Part shown: one piece after another, positions 1-41,246 of the stretch | Position numbering within the stretch: the first letter of the stretch is position 1 | How the letters are laid out: each line of letters begins with the position of its first letter | Assembly (NCBI RefSeq): GCF_004765795.1 | Contig: NZ_SBIV01000010.1 | Span: forward strand, 62,001 to 103,246 | Length of the DNA stretch: 41,246 nt | Source: Halorussus marinus | GTDB taxonomy: Archaea > Halobacteriota > Halobacteria > Halobacteriales > Haladaptataceae | Reading direction: 5' to 3' | Program-made: the position numbers and the translations under genes | The notes under the pieces: generated by a model | Seen by the model: the letters and a program-made list of their open reading frames with translations, nothing else | The model's database searches: none | What the model was told of the DNA's origin: nothing

Positions 1-759
1 GGTGAGGTACTCGCCGTCCTCGCGCTCCTGCTCGTCTGCGGGGTAGAGGGTGAGCTCCACGTCGGCGACCCGATCGAGCGGCGGCTCGTCGGCCTCGGGG
101 TCGACGAAGTGTTCGAGCTCGGCCTGCGTAAACTCCCGGACCCGGATGATCGACTTCCGGGGGCTGATCTCGTTGCGATAGGCCTTGCCGATCTGGGTGA
201 TGCCGAACGGGAGCTGGTTGCGGGCGTACTCGGCGAGCTGGGGGAACTCCACGAAGATGCCCTGTGCGGTCTCGGGGCGCAGGTAACCCGGCGAGGAGCT
301 ACCCGGACCGATGTTGGTCTCGAACATGAGATTGAACTCCTCGACCGACTGGCCCGCCAGTTCGGCGTCGCAGTTCGGACACCGCAGGTCGTGGTCGGCG
401 ATGAGCGTCTCGACCTCCGGGATCGGGATGCTCTCGGCCTCCTCGATCTCGGTGTTGTCCTCGACGAGGTGGTCGGCGCGGTGGCTCTCGCCGCACTCGG
501 GGCACTCGACGAGCATGTCGTCGAAGCCGTCGAGGTGGCCCGACGCCTCGAAGACGGGCTCGGGCAGTACGGTCGGCGCGTCGATCTCGCGGTGGCCCTC
601 TCGCACCTGGAAACGCTCGCGCCACGCGTCCTCGACGTTCTGCTTGAGCGTCGCGCCCTCCGGGCCGTAGGTGTAAAAGCCCGAGACCCCGCCGTAGGCG
701 CCGGCCGACTGGAAGAAGTACCCCCGGCGCTTGGCTAGCTCCACCAGGTCCCGACTCAT
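1..759 (-). CDS. glyS: Glycine--tRNA ligase (N-terminal part; runs off the window)
   Basis: Not in the ORF track because it is truncated. The minus strand from ATG 759 reads MSRDLVELAKRRGYFFQSAGAYGGVSGFYTYGPEGATLKQN…, with later LRPETAQG and AQIGKAYRNEISPR motifs of archaeal/eukaryotic GlyRS. ATGA overlap with the upstream CBS gene. Confidence 0.95.
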   Translation of the reverse strand, partial: MSRDLVELAKRRGYFFQSAGAYGGVSGFYTYGPEGATLKQNVEDAWRERFQVREGHREIDAPTVLPEPVFEASGHLDGFDDMLVECPECGESHRADHLVEDNTEIEEAESIPIPEVETLIADHDLRCPNCDAELAGQSVEEFNLMFETNIGPGSSSPGYLRPETAQGIFVEFPQLAEYARNQLPFGITQIGKAYRNEISPRKSIIRVREFTQAELEHFVDPEADEPPLDRVADVELTLYPADEQEREDGEYLT

Positions 760-1604
760 CGCAGCGCCTCCAGCAGATTGATGTCCCGGACGATGCCGGT
801 GAGCTCGTCGCCGCTCACCAGCGGGATCTGCTCGATGTCGTTGCGGAGCATCATCTGGGCGGCCTCCTTGGCGGTCTTGGTGCCCGAGACGGTCACCACG
901 TCCGCGGTCATGAACTCCGCGACCGGCGCGGCCGGGATCTCGACGTTCCGGGTCGGGAGGTAGCGCTTGCCGACCGCCTTGATCGACTCCCACTTCCAGT
1001 CGTCGTCGTCGTCGGCGATCGAGTCGCCGGTGTCGGCCTCGCCCTCGACCACGCGGGCCACGTCGATGATGTCGACCTCGGTCAGCACGCCGTCCATCTC
1101 GCCCGCGTCGTCGAGCACGACGGCGTACGGGAGGTTGGCGTAGTAGAGTTCGCGCTCGGCGACCGTCAGCGGCACCTGATCGTGGGTGGTGTTGACGTCG
1201 CGGGCCGCGAGGTCGCCGACCGCGGTGGACCCCTCGGCGTCGCCGTCGGCGATCGCCCGGATCACGTCGGTGACGGTGACGATCCCCTCGAGCCGACCGT
1301 CGACCACCGGGACCCGGCGGGTCCCCGATTCGACCATCAGGGACGCCGCCTCCTCGATGGTCGCGTCCTGCGTCGTGGACGGGACCTCCCGCATCAACAG
1401 CGCGAGCTGGTCCTCGTCGGGGTTCTCGATGAGGTCGTCTCGGGAGATGAGTCCGCGGAACTGCTCGCCCTCGTCGGTGTGTTTGATCACGGGAACAGAC
1501 GAGAACGACCGTTCCTGCAGGTATTCGAGCACGTCGTCGCGGGTGCCCGGAAGTTCGACAGTGACGACATCCGAGCGGGGCGTCATGGCTTCGCCGACGT
1601 TCAT
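756..1604 (-). CDS. CBS-domain protein (tandem CBS pairs)
   Basis: 282-aa acidic ORF with repeated CBS motifs (FSSVPVI, RRVPVVDGRLEGIVT, IEQIPLVSGDELTGIV). Confidence 0.9.
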   Translation of the reverse strand: MNVGEAMTPRSDVVTVELPGTRDDVLEYLQERSFSSVPVIKHTDEGEQFRGLISRDDLIENPDEDQLALLMREVPSTTQDATIEEAASLMVESGTRRVPVVDGRLEGIVTVTDVIRAIADGDAEGSTAVGDLAARDVNTTHDQVPLTVAERELYYANLPYAVVLDDAGEMDGVLTEVDIIDVARVVEGEADTGDSIADDDDDWKWESIKAVGKRYLPTRNVEIPAAPVAEFMTADVVTVSGTKTAKEAAQMMLRNDIEQIPLVSGDELTGIVRDINLLEALR

Positions 1605-1705
1605 GTTCGCCGCGTACGGGTTGGGCCTTCTTGTAGTCTACGAACACGAGAGCGCCTCGACGCGCTCGCTCGGCGGGGCGGCTCGCGGAGAAACTGGGAG
1701 ACAGG

Positions 1706-2281
1706 TCACTCGTCGTCGGACGAATCGGCGCCGAAGTCGACCTCGTAGTCCTCGTAGCGGTGGGGGTTCGGGAAGAAGTGTTCGACCTCGTCGTGGCGGA
1801 ACGACGCGAGGTGGGTCTTGTCGAGCTTCTGGAGGTGGGTGTACATATCTTCTTCTTCGAGCGCGGTCTTGACCAGCCCCGGCGCGTGGCGCAGTTCGAA
1901 GTTGCCCGCGATCAGGATGGCCTGCTCGGTTTCGGGATCGAGCAGTTGGGTCACCATGAACACTCGGCCCTGCATCTCTTTGCGGAACACCCGGTACTGC
2001 GGGAACGCCCCCGTCTCGACGGTCTCTTCGATGTCGTCGGCCTTGTTGCCCGGAACGACGTGGACCAACCCGAACCGGTCGGTCGCGCCCGCGTCGGGGT
2101 TCGTCGGCGCGGTGTGACCCGCCGGAATCGTCAGCACGTCCCACCCCTCGTCTTCGAGGTCCTCGGCGATCGCGTTCATGTCCTCGACGGTCTGTTGCCA
2201 CGCGTTGCTGTGGACGTCGGCGCTGGCCGCGATCCGCTCGGCGTAGTCGGGGCCCTCGTCGCCCGTCCCGGTTTCGGTCAT
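1706..2281 (-). CDS. Conserved haloarchaeal hypothetical protein
   Basis: 191-aa acidic ORF with typical haloarchaeal codon usage, following the dpp cluster. Confidence 0.8.
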   Translation of the reverse strand: MTETGTGDEGPDYAERIAASADVHSNAWQQTVEDMNAIAEDLEDEGWDVLTIPAGHTAPTNPDAGATDRFGLVHVVPGNKADDIEETVETGAFPQYRVFRKEMQGRVFMVTQLLDPETEQAILIAGNFELRHAPGLVKTALEEEDMYTHLQKLDKTHLASFRHDEVEHFFPNPHRYEDYEVDFGADSSDDE

Positions 2282-2332
2282 GTGTACGCGTCTCGACCCG
2301 CTGGCGGTAAAAGCTGTTGTTCGAACCCGGGG

Positions 2333-2779
2333 TCAGGCCGCGACCCCGAACACCGTCTCCAGCGCGTAGGACCACCCGAGCACCGCGAGGCTCGCGAGAA
2401 ACAGCTTCGCACCGGGCGACAGCCGGTCGTCGGGCGCCAGCGAGTACCGCGACAGCGGCGGAATCCGCTGGACGGCCGCCTGAAACCGGGTCTCCTCGCG
2501 GGAGCCGACGACCCGACCCGACGAGTCGTTCTCGACGACGCGGATCTCGCCGTCCTCGCCCGACTCGGTTCCCCACGGCGGGGCGGGTCGGAGCTTGAAC
2601 GTCCCGTAGCCGAACAGGAGGAGGCCGACGACGAACATCACGAACTTCGCGGTCACCAGCGCTCCGCCGACCGCGACGCCGACCGCGACGCCGACGAGGA
2701 ACACGACCGCGGCGACTGCGAGCGCGTACACCGCGGCGTCGAGGGCCTGTCGAGCGCGGTTCGGGGCGGTCTGAGACAT
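2333..2779 (-). CDS. Small membrane protein at the end of the dpp operon
   Basis: 148 aa with three hydrophobic segments; start overlaps the dppF stop. Confidence 0.8.
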   Translation of the reverse strand: MSQTAPNRARQALDAAVYALAVAAVVFLVGVAVGVAVGGALVTAKFVMFVVGLLLFGYGTFKLRPAPPWGTESGEDGEIRVVENDSSGRVVGSREETRFQAAVQRIPPLSRYSLAPDDRLSPGAKLFLASLAVLGWSYALETVFGVAA

Positions 2780-4110
2780 CAGCGTTCGGTGTAGGGCGTG
2801 AACTCGTCGGGCTCCTGGTAGTCGGGCAGATGACGGTGACAGTTGCTCGTCCGGCCGGTGTCACTCACGACGTGCATCGACGGGTCCTCGGCGTCACAGA
2901 TGCTCCCGAACTCGTCGGCGAGATATTCGCGGGCGGCGTGCTCGTCGTTTTGCTCGACGTGGTTCGCCGCGACCTCGACGTGTTCGCGGACGCGGCTCGG
3001 CACGTCGAGATCGCCGAACAGCTCGGTCCGGATCTCGTCGATGTCGGAGAACCGCGTCTCCATCCCGAGTTTCTCTTTGGCGATCTCCGTGAGGCTCTTC
3101 TCGGCGCGGGCGCGCTCGCGGAGCACCTCCCGGAACACCTCGATGGCGACCCAGAGGTCCGGGTCGATGTCCTCGTACTTTTCGGGCCGGATCTTCATCG
3201 GACACCGGGTCGTGAACGGACAGCCCGCCGGCGGGTCCCGCGGGCTCGGCGGCGTCCCGCGAAGCGTGACCCGCTCTTTGTCGGCGGTCGGGTCCGGCTC
3301 CGGAATCGCCGACAGCAGCGAGTGAGTGTAGGGGTTCTTCGGGTTGGCGAACATCTCCTCGGTCTCGCCGAGCTCCATGACGTTCCCGAGGTACATCACC
3401 GCGACCCGGTCGCAGATGTGGCGGACGACCGAGAGGTCGTGGGCGATGAACAGGTAGGTCAGCCCGAACTCGTCTTGGAGGTCCTCGAGGAGGTTCAGGA
3501 TCTGGGCCTGCACGCTCACGTCGAGGGCCGACACCGGCTCGTCGAGCACCACGAACTCGGGTTCGAGCGCCAGCGCCCGCGCGATGCCGATCCGCTGGCG
3601 CTGGCCCCCCGAGAACTGGTGGGGATACCGGTAGTAGTGCTCGGGCTGAAGCCCGACCACGTCGAGCAGTTCCCGGACCCGTTCGCGGCGCTCCTGGGGC
3701 GTCTCCCAGTCGTGGACGTCGAGGGGCTCGCGGATGATCTCGCCGACCGTCATCCGGTCGTTGAGGCTGGACTCGGGGTCCTGAAACACCATCTGGCTGT
3801 TGCGCCGCCAGTTTTTGAGTTCCGTGCCCGACAGCTCCGTCACGTCGGTGCCGTCGAAAAGCACCTCGCCGGCGGTCGCGTCTTCGAGTTGGATGAGCGT
3901 CCGGCCGAGCGTGGTCTTCCCACAGCCGGACTCGCCGACCAGCCCCAGGGTCTCGCCGCGCTTTATCTCGAAGTCGACGCCGTCGACCGCCTTGACGGGG
4001 TTCGAGTCGATGATACCGCCGTCGTCGTAGTAGGTCTTCAGCCCGTTGACGTCCACGAGCGTCTCGCCCGTCTGGACGCCAACCGACTCCTGTCGTACTT
4101 GTTCGCTCAT
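2779..4110 (-). CDS. dppF: Peptide ABC transporter ATP-binding subunit
   Basis: Walker [10 protein letters not shown], signature FSGGQRQR, Walker B VVLDEP, C-terminal GCPFTTRCP. Confidence 0.93.
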
Positions 4111-5189
4111 CGGTCGGTCACCTCCTCGCCGTCGCCGCGCCGCTCGTGCAGTTCGACCGCCTCGGCCTCCGAGACGTCCTCGGGGTACAGCAGGCAGGCG
4201 GCGGTGTGATCGTCAGCGCCGTCGGTGACCGCGACCGGCTCGGGGTGGACCCGCGTACACTCCTCGAACGCCTTCGGGCACCGGGGTTCGAACCGACAGT
4301 AGGTCGCGGGCTCGTTCGGCGTCGGCACGTCGCCTTCGATCGTTTCGAGCCGATCGGCGCCGGGCTGGTTGCCCGGGATCGAGTTCAACAGCCCCTCCGT
4401 GTAGGGGTGTCGGGGGTTCGCGAACAGCTCCTCGACCGGCGCGGTCTCGACGATCTCGCCGGCGTACATCACGTTGACGCGGTCCGAGATCTCCGCGATC
4501 ACGCCCATGTCGTGGGTGATGAACATGATCGCGAGGTCCCGCTCCTCCTGGATGTCGTCGAGCAACTCCAGGATCTGGGCCTGGATGGTCACGTCGAGCG
4601 CCGTGGTCGGCTCGTCGCAGATCAGCAACTCGGGATCGCAGGCAAGCGCCATCGCGATGACGGCGCGCTGGCGCATCCCGCCGGAGAACTCGTGGGGGTA
4701 CTCGTTGACCCGCCGGGCGGCGTCCGGGATGCCGACCGCTTCGAGCAGGTCGATCGCCTCCTCGGTCGCCTCGGCCCCGCGCATGTCCTGGTGGAGCCGG
4801 AGGGACTCTTTGATCTGGTTGCCGACGGTGTACACCGGGTTCAGGCTCGTCAGCGGGTCCTGAAACACCATCGCGATGTCGCCGCCCCGGATCGAGCGGT
4901 ACTCCTTTTCGGACTTGTCGGTGAGTTCCTCGCCGTCGAACCGGATGGAACTGCCCTCGAGCACCCGGCCGGGCGAGTCGACGAGCCCCATGATCGAACG
5001 GGCGGTCACGCTCTTGCCCGACCCGGACTCGCCGACGACGCCGACCGTCTCGCCGCGCTCGATGTCGAAGCTCACGCCGTCGACCGCGCGGATGACCTCC
5101 TTGTCGGTGAAGAAGGCGGTCTGGAGGTTCTCGATCGACAGCAACGGCTCGGACTCGCCGCGAGTCGCCGTCGCGTCGGTTCGGGCCAT
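4107..5189 (-). CDS. dppD: Peptide ABC transporter ATP-binding subunit
   Basis: [28 protein letters not shown]-terminal CRFEPRCP…C…C. Confidence 0.93.
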
Positions 5190-6586
5190 CAGGCACCACC
5201 TCCGCCGGCCGCGACGGCCTCACTGCCCTCGCCTTCGCCCCCTTCGCTCTGGGGGTCGATCGCGTCGCGGATGCCGTCGCCCAGCGCGTTGAACGCGGTC
5301 ACCACCAGCACGATGAGGATGCCGGGGATGAACGAGATGTGCCACGACGTCGTGGTGACGTACGACTGGCCGATGTCGATCGCCCGTCCCCACTCGGGCG
5401 TCGGCGCGCTGACGCCGAGGCCGAGGAACGACAGGCCCGCGACGCCGATGATGATACCCCCGAGGCTCATCGAGGAGTACACCAGCAGATACCCCAGGAT
5501 GTACGGCGCCATGTGTTTCTGCATCGTTATCCGGGGTTTCTGTCCGAAGCTTTTGGCGGCGTCGATCCACTCCTGTTCGGCGATCTGGAACGCCGGACCG
5601 CGGACCGCGCGCCACAGGATCGGCCACCCGGTCGCCGCGAAGATGAGCGCCAACAGCAAGCCGCCGCTGTAGATGCCCGCGATCCACGTATCGGCGAGCA
5701 CGACCGACAGCAACATCACGAACAGGAGCCGCGGCAGCGACATGATCGAGTCGCCGGTGATGACGACCGCGAGATCGACCAGCCCCTTGTAGTAGGCGGT
5801 CAGTAGCGCGAACGACGCCGCGATGAAACCGCTCAGCCCGATCGAGAGGAGCCCGATGAACAGCGACACCCGGGCGCCGGCCGCCATGAACGTGAACATG
5901 TCTTTGCCGGACGGTAACGTCCCGAACGGGTGGAACCGGCCGTACTCGTCGTACTGCATCACGCCGACGTTCTGGTCGGGGGTCCCCTGCGAGCGGGCGC
6001 CGAGGTTCGCCTGCCCGACCGTGACGTTGGCCAGTTCGCCGTTCTCGTCGTAGTAGTCGACCGTGTAGGAGTACGGGTCCTGAATGGTGCGTTCGACCGT
6101 CGTCGGGCCGAGCGCGGGAGCAAACATCGCCATGATCACGAACGCGAACACGATCACGGCGCCGAACTGTCCCCAGCGGTGGCCCCGAAGTCGGTCGATC
6201 ATGTCGTCGCGGGGCGTCCAGTCGGCGTAGCGGTAGTGCTCACGGAAGACGAGATAGCCACGCCAGAGCCACCAGGTACAGACGATGGCGTAGACGTAGA
6301 CGAGCGCGACCCGAATACCCCACGCGACCGCGGGCGACAGCCCGAGGAACGTCTCCTTCCAGACGCCGGCAGGCGTCTGGAACCCGTTGTTCGGGATGAG
6401 CTCTCGCGAGAGCAGGGTCGGGAGTTCCATACCGGGACCGAACAGGCCGGTCACGAAGTTGACGACCGCGCCGGCCTCCAGCGCGAACAGCAACAGCGCG
6501 CCCGCGAGCCACCGCATCGCCGGCCCGGGGTCGTCTTGAATCCGTTCGAGCAGCGTCGCTTCCTCTGGATCGTCTGTCACGCTCAT
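5189..6586 (-). CDS. dppC: Peptide ABC transporter permease
   Basis: HPFGT…G.D motif, EAA-type loop (EWIDAAKSFG), end ALGDGIRDAIDP. Start placed at ATG 6586, just after the dppB stop and a GGAGGT SD. Confidence 0.9.
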   Translation of the reverse strand: MSVTDDPEEATLLERIQDDPGPAMRWLAGALLLFALEAGAVVNFVTGLFGPGMELPTLLSRELIPNNGFQTPAGVWKETFLGLSPAVAWGIRVALVYVYAIVCTWWLWRGYLVFREHYRYADWTPRDDMIDRLRGHRWGQFGAVIVFAFVIMAMFAPALGPTTVERTIQDPYSYTVDYYDENGELANVTVGQANLGARSQGTPDQNVGVMQYDEYGRFHPFGTLPSGKDMFTFMAAGARVSLFIGLLSIGLSGFIAASFALLTAYYKGLVDLAVVITGDSIMSLPRLLFVMLLSVVLADTWIAGIYSGGLLLALIFAATGWPILWRAVRGPAFQIAEQEWIDAAKSFGQKPRITMQKHMAPYILGYLLVYSSMSLGGIIIGVAGLSFLGLGVSAPTPEWGRAIDIGQSYVTTTSWHISFIPGILIVLVVTAFNALGDGIRDAIDPQSEGGEGEGSEAVAAGGGGA

Positions 6587-6587
6587 A

Positions 6588-7616
6588 TCAGGCACCTCCG
6601 TCGTAGCCGACTCGGGGATCGATTATCGTGTACAGCAGGTCCTGGACGATGTTGATGACGACGACGAGCAGGATGAACACGAACATCAGCGAGCCCACCA
6701 GCGGCATGTCGCCGTTCTGGATGCCCTGGAAGAACAGGTAGCCGATGCCGCTGATGTTGAACACCGTCTCGACGAGCACCGAGCCGCCGATGAGCAAGAA
6801 CGCCTCGCCCGTGATGATCGGCACGAGCGGGATCAGGGCGTTCCGGAAGATGTGTTTCCACACCAGCGACCGCGGCGGGACGCCTTTGGCCTTCGCGGTC
6901 TCGATGAAGTTTGAGTTGACCGTCTCGAGGACCGCGGTCCGACCGATACGCATCTCGTTGCCCATCGACGCCGACCCGAGGACGATGGCGGCCGGCGCGA
7001 TCTTCTTGAGCGCGGGGAAGAAGTGGTCGGGACTGGTGAGCAACGTCACGAGGTCGCCGGGAAGCGGCGGCGGTCCGGTCACGTTCGTCTCGTAGAGCCA
7101 GTTCTGCCAGCTGAATCCGAACAGGCTCTGGGACTGCGAGAGGACGCTCATCAGGATGACCGCCAGCCAGAAGTTCGGCATGGCGCGCCAGACGATGCCG
7201 CCGAACGAGGCGAGGTAGTCGCTGAACGTGTTGGGGTTCAGGCCGGCGTAGAACCCGAGCGGGATGCCGATGAAGACCGCGATGAGCACCGACCAGAACC
7301 CGAGCCAGATAGTTCGGGGCGCGTAGGAAGCCAGAAGCGAGTACACGTCGCGCTCGGGCTGGACGACCCACGATTCGCCGAGCTGGAAGGTGAAGAGGTC
7401 GACCATGTAGTCGATGTACTGTCGCCACAGCGGTTCGTTCAGTCCGAGTTGCTCTCGAATCCGGTTGTACGCCTGGGGATCACCCTGCGGGCCGATGATC
7501 GCCGACACCGGGTCGAGCGGTCCCGCCCGGATGACCAGAAAGGTGATCGAAGCCCCGAACACGAGCACCGGGACCGACAACAGCAGCCGCTTGCCGAAGT
7601 ACTGCCAGCGACTCAC
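6588..7616 (-). CDS. dppB: Peptide ABC transporter permease
   Basis: LGLNEPLWRQY, ETAKAKG…KHIFRNALIP, end DLLYTIIDPRV. GTG start with a GGTGA SD. Confidence 0.92.
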   Translation of the reverse strand: MSRWQYFGKRLLLSVPVLVFGASITFLVIRAGPLDPVSAIIGPQGDPQAYNRIREQLGLNEPLWRQYIDYMVDLFTFQLGESWVVQPERDVYSLLASYAPRTIWLGFWSVLIAVFIGIPLGFYAGLNPNTFSDYLASFGGIVWRAMPNFWLAVILMSVLSQSQSLFGFSWQNWLYETNVTGPPPLPGDLVTLLTSPDHFFPALKKIAPAAIVLGSASMGNEMRIGRTAVLETVNSNFIETAKAKGVPPRSLVWKHIFRNALIPLVPIITGEAFLLIGGSVLVETVFNISGIGYLFFQGIQNGDMPLVGSLMFVFILLVVVINIVQDLLYTIIDPRVGYDGGA

Positions 7617-7684
7617 GGCACATCACCGCCGCCCCCACGGCAATGAGTGTCGAGTGGTACGTGTCCACTTTGGACTGCGAGCAT
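7613..7684 (-). CDS. Putative 23-aa leaderless uORF (MLAVQSGHVPLDTHCRGGGGDVP) coupled to dppB
   Basis: ATG 7684 lies about 26-31 nt below a CATAAT box with an A-rich BRE-like segment; its TGA overlaps the dppB GTG (GTGA). Confidence 0.4.
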   Translation of the reverse strand: MLAVQSGHVPLDTHCRGGGGDVP

Positions 7685-7820
7685 GCGTGATGAATTTGAT
7701 GGTCCTCTCATTATGTCTTGCGTTTTCTGTATCCGAAATCGCGGCCGCAGACGGTTCTAAGCGGCCGAAAGCTGTCGAGCCGTGCGACGAAAGAAGCGCG
7801 TTCGAAACCGCGAGACCGGG

Positions 7821-9668
7821 TCAGTTGCGCTCGCCGACGCTCACGTCGTTGAGCAGCTGGCGGGTCGGACCCGCACCGCCGAACGGTTCGATGTCGACCC
7901 AGTCGTACCAGAAGCGGTCCTTGTAGTCGTGGAACAGCGTCAGCATCGCGACGTCCTCCCAGTTGGCCTCCTCCATCTCGATGGCGGCATCGTCGCGGGC
8001 CTGCTGGGCCTCGTCGGTCGGCTGGGGGTTGCTCGAGATGGTCTGCCAGGCCTCGGCCGCCCGGTCGGACGCGTCGGTCCCCTGCCAGTTGATGTAGGAG
8101 ACGGGTGCGTCCGAGGAGGTGTCGGTTTGGGGCGGGTTGAGCAGCTGGAGGAAGTTGTCCGGCGCGGGCCAGTCCATGAGCCAGCCGAGCGTGTACACTT
8201 CGAGCTTGCCGTTGAGCCCCTGCTTGCGCAACGCCGCGAACGGCGCGACGTCGACGGTGACGTCGATGTACGCGCTGGTGAGCTTGTCGCGGAGCAGGCG
8301 TGCGGTCTCCTGGAAGACCGGCGACGACTCGTAGGCCGTGATCGTGACTTCGGCGCGGTTGTCCTCGCCGTAGCCGGCCTCCTCCATGATCTCGCGGGCC
8401 TTGTCGAGGCGGGTCTCGGTGCTACCGTACGGGTAGTCCTTGGCGTGTTCGTCGTAGCCGGTGGCGCCGCCGGGGAAGATCGCCGGCGGAACGAAGTGCG
8501 ATGCGGGCTTGACGGTGCCCTTGAACACGTCCTCGGCGAGCGACTGGTGGTTGGCCGCGTACGCGAACGCCTGCCGGACGGGCTTGTCGACTTTCTCGAC
8601 GTTGAATCCGAGGTAGTAGTTGCCGATGGTCGACGTCCGGACCATGTTCACCGTCTCGCCGTTGCGGATCTCTCCGTACGAGCCGAGCGTGGAGGACCCG
8701 CCGTTGGCGTCCCCGCCGTCGAGCGACATCTTCGACGGATCGAACTTGTTGGTGGGGATGGGGAAGTAGTCCGCGTTCTTGTTCATCGCGTAGTTGTACC
8801 GAGCGTTCGCGTCGGTCACGATGTTCCAATGGATCCCGTCGACCTTCGGGACGGTGCCGTGGTAGTCCTCGAAGCTCTGGGCCATGGCTTCGGTGTCGGG
8901 CGACCAGCTCTCGAACTGGAACGGACCCGCGCCGACGGGGTCTTTCCCGAACTCGCCCTGCTCCATCTCGCCCTCGTAGCCGTCGATGTCGCCCACGATT
9001 CCTTCGGGGACGACCGCGAAGGACGTGTACGCGATGACTTCGGGGACCGAGTGGAACGGCTCGGAGATGGTCATCTCGACGGTGTAGTCGTCGACGGCCT
9101 CGACCGCCATGCTCCCAGGCTTGTAGACCTCTCTTTCCTCGCCGTCGTCGGTGGTCTTGGTGGTCGTCTCGTGCTCGACGCCGATCGAGTCGAGGATGAA
9201 GTACGCGCGCTTGGAGGCGTCGGAGGCCGCGAGACGCTCCCACGAGTAGACGACGTCGTCGGCGGTGACGTCGTCGCCGTTGTGGAACGTCGCGTTCTCG
9301 TTGAGTTCGAAGGTGTAGGTCTTCAGATCCTCGGAGATCGAGTAGTCCGTCGCCAGACGGGGCTCGACGGTCGCCGTGGCGTTGGCGTAGTTCATCAGGG
9401 GCTCGTGGATCTGCTGAATGACCTGCCCCTCGGAGGTGCCCGTCGCCGCGATGGGGTCGAGCGTCGACATCGTGCTGTTCGTCAGCCGGAGGTACGTCCC
9501 GTCGAGGTCTTCGGCGACCTCCTCGGTCCCGTCGGTTTCGTTGCCGGCCGACTCGTCGGTCGTCTCGTCGCCGGTGTCGCCGGTACAGCCGGCGAGCGCG
9601 ACAGCCGATGCCGCACCGCCCGTCGCCTGCAAGAAGCGACGACGGCTCAGATTGTCAGTATCTGTCAT
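7821..9668 (-). CDS. dppA: Peptide ABC transporter substrate-binding lipoprotein (Tat-exported)
   Basis: Twin-arginine signal SRRRFLQ, lipobox LAGC, family-5 SBP motifs (FHNGDDVTADDVVYS, PVGAGPF, VRQAFAYA). Confidence 0.93.
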   Translation of the reverse strand: MTDTDNLSRRRFLQATGGAASAVALAGCTGDTGDETTDESAGNETDGTEEVAEDLDGTYLRLTNSTMSTLDPIAATGTSEGQVIQQIHEPLMNYANATATVEPRLATDYSISEDLKTYTFELNENATFHNGDDVTADDVVYSWERLAASDASKRAYFILDSIGVEHETTTKTTDDGEEREVYKPGSMAVEAVDDYTVEMTISEPFHSVPEVIAYTSFAVVPEGIVGDIDGYEGEMEQGEFGKDPVGAGPFQFESWSPDTEAMAQSFEDYHGTVPKVDGIHWNIVTDANARYNYAMNKNADYFPIPTNKFDPSKMSLDGGDANGGSSTLGSYGEIRNGETVNMVRTSTIGNYYLGFNVEKVDKPVRQAFAYAANHQSLAEDVFKGTVKPASHFVPPAIFPGGATGYDEHAKDYPYGSTETRLDKAREIMEEAGYGEDNRAEVTITAYESSPVFQETARLLRDKLTSAYIDVTVDVAPFAALRKQGLNGKLEVYTLGWLMDWPAPDNFLQLLNPPQTDTSSDAPVSYINWQGTDASDRAAEAWQTISSNPQPTDEAQQARDDAAIEMEEANWEDVAMLTLFHDYKDRFWYDWVDIEPFGGAGPTRQLLNDVSVGERN

Positions 9669-9907
9669 CCAACCGCTCCTTGAAAACCGACGCGGATAAA
9701 TTTACCGTTTGGAATTAGATGTTGCTCTCAGTTTCCGTTCATAACGCGTCGCTGTCGTAGCTTTTCTGCGCTAACCGAGCGCGCGATCGTCGAGCCGACC
9801 AGATCCCGGTGCCGGCGCGTCGCCCCCGGACTCCGAAGCGCGGCCGACCGGCGTCGGCGCCGGGGTCGTTTCGGAGCGTTTATACGCCGTGATACCAAGT
9901 GTCACAT

Positions 9908-10078
9908 ATGGCCCCCAACACGGCCACCGCGTCCGAAGCTCTCGCAGAGCGCGAAGTCATGGCCTCGGTCGACGACGACGGACGGACGGAGCGACTCATC
10001 ATCGCTGACACCACCGCAGATGGGGCGTGGCTTTCGATCCCGGTATCGGAGGGCGTCTCTCTCCGAGAGTGGGAGTAA
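9908..10078 (+). CDS. Small acidic haloarchaeal protein, 56 aa (MAPNTATASEALAEREVMASVDDDGRTERLIIADTTADGAWLSIPVSEGVSLREWE)
   Basis: Below the ORF-track cutoff. TTTATA box at about 9879-9884, at leaderless spacing. The 'IIAD…D.AWLS' pattern resembles a small haloarchaeal family (recalled, not searched). Confidence 0.8.
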   Translation: MAPNTATASEALAEREVMASVDDDGRTERLIIADTTADGAWLSIPVSEGVSLREWE

Positions 10079-10176
10079 TCGGTCGGACCCGACAGCAGGG
10101 GGACGACGGCATCGGTCCCGCGGCGGTAACGCGCCAATACTCAACCTTTTTGCCGCAGGTGTTCGTTCTCGTGAGT

Positions 10177-10596
10177 ATGAACTACCGGGAGGTCTCAGGG
10201 GATCGCGAGTTCGTCGCTCGACTGGGCCACGGCGAGGACTGGCGTTCGGAGATCGAGTCGCTGGCCGACGAGGCGGACGTCGACGCCGCGTGGTTCCTCG
10301 CCATGGGCGCGGTCCAGGACGCGACCGTCTGGTTCTACGACCAGACCGAACTCGAGTACACCGAAGTCGAGTTCGACGAACCGCTCGAAGTCGCCGCGTG
10401 CGTCGGGAACGTCGCGTGGCTCGACGGCGAGCGGTTCGCCCACACCCACGCCGTGCTCTCGCGCCGGAGCGGCCAGACGCTCGCGGGCCACCTCGACTCG
10501 GCGACCGTGTTCGCCGGCGAACTCTACATGCGGAGCTTCGAGAGCGACCTGACCCGCGACCACGACGAGCCCACTGACCTCGACCTCTGGCTATAA
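10177..10596 (+). CDS. PPC/DUF296-domain putative DNA-binding protein
   Basis: ARLGHGED, GNVAWLDGERFAHTHAVLS…LAGHL motifs. Start reassigned to ATG 10177; TAATG overlap with polC. Confidence 0.88.
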   Translation: MNYREVSGDREFVARLGHGEDWRSEIESLADEADVDAAWFLAMGAVQDATVWFYDQTELEYTEVEFDEPLEVAACVGNVAWLDGERFAHTHAVLSRRSGQTLAGHLDSATVFAGELYMRSFESDLTRDHDEPTDLDLWL

Positions 10597-13500
10597 TGCG
10601 GCCGGAAGACGAACGCTACTTCGAGCGGGTCGAATCCGACCTCGACGAGGCCTTCGAAGTCGCCCGCCGAGCGCGCGCAGACAGCGCCGACCCCAAGCCC
10701 GAGGTCGAGATTCCGGTCGCGAAAGACATGGCCGACCGGGTCGAGAACATCCTCGGCATCGAGGGCGTGGCCGGGCGCGTCCGCGAACTCGAAGGCGAGA
10801 TGTCCCGCGAGGAGGCGGCGCTCGAACTCGCCGCGGACTTCGCGGAGGGACGGGTCGGCGACTACGAGTCGAAGGCCGGCAAGGTCGAGGGCGCGGTCCG
10901 GACCGCGGTCGCGCTACTCACCGAGGGCGTGGTCGCCGCGCCGATCGAGGGGATCGACCGGGTCGAACTGCTCGAAAACGACGACGGCACCGAGTTCGTC
11001 AACGTCTACTACGCCGGGCCGATCCGGTCGGCCGGGGGGACCGCACAGGCGCTGTCGGTCCTCGTGGCCGACTACACCCGGGCGCTCATCGGCGTCGACG
11101 AGTACAAGCCCCGAGACGACGAGATCGAGCGCTACGCCGAGGAGATCGGCCTCTACGACAAGGAGACCGGCCTCCAGTACACGCCCAAGGACAAGGAGTC
11201 GAAGTTCATCGCCGAGCACATGCCCATCATGCTCGACGGCGAGGCGACCGGCGACGAGGAGGTCTCGGGGTTCCGGGACCTCGAACGGGTCGACACCAAC
11301 AACGCCCGGGGCGGGATGTGTCTCGTGCTCGCGGAGGGCATCGCGCTGAAGGCGCCGAAGATACAGCGCTACACTCGGAATCTCGAGGAGGTCGACTGGC
11401 CGTGGCTACAGGACCTCATCGACGGCACCATCGGAAACGACGACGGCGACGACGCCGAGAGCGAAGACCAAGACGACGCGGCCGGCGACGACGACGCCGA
11501 GGCCGAAGACCGAGACGACGCGGCCGGCCCGCCCCGCGTCGAGCCCGCCACGAAGTTCCTCAGGGACCTCATCGCGGGCCGTCCGGTGTTCGGCCACCCG
11601 AGCGAGGCCGGAGGGTTCCGGCTTCGGTACGGCCGGGCGCGCAACCACGGGTTCGCGACCGCCGGCGTCCACCCCGCCACGATGCACCTCGTCGACGACT
11701 TTCTGGCGACCGGCACCCAGATCAAGACCGAGCGGCCCGGCAAGGCCGCCGGCGTCGTGCCCGTCGACTCCATCGAGGGGCCGACGGTGAAGCTGGCGAA
11801 CGGCGACGTGCGCCGGATCGACGACCCCGAACAGGCCCTCGAACTCCGCAACGGGGTCGAGGCAATCCTCGACCTCGGGGAGTATCTCGTCAACTACGGC
11901 GAGTTCGTCGAGAACAACCATCCGCTCGCGCCCGCCTCCTACACCGTCGAGTGGTGGGTGCAGGACTTCGAGGCGTCGGGCGCCGACGTGCAGGCGATGC
12001 GCGACTCGCCCCGCGTCGACCTCGACGACCCCGACGCCGACGAGGCCTTAGAGTGGGCCGGCGAGTACGACTGCCCGCTCCACCCGAAGTACACCTACCT
12101 CTGGCACGACATCACCGTCGATCAGTTCGAGGCGCTGGCCGACGCGGTGGTCGCGGGCGGCCTCGACGACGGGACGCTCGTGGTCGAAAACACCGATCCC
12201 GTCCGGGAGGCCCTCGAAAAACTGCTCGTCCGTCACTCGGAGGGCGACGAGCGCATCCGGATCCGCGAGTGGCTCCCGCTCGCGCGCTCGCTGGGGCTGA
12301 GCGCCGACCGCGAGCGGACGTGGGAGGAGCTCTCTACGACCGCCCGCGAGTGGGGCGAAGCCGAGTCGGGCGACAACGCGGTGAAGGCCGCCAACGAAGT
12401 CGCGCCGTTCGAGATCCGCGAGCGCGCCCCGACCCGGATCGGCAACCGGATGGGCCGCCCCGAGAAGTCCGAGTCTCGGGAGCTCTCGCCGGCGGTCCAC
12501 ACCCTCTTTCCCATCGGCGAGGCCGGCGGGAGCCAGCGCGACGTGGTGGCGGCCGCCGCACACGCCGAGGGGATGGCCGACACCCCCGGGGAGGTCGAGG
12601 TGCAGGTCGGCCGCCGGGAGTGTGCCGACTGCGGCGAGCACACCTTCAAGACGACGTGTCCGGACTGCGACGGCAACACCGTCCCGCACTTCACCTGTCC
12701 GGACTGTGGCTCAGTGGTGGAACTCGACGAGTCGGGGCGGGCGGTCTGTGACCGCTGTGAGGTCGAGGCCTCGTCGGTCGAGACCCGCGTCGTCGACGTG
12801 AACGACGAACTCCGGTCGGCGCTGGCGGCGGTCGGCGAGCGCGAGAACGTCTTCGACACGCTCAAAGGCGTCAAGGGGCTGTCGTCGTCGTACAAGACGC
12901 CCGAGCCGATCGAGAAGGGCGTCCTCCGGGCGAAACACGGCGTCTCCTCGTTCAAAGACGGGACGGTCCGGTACGACATGACCGACCTGCCCGTCACCGC
13001 GGTCCGGCCCGCGGAACTCGACGTGAGCGCCGACCGCTTCCGGGCGCTCGGCTACGAAGAGGACATCCACGGCGAGCCGCTTCGCCACGACGACCAGCTG
13101 GTCGAGCTCAAGGTTCAGGACGTCGTGCTCTCGGACGGCGCGGCCGAGCACATGCTCAAGACCGCGGACTTCGTCGACGACCTGCTCGAGAGCTACTACG
13201 GGCTCGACGCCTTCTACGAGGTCGAGGAGCGCGACGACCTCGTCGGCGAACTGGTCTTCGGGATGGCGCCCCACACCTCGGCGGCCGTGGTGGGGCGGGT
13301 CGTGGGGTTCACGAGCGCGGCGGTCGGCTACGCGCATCCGTACTTTCACGCCGCGAAGCGTCGCAACTGCTTCCATCCCGAGACGAAGGTCTGGTACGAA
13401 GACGAGTCAGGGGAATGGCACCACAACCCAATCGAGACCCTCGTCGAGGAACGGCTCGACCCTGAAACCGCGGACGAGGACAGTTTCGGCGCGCTCGTCC

Positions 13501-15602
13501 AGCACCTCGACGGCGACGTATTCGTCCCATCCATCACTGAAGGCGGCAAGCAGACTCTCCGGCGGATCGAAACAATCTCGGAACACCCCTCGTCCGACCA
13601 CCTCGTGCGCGTCGAAACCAAAAGCGGCCGCGAACTGACCGTGACGCCGGACCACTCGATGCGACGCTGGAAAGACGGCAGCGTCGAGCGCGTCACGGCC
13701 CACCGTCTCACCGAGGGCGACGCGATACCCGCACCGAAGCAGGTCCCGGTCGACGGTTCGGTCGAGACGTACGACTTGCTCGCCGAGTTCCTCGACGCCA
13801 ACTCTATCCCGAACGAAGACCTGACGATTCGCGGAATCGGGGAAGCCAACCTGAAGGAACTGCTAGCCGACGCAACCAACGCGGATAGCTACCTGAAGCC
13901 CGTCGCGGATCAGCTCGGCCTGAACGACTCGACGGTGTACAACTGGATATCCCGCGACAGCATCCCCGCGAGCGCACTCCTCAAATTTTTCAACCGCGAG
14001 ACTGTTCTCGACCAGGTTCCCGACGGCGTTACGCTCGGTGTTCGACGCGATACCGCGGAGGTTTCTCGCTTTTTCGATGTCGACGAATCCGTCGGCACGC
14101 TGCTCGGCTACTACGCAGCGGAAGGCTTCACGCGGAAGGAGAAGGGATCATTCTACCAGACGACCATCTGCACGCCAGACGAGGCTCCTCGAAAGGAGCT
14201 GGCAGAGACGTTCGAGGAGACGCTGAACGTCGACGCATTCGAGGAGAACGAGTGGAAGGTCACGGTGTCCAGTCGCCTTGTGACGTCCCTGTTTGCGGAT
14301 GTCCTCGACGCCGGTAGCCGCGCCCAGACGAAACGAATCCCGGACTGCATCCTTTCCGCGCCGGACTCCGTACTACGCTCATTCCTCGCAGCGTACTTCT
14401 CGGGCGACGGCAGCACCGCGAGCGACCGCGTTGAGGTGCGTGCGCACACCGTCAGCGATGACCTCAAGTCGGACCTCGTCGCGGCCCTCAAACGGTTCGG
14501 TGTCGGCGCGAAAACGTACCGGGAAGAGCGAACACCCAAGACCGGCGCGGTCGCAAATTTCTACGACGAGTCCAAATCATTCGAGACGTGGGTGCTGAAG
14601 ATCACCTCGCAGAACGCGGTTCGGTTCGCAGACCGGGTGGGTTTCGATCTCGATCGAAAATCCGAGACGCTTGACGATGCTGTTGAAGATGTCGAAACTC
14701 GAACACAACGCCTCTTCGGTGACGGCGGCGACGTATGGCTTGACGAGATCGTCAGTATAGAGGTCGTTGAATCGTCCGTCGAACACACGTATTGTGTCAC
14801 CGTCGAGGATACTCACACGCTCGTCGCGGACGACGTGTTCGTCGGCCAGTGCGACGGCGACGAGGACTGCGTGATGCTCCTCATGGACGGCCTGCTAAAC
14901 TTTAGCAAGGAGTTTCTCCCCGACCAGCGCGGCGGCCAGATGGACGCGCCGCTGGTCATGTCCTCACGGATCGACCCCTCCGAGATCGACGACGAGGCCC
15001 ACAACATGGACATCGTCCGGGAGTACCCACGGGAGTTCTACGAGGCGACCCGGGAGCTGGCCGACCCCGGCGAGGTCGAGGACGTGATGACCATCGCCGA
15101 GGAGAACCTCGGCACCGACCGGGAGTACACCGACTTCCACCACAGCCACGACGTGACCGACATCGCGATGGGACCGGACCTCTCGGCGTACAAGACGCTG
15201 GGGTCGATGATGGACAAGATGGACGCCCAGCTCGAACTCGCCCGGAAGCTCTACGCGGTCGACGAGACCGACGTCGCCGAGCGGGTGATCGAGTACCACT
15301 TCCTGCCGGACCTCATCGGCAACCTCCGGGCGTTCTCACGACAGGAGACCAGATGTCTCGACTGCGGCGAGAAGTACCGCCGGATGCCCCTGACCGAAGA
15401 GTGTCGGGAGTGTGGCGGCCGAGTGAACCTGACGGTCCACCAGGGGTCGGTCAACAAGTACATGGAGACCGCGATCCAGGTGGCCGAGACCTACGACTGT
15501 CGAGAGTACACCAAACAGCGCCTCGAAATCATGGACCGGCGGCTGTCGAGCATCTTCGAGAACGACAAGAACAAACAGGGGAGCATCGCGGACTTCATGT
15601 GA
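10596..15602 (+). CDS. polC: DNA polymerase D large subunit DP2 (intein-containing precursor)
   Basis: AGPIRSAGGTAQA, FRLRYGRARN, RIGNRMGRPEK, HAAKRRN|CDGDED catalytic motif split by an intein, and C-terminal Zn finger. Confidence 0.97.
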   Translation: MRPEDERYFERVESDLDEAFEVARRARADSADPKPEVEIPVAKDMADRVENILGIEGVAGRVRELEGEMSREEAALELAADFAEGRVGDYESKAGKVEGAVRTAVALLTEGVVAAPIEGIDRVELLENDDGTEFVNVYYAGPIRSAGGTAQALSVLVADYTRALIGVDEYKPRDDEIERYAEEIGLYDKETGLQYTPKDKESKFIAEHMPIMLDGEATGDEEVSGFRDLERVDTNNARGGMCLVLAEGIALKAPKIQRYTRNLEEVDWPWLQDLIDGTIGNDDGDDAESEDQDDAAGDDDAEAEDRDDAAGPPRVEPATKFLRDLIAGRPVFGHPSEAGGFRLRYGRARNHGFATAGVHPATMHLVDDFLATGTQIKTERPGKAAGVVPVDSIEGPTVKLANGDVRRIDDPEQALELRNGVEAILDLGEYLVNYGEFVENNHPLAPASYTVEWWVQDFEASGADVQAMRDSPRVDLDDPDADEALEWAGEYDCPLHPKYTYLWHDITVDQFEALADAVVAGGLDDGTLVVENTDPVREALEKLLVRHSEGDERIRIREWLPLARSLGLSADRERTWEELSTTAREWGEAESGDNAVKAANEVAPFEIRERAPTRIGNRMGRPEKSESRELSPAVHTLFPIGEAGGSQRDVVAAAAHAEGMADTPGEVEVQVGRRECADCGEHTFKTTCPDCDGNTVPHFTCPDCGSVVELDESGRAVCDRCEVEASSVETRVVDVNDELRSALAAVGERENVFDTLKGVKGLSSSYKTPEPIEKGVLRAKHGVSSFKDGTVRYDMTDLPVTAVRPAELDVSADRFRALGYEEDIHGEPLRHDDQLVELKVQDVVLSDGAAEHMLKTADFVDDLLESYYGLDAFYEVEERDDLVGELVFGMAPHTSAAVVGRVVGFTSAAVGYAHPYFHAAKRRNCFHPETKVWYEDESGEWHHNPIETLVEERLDPETADEDSFGALVQHLDGDVFVPSITEGGKQTLRRIETISEHPSSDHLVRVETKSGRELTVTPDHSMRRWKDGSVERVTAHRLTEGDAIPAPKQVPVDGSVETYDLLAEFLDANSIPNEDLTIRGIGEANLKELLADATNADSYLKPVADQLGLNDSTVYNWISRDSIPASALLKFFNRETVLDQVPDGVTLGVRRDTAEVSRFFDVDESVGTLLGYYAAEGFTRKEKGSFYQTTICTPDEAPRKELAETFEETLNVDAFEENEWKVTVSSRLVTSLFADVLDAGSRAQTKRIPDCILSAPDSVLRSFLAAYFSGDGSTASDRVEVRAHTVSDDLKSDLVAALKRFGVGAKTYREERTPKTGAVANFYDESKSFETWVLKITSQNAVRFADRVGFDLDRKSETLDDAVEDVETRTQRLFGDGGDVWLDEIVSIEVVESSVEHTYCVTVEDTHTLVADDVFVGQCDGDEDCVMLLMDGLLNFSKEFLPDQRGGQMDAPLVMSSRIDPSEIDDEAHNMDIVREYPREFYEATRELADPGEVEDVMTIAEENLGTDREYTDFHHSHDVTDIAMGPDLSAYKTLGSMMDKMDAQLELARKLYAVDETDVAERVIEYHFLPDLIGNLRAFSRQETRCLDCGEKYRRMPLTEECRECGGRVNLTVHQGSVNKYMETAIQVAETYDCREYTKQRLEIMDRRLSSIFENDKNKQGSIADFM
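13368..14849 (+). mobile_element. Intein (494 aa) with LAGLIDADG homing endonuclease in DP2
   Basis: Begins CFHPETKV (block A); block B GRELTVTPDH; LAGLIDADG helices LLGYYAAEG and FLAAYFSGDG; block F TYCVTV; ends VFVGQ before Cys+1 of CDGDED. Visibly more AT-rich codons than the exteins. Confidence 0.95.
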
Positions 15603-15603
15603 A

Positions 15604-15701
15604 CCTTTTGCTGCGGGCGCGCCCCGAGCGGCGCGCCCTTGCAAAACGTTCATGAAAAGCGCGGCGTTCCTCCCTGCGGTCGTCACTTGGCCCGCTCGCT
15701 C
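15604..15701. repeat. REP-like palindromic intergenic repeat, copy 1
   Basis: Hairpin TTTTGC…GGGCGCGCC…GGCGCGCCC…GCAAAA. Blocks 15620-15646 and 15660-15701 match 34648-34674 (25/27) and 34737-34778 (37/42). Confidence 0.75.
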
Positions 15702-15739
15702 GGGCTCTGCCCTCGCTCGCGATCGGACTCGCGGCGATC

Positions 15740-15849
15740 ACCGCGACCGTACCGCGACCGCACTGCGACCGTACCGCGACCGCACTGCGATCGTACCGCC
15801 ACAGCGCCGCGACCGCACTGCGACCGTACCGCCATAGCGACGCGACCGC
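15740..15849. repeat. Tandem 11-bp repeat, about 10 units (ACYGCGACCGY)
   Basis: accgcgaccgt/accgcgaccgc/actgcgaccgt… in the convergent intergenic gap after polC. Confidence 0.9.
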
Positions 15850-15856
15850 AGGCGGT

Positions 15857-16516
15857 CTACCGCCCCTCCGCGAGCCGACTGCCGATCCGGGAGGGGAGAC
15901 CCGCCTCCTCGACCGCGCGCTGGACCGCCTCGATGTCGTATTCCACGCGACGTTCCTCGACGGTCAGATCGTCGAGGTCCAGAATCGCGTAGGCGGCGCG
16001 GGGATCGCTGTCGCGGGGCTGGCCGACGCTCCCGGGGTTCAAGACGACGCCCTCGTCGTACACCTCGTGGTGCTGGACGTGGGTGTGACCCATGATCAGC
16101 GCGTCCTCCTCGCCGAGGAGGTCCGGACCGAACTCGTGGGGGCGAGTGTAGTGGTCGGGGTCCTCGGGATGGCCGTGGACGATCTTCACCCGATCGTCGA
16201 ACTCGCGGCGCTCGTCGGGGAGCTCGGCGAGCCACGCGCGCTGGTCGTCCGAGAGGCGTTCGTCGGCGTGTTCGACGCCCGCCTTCGCCATCGCGTTGAA
16301 CCGGAAGGCGGTGCCGGTGGCGACCGCCCGATCGTGGTTGCCCATCACCGTCGGGACGCCGCGGGTCCGGATCGCCTCGACGCACTCGGCGGGCCACGGG
16401 TTGTACCCGACCACGTCGCCGGCGCAGACGAGCGCGTCGACGTCGGGGAGGTCCGCGAGCACGGCTTCGAGCGCGATCTCGTTCGAGTGGACGTCCGAGA
16501 GAACGCCGACCTTCAT
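15857..16516 (-). CDS. Metallophosphoesterase (calcineurin-like, YfcE/MJ0936 type)
   Basis: SDVHSN, GDVVGY, GNHD, GHTH, NPGSVGQPRD motifs; start reassigned to ATG 16516. Confidence 0.92.
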   Translation of the reverse strand: MKVGVLSDVHSNEIALEAVLADLPDVDALVCAGDVVGYNPWPAECVEAIRTRGVPTVMGNHDRAVATGTAFRFNAMAKAGVEHADERLSDDQRAWLAELPDERREFDDRVKIVHGHPEDPDHYTRPHEFGPDLLGEEDALIMGHTHVQHHEVYDEGVVLNPGSVGQPRDSDPRAAYAILDLDDLTVEERRVEYDIEAVQRAVEEAGLPSRIGSRLAEGR

Positions 16517-16541
16517 GGTCGACCGATGGGTCGCCTGCGAC

Positions 16542-17117
16542 TTAGTTCCCGTTCTCGATCGCGAGCGAGAAGCCGTCCTCGGCGCGGGCGAGCCCGGCCG
16601 CACACACCGCGTGTTCGAACTCGAGGTCGTAGACCTCGCGGGCGGCGTCGGCGGCCGTCGACGCCTCGAAGTCGAACGCCTCGGGCGCGTCCTTCTCGTA
16701 AGTCGCCACGAGCGTCGGCTCGTCGACCTCGCGGACCAACAGCGCGTCCCGGCGGACGGTTCCGACGAACGCCCCGTCGTCGCCGACGACGCCCGCGATG
16801 CGGGGCGTGTCGTAGTCGTCTTTCTCGTAGTCCAGCGCGAGCAGGCTCTCGGCGAGCGCGTCGCGCGCCGGGTAACCGAGATCGAGTTTCTCGGTGATCG
16901 GATCGACGTGCGAGCCGTTGCCGACGACCGCCGACTCGCCGGTCGTCCGGACGCAGTTGTACGAGACGTACGGGTTGTCAGTCTCGGGCGCGTCGGCGGT
17001 CGGCGCGACCGTCAGTGCCGCCTCGCGCTCGACGACGCGTCGGTTCGGGAACGACCGCGAGGAGACGCGGTAGGCCGCCAGTTCGGGCGCGACGATCAGA
17101 AACCGTCCGATGTACAT
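16542..17117 (-). CDS. purO: Archaeal IMP cyclohydrolase
   Basis: MYIGRF…[42 protein letters not shown]. Confidence 0.95.
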
Positions 17118-17302
17118 ACACGAACGTGCGTACTTTTCGGCCAAATACGTGTTGGTTCATGCACGGACGACGAACAGTTCGGGAACGGGAGGCCGCCCGA
17201 CGAAACTGCGGTCGGCGCGGACCGAACGAGAGTGAGAAACCGTCGCAGGGCGGACCGAACGCGCAACGCTTACAATCCCCCGGCGACTACCCGAGAGTGC
17301 AG

Positions 17303-17375
17303 AGTCCCATGGGGTAGTGGCCAATCCTGAAGCCTTCTGGGGGCTTCGACCCAGGTTCGAATCCTGGTGGGACTA
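17303..17375 (+). tRNA. tRNA-Gln(CTG)
   Basis: Cloverleaf: acceptor AGTCCCA/TGGGACT, anticodon arm AAGCC-TTCTGGG-GGCTT, T arm CCAGG-TTCGAAT-CCTGG. No intron, no encoded CCA. Confidence 0.96.
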
Positions 17376-17580
17376 TTCTTGGTTTCCCGTCGACTCCGAG
17401 CGAATTCTTACTTTCGAGTTTCGATCTCGGCATCGGGCGCCGTCTCGTCGGAGTTTCGCCTCCGAGGAGAGCGATACCGAAAGAGATTAAACAGCCGGTT
17501 CCGAAACCGACAAAGCGCAGAAATCGGATCGTACGGGCTCTTATACCCCCCTCGAAAGCCTCGGCTCCGTCTCTCGATTC

Positions 17581-17602
17581 AACCCCTTCGTTTCGACTGG
17601 AG
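17581..17602 (-). promoter_or_regulatory. Distal ORB-like box
   Basis: Reverse complement CTCCAGTCGAAACGAAGGGGTT closely matches the oriC ORB CTCCACCCGAAACGAAGGGGT. Confidence 0.6.
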
Positions 17603-17624
17603 ACGAGGACCGGGCCCGCCACAG

Positions 17625-18005
17625 CTAGTTCGAGTTCGCGTTCGACTCGTCGTCGGTCGCGTCTCCGTCGAGCGCCCCGAGGTCGCGCTGGTCGTTGTAC
17701 TCCTCGGGCCCCGCCGCCGCGCCGGTGATCTCGCCGTATATCGCTTCGCGGGCCTCGTCGGCGGACTCGAACCGCTCGTCGACCAGCCGATCGAACACGC
17801 TCCCGAGCGATTCGGTCTCGTTCGCGAGGTCGAGGGGCTGGTCGCCGTACTCGGCCGCCAGTTCCTCGCTGGTCGCGGGGTACTTGTGTTCGCCGAGCAG
17901 TTCGCCGGCCTCCCCGAGCATCGACTCGACGCTCTCGGTCCGCTCGCGCCGGCGTTCGCGGGCGCGTCGCTGCTCTTTCTCGGCGTCCGGATCGTAGTCG
18001 GACAT
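17625..18005 (-). CDS. Conserved haloarchaeal acidic hypothetical protein
   Basis: 126 aa, YPATSEELAAEYGD…FESADEAREAI pattern. Confidence 0.82.
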   Translation of the reverse strand: MSDYDPDAEKEQRRARERRRERTESVESMLGEAGELLGEHKYPATSEELAAEYGDQPLDLANETESLGSVFDRLVDERFESADEAREAIYGEITGAAAGPEEYNDQRDLGALDGDATDDESNANSN

Positions 18006-18087
18006 GGATTCGGCTACGGTCGTGACGTCCCTAACCTTGCTGGCTGTCGAGCCGGCGAGCGCTCGGCGCGGCCGGCGTCGACGAAGG

Positions 18088-18600
18088 TCACTTCTCCACG
18101 TCGAGCAGGGCGACTCGCTCGCGGACGAGCTCCGCGAGCGTCGCGTCGGTGGCGGCGAGTTCGGCGTCCGAGACGTCGAAAAACTCCCGAACCGCCGGGG
18201 TGTCGATGCGGTCGGACGAAGCGGCGTCCGGGTCGGTCGAGGCCAGCAGGTCTCGGACCGCGTCGGCCGCGGCGGCCTCGTCGGCCGCCGGGTCGAGACC
18301 GTTCACGGCGACCGCCACGGGCGCGTCGCCCTCGCCGACCCCCAGACGAAGCGCGCGGTTGATCTGGCGTCGCCCCGCGGCGTACAGCAGTATCTCGACT
18401 GCGGGGTCGCGAGCGACGTTCTCGCCTCGCTTGAACGCGCGGTCGGCGTGCTCGACCGCCGCCCGGAGATGTGACTCGCCGACGACGAGGTCGGCGTCGA
18501 CCGCTTGGACCGCACAGTCGTGCTCGTCGCCGATCGCCCTCAACCGGTCGAGAAAGCGATCGAGGTCCGCGATCTCGGCCCGGCCGTCGACGATCTTCAT
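18088..18600 (-). CDS. cgi121: KEOPS complex subunit Cgi121
   Basis: QAVDADLV…HL..A…A.RA, EILLYAAGRRQINRAL.LG, end ERVALLDVEK; start ATG 18600. Confidence 0.9.
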   Translation of the reverse strand: MKIVDGRAEIADLDRFLDRLRAIGDEHDCAVQAVDADLVVGESHLRAAVEHADRAFKRGENVARDPAVEILLYAAGRRQINRALRLGVGEGDAPVAVAVNGLDPAADEAAAADAVRDLLASTDPDAASSDRIDTPAVREFFDVSDAELAATDATLAELVRERVALLDVEK

Positions 18601-18613
18601 CGGTCGGCCCCCG

Positions 18614-20857
18614 TCATTCGAAATCACCGAGGCTCTGCTGGCCGCCGTCGCCGGCGTCCGCCGACGACTCGGTGTCGAGTTCGGTGTCGGCCTCCACGCC
18701 GGTCAGGTCGGGGTCCTTGCGGCCGACGTTTTCGAGGATGGTCTCGGCGGTCTTCGTGCGGCCCCGGACCGCCCCGAGAACGACCGACTTGTCGGCCTCC
18801 CGGAGGTCGGCTCGCGACTCGACGCCGGCCTCGTAAAGCCGCCGAGCGCGCTTGCGACCGACGTTCCGGACGCCCGCGAGGTCCAACAGCTCCTCGCGGA
18901 CGCCATACTCGACGCGCTTGCGCGCCTCCCGGATCGCGGGCCCACATTCGAGGTCGAGTTCGCCCGCCAGTCGCTCGGCGGCGTTGAGCAGCCACTCGGC
19001 GGTCTCGACCTTCCCGCGGATGTCGCCCGGGCCGACGCCGTAGCGCTCGGCGATGGCGTCCTCGTCGGTCTCGGACGCCCAGTCTTCGAGCATCCGGGCG
19101 GTCTTGAGCGCCGAGAGCCAGTCTTCAAACGCGCCGTCGTCGAACTCCGAGGGCATCGAGCCGAGGAACTCCGTCTCGCGCTCGTAGGCGAGTTCGGTGT
19201 ACTCCTCGCGGTCGCCCGACCGGAGGTAGAGTTCGTACATGTCGGGCGTGCGCGCGACGAGGTGGTAGAGCCCGAACGCTGTCGGGCGGTCCTCGGCGTC
19301 CCGTAGCCCGTAGATGATCTCGGCCGCGCTCATCGGGTCGACGTACAACTGTGAGACGCGGTGGCCGAGACCGGTCGCGCGCAGGCCCCCGTTCTCGCGT
19401 GCGAGAAACTCGTTGCGTTCGAGGTAGTCCAGAACGTTCTGTGTCACCGTTTCGAGCCGGCCCGTCTCGTCGGTCTGGGTGGCGTAGAGAGTGCGTTCGA
19501 GAAACGACACCAGCTCGTCTTCGGTGTCGGCGAACCCCGTCGCGACGGTCGCGAGGATGTGAGTCCGGAGCGCGGGCTCGGCCGCGAGTTTGGAGCGCAC
19601 CGGCTCGGGGTCGGCCCAGACGTAGCGCTCGAACAACTCGTCGAGCTCGTCGTGGCTGTTGGCGATGAGCACCGCCTCGCCGTAGGGGTCCAGTCCCGGC
19701 CGGCCGGCCCGGCCGAACATCTGGTGGACCTCCAGCACGTCGAGGGGCGCCATCCCGCCGACGTCGCCGTCGTAGCGCCGCCAGTCCCTGACGATGACCC
19801 GACGGGACGGGGTGTTGACCCCCGCCGCGAGCGTCGGGGTCGCGGAGATGACTTTCACGAGTCGGTCGCGGAAGGCGTCTTCGACGAGCGCGCGGTGGTC
19901 GCTCGCGAGCCCGGCGTGGTGAAACGCCGCGCCCTTCGCGACGGCGTCGGCGAGGTCCTCGCTGGTCTGGGTGTCGCTCGCTTCCCGGATCTCGTCGGCG
20001 ATCTCCGCGAGCCGGTCGCGCTCCTCGGGGTCGAGGTGGTCGCGGGTCACGTCCGCGAGTCGGCGCGCCGAGGCCTCGGCGTTGCGCCGAGAGTTGACGA
20101 ACACCAGCGACGATCCCTCGTCGGTCAGGGTATCCTCGACGAGGGCGGCGGTCGCCTTCTCGTTGCCCCGCGAGATCTGGGTCTTCGAGCCGTCGTCGAA
20201 GTGGAGCGCCTGCCCGTAGAGGACCCCCGATCGGAGTTCGATCGGCCGCCACGTCGAGTCGACCAGCGTCGCGTCGAGCCAGTCGGCGATCTCGTCGGCG
20301 TTGCCGACCGTCGCCGAGAGCGCGACCGTCTGGAGGTCCTCGTTGAGCTTGCGGAGCTTCGCGAGGGTGACTTCGAGCGTCGGGCCGCGGTTGGGGTCGT
20401 CGACGAGATGGACCTCGTCGGCGACCACGCAGGTCAGGTCGTCGACCCATTGGGCGCCGTTCCGGACGAGCGAGTCGACCTTCTCGCTGGTGGCGACGAT
20501 GATGTCCTTGCTCGCCAGCCAGTCGCCGTCGCTGTCGTAGTTGCCGGTCGAGACGCCCACGTCGATCCCGTACTGCTCGAACTCCTCGAACTCGGCCTTC
20601 TTTTCGCTGGCGAGCGCCCGGAGCGGAACGATGTAGAGGGCCTTGCCGCCGCGGGCGACGCTGGTGAGCATCGCGAGTTGCGCGATGAGGGTCTTACCGC
20701 TGGCGGTGGGGACGCTGGCGACCACGCTCTCGCCGTCGGCGACGCCGGCCTCGACGGCCTCGCCCTGTGGCGGGTAGAGCTCCTCGATGCCCTGCTCGCG
20801 GAAGTGGTCGGCGACGCCCTCGGGGAGACCGTCGATGTCGGCGATCTCGACGCTCAC
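18614..20857 (-). CDS. hel308: Ski2-like SF2 DNA helicase Hel308
   Basis: [49 protein letters not shown]-terminal HhH. GTG start at 20857 after a GGAGGTGG SD. Confidence 0.95.
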
Positions 20858-20895
20858 GGGGTCCACCTCCGGCGTCGGGGGACGAACGGGTTCAT
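20854..20895 (-). CDS. Putative 13-aa leaderless uORF ([13 protein letters not shown]) coupled to hel308
   Basis: TTTAAA box at 20922-20927, 27-32 nt above ATG 20895; TGA overlaps the hel308 GTG (GTGA). Confidence 0.45.
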
Positions 20896-21195
20896 TACAC
20901 CCGCTTTGGCGCGTCTCGTGGTTTAAACTGTCGGGTCGATGTGGGCGAGATTCGGGGGCCCGAAGGCGGATCGTGTGTCCGTACTCGGGCCTCGAACCGA
21001 CCACCAACTCCGGGACCTGCACCGGGCACCTGAGGGCTCGGCGCGAGGTTGGGTCGCGGTGATTCATAAGCGACGGGAGTCGCTGGCGGTTCGTCGCCGC
21101 GAGTGTTCGGAGTCGTTGGTCCGCGGGTTCGGTGTCGCCGAAGACGCATACGGGAGTCCGCCATCGCTTTGGGGGTGCCCCCCAAACGTCGAACC

Positions 21196-21441
21196 ATGCG
21201 AATCGAGTTCGACCGCGACACCTGCACCGGGATGTTCCAGTGTACCGCCGAGTGGGAGGCCTTCGAGGAGAACCGCGAGGACGGCAAGGCCGACCTCCGG
21301 GACGGCGAGGAGGACGAGCCGGACCTGTTCGTCCGCGAAGTGCCCGAGGACGCGGAGTTCGACGCCAAGATGGCCGCCCGCGTCTGTCCCGTCGACGCAA
21401 TCGAGGTCTACGACGACGACGGCGAGCGACTCGTCCCCTGA
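21196..21441 (+). CDS. Ferredoxin (3Fe-4S-type)
   Basis: [16 protein letters not shown]…[10 protein letters not shown]; three Cys ligands; 81 aa. Confidence 0.88.
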
Positions 21442-21445
21442 GGAA

Positions 21446-21467
21446 GTTCCACGCGAAACGGGGGGGT
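21446..21467 (+). promoter_or_regulatory. Distal ORB-like box
   Basis: GTTCCACGCGAAACGGGGGGGT immediately after the ferredoxin stop. Confidence 0.55.
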
Positions 21468-21588
21468 CGAGGCCGTCCCAGCCGACAGTGACGACCCGAG
21501 CGTCGCGTTCCGAACCACCGACGGCAATGCGACTCGCCGAAAGCCGGCGGGTGCGTCGTCGCGAAAAATCGACCGTCGCTCGCACTCC

Positions 21589-21696
21589 TCACTCGGTCGT
21601 CCACATCTCGACGCCGTCCTCATCGTCGACGGCATCGGGATAGAGCTGTTCCTCCCAGCCGCGTGCGTCCCCGCGCACGTCCCAGTAATCACTCAT
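21589..21696 (-). CDS. Putative 35-aa acidic small protein ([35 protein letters not shown])
   Basis: Strong TTTTTATA box (21725-21732) at near-leaderless spacing, acidic composition, T-tract about 20 nt after the stop. Confidence 0.65.
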
Positions 21697-21780
21697 AGAC
21701 CTGTTTCAAAATTCGGCGCCAATCTATAAAAATCGTTGGGCGATCGCGACGATTGTCGCGCCGTCCGGGGGCGTCCGTCG

Positions 21781-22551
21781 CTACGCGAAGGTCTTCTCGG
21801 CCCACGTAACCGCGTAGTCGGCGCCGTGATCCCGGTACGTCTCGGTGTCGAGTGCGGCGAACGGCGCGGGGAGTTCGAGGCCGTGTTTGACCGCGCTACA
21901 GGCGAACTCCGCCGCCTCGGCGAAGTCGGTCTCCTCGCGGGCCATCGCACCGGGGAGCCCGTCGAGTCTCGGCTCGATCCGCTCGCCCGCGTCCTGCCAC
22001 GCCTCGAACAGCCGGGGGCGCTCGTCGGCCCAGTCGGCGAAGATCTCGCGGGTGTAGAGACCCCGATAGGCGTCGTACAGCGCCGCCGCGATCTGGTAGA
22101 CGCTCCCGGCGTCGAACGGGAGCGCCGCGTCGAGGTCGGCGTACCGATCGCCGAAGAACCCGAGGAAGTGCTCGGGGTCGTCCGATCCGACCTCGACGAG
22201 CGCCTCCGCGATCAGGAACTCGACGAAGTCGTCGGGCGAGCCCTGCACGCGGGCCTTCACGAACACCGTCGGCGGGACCGTCTGGCGGGTCCACGCCACG
22301 CTGCCGTCGCCGGGCATCCCGATCGTGAAGTCCGTCGAGGCGTACCGCCCGAGCAGTTCCGGAGCGTCCTCGGGGAGCCACGACTCGGGAAACGACGACG
22401 GATCGAGCGAGTCGACCAGCAGACCGAGATCCTCGGCCTGCGCCGGGGCGAGCGTCTCGAAGTCGGTCCCGCAGTCGAGGACGAGCGCCTCGGGGGCGTG
22501 AGCCGCCCGAACGGCCGCCACGTCCTCGGGGAGCGTCCGTTCGTCGAACAT
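21781..22551 (-). CDS. Conserved haloarchaeal hypothetical protein
   Basis: 256 aa from MFDERTLP; DFTIGMPGDG.V.WTRQT.PP motif; acidic. Confidence 0.85.
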   Translation of the reverse strand: MFDERTLPEDVAAVRAAHAPEALVLDCGTDFETLAPAQAEDLGLLVDSLDPSSFPESWLPEDAPELLGRYASTDFTIGMPGDGSVAWTRQTVPPTVFVKARVQGSPDDFVEFLIAEALVEVGSDDPEHFLGFFGDRYADLDAALPFDAGSVYQIAAALYDAYRGLYTREIFADWADERPRLFEAWQDAGERIEPRLDGLPGAMAREETDFAEAAEFACSAVKHGLELPAPFAALDTETYRDHGADYAVTWAEKTFA

Positions 22552-22643
22552 CACGCCAGAAGCCAGAGATTGACCAGTAGCGCGACCGCGAGGACCGAAG
22601 TGATTCCGACCGTCCCGACCACGATTTTGGTTGCCGTGCTCAT
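22551..22643 (-). CDS. 30-aa single-pass membrane microprotein (MSTATKIVVGTVGITSVLAVALLVNLWLLA)
   Basis: TTTTAAA box about 25-30 nt upstream, one hydrophobic helix, TGATG overlap with the downstream gene. Confidence 0.75.
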   Translation of the reverse strand: MSTATKIVVGTVGITSVLAVALLVNLWLLA

Positions 22644-22720
22644 GGTCGGGGGTTCGGCCGCGAGGGTTTAAAATGGGCCGGATTGAGGCGAACGAGCCGT
22701 CGGGGCGGCGCCCGGCCGAG

Positions 22721-24199
22721 TCAGTCCGCGCCGGTGCCCGCGCCGACGTCGGATTCGCGGGCAATCCGCTTCCACTCGCCGGTCCAGAACCGGAAGACGT
22801 TGACCGCCGCCCGGACGTACATGTCCCCGACGATGGAGACGTACACCGCGGTCAGTCCCAGCCCGAGGCCGGGCGCGAGCGTCCACGGCCCGACCGAGAA
22901 CAGCGCGACCCCCGGCGCGACCGCGAGGAACGCGATCGGGAGCTTGAACAGATAGCTCCCCACGATCGTGCCGTAGAACGGCCAGCGGGTGTCGCCCGCG
23001 CCCCGCAGGCCGCCCCGCATCGTCCGCGAGACGCTGAAGCCCGCGACGCCGAGTCCGAACACCCGGATGAACGTCACCGTCAGGTCGACGTGTTCGGTGC
23101 CGAACGCGACCGCGAGCGGTCTGGCCGCCGCGACCAGCACGACCGCGATCAGCAACTGGGTTATCAGGGCGATCCGGAGAGTCTGCCAGCCGTACGCGTC
23201 GGCCTCCTCGTCGTTGCCCGCCCCGATCGACTGGCCGACGAGCGTCGAGGAGGCGGTCGAGTACCCCCACGCGGGCATCAGCGCGAGCAACATCACTCGC
23301 CGGCCGATGGCGTAGGCCGCGACCACCGGCGTCCCGAGGGTCGTGAGCACGACCAGAAACGGGAATCGTCCGAACGTCCGGGCGAGTCGGGTCCCCGCCA
23401 GCGGCAGGCCCACCCGGACGATCTCGGTCGCGATCGACCAGTCCCACTGCTTGCCCCCGAGCGGGAGTCGGACCGAGAACCGCCCCGAGAGGAGCACGCC
23501 GGTGAACAGGACCGCCGCGAGGGTGTTGGCGATGGCGGTCCCCCACGCCGCCCCGGCGACGCCGAGAGTCGGGAACGGACCCAGCCCGAAGATCAGGACC
23601 GCGTTCAGCCCGATGTTCGTCGGGAGGGTGAGCAGTCGGATGTACATCGGGGTCCGGGTGTCGCCGACGCCGGCGAGCGCTCGGGCGGCGATCATGCTCC
23701 AGAACCGGAACGTGACCGACAGCATGATGATCCGGAGGTAGAGCGCGCCGAGTTCGATCGTCCGGGGGTCGTCGGTCAGCAGCGCGATCATGCCGTCGGC
23801 GTACACCCACGTCGCGGCGGTGATCGGAACCGCGAGCAACAGCGCGATCCACAGCGACTGCTTGATCGCGAAGTTGGCCTTCTCGTGTTCGTCGGCGCCT
23901 TCGAACCGCGAGACGACGCTGATGGTACCGCTGGTCAGTCCCAGCGAGATGCCGAACGGGACGAAGAAGTACTGAAATCCGAGTTCGAGCGCCGCGACCG
24001 CAGTCGACCCCATCGCCTGTCCCACCATGAAGAAGTCCGCGACCCGGAGCAGTGTGCGCATCCCGCCGGTGACCATCACCGGAACCGCCAGATCGAACGC
24101 CTCCTCGCCCTTCTCGCGATCGAGCAGGCCGAGGCGCGCGAGCGCGGCCGGAAAGAGAAACGCGACGGCGCGCGCCCGGCGCTTGGCGTCGTCGAGCAT
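22721..24199 (-). CDS. MATE family efflux transporter
   Basis: About 12 hydrophobic segments, GDTRTPM, NIGLNAVLIFG, LGVAGAAWGT, RGAGDTRWP. Confidence 0.92.
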   Translation of the reverse strand: MLDDAKRRARAVAFLFPAALARLGLLDREKGEEAFDLAVPVMVTGGMRTLLRVADFFMVGQAMGSTAVAALELGFQYFFVPFGISLGLTSGTISVVSRFEGADEHEKANFAIKQSLWIALLLAVPITAATWVYADGMIALLTDDPRTIELGALYLRIIMLSVTFRFWSMIAARALAGVGDTRTPMYIRLLTLPTNIGLNAVLIFGLGPFPTLGVAGAAWGTAIANTLAAVLFTGVLLSGRFSVRLPLGGKQWDWSIATEIVRVGLPLAGTRLARTFGRFPFLVVLTTLGTPVVAAYAIGRRVMLLALMPAWGYSTASSTLVGQSIGAGNDEEADAYGWQTLRIALITQLLIAVVLVAAARPLAVAFGTEHVDLTVTFIRVFGLGVAGFSVSRTMRGGLRGAGDTRWPFYGTIVGSYLFKLPIAFLAVAPGVALFSVGPWTLAPGLGLGLTAVYVSIVGDMYVRAAVNVFRFWTGEWKRIARESDVGAGTGAD

Positions 24200-24324
24200 C
24201 GGTCCGAGTGGTTCGAGTGGCCGGTGTAAACCGTTTTGGCATCACCGCGTCGGTTGCCGGTCCTCGCTCGGGGCCACAGCGCTGAAAACAGCTCCCCACA
24301 CCCCGATGGTCGGCCCGCTCGCGA

Positions 24325-25059
24325 CTACCGGTCGGGCTCTTCCCAGCCGTCGGGCACCTCGATGACGTACTTGCCGTCCTCTTGAAGCGCGATGATGTAC
24401 TCCTCGCGCTCGTACAGCTCCATCAGGTTGAGTTCGTACTGCCCGGGCTCGACGATCCGGATACTCTCGAACTGGCTGTTGAGCTCCTCGCGGAGCTCTT
24501 CGAGCCCCGGCGAGTCGTCGTCGGGCGTATCGACGACCTCACCGGCCGGCGGCGTCTCGGGTCCGGCGGCCGGAGCGTCGGGGAGTTCGTCGTCGGAGAC
24601 GACGTCGCTTCGCGCGCTCGCCTGCGCGGTGTCTTCGCCGGTCGCGGACCGCGTGGCGGCCTCGGGATTGGGCGACCCCGCGTCGGCCGTGTCGCGTCCC
24701 GGCGACTCGCGCCGGTCGGTCTCGGTGCCGGTTCCCACCCAGTCGCGGACGGTCGCGGCCGCCCGACCGACGGCGCCCGCGCCGTCGTCGCCCTCCGCGT
24801 CGCCCGCGGTCGGCCCGCGCTCGGACGCCGAGGCGTCCCCGACCGAGGATCGGGCGTCGGCCGCTTCGGGGGCCTTCTTCGGGGCGGTCCCGCCGGCGTC
24901 GCGGGGGGTCGCGTCGGCGCCCCCCGTTTCGGGTCCGGGATCGACCGCGCCCGACGGCCGGAACTGGAACTTGTTGCCGCCACAGTCCGGACACCCCGAG
25001 AGCATCTCCTTCGAGCCGTCGGCGAACGCGCGTCCGCAGTTGGTACACTGGTGGGGCAT
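24325..25059 (-). CDS. oapC: Origin-associated protein C (Zn-ribbon)
   Basis: MPHQCTNC…GCPDCGGNKFQ, low-complexity linker, C-terminal FESIRIVEPGQYELNL; third gene of the oap operon. Confidence 0.9.
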   Translation of the reverse strand: MPHQCTNCGRAFADGSKEMLSGCPDCGGNKFQFRPSGAVDPGPETGGADATPRDAGGTAPKKAPEAADARSSVGDASASERGPTAGDAEGDDGAGAVGRAAATVRDWVGTGTETDRRESPGRDTADAGSPNPEAATRSATGEDTAQASARSDVVSDDELPDAPAAGPETPPAGEVVDTPDDDSPGLEELREELNSQFESIRIVEPGQYELNLMELYEREEYIIALQEDGKYVIEVPDGWEEPDR

Positions 25060-25457
25060 TATTTCCGGGAGACGAGCGCGCTGATGAGGTTCTCGTCCTT
25101 GTGGAGGGTCTCGATCTGGTTCGCGGGACCGATGACGGTGAGCTTCGCGGTCGACTCCTTGCCCATCAGCCGGTCGAGGAAGCTCTGGTCGGAAGTCTCC
25201 GAGCGGGGGTAAGTCTCGATCTCGATGCCGTTGAACTCGTCGGGGCTGATCTCGGTCATCGTCACCTCGATGAGTTTGCTCTCCTCGTCGGGGGACAGCC
25301 CCTGTTCGAGGATGACGATGTTGCCGTCGCGGACGCCGTCGAGTATCATCCGTATCTTCTCCATCGACGCCATCTCGGCCATCCGGTCGGCGCCGATGAG
25401 ATCGATCTGGACGCCGCCTCCGCCGTCGTTGGGGCCGTCCTCTTTCACTTCCGGCAT
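25059..25457 (-). CDS. oapB: Origin-associated protein B (DUF2073-type)
   Basis: SMEKIRMILDGV…GLSPDEESKLIE…LTVIGPAN; lies between oapA and oapC. Confidence 0.9.
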   Translation of the reverse strand: MPEVKEDGPNDGGGGVQIDLIGADRMAEMASMEKIRMILDGVRDGNIVILEQGLSPDEESKLIEVTMTEISPDEFNGIEIETYPRSETSDQSFLDRLMGKESTAKLTVIGPANQIETLHKDENLISALVSRK

Positions 25458-25461
25458 CGTA

Positions 25462-26103
25462 TCACCCGAAGTACTCCGCGATTTTCTCGTACACTTCGTC
25501 CATGTTGTCGCCTTCCAGCGCCGACGAGGGGATCGTCTCGTGTTGAGGGAAGGCGTTGCGGATGCGCTGAACGCTCGAATCTTCGAGGTCTGTCTTGTTG
25601 GCGAGAATCAAGACCGGGAGGTCCTGGCTCTCGATGATGCCGATGAGCATAGTGTTTACCTGCGTGAACGGGTCGGTCGTGCTGTCGAGCACGTAGATGA
25701 CCCCGTCCACGTCCTCGCGGAGCCAGTGCATCGCCTCCGCGACGCCCTCGGTCGCCTCCCGGGAACGTCGGACGGCGTCTTCCTTTTCCATGTCGTGGTC
25801 GAGGAACTCCTCGTAGTCGACCTTCGTCGTCACCCCCGGTGTGTCGACGATGTCGATCGTTACCTTCTTTCCGTTGCGCTCGATCTCGACGTTCTCCTTG
25901 CGGCGGGCCCGTCGGGTTTCGTGTGGAATGTGGCTCTCCGGACCGACGGCGTCGCCGGTCCAGTCGCGGGCGATTCGGTTCGCGAGCGTCGTCTTGCCGG
26001 CGTTGGGCGGCCCGTAGATGCCGATACGCTTCGGTTCCTGTGCGGAGAATAGCTTGTCAGTGACGCGGGATACGCTGTCTTTGAGATCCGTGAACAATCC
26101 CAT
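25462..26103 (-). CDS. oapA: Origin-associated Era-like GTPase
   Basis: G1 GPPNAGKT, G3 DTPG, G4 NKTD; divergent from orc1 across the origin. Confidence 0.93.
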   Translation of the reverse strand: MGLFTDLKDSVSRVTDKLFSAQEPKRIGIYGPPNAGKTTLANRIARDWTGDAVGPESHIPHETRRARRKENVEIERNGKKVTIDIVDTPGVTTKVDYEEFLDHDMEKEDAVRRSREATEGVAEAMHWLREDVDGVIYVLDSTTDPFTQVNTMLIGIIESQDLPVLILANKTDLEDSSVQRIRNAFPQHETIPSSALEGDNMDEVYEKIAEYFG

Positions 26104-26356
26104 CCTTTCCTCCCAGTCCTCCGCTATCGGTTAAGAGTACCGTCACGGGGGCTGTTGCGCGAACAACATTACCCCACTCACTTAAACCTACGTCAGACAA
26201 CGTGGTGTCGAAAACCCGTATTCGGGATCTGACAGCGGTTCCGATACTATATCTCCATGATCTGTCGATAGTAGTTCGTTTAGCATGTCTCTGGCCCGGA
26301 GGGCTATGGGAGTGTATCGCCCGCACGCGAATCTCAGCCATATGAGGTACGTCGGA

Positions 26357-26421
26357 GATGGTTCGTCAGGTTGGGGTGCTGTGGATGGTTCGTCGGGCTG
26401 GAGTGCTGTGGATGGTTCGAC
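26357..26421. repeat. 27-bp tandem repeat (about 2.4 units) in the origin region
   Basis: GATGGTTCGTCAGGTTGGGGTGCTGTG / GATGGTTCGTCGGGCTGGAGTGCTGTG / GATGGTTCGAC. Confidence 0.85.
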
Positions 26422-26559
26422 AGAGAGGGCGCGTGAAGGGCCGGACTTTCGACGCGTCGTTTGCGACCAGCAGTGAACTCGATACCGTCTCGCTCCGGTT
26501 CGGTGGTGAACTCGAATCAGAGTCGACTCGCCCCCGAATTTCGAGTCGAGTCGGTCGGC

Positions 26560-27400
26560 GTTTCCAATCGAAACGTGGGGGTTGTGAGCCCGAGCCAATG
26601 GAGAAAGAGACGGGGTCGGGTTCGACCACTGAACGCGCTCGACCGTTCGATTCGACGGGTCGAGAGTTCGAAAGCTAGCGAACGTTCATACTATTCGTCC
26701 GTCGACGCCGACGGAGGAGGTCTTCGGGCGGCGTCGTTCCGACCACCCCCACCCCTTCGTTTCAAGTGGAACGGGCGAATCGCCGGGGTGGGGGTGCGGG
26801 TTCGGAGCGATCGGCGGATATAATTCACTATCCGAAACAACTAAAATATAGATTAGCTTTGGTTCGCGGATATTGTTTAAGCCATGTTGTAATAAATGCT
26901 CTGGTTCTAGAGACCCCCTCCCCGCCCCACCGCGTTTCTCCGTCTCCACCCGAAACGAAGGGGTGGGGGGTGGAGTGTTCCTCGCCACCATCTTCCGGGG
27001 TCGGTCCGAGCGATCGGGTCGGTCCGATAACTGCTCTCTCGGGTGAGTGTGAGACCACCGCGCGAATCGAGTCGCGGCTACTCAGGATCGGCCCGCGAAC
27101 TATCGCTACGAAAATGACAGCTATATTTACAGTTAGGAGATAATACGTGTCCGAGACGGCGCTTGGAGTCCCACTTTTTCCGGCGAACTTCGTGCGATCT
27201 CCCCCGCCGGAGATCGTTTCGACCGCGAACTCGGTCGGCCACCGAGGAAAGAAGAAAGAGTTTAATACCCTCCTGGACCTTTGGTTCATTTGCATCAACT
27301 GGACGCGCCGGCGACTTCTCGCCTTCGGCTTCCCGGCTCTCTCGGCCGGTATCGCCGGATTTCGTCGTACGAAGCGCGTCTTCCACCTGAAACGTAGGGG
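26560..27400. other. Replication origin oriC1
   Basis: Inverted G-string ORBs at 26743-26772 (-) and 26944-26973 (+) flank an AT-rich DUE (about 26818-26910). Extra ORBs at 26560-26582 and 27380-27401. Lies between oapA and orc1. Confidence 0.93.
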
Positions 27401-27413
27401 TCGGAACGCACGC

Positions 27414-28904
27414 ATGTCTGACGAAAACACGCAACCGACGGACGACGAGGTCGAGGTGAGTCCCGACAGTAGCTTCGAGAACGTCGACCTCGACGACGTC
27501 GTGCTCGACGACGAGGACGACGACCAGGGCCTGTTCGACGATCTGCTGTCGGGCGAGCCCATCTTCGAGAACAAGGAGGTCCTCCGGCCGTCGTACACGC
27601 CACACGAACTCCCGCACCGCAAAGACCAGATCAACAACATGGCGACGATTCTGGTCGCGGCGCTCCGGGGAGAGACGCCGTCGAACATCCTCATCTACGG
27701 CAAGACCGGGACCGGCAAGACCGCCAGCGCGAAGTTCGTCAGCAAGGAGCTAGAGAGCACCTCCCAGAAGTACGACGTCCCCTGCAACGTCGAGTACATC
27801 AACTGCGAGGTGACCGACACCCAGTATCGCGTGCTCGCCCAGCTCGCGAACAAGTTCATCGAGTCAAACCGGGAGTTCGTCACCGGTCGCATCGAGGAGC
27901 TGTCGGCGCTCCGCGAGGAGGCGACCGCCGACCCCGCCGCGCTCGCGGACACCGAGTTCGACTCGACGGCGGAGATATCCGCCCGGATCGAGGAGCGCGA
28001 GGCCGACCGCGAGGAGATGGAGTCGGTCCCGATGACCGGCTGGCCGACCGACCGTGTCTACAGCACCTTCTTCGACGCGGTCGACTACGAGGAACGGGTG
28101 GTCGTCATCATGCTCGACGAGATCGACAAGCTGGTCGAGAAGTCCGGCGACGACACCCTCTACAACCTCTCGCGGATGAACTCCGAACTGGACAACTCCC
28201 GGGTCTCGATCATCGGCATCTCGAACGACCTCAAGTTCACCGACTTCCTCGACCCCCGGGTGAAGTCCTCGCTCGGCGAGGAGGAGATCGTCTTTCCGCC
28301 CTACGACGCCAATCAGCTCCGGGACATCCTCCAGCACCGCGCCGACGTGGCGTTCAAGGCCGACGCGCTCAGCGACGACGTGATCCCGCTGTGTGCGGCG
28401 TTCGCCGCACAGGAGCACGGCGACGCCCGCCGGGCGCTCGACCTGCTCCGGACCGCGGGGGAACTCGCCGAGCGCGACCAGTCGGAGGGCGTGACCGAGA
28501 CCCACGTCCGGAAGGCCCAAGAGAAGATCGAACTCGACCGCGTGGTCGAGGTGGTCCGGACGCTCCCGACCCAGTCGAAGCTCGTGCTGTTCTCGATCAT
28601 CTCGCTCGAGAAAAACGGCGTCCACAACATCAACACCGGCGAGGTGTACAACATTTACAAGCGCCTCTGCGAGGAGATCGACGCCGACGTGCTCACCCAG
28701 CGCCGGGTGACCGACCTCATCAGCGAACTCGACATGCTCGGAATCGTGAACGCGGTCGTCGTCTCGAAGGGCCGGTACGGCCGCACGAAGGAGATCAGCC
28801 TCTCGGTGCCGATCGACGAGACCGAGGCGGTGTTGATGTCCGACTCGCGACTCGGCGACATCGAGAACGTCCAGCCGTTCGTACAGGCCCGGTTCGACAA
28901 CTGA
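27414..28904 (+). CDS. orc1: Orc1/Cdc6 replication initiator (origin-associated)
   Basis: YTPHELPHR, Walker A GKTGTGKT, Walker B MLDEID, HGDARRALDLLR, winged-helix end GRYGRT; start reassigned to ATG 27414. Confidence 0.96.
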   Translation: MSDENTQPTDDEVEVSPDSSFENVDLDDVVLDDEDDDQGLFDDLLSGEPIFENKEVLRPSYTPHELPHRKDQINNMATILVAALRGETPSNILIYGKTGTGKTASAKFVSKELESTSQKYDVPCNVEYINCEVTDTQYRVLAQLANKFIESNREFVTGRIEELSALREEATADPAALADTEFDSTAEISARIEEREADREEMESVPMTGWPTDRVYSTFFDAVDYEERVVVIMLDEIDKLVEKSGDDTLYNLSRMNSELDNSRVSIIGISNDLKFTDFLDPRVKSSLGEEEIVFPPYDANQLRDILQHRADVAFKADALSDDVIPLCAAFAAQEHGDARRALDLLRTAGELAERDQSEGVTETHVRKAQEKIELDRVVEVVRTLPTQSKLVLFSIISLEKNGVHNINTGEVYNIYKRLCEEIDADVLTQRRVTDLISELDMLGIVNAVVVSKGRYGRTKEISLSVPIDETEAVLMSDSRLGDIENVQPFVQARFDN

Positions 28905-28956
28905 CGACGCTCGTTACGCTCGACCCGAAACGGCGGGCTTTCACGGTCGAAACGTT

Positions 28957-28976
28957 GTCCACCCGAAACGGAGGGG
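28957..28976 (+). promoter_or_regulatory. ORB-like box downstream of orc1
   Basis: GTCCACCCGAAACGGAGGGG, plus a weaker CCCGAAACGGCGGG near 28924. Confidence 0.65.
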
Positions 28977-29795
28977 CTACGCGGCCCCCGAGAAGTAAAG
29001 GCGCACCCATCCGAGCCACGGGATCCGGACCTCTGCGGTCCCGCGGACCCAGTCGGGTTTCACGACCGTCGAGATCCGTCTGGCCTGATCGTACTCGCCG
29101 TTGTTGTCCCCCTTCGTGATGAACCCGGCGTGGGGCGCCGGGCAGTTCGCGAGTTCCCCGCAGTTGTCGGCTCGCAGGTACTGCTTGTTGGCCTCGTCGT
29201 ACCAGTTCTCGCCGCTCTCGACCCAGAACATCGCGCGGTGTATTATGGGCGTCCTTCCGGGGTCGCCGTTCTGCGTGTAGATGATCACGTCGCCGGGGTT
29301 GTTGAACTTCGAGTAGCCCGCCTCGGCGCCGGCCCGATACGTCACGATTCCGGTGTCGGCGTGCGCGACGTCGGGGGCGAGGCGGCCTTCCTCCATCACG
29401 AACACCAGATCGCCCTTGTACATCTGGGGTTCCATGCTCCCGCTCTCGATGGCGACCATCGGCGGCCAGACGCCGCTCGCGGCGAACAGCAACAGTCCGA
29501 TCGCCACGACAATCGCGGCGCTACTCAGCAGTTCGCGGACGAACACGACCGCCCCGTGGTCGCTCCGGCGGAAGCGCCCGATCAGCGCGATCGGCCCGGT
29601 GTCGCTCGCCTCGCCGCCGTCCGAGCGCGGTCCCGGCGGGCCGTTCGACCGGGCCGCCGGCGCGTCCGAGCGCGATCCCGACTGAGCGTCCGGTCCGAGC
29701 CCGTCGTTCGACCCCGACGGCGACGCCGCAGTGTCGCCCCGGCTACCGTCGTCGGCGGACTCGTCCGACGAAGTGTCGTCGCGGGGAGCACTCAT
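28977..29795 (-). CDS. sec11: Signal peptidase I (S26B, Sec11-type)
   Basis: TM helix followed by VAIESGSMEP, GDLV, PIIHRA, ITKGDNN; start ATG 29795. Confidence 0.92.
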   Translation of the reverse strand: MSAPRDDTSSDESADDGSRGDTAASPSGSNDGLGPDAQSGSRSDAPAARSNGPPGPRSDGGEASDTGPIALIGRFRRSDHGAVVFVRELLSSAAIVVAIGLLLFAASGVWPPMVAIESGSMEPQMYKGDLVFVMEEGRLAPDVAHADTGIVTYRAGAEAGYSKFNNPGDVIIYTQNGDPGRTPIIHRAMFWVESGENWYDEANKQYLRADNCGELANCPAPHAGFITKGDNNGEYDQARRISTVVKPDWVRGTAEVRIPWLGWVRLYFSGAA

Positions 29796-29900
29796 CGGCC
29801 CCACCTTACCCGTCCGAGGTTGTCAATTTTCCGGGTCACCGGCGCCGAACGCCCGGATCGGTTCGGCACGCTTTTGCTTCCGCCCCGAAATGTGGCGTAC

Positions 29901-31499
29901 GTGCCGATGGAGACCCCGGCCCGCATCGTCAGCGAACTCACCAGCCGCGGGTACAACGCCGATCCCGAGGCGGTGACGCTGCTCGCGGGCGCCGACGAAC
30001 CGGGGCTCGCGCTCGCGGCCGCGGTCGAACGCGCCCCCGACGACGCGCTGAAGCTCTCGGCCGACCACGTCCGTCGCGTCCTCGACGACGCCGGCGCGAA
30101 CGCGAACGCGGACATCGCGAGCCCCGAACCGCCCGCCCCGAACACCTCTGCTTCTACTGGAGCGAAAAACAGCGCCAATCGAGAGACAGAACGACGAAGC
30201 GCAGACGAAACGAAGGGGGTAGAAAGCGCGGACCGAGACGCCTCTCGGCCCGAGCAGTTCGTCCGGGACCCCGACCTCGACGCGCGGTCGCTCGACATCG
30301 CGGGCGATGTGACCGGCGAGAGCACCGGAACCGGCGAGTACGAGGACTTCGTCTCGGTGTTTCGCGACCGGTACAAGCGCCTCTCCTCGCAACTTCGCTC
30401 GCGGGTCAACGTCCGACCGACGTCCGCGGTTCGGAAGATGCCCGGCGGCGGCGACACCGCCATCGTCGGGATGATCAGCGACATCCGCTCGACCGCGAGC
30501 GGTCACTGGCTCATCGAACTCGAAGACACCAGCGGGACGTACCCCTGTCTGGTGATGAAAGACCGGGAGTTCGCCGACGTGGTCGACGAACTCCTCTTCG
30601 ACGAGGTCATCGCCGTCGAGGGCACGCTCTCGGACGACAACGACGACGGCGACGGCATCCTGTTCGTCGACTCGCTGTACTTCCCGGACGTGCCCCGGAC
30701 CTACGAGCCCTCGACCGCCGACCGCCACGTCCAGGCCGCGCTCATCAGCGACGTCCACGTCGGGAGCCAGGAGTTCATGGCCGACGCGTGGTCGCGGTTC
30801 GCCGACTGGCTCCACACAGAGGAGGCCGAACGCGTCGAGTACCTCCTGCTCGCCGGTGACATGGTCGAAGGCGTCGGCGTCTACCCGGATCAAGACGAGG
30901 AACTCGACATCGTCGACATCTACGATCAGTACGAGCAGTTCTCCGAACACCTCAAGGAGGTGCCCGGGGATCTCGACATCGTCATGATCCCGGGCAACCA
31001 CGACGCGGTCCGACTCGCCGAACCCCAACCCGGCTTCGACGACGAACTCCGGTCGATCATGTCGGCTCACGACGCCGAGATCACCGGCAACCCCTCGACG
31101 GTGACCGTCGAGGGCGTCGACGTCCTGATGTACCACGGGGTCTCGCTCGACGAGGTCATCGCCGAACTCCCCGAGGAGAAGGCGAGCTACGAGGAGCCAC
31201 ACAAGGCGATGTACCAACTCCTGAAAAAGCGCCACGTCGCCCCGCAGTTCGGCGGCAAGACCCGCCTCGCGCCCGAGGAGCGAGACTACCTCGTGATGGA
31301 TCAGGTCCCGGACGTGTTCCACACCGGCCACGTCCACAAGCTCGGGTGGGGGAAGTACCACAACGTGCTCGCGGTCAACTCCGGCTGTTGGCAGGCTCAG
31401 ACCGCGTTCCAGAAGTCGGTGAACATCGACCCAGACGCAGGCTTCGCGCCGATTCTCGACCTCGACACCCTCGACATGACCGTCCGGAAGTTCAGCTGA
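29901..31499 (+). CDS. polB: DNA polymerase D small subunit DP1 (proofreading exonuclease)
   Basis: OB fold and phosphoesterase motifs SDVHVGS, AGDMVEG, PGNHD, YHG, HTGHVH. Start GTG 29901 (or ATG 29907). Confidence 0.95.
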   Translation: MPMETPARIVSELTSRGYNADPEAVTLLAGADEPGLALAAAVERAPDDALKLSADHVRRVLDDAGANANADIASPEPPAPNTSASTGAKNSANRETERRSADETKGVESADRDASRPEQFVRDPDLDARSLDIAGDVTGESTGTGEYEDFVSVFRDRYKRLSSQLRSRVNVRPTSAVRKMPGGGDTAIVGMISDIRSTASGHWLIELEDTSGTYPCLVMKDREFADVVDELLFDEVIAVEGTLSDDNDDGDGILFVDSLYFPDVPRTYEPSTADRHVQAALISDVHVGSQEFMADAWSRFADWLHTEEAERVEYLLLAGDMVEGVGVYPDQDEELDIVDIYDQYEQFSEHLKEVPGDLDIVMIPGNHDAVRLAEPQPGFDDELRSIMSAHDAEITGNPSTVTVEGVDVLMYHGVSLDEVIAELPEEKASYEEPHKAMYQLLKKRHVAPQFGGKTRLAPEERDYLVMDQVPDVFHTGHVHKLGWGKYHNVLAVNSGCWQAQTAFQKSVNIDPDAGFAPILDLDTLDMTVRKFS

Positions 31500-31559
31500 T
31501 TCTCCGCGTCGCGACGCCTCCTCGGATCTCGGGTCGACCGTGTGGCGCGGTACCGAAGG

Positions 31560-31580
31560 CTCCACCCGAAACGGAGGGGT
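31560..31580 (+). promoter_or_regulatory. Distal ORB-like box downstream of DP1
   Basis: CTCCACCCGAAACGGAGGGGT, one mismatch to the origin ORB at 26944. Confidence 0.65.
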
Positions 31581-31688
31581 TCGGCCGCGATCCGCCTCGC
31601 GTGGCGATGGGAGCTGATCGTCTCATCCGTGGCGTCGCCGACGACTCCTCCGACGCCGCCCGACCAGATCCCGACCCGTCGATCGTCC

Positions 31689-32093
31689 TCACCCCGAGGG
31701 CGGGTCGAGCCGGTACTTCAGGGTGCGGCCCCCGTCGAACCGCGGACCGCTCCCGGCGGGTTCGAACCCCGCCGCCTCGACGACCGACGCCGTCCCCTCC
31801 TCGCGTTCGGGGACCAACACTTCGACGCTCATCCCCTCCTTGCGGGCGAATCGGATCGGCTCCTCGAGCAGGCGCTCGCGGGCGTCGGGCGACCCGCGGA
31901 GATACGTCACCCGGACGGTGCCGGGCATCGCGTCGAAGCCGACGAAGCCGACGATTTCGGTCTCGCCGTCGGCCTCCGTTTCGGCCACTCGGACCGTCCG
32001 GTCGTGGACCACGTTACGCATCACTTCCGCGGGCGCGTCGGCGAACTCGCCGAGCGCGTCGTCGTCGTCCTCGACCGCGTCTCGTACACGCAC
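31689..32093 (-). CDS. Hypothetical protein, possible degenerate GNAT fold
   Basis: MRVRDAVEDD start, IVGFVGF strand and VEAAGFE end resemble GNAT proteins; the acetyl-CoA motif is not evident. Confidence 0.7.
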   Translation of the reverse strand: MRVRDAVEDDDDALGEFADAPAEVMRNVVHDRTVRVAETEADGETEIVGFVGFDAMPGTVRVTYLRGSPDARERLLEEPIRFARKEGMSVEVLVPEREEGTASVVEAAGFEPAGSGPRFDGGRTLKYRLDPPSG

Positions 32094-32193
32094 TGGTTTC
32101 GATTAGACGACCGCGAAGTTAAAGCCCGCGGGGACCCCGTCGCGATGGCCGGCGACGCGTAGTTTCTTCTCGGTCGGCTCCGTATCCGCGCGT

Positions 32194-33276
32194 ATGAGTG
32201 ACACGGACGACGCCCCCCGGCTCTGTGACTTCTGTCGGCTCCCCTTATCGTGTGGCCGCGAGACGCTGAGCCATCGGGGTGCTACCTACGAGTTCTGCTC
32301 GGAGGCGTGTCGGACGGCGATGCGCGAGACCGATCGGGTGTTCACCGAGTACCACGGCCACCGTCGGATGCGGACCGGCGTGTCGGGCCTCGACGCGGGC
32401 CTTCCTCAAGGACTTCCGCGCAACTCGTTCGTGCTGGTGTCGAGCGACGAGGGCGCCCGTAACGAGACGCTACTGGCCGAACTCGTCTGGCGCGCCCTAG
32501 AGCGCGACGAGCCCGCAGTCGTCGTCACCTTCACCGAGCCGCCGGTCTCGGTCGTCGAGAACTTCCTCGCGCTCGACTGGAACGTCCTGCCGTATCTGGA
32601 GTCGGGGCGGCTCCACATCCTCGACTGTTTCACGTATCGGGTGAGCGATCGCGACCGGATGTTCGACCGGATGAACGAGTGGACAAGCCACATCCGCCGG
32701 ATCGCCCGGGACGTGACCGAGACGGTCAGAGACCCGAGCGACGTGAGCGAACTCCAGAACAAACTCGACGGGTGTCTCGAAGCGCTCGGGATGACCGACG
32801 CCGGCGTCGTGACGATCGACTCGCTGACGGAGTTCGGTACGCTCGTCCAGCCGATACGGGCCTACGACTGCGTGAAAGACGTCCGGGCCGACGTCTGTAA
32901 AGGCCGGTTCGTCCCGGTGTTCGCCGGGGGGACCATCACCGGCGAGGAGCGGACGTTCCCCCACGACCTCGGGTACGCGGTCGACGGCATCGTCGACATG
33001 CAGATGAACGGCTCGATCGTCCGAGACACCCTCATCAAGCGGCTCCGGATCCGGAAGATGAACGGCGTGCTGTCGATCCCGGAGTGGACCGCCTACGAGT
33101 TCACCGCAGGTCGGGGGCTGGTCACGTTCGACCCGATCGCGGAGATGGACGACCCCGCCGAGGGCGACGGTCCCGTCGATCCGGACTCCGACGCCCCCGG
33201 CCCCGCCGAGCGATCGCCCGCCGACGCAGAGCCAAACGCCCACTCGCCGGACGCTCCGGGCCCCCGTGAGGAGTGA
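32194..33276 (+). CDS. KaiC/RAD55-like protein with N-terminal TRASH/YHS-like Cys motif
   Basis: CDFC…YEFCSEAC, TGVSGLD..L..GLP, IDSL, AVDGIV, RLRIRKM; Walker A degenerate. Confidence 0.85.
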   Translation: MSDTDDAPRLCDFCRLPLSCGRETLSHRGATYEFCSEACRTAMRETDRVFTEYHGHRRMRTGVSGLDAGLPQGLPRNSFVLVSSDEGARNETLLAELVWRALERDEPAVVVTFTEPPVSVVENFLALDWNVLPYLESGRLHILDCFTYRVSDRDRMFDRMNEWTSHIRRIARDVTETVRDPSDVSELQNKLDGCLEALGMTDAGVVTIDSLTEFGTLVQPIRAYDCVKDVRADVCKGRFVPVFAGGTITGEERTFPHDLGYAVDGIVDMQMNGSIVRDTLIKRLRIRKMNGVLSIPEWTAYEFTAGRGLVTFDPIAEMDDPAEGDGPVDPDSDAPGPAERSPADAEPNAHSPDAPGPREE

Positions 33277-33340
33277 TTCCCGGCCGGCAAGCTTCTCGCA
33301 CATGAAAGCAGTTATCTGCACGCCACAGCTACTCTCCCAT

Positions 33341-33400
33341 ATGTTTACTACCCGCACGCGAGGGCCGACCAGTCCACAGGTGATCGTATGCGCGTCGTAG
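33341..33400 (+). CDS. Putative Thr-rich leader peptide (MFTTRTRGPTSPQVIVCAS) overlapping the lysC start
   Basis: TTATCT box at 33312-33317 with GAAA BRE, leaderless spacing to ATG 33341; 4 Thr in the first 10 codons. Confidence 0.5.
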   Translation: MFTTRTRGPTSPQVIVCAS

Positions 33401-34566
33401 CCAAGTTCGGCGGGACGAGCCTCGGCAGCGGCGATCGCATCAACCGGGCGGCCGACTCCATCGCGGACGCGGTCGCGCAGGGCCACGAGATCGCGGTCGT
33501 CGCGAGCGCGATGGGCAACACCACCGACGAACTCCTCGACGAGATCGAGTTCGAGGCCGACGATCCCGACCGCGCCGAGATCGTCAGCATGGGCGAACGC
33601 ACCAGCGTCCGGATGCTGAAGGCGGCGCTCTCGTCTCGGGGCGTCGAGGCGGTCTTCGTCGAGCCCGGCTCGGGCCGGTGGCCGATCTACACCGACGGCC
33701 ACGGCGAGGTCGACGCCGAGCGGACGAAGGCGGCGGTCGCGGAGCTCGCGGCCGAACTCGGCGACGTGGTCCCGGTGATCACGGGCTTTCTCGCCGAGGA
33801 CGACGAGGGCAACGTCACCACGCTCGGGCGCGGGGGCTCGGACACGACCGCCGTGATGCTCGGCAACTACATCGACGCCGACGAGGTGGTCATCGTCACC
33901 GACGTGGAAGGCGTGATGACCGGCGACCCCCATGTTGTCGAAGGCGCGCGCAACGTCGGGAAGATCTCGGTCGACGAACTCCGGAACCTCTCGTTCCGCG
34001 GGGCCGAAGTCGTCGCGCCCAGCGCGCTCTCGTACAAGGACGAGACCCTCGACGTCCGTGTGGTCCACTACCAGCACGGCGACCTGCTCGCGGGCGGCAC
34101 CGACATCATCGGGGAGTTCGAGAACCTCATCGACATGCGCGAGGAGCCCCTGGCCTGCCTCACGGTCGCGGGCCGGGCCATCCGGAACCAGCCGGGGATC
34201 CTCGCCGACCTCTCGACGGCGCTGGGCGACAGCGACATCAACATCGACGCGGCCGCCAGCGGGATGGACTCGATCACCTTCTACGTCGACGAGGACGTCG
34301 CCGAGCGCGCCGAGAACATCCTCCATCGCGAGGTCATCGACGGCGAGTCGCTGTCGAGCGTCACCGTCGACGACGAAGTGGCGGCCATCCGGGTCACCGG
34401 CGGGGAACTCCCCAACCAGCCCGGCGTCATCCGGAACTTCGTCGACCCCCTCTCGGACGCCCACATCAACATCCACGACCTCATCACCAGCGCGACCAGC
34501 GTCGCGGTGTTCGTCGACTGGGACGACCGCGAGGAGACCTTAGAGATCGTCCAACGGCAGTTTTAA
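33388..34566 (+). CDS. lysC: Aspartate kinase
   Basis: VAKFGGTS, VVASAMG, TTLGRGGSDTTA, TDVEGV, two C-terminal ACT domains; AGGTGA SD. Confidence 0.95.
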   Translation: MRVVAKFGGTSLGSGDRINRAADSIADAVAQGHEIAVVASAMGNTTDELLDEIEFEADDPDRAEIVSMGERTSVRMLKAALSSRGVEAVFVEPGSGRWPIYTDGHGEVDAERTKAAVAELAAELGDVVPVITGFLAEDDEGNVTTLGRGGSDTTAVMLGNYIDADEVVIVTDVEGVMTGDPHVVEGARNVGKISVDELRNLSFRGAEVVAPSALSYKDETLDVRVVHYQHGDLLAGGTDIIGEFENLIDMREEPLACLTVAGRAIRNQPGILADLSTALGDSDINIDAAASGMDSITFYVDEDVAERAENILHREVIDGESLSSVTVDDEVAAIRVTGGELPNQPGVIRNFVDPLSDAHINIHDLITSATSVAVFVDWDDREETLEIVQRQF

Positions 34567-34577
34567 CACGACCTACG

Positions 34578-34795
34578 ACTTTTTACAGCGGTCGCACGGA
34601 AAGACGCTTCGCGTCTTTCGAGCCTCGGCTCGCTTCGCTCGCCGAGACGCCCCGAGCGGCGCTCGCTTGCAAAATCTCGATCAAAAACACCGGGAGAGCG
34701 AAACTCTCCCGAGCCTGCGTTCTCCGCTCACGCAGACGCGGCGCTCCTCCCTTCGGTCGTCGCTTGATCCGCTCGCTCACGCCCGTTCGCTCGTG
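34578..34795. repeat. REP-like palindromic intergenic repeat, copy 2 (expanded with extra hairpins)
   Basis: Shares two blocks with 15604-15701. Inserted hairpins include GAAAGACGC-TTC-GCGTCTTTC (34599-34619) and CGGGAGAG-CGAAA-CTCTCCCG (34691-34711). Confidence 0.75.
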
Positions 34796-34949
34796 ATGCG
34801 ATTGCTCGTGCACGCGCTTGCGCGGTATCCCGTGGGTCGGCAGTCACGGTGAAAACGTGTGGACTGATGCGTCTTCGCACCCGTCTTCGTCCGGCGAGTG
34901 CGCGACGTTCTCCCAAACGCTTTTGAGCGATTGCGAACAACTTCCGGGT

Positions 34950-35039
34950 ATGCCATACGAACCCCGACTCGGTGGGATCGACGGCCAGCCACGGCGACGC
35001 CACTCGGACGCGGGGTTCGACTTTTTCTTCGCGGCCTGA
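34950..35039 (+). CDS. Putative Phe-rich leader peptide of pheST (MPYEPRLGGIDGQPRRRHSDAGFDFFFAA)
   Basis: TTTTGA box at 34921-34926, leaderless spacing to ATG 34950; 4 Phe in 5 codons near the end; 150 nt upstream of pheS. Confidence 0.62.
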   Translation: MPYEPRLGGIDGQPRRRHSDAGFDFFFAA

Positions 35040-35189
35040 ACTGAGAGCGGCGGACTCCCCCGTCGAGCGAGAACTCGCCGGCGACGAAACCGCTCGGGGC
35101 GTCCGACCCGGAGCCGCGCGCATCGGACGCGCTTCAGAAACGATAAACGGTCGCACAGGGTTGTACCCATCAAGAGCACACCACGCACG

Positions 35190-36698
35190 ATGAAACTACC
35201 AGAGTCACAGGCCGCGGTCCTGCGGGCCGCGAGCGCCGACGAGTCGCGGAGTATCGAACGGTTGGCCGACGAGACGGGCCACAAGCCCGAGACGGTCACC
35301 GGCACCGTCTTCGAACTCGAAGACGAGGGGCTGGTCGCCGTCAAGGAGTCGATCGAGGAGACGGTGACGCTCACCGACGAGGCCCGCGAGTACCTCGATT
35401 CGGACCTGCCGGAGGTCGACCTGTACGAGACCGCCCTCGACGCCGGGGCCGACGCCGACCCGGTCGAGATGGGTCGCGTCATCGGACAGTCCGGGCTCGA
35501 AGGTCCGGCCGTCGACATCGCGCTCTCGAACTACGCCCGGAAGGGGTACGGCGTGATCGAGAGCGGCGAGATCACCGCCGACCCCGACGCCGACCCCGAG
35601 AGCGACGCCGAGGCCGGCGCACTGGCAGACCTCGACGCCGGCGAGGCCGTCGCCGACGAGGCGGTCCTCGACCAGCTAGACCGTCGCGAACTGATCGAGC
35701 GCGACGAGTCGACCGTCCGGACGGTGACGCTCACCGACGCGGGCGTGACCGCGCTGATGGAGGGCGTCGAGACCGCCGAGACCGTGGGCCAGCTCACCCC
35801 CGAGATGCTGACCTCCGGGGAGTGGCGCGACGTGGAGTTCGCCGAGTACAACGTCGAGGCCGACGCCCAGCGCGTCGACGGCGGCAAGACCCACATCCTC
35901 CGCCAGACCGCAAACAGGGTCAAAGACACCCTCGTCGGGATGGGTTTCGAGGAGATGGAGGGCCCTCACGTCGACGCGGAGTTCTGGATCAACGACTGCC
36001 TGTTCATGCCACAGGACCACCCCGCGCGGACTCACTGGGACCAGTTCGCGTTAGAGACCCCGCGCGAGATCGACGAGCTTCCCGAGGAGTTGGTCGAACG
36101 CGTCCGGGACGCCCACCGAAACGGCGTCGGCGAGGACGGCGAGGGCTACCACTCGCCGTGGACCGAGGAGGTCGCGAAGGGGGTCGACCTCCGTGGCCAC
36201 ACCACCTCGCTGTCGATGCGGTACCTCTCGGGCAACGAAGTCGGCGACCTCGAACCGCCCCAGCGCTTTTTCAGCGTCGAGAAGGTGTACCGCAACGACA
36301 CCCTCGATCCGACCCACCTGCTCGAGTTCTTCCAGATCGAGGGGTGGGTGATGGCCGAGGACCTCTCGGTCCGGGACCTGATGGGCACCTTCGAGGAGTT
36401 CTACGCCCAGTTCGGCATCACCGACATCGAGTTCAAGCCCCACTACAACCCCTACACCGAGCCGAGCTTCGAGCTGTTCGGCACGCATCCGACGACGGGT
36501 GAGATGGTCGAGATCGGGAACTCCGGAATGTTCCGCGAGGAGGTGCTCGAACCCCTCGGAGTCGACTGTGACGTAATGGCGTGGGGGCTCGCGCTCGAAC
36601 GCCTGCTCATGCTGATGTACGGCTTCGAGGACATCCGGGACGTCCACGGGACGCTCGCGGACCTCGAACTGCTGCGGGAGACGGAGGTGCTACACTGA
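35190..36698 (+). CDS. pheS: Phenylalanine--tRNA ligase alpha subunit
   Basis: FMPQDHPAR, LRGHTT, VYRNDTLDPTHLLEFFQIEG, YNPYTEPS, AWGLALERL. Confidence 0.97.
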   Translation: MKLPESQAAVLRAASADESRSIERLADETGHKPETVTGTVFELEDEGLVAVKESIEETVTLTDEAREYLDSDLPEVDLYETALDAGADADPVEMGRVIGQSGLEGPAVDIALSNYARKGYGVIESGEITADPDADPESDAEAGALADLDAGEAVADEAVLDQLDRRELIERDESTVRTVTLTDAGVTALMEGVETAETVGQLTPEMLTSGEWRDVEFAEYNVEADAQRVDGGKTHILRQTANRVKDTLVGMGFEEMEGPHVDAEFWINDCLFMPQDHPARTHWDQFALETPREIDELPEELVERVRDAHRNGVGEDGEGYHSPWTEEVAKGVDLRGHTTSLSMRYLSGNEVGDLEPPQRFFSVEKVYRNDTLDPTHLLEFFQIEGWVMAEDLSVRDLMGTFEEFYAQFGITDIEFKPHYNPYTEPSFELFGTHPTTGEMVEIGNSGMFREEVLEPLGVDCDVMAWGLALERLLMLMYGFEDIRDVHGTLADLELLRETEVLH

Positions 36699-38449
36699 TG
36701 CCAGTCGTCGACGTGAACCCCGACGAACTCCGGGACCTGACCGGCCACGACGAGAAGAGCGACGACGAACTGATCGACGACATGTTCGGGCTCGGACTCG
36801 AGTTCGAGGGTCGGACCGAGGACGGCGACCTCCAGCTGGAGTTTGCGCCCGACCGCCTCGACCGGCTCTCGGTCGAAGGCGTCGCGCGGTCGCTTCGCTA
36901 CCAGTACGGCGACGACCGCGGCGTCTACGTCCCCGGCACGAACGACGCCGACTGGACCATCGCGGTCGACGAGAGCGTCCCCGACGAGCGGCCGTACGTG
37001 ACCGGCGCCGTGATCCGGGACGTGAGCCTCGACGAGGACGCGCTCGACTCGCTCATCCAGCTCCAGGAGAAGCTCCACGCCACGATGGGCCGCAAGCGCG
37101 CGAAGGGTGCGATCGGTATCCACGACCTGACGATGCTGAAAGGGGAAGCCGCCGCCGTCGAGGGGCAGTCGGCCGCCGGCAACTCCATCACCTACCGGGG
37201 CGTCGACCCCGACGGCGACCGGTTCGTTCCCTTGGACGCCGACGCGGAGATGACGCCCGCGGACGTTCTGGACTCGCATCCGACCGGCGAGACGTACGCC
37301 GACCTCGTGGCCGAGTACGACCGCTACCCCGCGATCTACGACGACATCGGGCTGTTCTCGTTCCCGCCGGTCATCAACGGCCGGCGGACCGAGGTCTCGA
37401 CAGACTCGCGGGACCTGTTCGTCGAACTAACCGGCACCGACCAGTGGACCATCGACCGGATGTGCAACATCATCTGCTATGCGCTCGACGCCCGGGGCGC
37501 GAAGGTCGAAGCGGTCGAGGTCGAGTACCCCGACCGGACGCTCGTGCGCCCCGACTTCGAGGTCCGAGAGAAGACGGTGACCCACGACCGGATCGAGAGC
37601 CTGCTCGGGATCGATCTGAGCGCCGAGCGCGTGGTCGACCTCCTCGAACGGTCGGGCCTCGACGCCGACCCCGAGGAAGTCGGCGACGACGAGGTCGCCT
37701 ACACGGTCGAGGTGCCGCCCTACCGGGTGGACGTGCTCCACCCCCTCGACGTCGTCGACGACGTGGGGCGGGCCTACGGTTTCAACGACCTCGAACCGCG
37801 CTACCCCGACGTGGGGACGGTCGGCGGCCGCCACGACCGCTCGAAACTCGAAGACGCCGCCCGCGAGGTGCTGGTCGGACTCGGCTTCGAGGACCTGCTG
37901 AACTTCCACATGATCAGCGAGCCGGAGAACTTCGACCGGATGCGGATCTCTCGGCCGGAGGGAAGCGACGCCGACCTCGACCACGTCGTCACGGGCGCCG
38001 CCGAGCCCGCGACCATCCTCGAACCGTACAGCGAGGACTACACCATGCTCCGGACGTGGGCGCTCCCGTCGCTCATGATGGTGCTCGAAAACAACACCCA
38101 TCGGGGGTATCCGCAGGACCTCGCGGAGATCGGGCTCGCGGCCCGGGTCGACGACGCCGAGAACACTGGCGTCGCGGAACGCCGGACGGTCGCGGGCGTC
38201 CTCGCGCGCCACGACGCCTCCTACGAGGACGCGAAGGCCCGCTTGCAGGCGATCACGCGCAACTTCGACGCCGACCTCGAAACCCCGGCGACCGACCACC
38301 CGTCGTTCATCGACGGGCGCGCCGCGGCGGTCGTCATCGACGGCGAAGACGTGGGCGTTATCGGCGAAATCCACCCCGAAGTGCTCGTCGAACACGACCT
38401 CGAACTCCCCGTCGCGGCCTTCGAGTTCCGACTGGACGCGCTGGCGTAA
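36698..38449 (+). CDS. pheT: Phenylalanine--tRNA ligase beta subunit
   Basis: DRLDRLSVEGVAR, IQLQEKLH…GRKR…AIGIHD, SFPPVING, PPYRVDVLH; TGATG coupling to pheS. Confidence 0.96.
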   Translation: MPVVDVNPDELRDLTGHDEKSDDELIDDMFGLGLEFEGRTEDGDLQLEFAPDRLDRLSVEGVARSLRYQYGDDRGVYVPGTNDADWTIAVDESVPDERPYVTGAVIRDVSLDEDALDSLIQLQEKLHATMGRKRAKGAIGIHDLTMLKGEAAAVEGQSAAGNSITYRGVDPDGDRFVPLDADAEMTPADVLDSHPTGETYADLVAEYDRYPAIYDDIGLFSFPPVINGRRTEVSTDSRDLFVELTGTDQWTIDRMCNIICYALDARGAKVEAVEVEYPDRTLVRPDFEVREKTVTHDRIESLLGIDLSAERVVDLLERSGLDADPEEVGDDEVAYTVEVPPYRVDVLHPLDVVDDVGRAYGFNDLEPRYPDVGTVGGRHDRSKLEDAAREVLVGLGFEDLLNFHMISEPENFDRMRISRPEGSDADLDHVVTGAAEPATILEPYSEDYTMLRTWALPSLMMVLENNTHRGYPQDLAEIGLAARVDDAENTGVAERRTVAGVLARHDASYEDAKARLQAITRNFDADLETPATDHPSFIDGRAAAVVIDGEDVGVIGEIHPEVLVEHDLELPVAAFEFRLDALA

Positions 38450-38463
38450 CGGCCTCGACCTCG

Positions 38464-39519
38464 TCAGTCGAGATCCGCGCCTACGGCGTCCTCGACGTTA
38501 TCGAAGCCGTCGCGGTCCAGCAGTTCGAGGAGCCCCTCGTTGATGTCGCGCGCGATGGACGGGCCCCGGTAAACCAGTCCGGTATAGAGTTGAATCACAC
38601 GCGCGCCCGCGCGGATCTTCCGGTAGGCGTCCTCGGCGGTGAACACTCCGCCGACGCCGACGACCGGGACGTCCGTACGGTCGGCGACGAACCGGACCAT
38701 CTCGGTGGCCCGGCCCTCGATCGGCTTCCCCGAGAGCCCGCCCGTCTCGGCGCGGTTGTGGCTTCGGAGCCCCTCCGGTCGGTCTGTCGTCGTGTTTGTC
38801 GCGATAACGCCGTCGAGGCCGAGTTCGTTCACGAGGTCGAGGGCGTCCTCGACCGCGGGATCCGGGAGGTCGGGAGAGAGTTTGACCAGCAGGGGGCTCG
38901 CGCCCGCGTCGAGGAGTTCGCCGAGGATAGCCGCCATCGATTCGCGGTTCTGTAGCTCACGAAAGCCCTCGGAGTTGGGACACGAGACGTTGACGACGAA
39001 AAAGTCCCCGCCGTCGGCGACCGCCTCGTACGTTCGTCGGTAGTCTGCGGGCGCCGCCGCGGCGTCGACGTGCTCGGTCTTGGCGAGGTTGACGCCCACG
39101 GGGACGGGCGCGTCGGTCGCCGCGAGGCGGCCGCCGACCGCCTCTGCGCCTCGATTGTTCAGTCCCATTCGGTTGACGATGGCCTCGTCCTCGCGCAGAC
39201 GAAACATCCGCGGACGAGGGTTGCCGTCTTGGGGCTCGGCGGTGACTCCGCCGACTTCGACGTGTCCGAAGCCGAGGGTTCCCAGCACCGAGGGCACCTG
39301 CGCGTTCTTGTCGAACCCGGCCGCGACCCCGACCGGGTTGGCGAACTCCTGACCGAACGCCGAGACGCGGAGGCGGTCGTCTTCGACCCGATAGCGAGTC
39401 GCGAGCGCGTCCGCGAGCGGCGTCCCCTGTGTGGCTTCGAGCCCGCGATGGACGAGCCCGTGTGCGGTTTCGGGCGGAAGGGAGAAAAGAAGCGGCTTCA
39501 CGGCGTCGTAAGCGTTCAT
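38464..39519 (-). CDS. pyrD: Quinone-dependent dihydroorotate dehydrogenase (class 2)
   Basis: NPVGVAAGFDKN, QDGNPRPRMFRL, VNVSCPN, VKLSPD, TNTT, GGLSGKP. Confidence 0.95.
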   Translation of the reverse strand: MNAYDAVKPLLFSLPPETAHGLVHRGLEATQGTPLADALATRYRVEDDRLRVSAFGQEFANPVGVAAGFDKNAQVPSVLGTLGFGHVEVGGVTAEPQDGNPRPRMFRLREDEAIVNRMGLNNRGAEAVGGRLAATDAPVPVGVNLAKTEHVDAAAAPADYRRTYEAVADGGDFFVVNVSCPNSEGFRELQNRESMAAILGELLDAGASPLLVKLSPDLPDPAVEDALDLVNELGLDGVIATNTTTDRPEGLRSHNRAETGGLSGKPIEGRATEMVRFVADRTDVPVVGVGGVFTAEDAYRKIRAGARVIQLYTGLVYRGPSIARDINEGLLELLDRDGFDNVEDAVGADLD

Positions 39520-39564
39520 CGTCCGTCTACCCCGTCCGGAGCGGTAAAAATCCCCCGCTCGGCT

Positions 39565-39762
39565 TCAGAACTCGTGTTCGACCTCGTCTTTGTTGGCCTT
39601 CTGGATGATGATCTTGTCCTCGCGGACGCGAACGAACACCTCGTCACCGATGTCCATCCCGGCGACGGCCAGCTCGTCTTCGTGGAGATTGATGTGGACG
39701 TTGTGGTACTCGCCGTCCTCGCCTTTCGCCCCGCTCGGGCTGAGCTTCTTTTTCCGTACCAT
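39565..39762 (-). CDS. Small AbrB/SpoVT-like protein
   Basis: 65 aa with a swapped-hairpin-like pattern INLHEDELAVAGMDIGDEVFVRVREDKIIIQK. Confidence 0.75.
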   Translation of the reverse strand: MVRKKKLSPSGAKGEDGEYHNVHINLHEDELAVAGMDIGDEVFVRVREDKIIIQKANKDEVEHEF

Positions 39763-40015
39763 CGCGGTATCCTACCAGTTGGTTCGCCACAGAATGTACT
39801 TAAGTGTTTTCGACCGACCCATCTCGACGGGCCGCTTCGAGTTCGACCACTCGGACTGCTTATCGTTTCGGGGCGAAATCGCACAGACTGCGCGGTTCGG
39901 CCGAAAAAACACCCGACGGCGCCACCGTCGTATTTAATAGTTTCGCCGCGAACGACTCATATCGGCGATATATTTATAATGGGTCCTGTGCTGGGTTGGC
40001 ATGGAGGAGAAAACC

Positions 40016-40321
40016 ATGGTACGTGAAGATGGTAAGCGAAATTTCGCGCTGCGTGAGTCGGGCGACGAGTCGAGCGTGTTCTCCGGGAACACCCCCCGAC
40101 AGGCGGCTCTCAAGGCGGCTCGCCGACTCGAACCGGCGCCGTCGGAGGACGACGCCGACCAGACGGAGATCCGTCTCCGCGAGAAAGGCACCGACAAAGT
40201 ACACATCTACGAGGGCTGGGCGTGGCACGAACAGGCCCCCGACGACAAGCCCGACTGGATGCCCGACGAAATCACCGAGGCTAACGTCTCGAAGCAGGGT
40301 ATCGAACACCTCGATGAGTAA
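40016..40321 (+). CDS. Non-histone chromosomal protein MC1
   Basis: KRNFALR…FSGNTPRQAALKAA…IRLREKGTDKVHIYEGW…PDWMP. An in-frame upstream ATG at 40001 is an alternative leaderless start. Confidence 0.93.
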   Translation: MVREDGKRNFALRESGDESSVFSGNTPRQAALKAARRLEPAPSEDDADQTEIRLREKGTDKVHIYEGWAWHEQAPDDKPDWMPDEITEANVSKQGIEHLDE

Positions 40322-40594
40322 GCCGGCGGGCAGCGACTCCGTATTTGTTTTCGCCGCGCAGTAGTGAACGCCCCGACGTCCCCCGAACGCGCACGAGATG
40401 CGAGCCGTTATAGCGCTGGTGGCGTTAGTGGGACACGCGCGGGCAACACACGCCGTGACGACGCGCACGACGCGCCGGACGATCGGTCGTTCTCCTCCCG
40501 CGCCACAGCTTTCGCCCTCGCTCAGCCGTCGCTCTACCATCGGCGCGCTATCTCTCGCACTGGCATGCCACGGTACTGCACCCCGAAGAAGTTC

Positions 40595-41015
40595 GGGTTC
40601 GACGGCCTTAAGTGTAACCCGGCATTCGTTAGGAATGCGAACGAGGTCCCGCGGTTTGGGCCTCCGGAACTCGGCGAGAACCGGCGCCTTTTTGAGGCGC
40701 CTCGGCCGACTTCCGCAAGACAACCGATCCAATGCCCTTAAGTGTAGTGGGCTACTCGGATAGAACGTCGACGGCGTCCCTCGATTCGGGACGGCCGAGG
40801 CGAGCTCGATCCGACGCCCTTAAGTGATACTGGGGCATTTGGATTGAATGTGCACGAGCCTTCGGGGGTCTTCCCGCCGAAGGCCGGCCCGGTTCGACGC
40901 CCTTAAATGAATAGGGCGGTTCGAATCGTAATGCAGCAAACGACACGACGTGATTCGGGACGCGTTCAACTCGCGTCGCGATCTCGGACCGAACCCGCTT
41001 CGATGGGTTTAAGAC
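40595..41015 (+). promoter_or_regulatory. Tandem rRNA operon promoters (five TATA units)
   Basis: Repeated (TT/TC)CGA/AnGnCCTTAAGTG-like units with TATA at about 40608, 40738, 40820, 40903 and 41008. Confidence 0.85.
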
Positions 41016-41034
41016 CGATCGAAGCAAACGTTCA

Positions 41035-41215
41035 GGTCCGAAGGAAATGAGGATTCCACCCCTGCGGTCCGCCGTACACGATGGGATCTGATGTTAGCCC
41101 TGGTAGTTCGGTGACACCCGACCAACGATTTGGTTTGGCGTCGTCGAACTGACGGACATTTAGCATTCAGTTGCTTCCGCCAGAGACCCACCGAACCCTT
41201 CGTGGTTCGGCAACC
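41035..41215 (+). other. rRNA 5' external transcribed spacer (processing stem region)
   Basis: Haloarchaeal-type leader CGAAGGAAATGAGGATTCCACCCCTGCGGTCCGCCG…GATCTGATGTTAGCCCT, and a hairpin CCGAACC…GGTTCGG just before the 16S. Confidence 0.75.
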
Positions 41216-41246
41216 ATTCCGGTTGATCCTGCCGGAGGCCATTGCT
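41216..41246 (+). rRNA. rrs: 16S rRNA, 5' end (truncated by the window)
   Basis: ATTCCGGTTGATCCTGCCGGAGGCCATTGCT is the archaeal 16S 5' terminus. Confidence 0.97.

Follow-up and report, generated by a model that had tools for sequence, protein, structure and literature searches.

A conserved Phe-rich leaderless uORF upstream of haloarchaeal pheST as a probable Phe-tRNA-sensing leader peptide

Cognate-codon leader peptides are a textbook form of bacterial gene control, and pheM-pheST, pheL, trpL and hisL of Escherichia coli are leader-peptide attenuators of this kind. The locus described here, which lies within a 41,246-nt stretch of Halorussus marinus DNA (hereafter referred to as the window), raises the question of whether a short Phe-rich ORF located ahead of the pheST genes of an archaeon serves a comparable purpose. 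An initial annotation of the window had proposed a pheM-like attenuator, in which a ribosome stalled on Phe codons would mask a U-tract or refold the leader and so allow pheST expression.

The pheST leader and its distribution among haloarchaea

The genes pheS (35190..36698, + strand), encoding the PheRS alpha subunit and presumed to be the regulated gene, and pheT (36698..38449, + strand), encoding the beta subunit, were assigned above their family cut-offs (PRK04172, 595.8 bits with a cut-off of 350, and pheT_arch, 451.7 bits with a cut-off of 282.65, respectively), as was the aspartate kinase gene upstream of the leader. The genome harbours one tRNA-Phe, with anticodon GAA, and encodes aCPSF1. 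In agreement with the initial annotation, the leader encompasses a uORF of 29 codons (34950..35039, + strand), the product of which ends in GFDFFFAA (TTC GAC TTT TTC TTC for the Phe-rich portion) and the stop codon of which is separated by 150 nt from the pheS start at 35190. Its identification as a leaderless uORF is based on the ORF call, conservation and a translated ortholog. Four of five consecutive codons near its end specify Phe (35016..35030, + strand), and positions 35022-35030 also represent the only U-rich tract of the leader. Among the 139 promoter-led short ORFs of this genome, the window uORF is the only one with at least three Phe residues in its last 10 codons, and its product did not match any peptide family. 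As in classical attenuators, a short uORF with clustered cognate codons is thus located upstream of the cognate gene.

The predicted promoter of the leader, P1 (34916..34940, + strand), consists of a BRE-like AA at 34916-34917 (-34/-33), the previously noted TATA-like TTTTGA at 34921-34926 (-29 to -24) and AA at -11/-10, with the A of ATG 34950 as predicted transcription start. Across 68 leaders, the P1 profile displayed A at frequencies of 0.93/0.94 at -34/-33 and T at 0.85-0.99 from -29 to -26, with starts having been chosen partly on the TATA-like box itself. Between the aspartate kinase gene, the stop codon of which is followed by a T5 run (34580-34584), and P1 lies a palindromic repeat of a dispersed type (34575-34801), which has an 88% identical copy on another contig (C2) and, itself included, yielded 37 BLAST pieces genome-wide.

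Conservation was examined in a main sample of 81 loci, comprising the window and the best 80 of 459 pheS loci. In 64 of these haloarchaeal loci, pheS is preceded by a short ORF in which two or more Phe codons lie near the end; this ORF contains four Phe codons in 37 cases, three in 22 and two in five, and varies in length between 23 and 50 codons (13 length classes). Upon inspection, 68 loci were shown to carry the leader, including four damaged versions, of which two (L001 and L013) are one base out of frame and two (L067 and L073) are devoid of a stop codon; all four are metagenome assemblies. The leader is absent from 13 loci of several lineages, and in a quick PheS tree its losses were scattered, with Halorussus representing the rows closest to the window; as kin are not independent, these counts describe spread rather than significance. 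In a second sample of 40 loci, selected by pheS similarity only, the leader was present in 31, or in 26 of 34 following removal of six duplicates.

To anchor the reading frame without reference to the frame itself, the start was chosen according to the promoter, and U content served to locate the tract. The best Phe frame coincided with the start frame in 53 of the 56 loci which passed the filters, the exceptions being two frameshifted loci and one mis-anchored start. In-frame Phe codons are therefore conserved upstream of pheS in most of the Halobacteria sampled, and the U-tract is not, as a plain sRNA terminator would have it, conserved without frame or ATG.

A covariance model built from 40 leaders produced matches in 119 out of 151 genomes of the class, with a single match in 115. 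In the present genome, it matched a single place (next best match, E 0.08), and the scan revealed no extra copies of the leader. All strong matches that were inspected corresponded to one leader per genome, positioned before pheS. Four second matches in other genomes were rejected, as L100, L102 and L103 resemble coding sequence without a promoter, and the remaining one represents the reverse strand of the same leader. Among 132 genomes of a phylum sample outside the class, nothing convincing was found (one weak match, E 0.03), a result which shows only that the model does not reach further. Two loci may contain decaying or variant leaders, these being L094 (G143:C12:101786), with an apparent ACG replacing the start codon, and L104 (G054:C1:2017679), with a longer, rearranged uORF. 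Locus L021, titled Candidatus Pacearchaeota, carries a pheS and leader that group with Natrialbaceae and is likely a mis-binned contig.

The Haloferax volcanii ortholog, HVO_2948A (sORFribo5), is likewise a leaderless uORF, which encodes 26 aa ending in GFGVFFLTA and heads a 212-nt pheS leader (PMC4983044, PMC10117724). Babski et al. 2016 mapped a TSS to its ATG, assigned this as the 212-nt 5′ UTR of pheS and listed the 26-aa uORF in their Table 2, with no additional TSS marked there (PMC4983044), while Hadjeras et al. 2023 called HVO_2948A translated by Ribo-seq and leaderless (PMC10117724, Suppl. Table 5D), in a row that contains no MS cross-reference. The uORF does not appear among the start sites that Gelsinger et al. 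2020 tabulated from harringtonine data (PMC7261190). In the accessible portions of the reports that list it, it is given as a small ORF without function, and Phe sensing, helices and attenuation are unmentioned (PMC4983044, PMC10117724).

Published tables furthermore provide expression values for this ortholog (PMC12482152, Tables S1 and S2). In controls, RNA-seq gave a TPM value of 761 for the uORF, compared with 157 (pheS), 121 (pheT) and 16 (upstream gene), and upon peroxide treatment 569 for the uORF versus 94 for pheS. Ribo-seq TPM values were 134 for the uORF and 235 for pheS. In this one dataset, HVO_2948A RNA was therefore five to six times as abundant as pheS RNA, a ratio that may be inflated as TPM is applied to an 81-nt feature, and comparison of RNA-seq with Ribo-seq points to an excess of leader RNA with a low ribosome load. 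Such an excess could come from decay rather than termination. The proposal that the transcript of pheST encodes a leader peptide rich in Phe is thus supported, as start codon and frame are kept, the ortholog was called translated and starts at a mapped TSS, and leader RNA exceeded pheS RNA in the above dataset.

Leader RNA structures and the U-rich tract

The two stem arms reported in the initial annotation, CGAACCCCG (34958..34966, + strand) and CGGGGTTCG (35011..35019, + strand), were retrieved here as helix 1, the 3′ arm of which holds the first Phe codon (35016-35018). The 5′ arm, at about nt 8-17 of the transcript, thus pairs with an arm of the Phe-coding region and would lie within the expected footprint of an initiating ribosome. 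Helix 1 was paired in 96% of alignment cells, with four of nine pairs changed on both sides, and only 10 of 5000 codon shuffles produced a Watson-Crick stem of 9 bp beginning at nt 6-10. When helix 1 was combined with a second structure (hairpin 2, below), 91.5% of cells were paired and 130 cells were changed on both sides; none of 500 shuffles reached this level and all slid registers were at most 53% paired, in a test whose structure had itself been obtained from this alignment. The folding energy of the leader was not unusual (z -0.36) and folding z-scores were uninformative, so that structural support comes from conservation and covariation and not from folding energy. In L093, L095, L097 and L101, all outside the training set, GAA/TTC is replaced by GGA/TCC, changing both arms of helix 1 and converting the first Phe into Ser. 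Because both arms changed together and Phe was traded for Ser in these four loci, helix 1 appears to be kept for its own sake. At the peptide level, the conserved ends read M-x-x-E-[PS] and GFGFFF, with a middle part devoid of conservation, whereas helix 1 covaries. A search of Rfam, which covered the Phe leader, T-box and all other families, returned no match at gathering score and none over the leader at E values of up to 5.

Hairpin 2 (35045..35095, + strand), which had escaped the initial annotation, is present in 65 of the 68 leaders and in most loci begins 0-5 nt after the uORF stop codon; it is also absent from L088-L090. It is composed of a lower stem (35045-35050/35090-35095), an internal YGGAN/NGAAA loop (35051-35055/35085-35089) with three purine-purine oppositions, and an upper stem that is variable and weakened in this genome, yet supported by compensatory changes in all eight pairs. 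A kink-turn, i.e. an L7Ae site, was rejected on register, as its pairs were formed in 23-43 of 65 leaders per position, compared with 58-63 of 65 for the symmetric-loop register. A T-box requires a U at the Y position of GGYGG; this candidate was likewise discarded, since the motif contains C in about half of the loci and no Rfam match was obtained. The internal loop is almost invariant though its flanking stems vary, which suggests a protein site or tertiary contact. Its GAA is also the tRNA-Phe anticodon, but is not positioned in a terminal loop.

The leaders of L088-L090, from three related genomes, are reduced, lacking hairpin 2 as well as the downstream promoter-like element P2 described below, with pheS starting 35-39 nt after the uORF stop codon. 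As read by eye, a mini-ORF of six codons, with ATG as start in two loci and TTG in the third, shares an ATGA overlap with the pheS start and could allow re-initiation. In view of the absence of hairpin 2 and P2 from these loci, the minimal unit would comprise the promoter, uORF, helix 1 and Phe tract.

The Phe codons form the only U-rich stretch of the leader, and at least six U residues occur within the 10 nt following helix 1 in 56 of 62 leaders. TTT accounts for 53 of 224 Phe codons in leaders (24%), compared with 55 of 1216 in pheS (4.5%) and 10% genome-wide, with TTC representing the other 171 leader codons, while Val at one tract position is encoded by GTT in 11 of 11 codons, albeit among kin that are not independent. 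U thus appears to be favoured beyond what is needed for Phe coding. You et al. 2024 describe a preference of FttA for cutting at U and for a U-rich stretch located 9-14 nt upstream of the cut (PMC11616081). When the U of the stop codon was taken as cut site, positions -9 to -14 contained a mean of 3.9 U out of 6; the stop-codon U and Phe tract would therefore fit FttA geometry, in part since the Phe codons lie near the stop.

In contrast to the attenuators of E. coli, no intrinsic terminator was found downstream of the stop codon: none of the 65 leaders with hairpin 2 had more than four U residues in the 10 nt following it, and between hairpin 2 and pheS no 10-nt segment contained more than five. 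The refolding part of the initial proposal was not supported either, as there is no supported antiterminator helix that is mutually exclusive with the others. The one candidate, formed by the Phe arm and the 3′ strand of hairpin 2, was rejected because it displayed no compensatory change and its mean pairing probability was negligible, never exceeding 0.04 in any simulated ribosome state. A translational switch at the pheS start was dismissed as well, since across 59 leaders the predicted access stayed at about 0.6 whichever of the five ribosome states was simulated.

A parallel Trp leader and the proposed read-out of the Phe leader

A uORF before a TrpRS gene is listed in Table 2 of Babski (PMC4983044). 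In the present genome, a uORF of leaderless type that encodes Trp-Arg-Trp lies 157 nt upstream of the second TrpRS gene (L111:1134-1193, at G000:C2:437728 and thus not in the window; homologs are L114-L143). In a survey of 201 genomes, the uORF with the best promoter contained at least two Trp codons in 27 of the best 30 of 65 matches; for the remaining three, a Trp uORF was the second candidate in two and a single Trp was present in one. The cognate codons of this leader are not U-rich. Its design is that of the Phe leader, with an 8-bp helix that pairs roughly the first 15 nt with an arm within the ORF and shows compensatory changes in three columns among 29 sequences. The finding of two synthetase genes that are each led by codons for their own amino acid represents the strongest argument for sensing. 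The Trp leader, the ortholog of which is HVO_A0126A in the leader of HVO_A0127, also exhibits a conserved GGCNTNACCC motif near the stop codon and a pyrimidine-rich tract. Since its sensing codons do not coincide with the U/C-rich tract, the mechanism may be easier to take apart in this leader.

Taken together, we consider it very probable that the uORF ahead of pheST acts as a Phe-tRNA-sensing leader peptide. That it does so by setting the extent of read-through into pheST, through premature termination that depends on a factor, is the reading we favour with modest confidence; stalling of the ribosome at the Phe codons, its effect on read-through and the identity of the factor are all inferred. 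Transcription from P1 would start at the uORF AUG, where a ribosome would load at once, this start and its translation being known for the Haloferax ortholog. With ample Phe-tRNA, the ribosome would finish and leave, upon which helix 1 would close over the start region and hinder reloading, and the U-rich Phe tract would be left bare for aCPSF1/FttA, causing the transcript to be cut or released. Conversely, when Phe-tRNA is scarce, a ribosome sitting on the Phe codons would cover the tract and polymerase would run into pheST. Intrinsic termination at the Phe tract would not be gated by the ribosome, since polymerase would decide before the ribosome reads the tract, so that masking of the U-tract, as originally proposed, would be compatible only with a delayed, factor-dependent decision. 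Exclusion between ribosome and FttA, with the ribosome shielding nascent archaeal RNA, is stated as a hypothesis in PMC11616081. Hairpin 2 may serve as a timing or 5′-protecting element, which is dispensable in one genus, and P2 may supply a basal level of pheST.

This second element, P2 (35139..35174, + strand), is located directly before pheS and was not seen in the initial annotation. It contains AA at 35139-35140 and ATAAAC at 35143-35148 (the box thus covering 35139-35148), spaced as the AA and TA box of P1, and has a predicted start at about 35173. The motif was identified in 73 of 81 loci, including 12 of the 13 leader-less ones, and at positions not fixed by the search pattern the profile showed C (0.74) at -1 and A (0.95) at +1. 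With respect to the earlier reservation that pheS might possess its own TSS near 35165-35190, a conserved promoter-like element with a predicted start in this region therefore exists, but no TSS was called at P2 in the published Haloferax dRNA-seq data (PMC4983044). P2 could make pheS largely independent of P1.

RNA depth was analysed by mapping four raw runs from two studies to L086, the uORF and spacing of which match the printed ones. Same-strand depth was continuous through the leader in all four runs, to which P2 could also contribute by feeding pheS. No excess depth over the uORF was observed in these runs, with values below or near the pheS level; an 80-nt structured RNA could be lost from such libraries, which is offered as an excuse and not as a result. 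Depth halved over about 50 nt around P2 and recovered within pheS. Three runs, all from one study, showed a pile-up of fragment 3′ ends at 860-863, while 5′ ends accumulated at 909 in three runs and at 962 in a single run, these positions corresponding to the two feet of hairpin 2. As a similar pile-up and drop at L086:641 inside pheS points to possible library bias, these pile-ups were not counted as evidence. A term-seq 3′ end in the leader, which had been suggested as a check on termination, is not listed for Haloferax in the supplement of Berkemer et al. 2020 to the extent available (PMC7237163).

The missing term-seq end is among the observations that would suit a different output, whereby the same uORF senses Phe-tRNA and acts through RNA cleavage or stability (hairpin 2 shielding the new 5′ end), through occlusion of P2 depending on the extent of P1 transcription, or through re-initiation at pheS, rather than through termination at the U-tract. 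The conservation of P2, the depth dip around it in L086 and the end pile-ups at the feet of hairpin 2 point in the same direction, although the similar pile-up and drop at L086:641 argues that these depth and end signals may reflect library bias. Occlusion of P2 is difficult to generalize, since L088-L090 lack both P2 and hairpin 2, and the constant predicted access of the pheS start speaks against an effect at that site. This explanation is possible, but on balance rather unlikely.

Dispensing with sensing altogether, a constitutive structured RNA or weak terminator might dampen pheST, in which case the frame would be kept for ribosome clearance and Phe would be a by-product of selection for U. 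Such selection is consistent with the excess of TTT and GTT, as is a leader RNA role with the four loci that gave up the first Phe for Ser while retaining helix 1, and with the low ribosome load of the Haloferax uORF relative to its RNA (PMC12482152). However, 171 of 224 Phe codons are TTC and not TTT, the tract is read as Phe and not as Leu or Ser in 53 of 56 loci, the leader occurs once per genome and before pheS in the strong matches inspected, and the cognate codons of the Trp leader are not U-rich, which renders this explanation improbable. Still less credible, and very improbable in our view, is a function of the peptide itself, for example with its C-terminal GFGFFF motif binding PheRS or the membrane. 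Its conserved ends, M-x-x-E-[PS] and GFGFFF, and the translation of the ortholog would be in keeping with this, but both ends coincide with the arms of helix 1 and vary in concert as RNA, the middle varies freely across lengths of 23-50 codons, no family match was obtained and the available row for the ortholog carries no MS cross-reference (PMC10117724).

Comparison with known systems

The uORF has already been catalogued, and no regulatory reading of it surfaced in searches of the open literature. A search for cognate-codon leader peptides in archaea likewise surfaced none in open literature, most subscription papers lying outside its range, and the word 'attenuation' does not occur in the accessible text of two reviews (PMC8116511 and PMC13675443). 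Whether haloarchaea possess their own family of amino-acid-sensing synthetase attenuators, combining leaderless cognate-codon uORFs, a start-locking helix and an aCPSF1/FttA read-out, is in our estimation evenly balanced. If true, ribosome-mediated attenuation would exist in Archaea, with sensing codons doubling as termination signal and with the eukaryote-like nuclease aCPSF1/FttA replacing the terminator/antiterminator switch. The mapped and translated ortholog in the genetically tractable Haloferax volcanii would provide access to attenuation and transcription-translation coupling in Archaea, with the paired Trp leader as a built-in specificity control.

The leader shares with E. coli pheM, pheL, trpL and hisL a short cognate-codon uORF that heads a synthetase operon, helices that overlap the ORF and a hairpin that begins at the stop codon. 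It differs from these systems in its leaderless start, the lack of both a supported antiterminator and a U-tract behind the downstream hairpin, the presence of a second promoter-like element downstream and the absence of an Rfam match; furthermore, its sensing codons are the U-tract and its helix would lock the start region. Because two defining features, terminator and antiterminator, fail, it was not filed as a classical attenuator. aCPSF1/FttA-dependent terminators resemble it in that the U-rich tract at -9 to -14 from the stop-codon U fits their optimum, though the available text places them at the ends of transcripts and does not mention that they are used conditionally within a translated leader (PMC11616081). 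By analogy, the haloarchaeal leader appears closer in logic to the factor-dependent attenuation of E. coli tnaC, as in both the ribosome, once stalled, would block the site at the uORF end where a termination factor loads. Here, hungry codons would cause the stall, which in tnaC depends on the nascent peptide together with free amino acid, and aCPSF1/FttA, a nuclease, would take the role of Rho.
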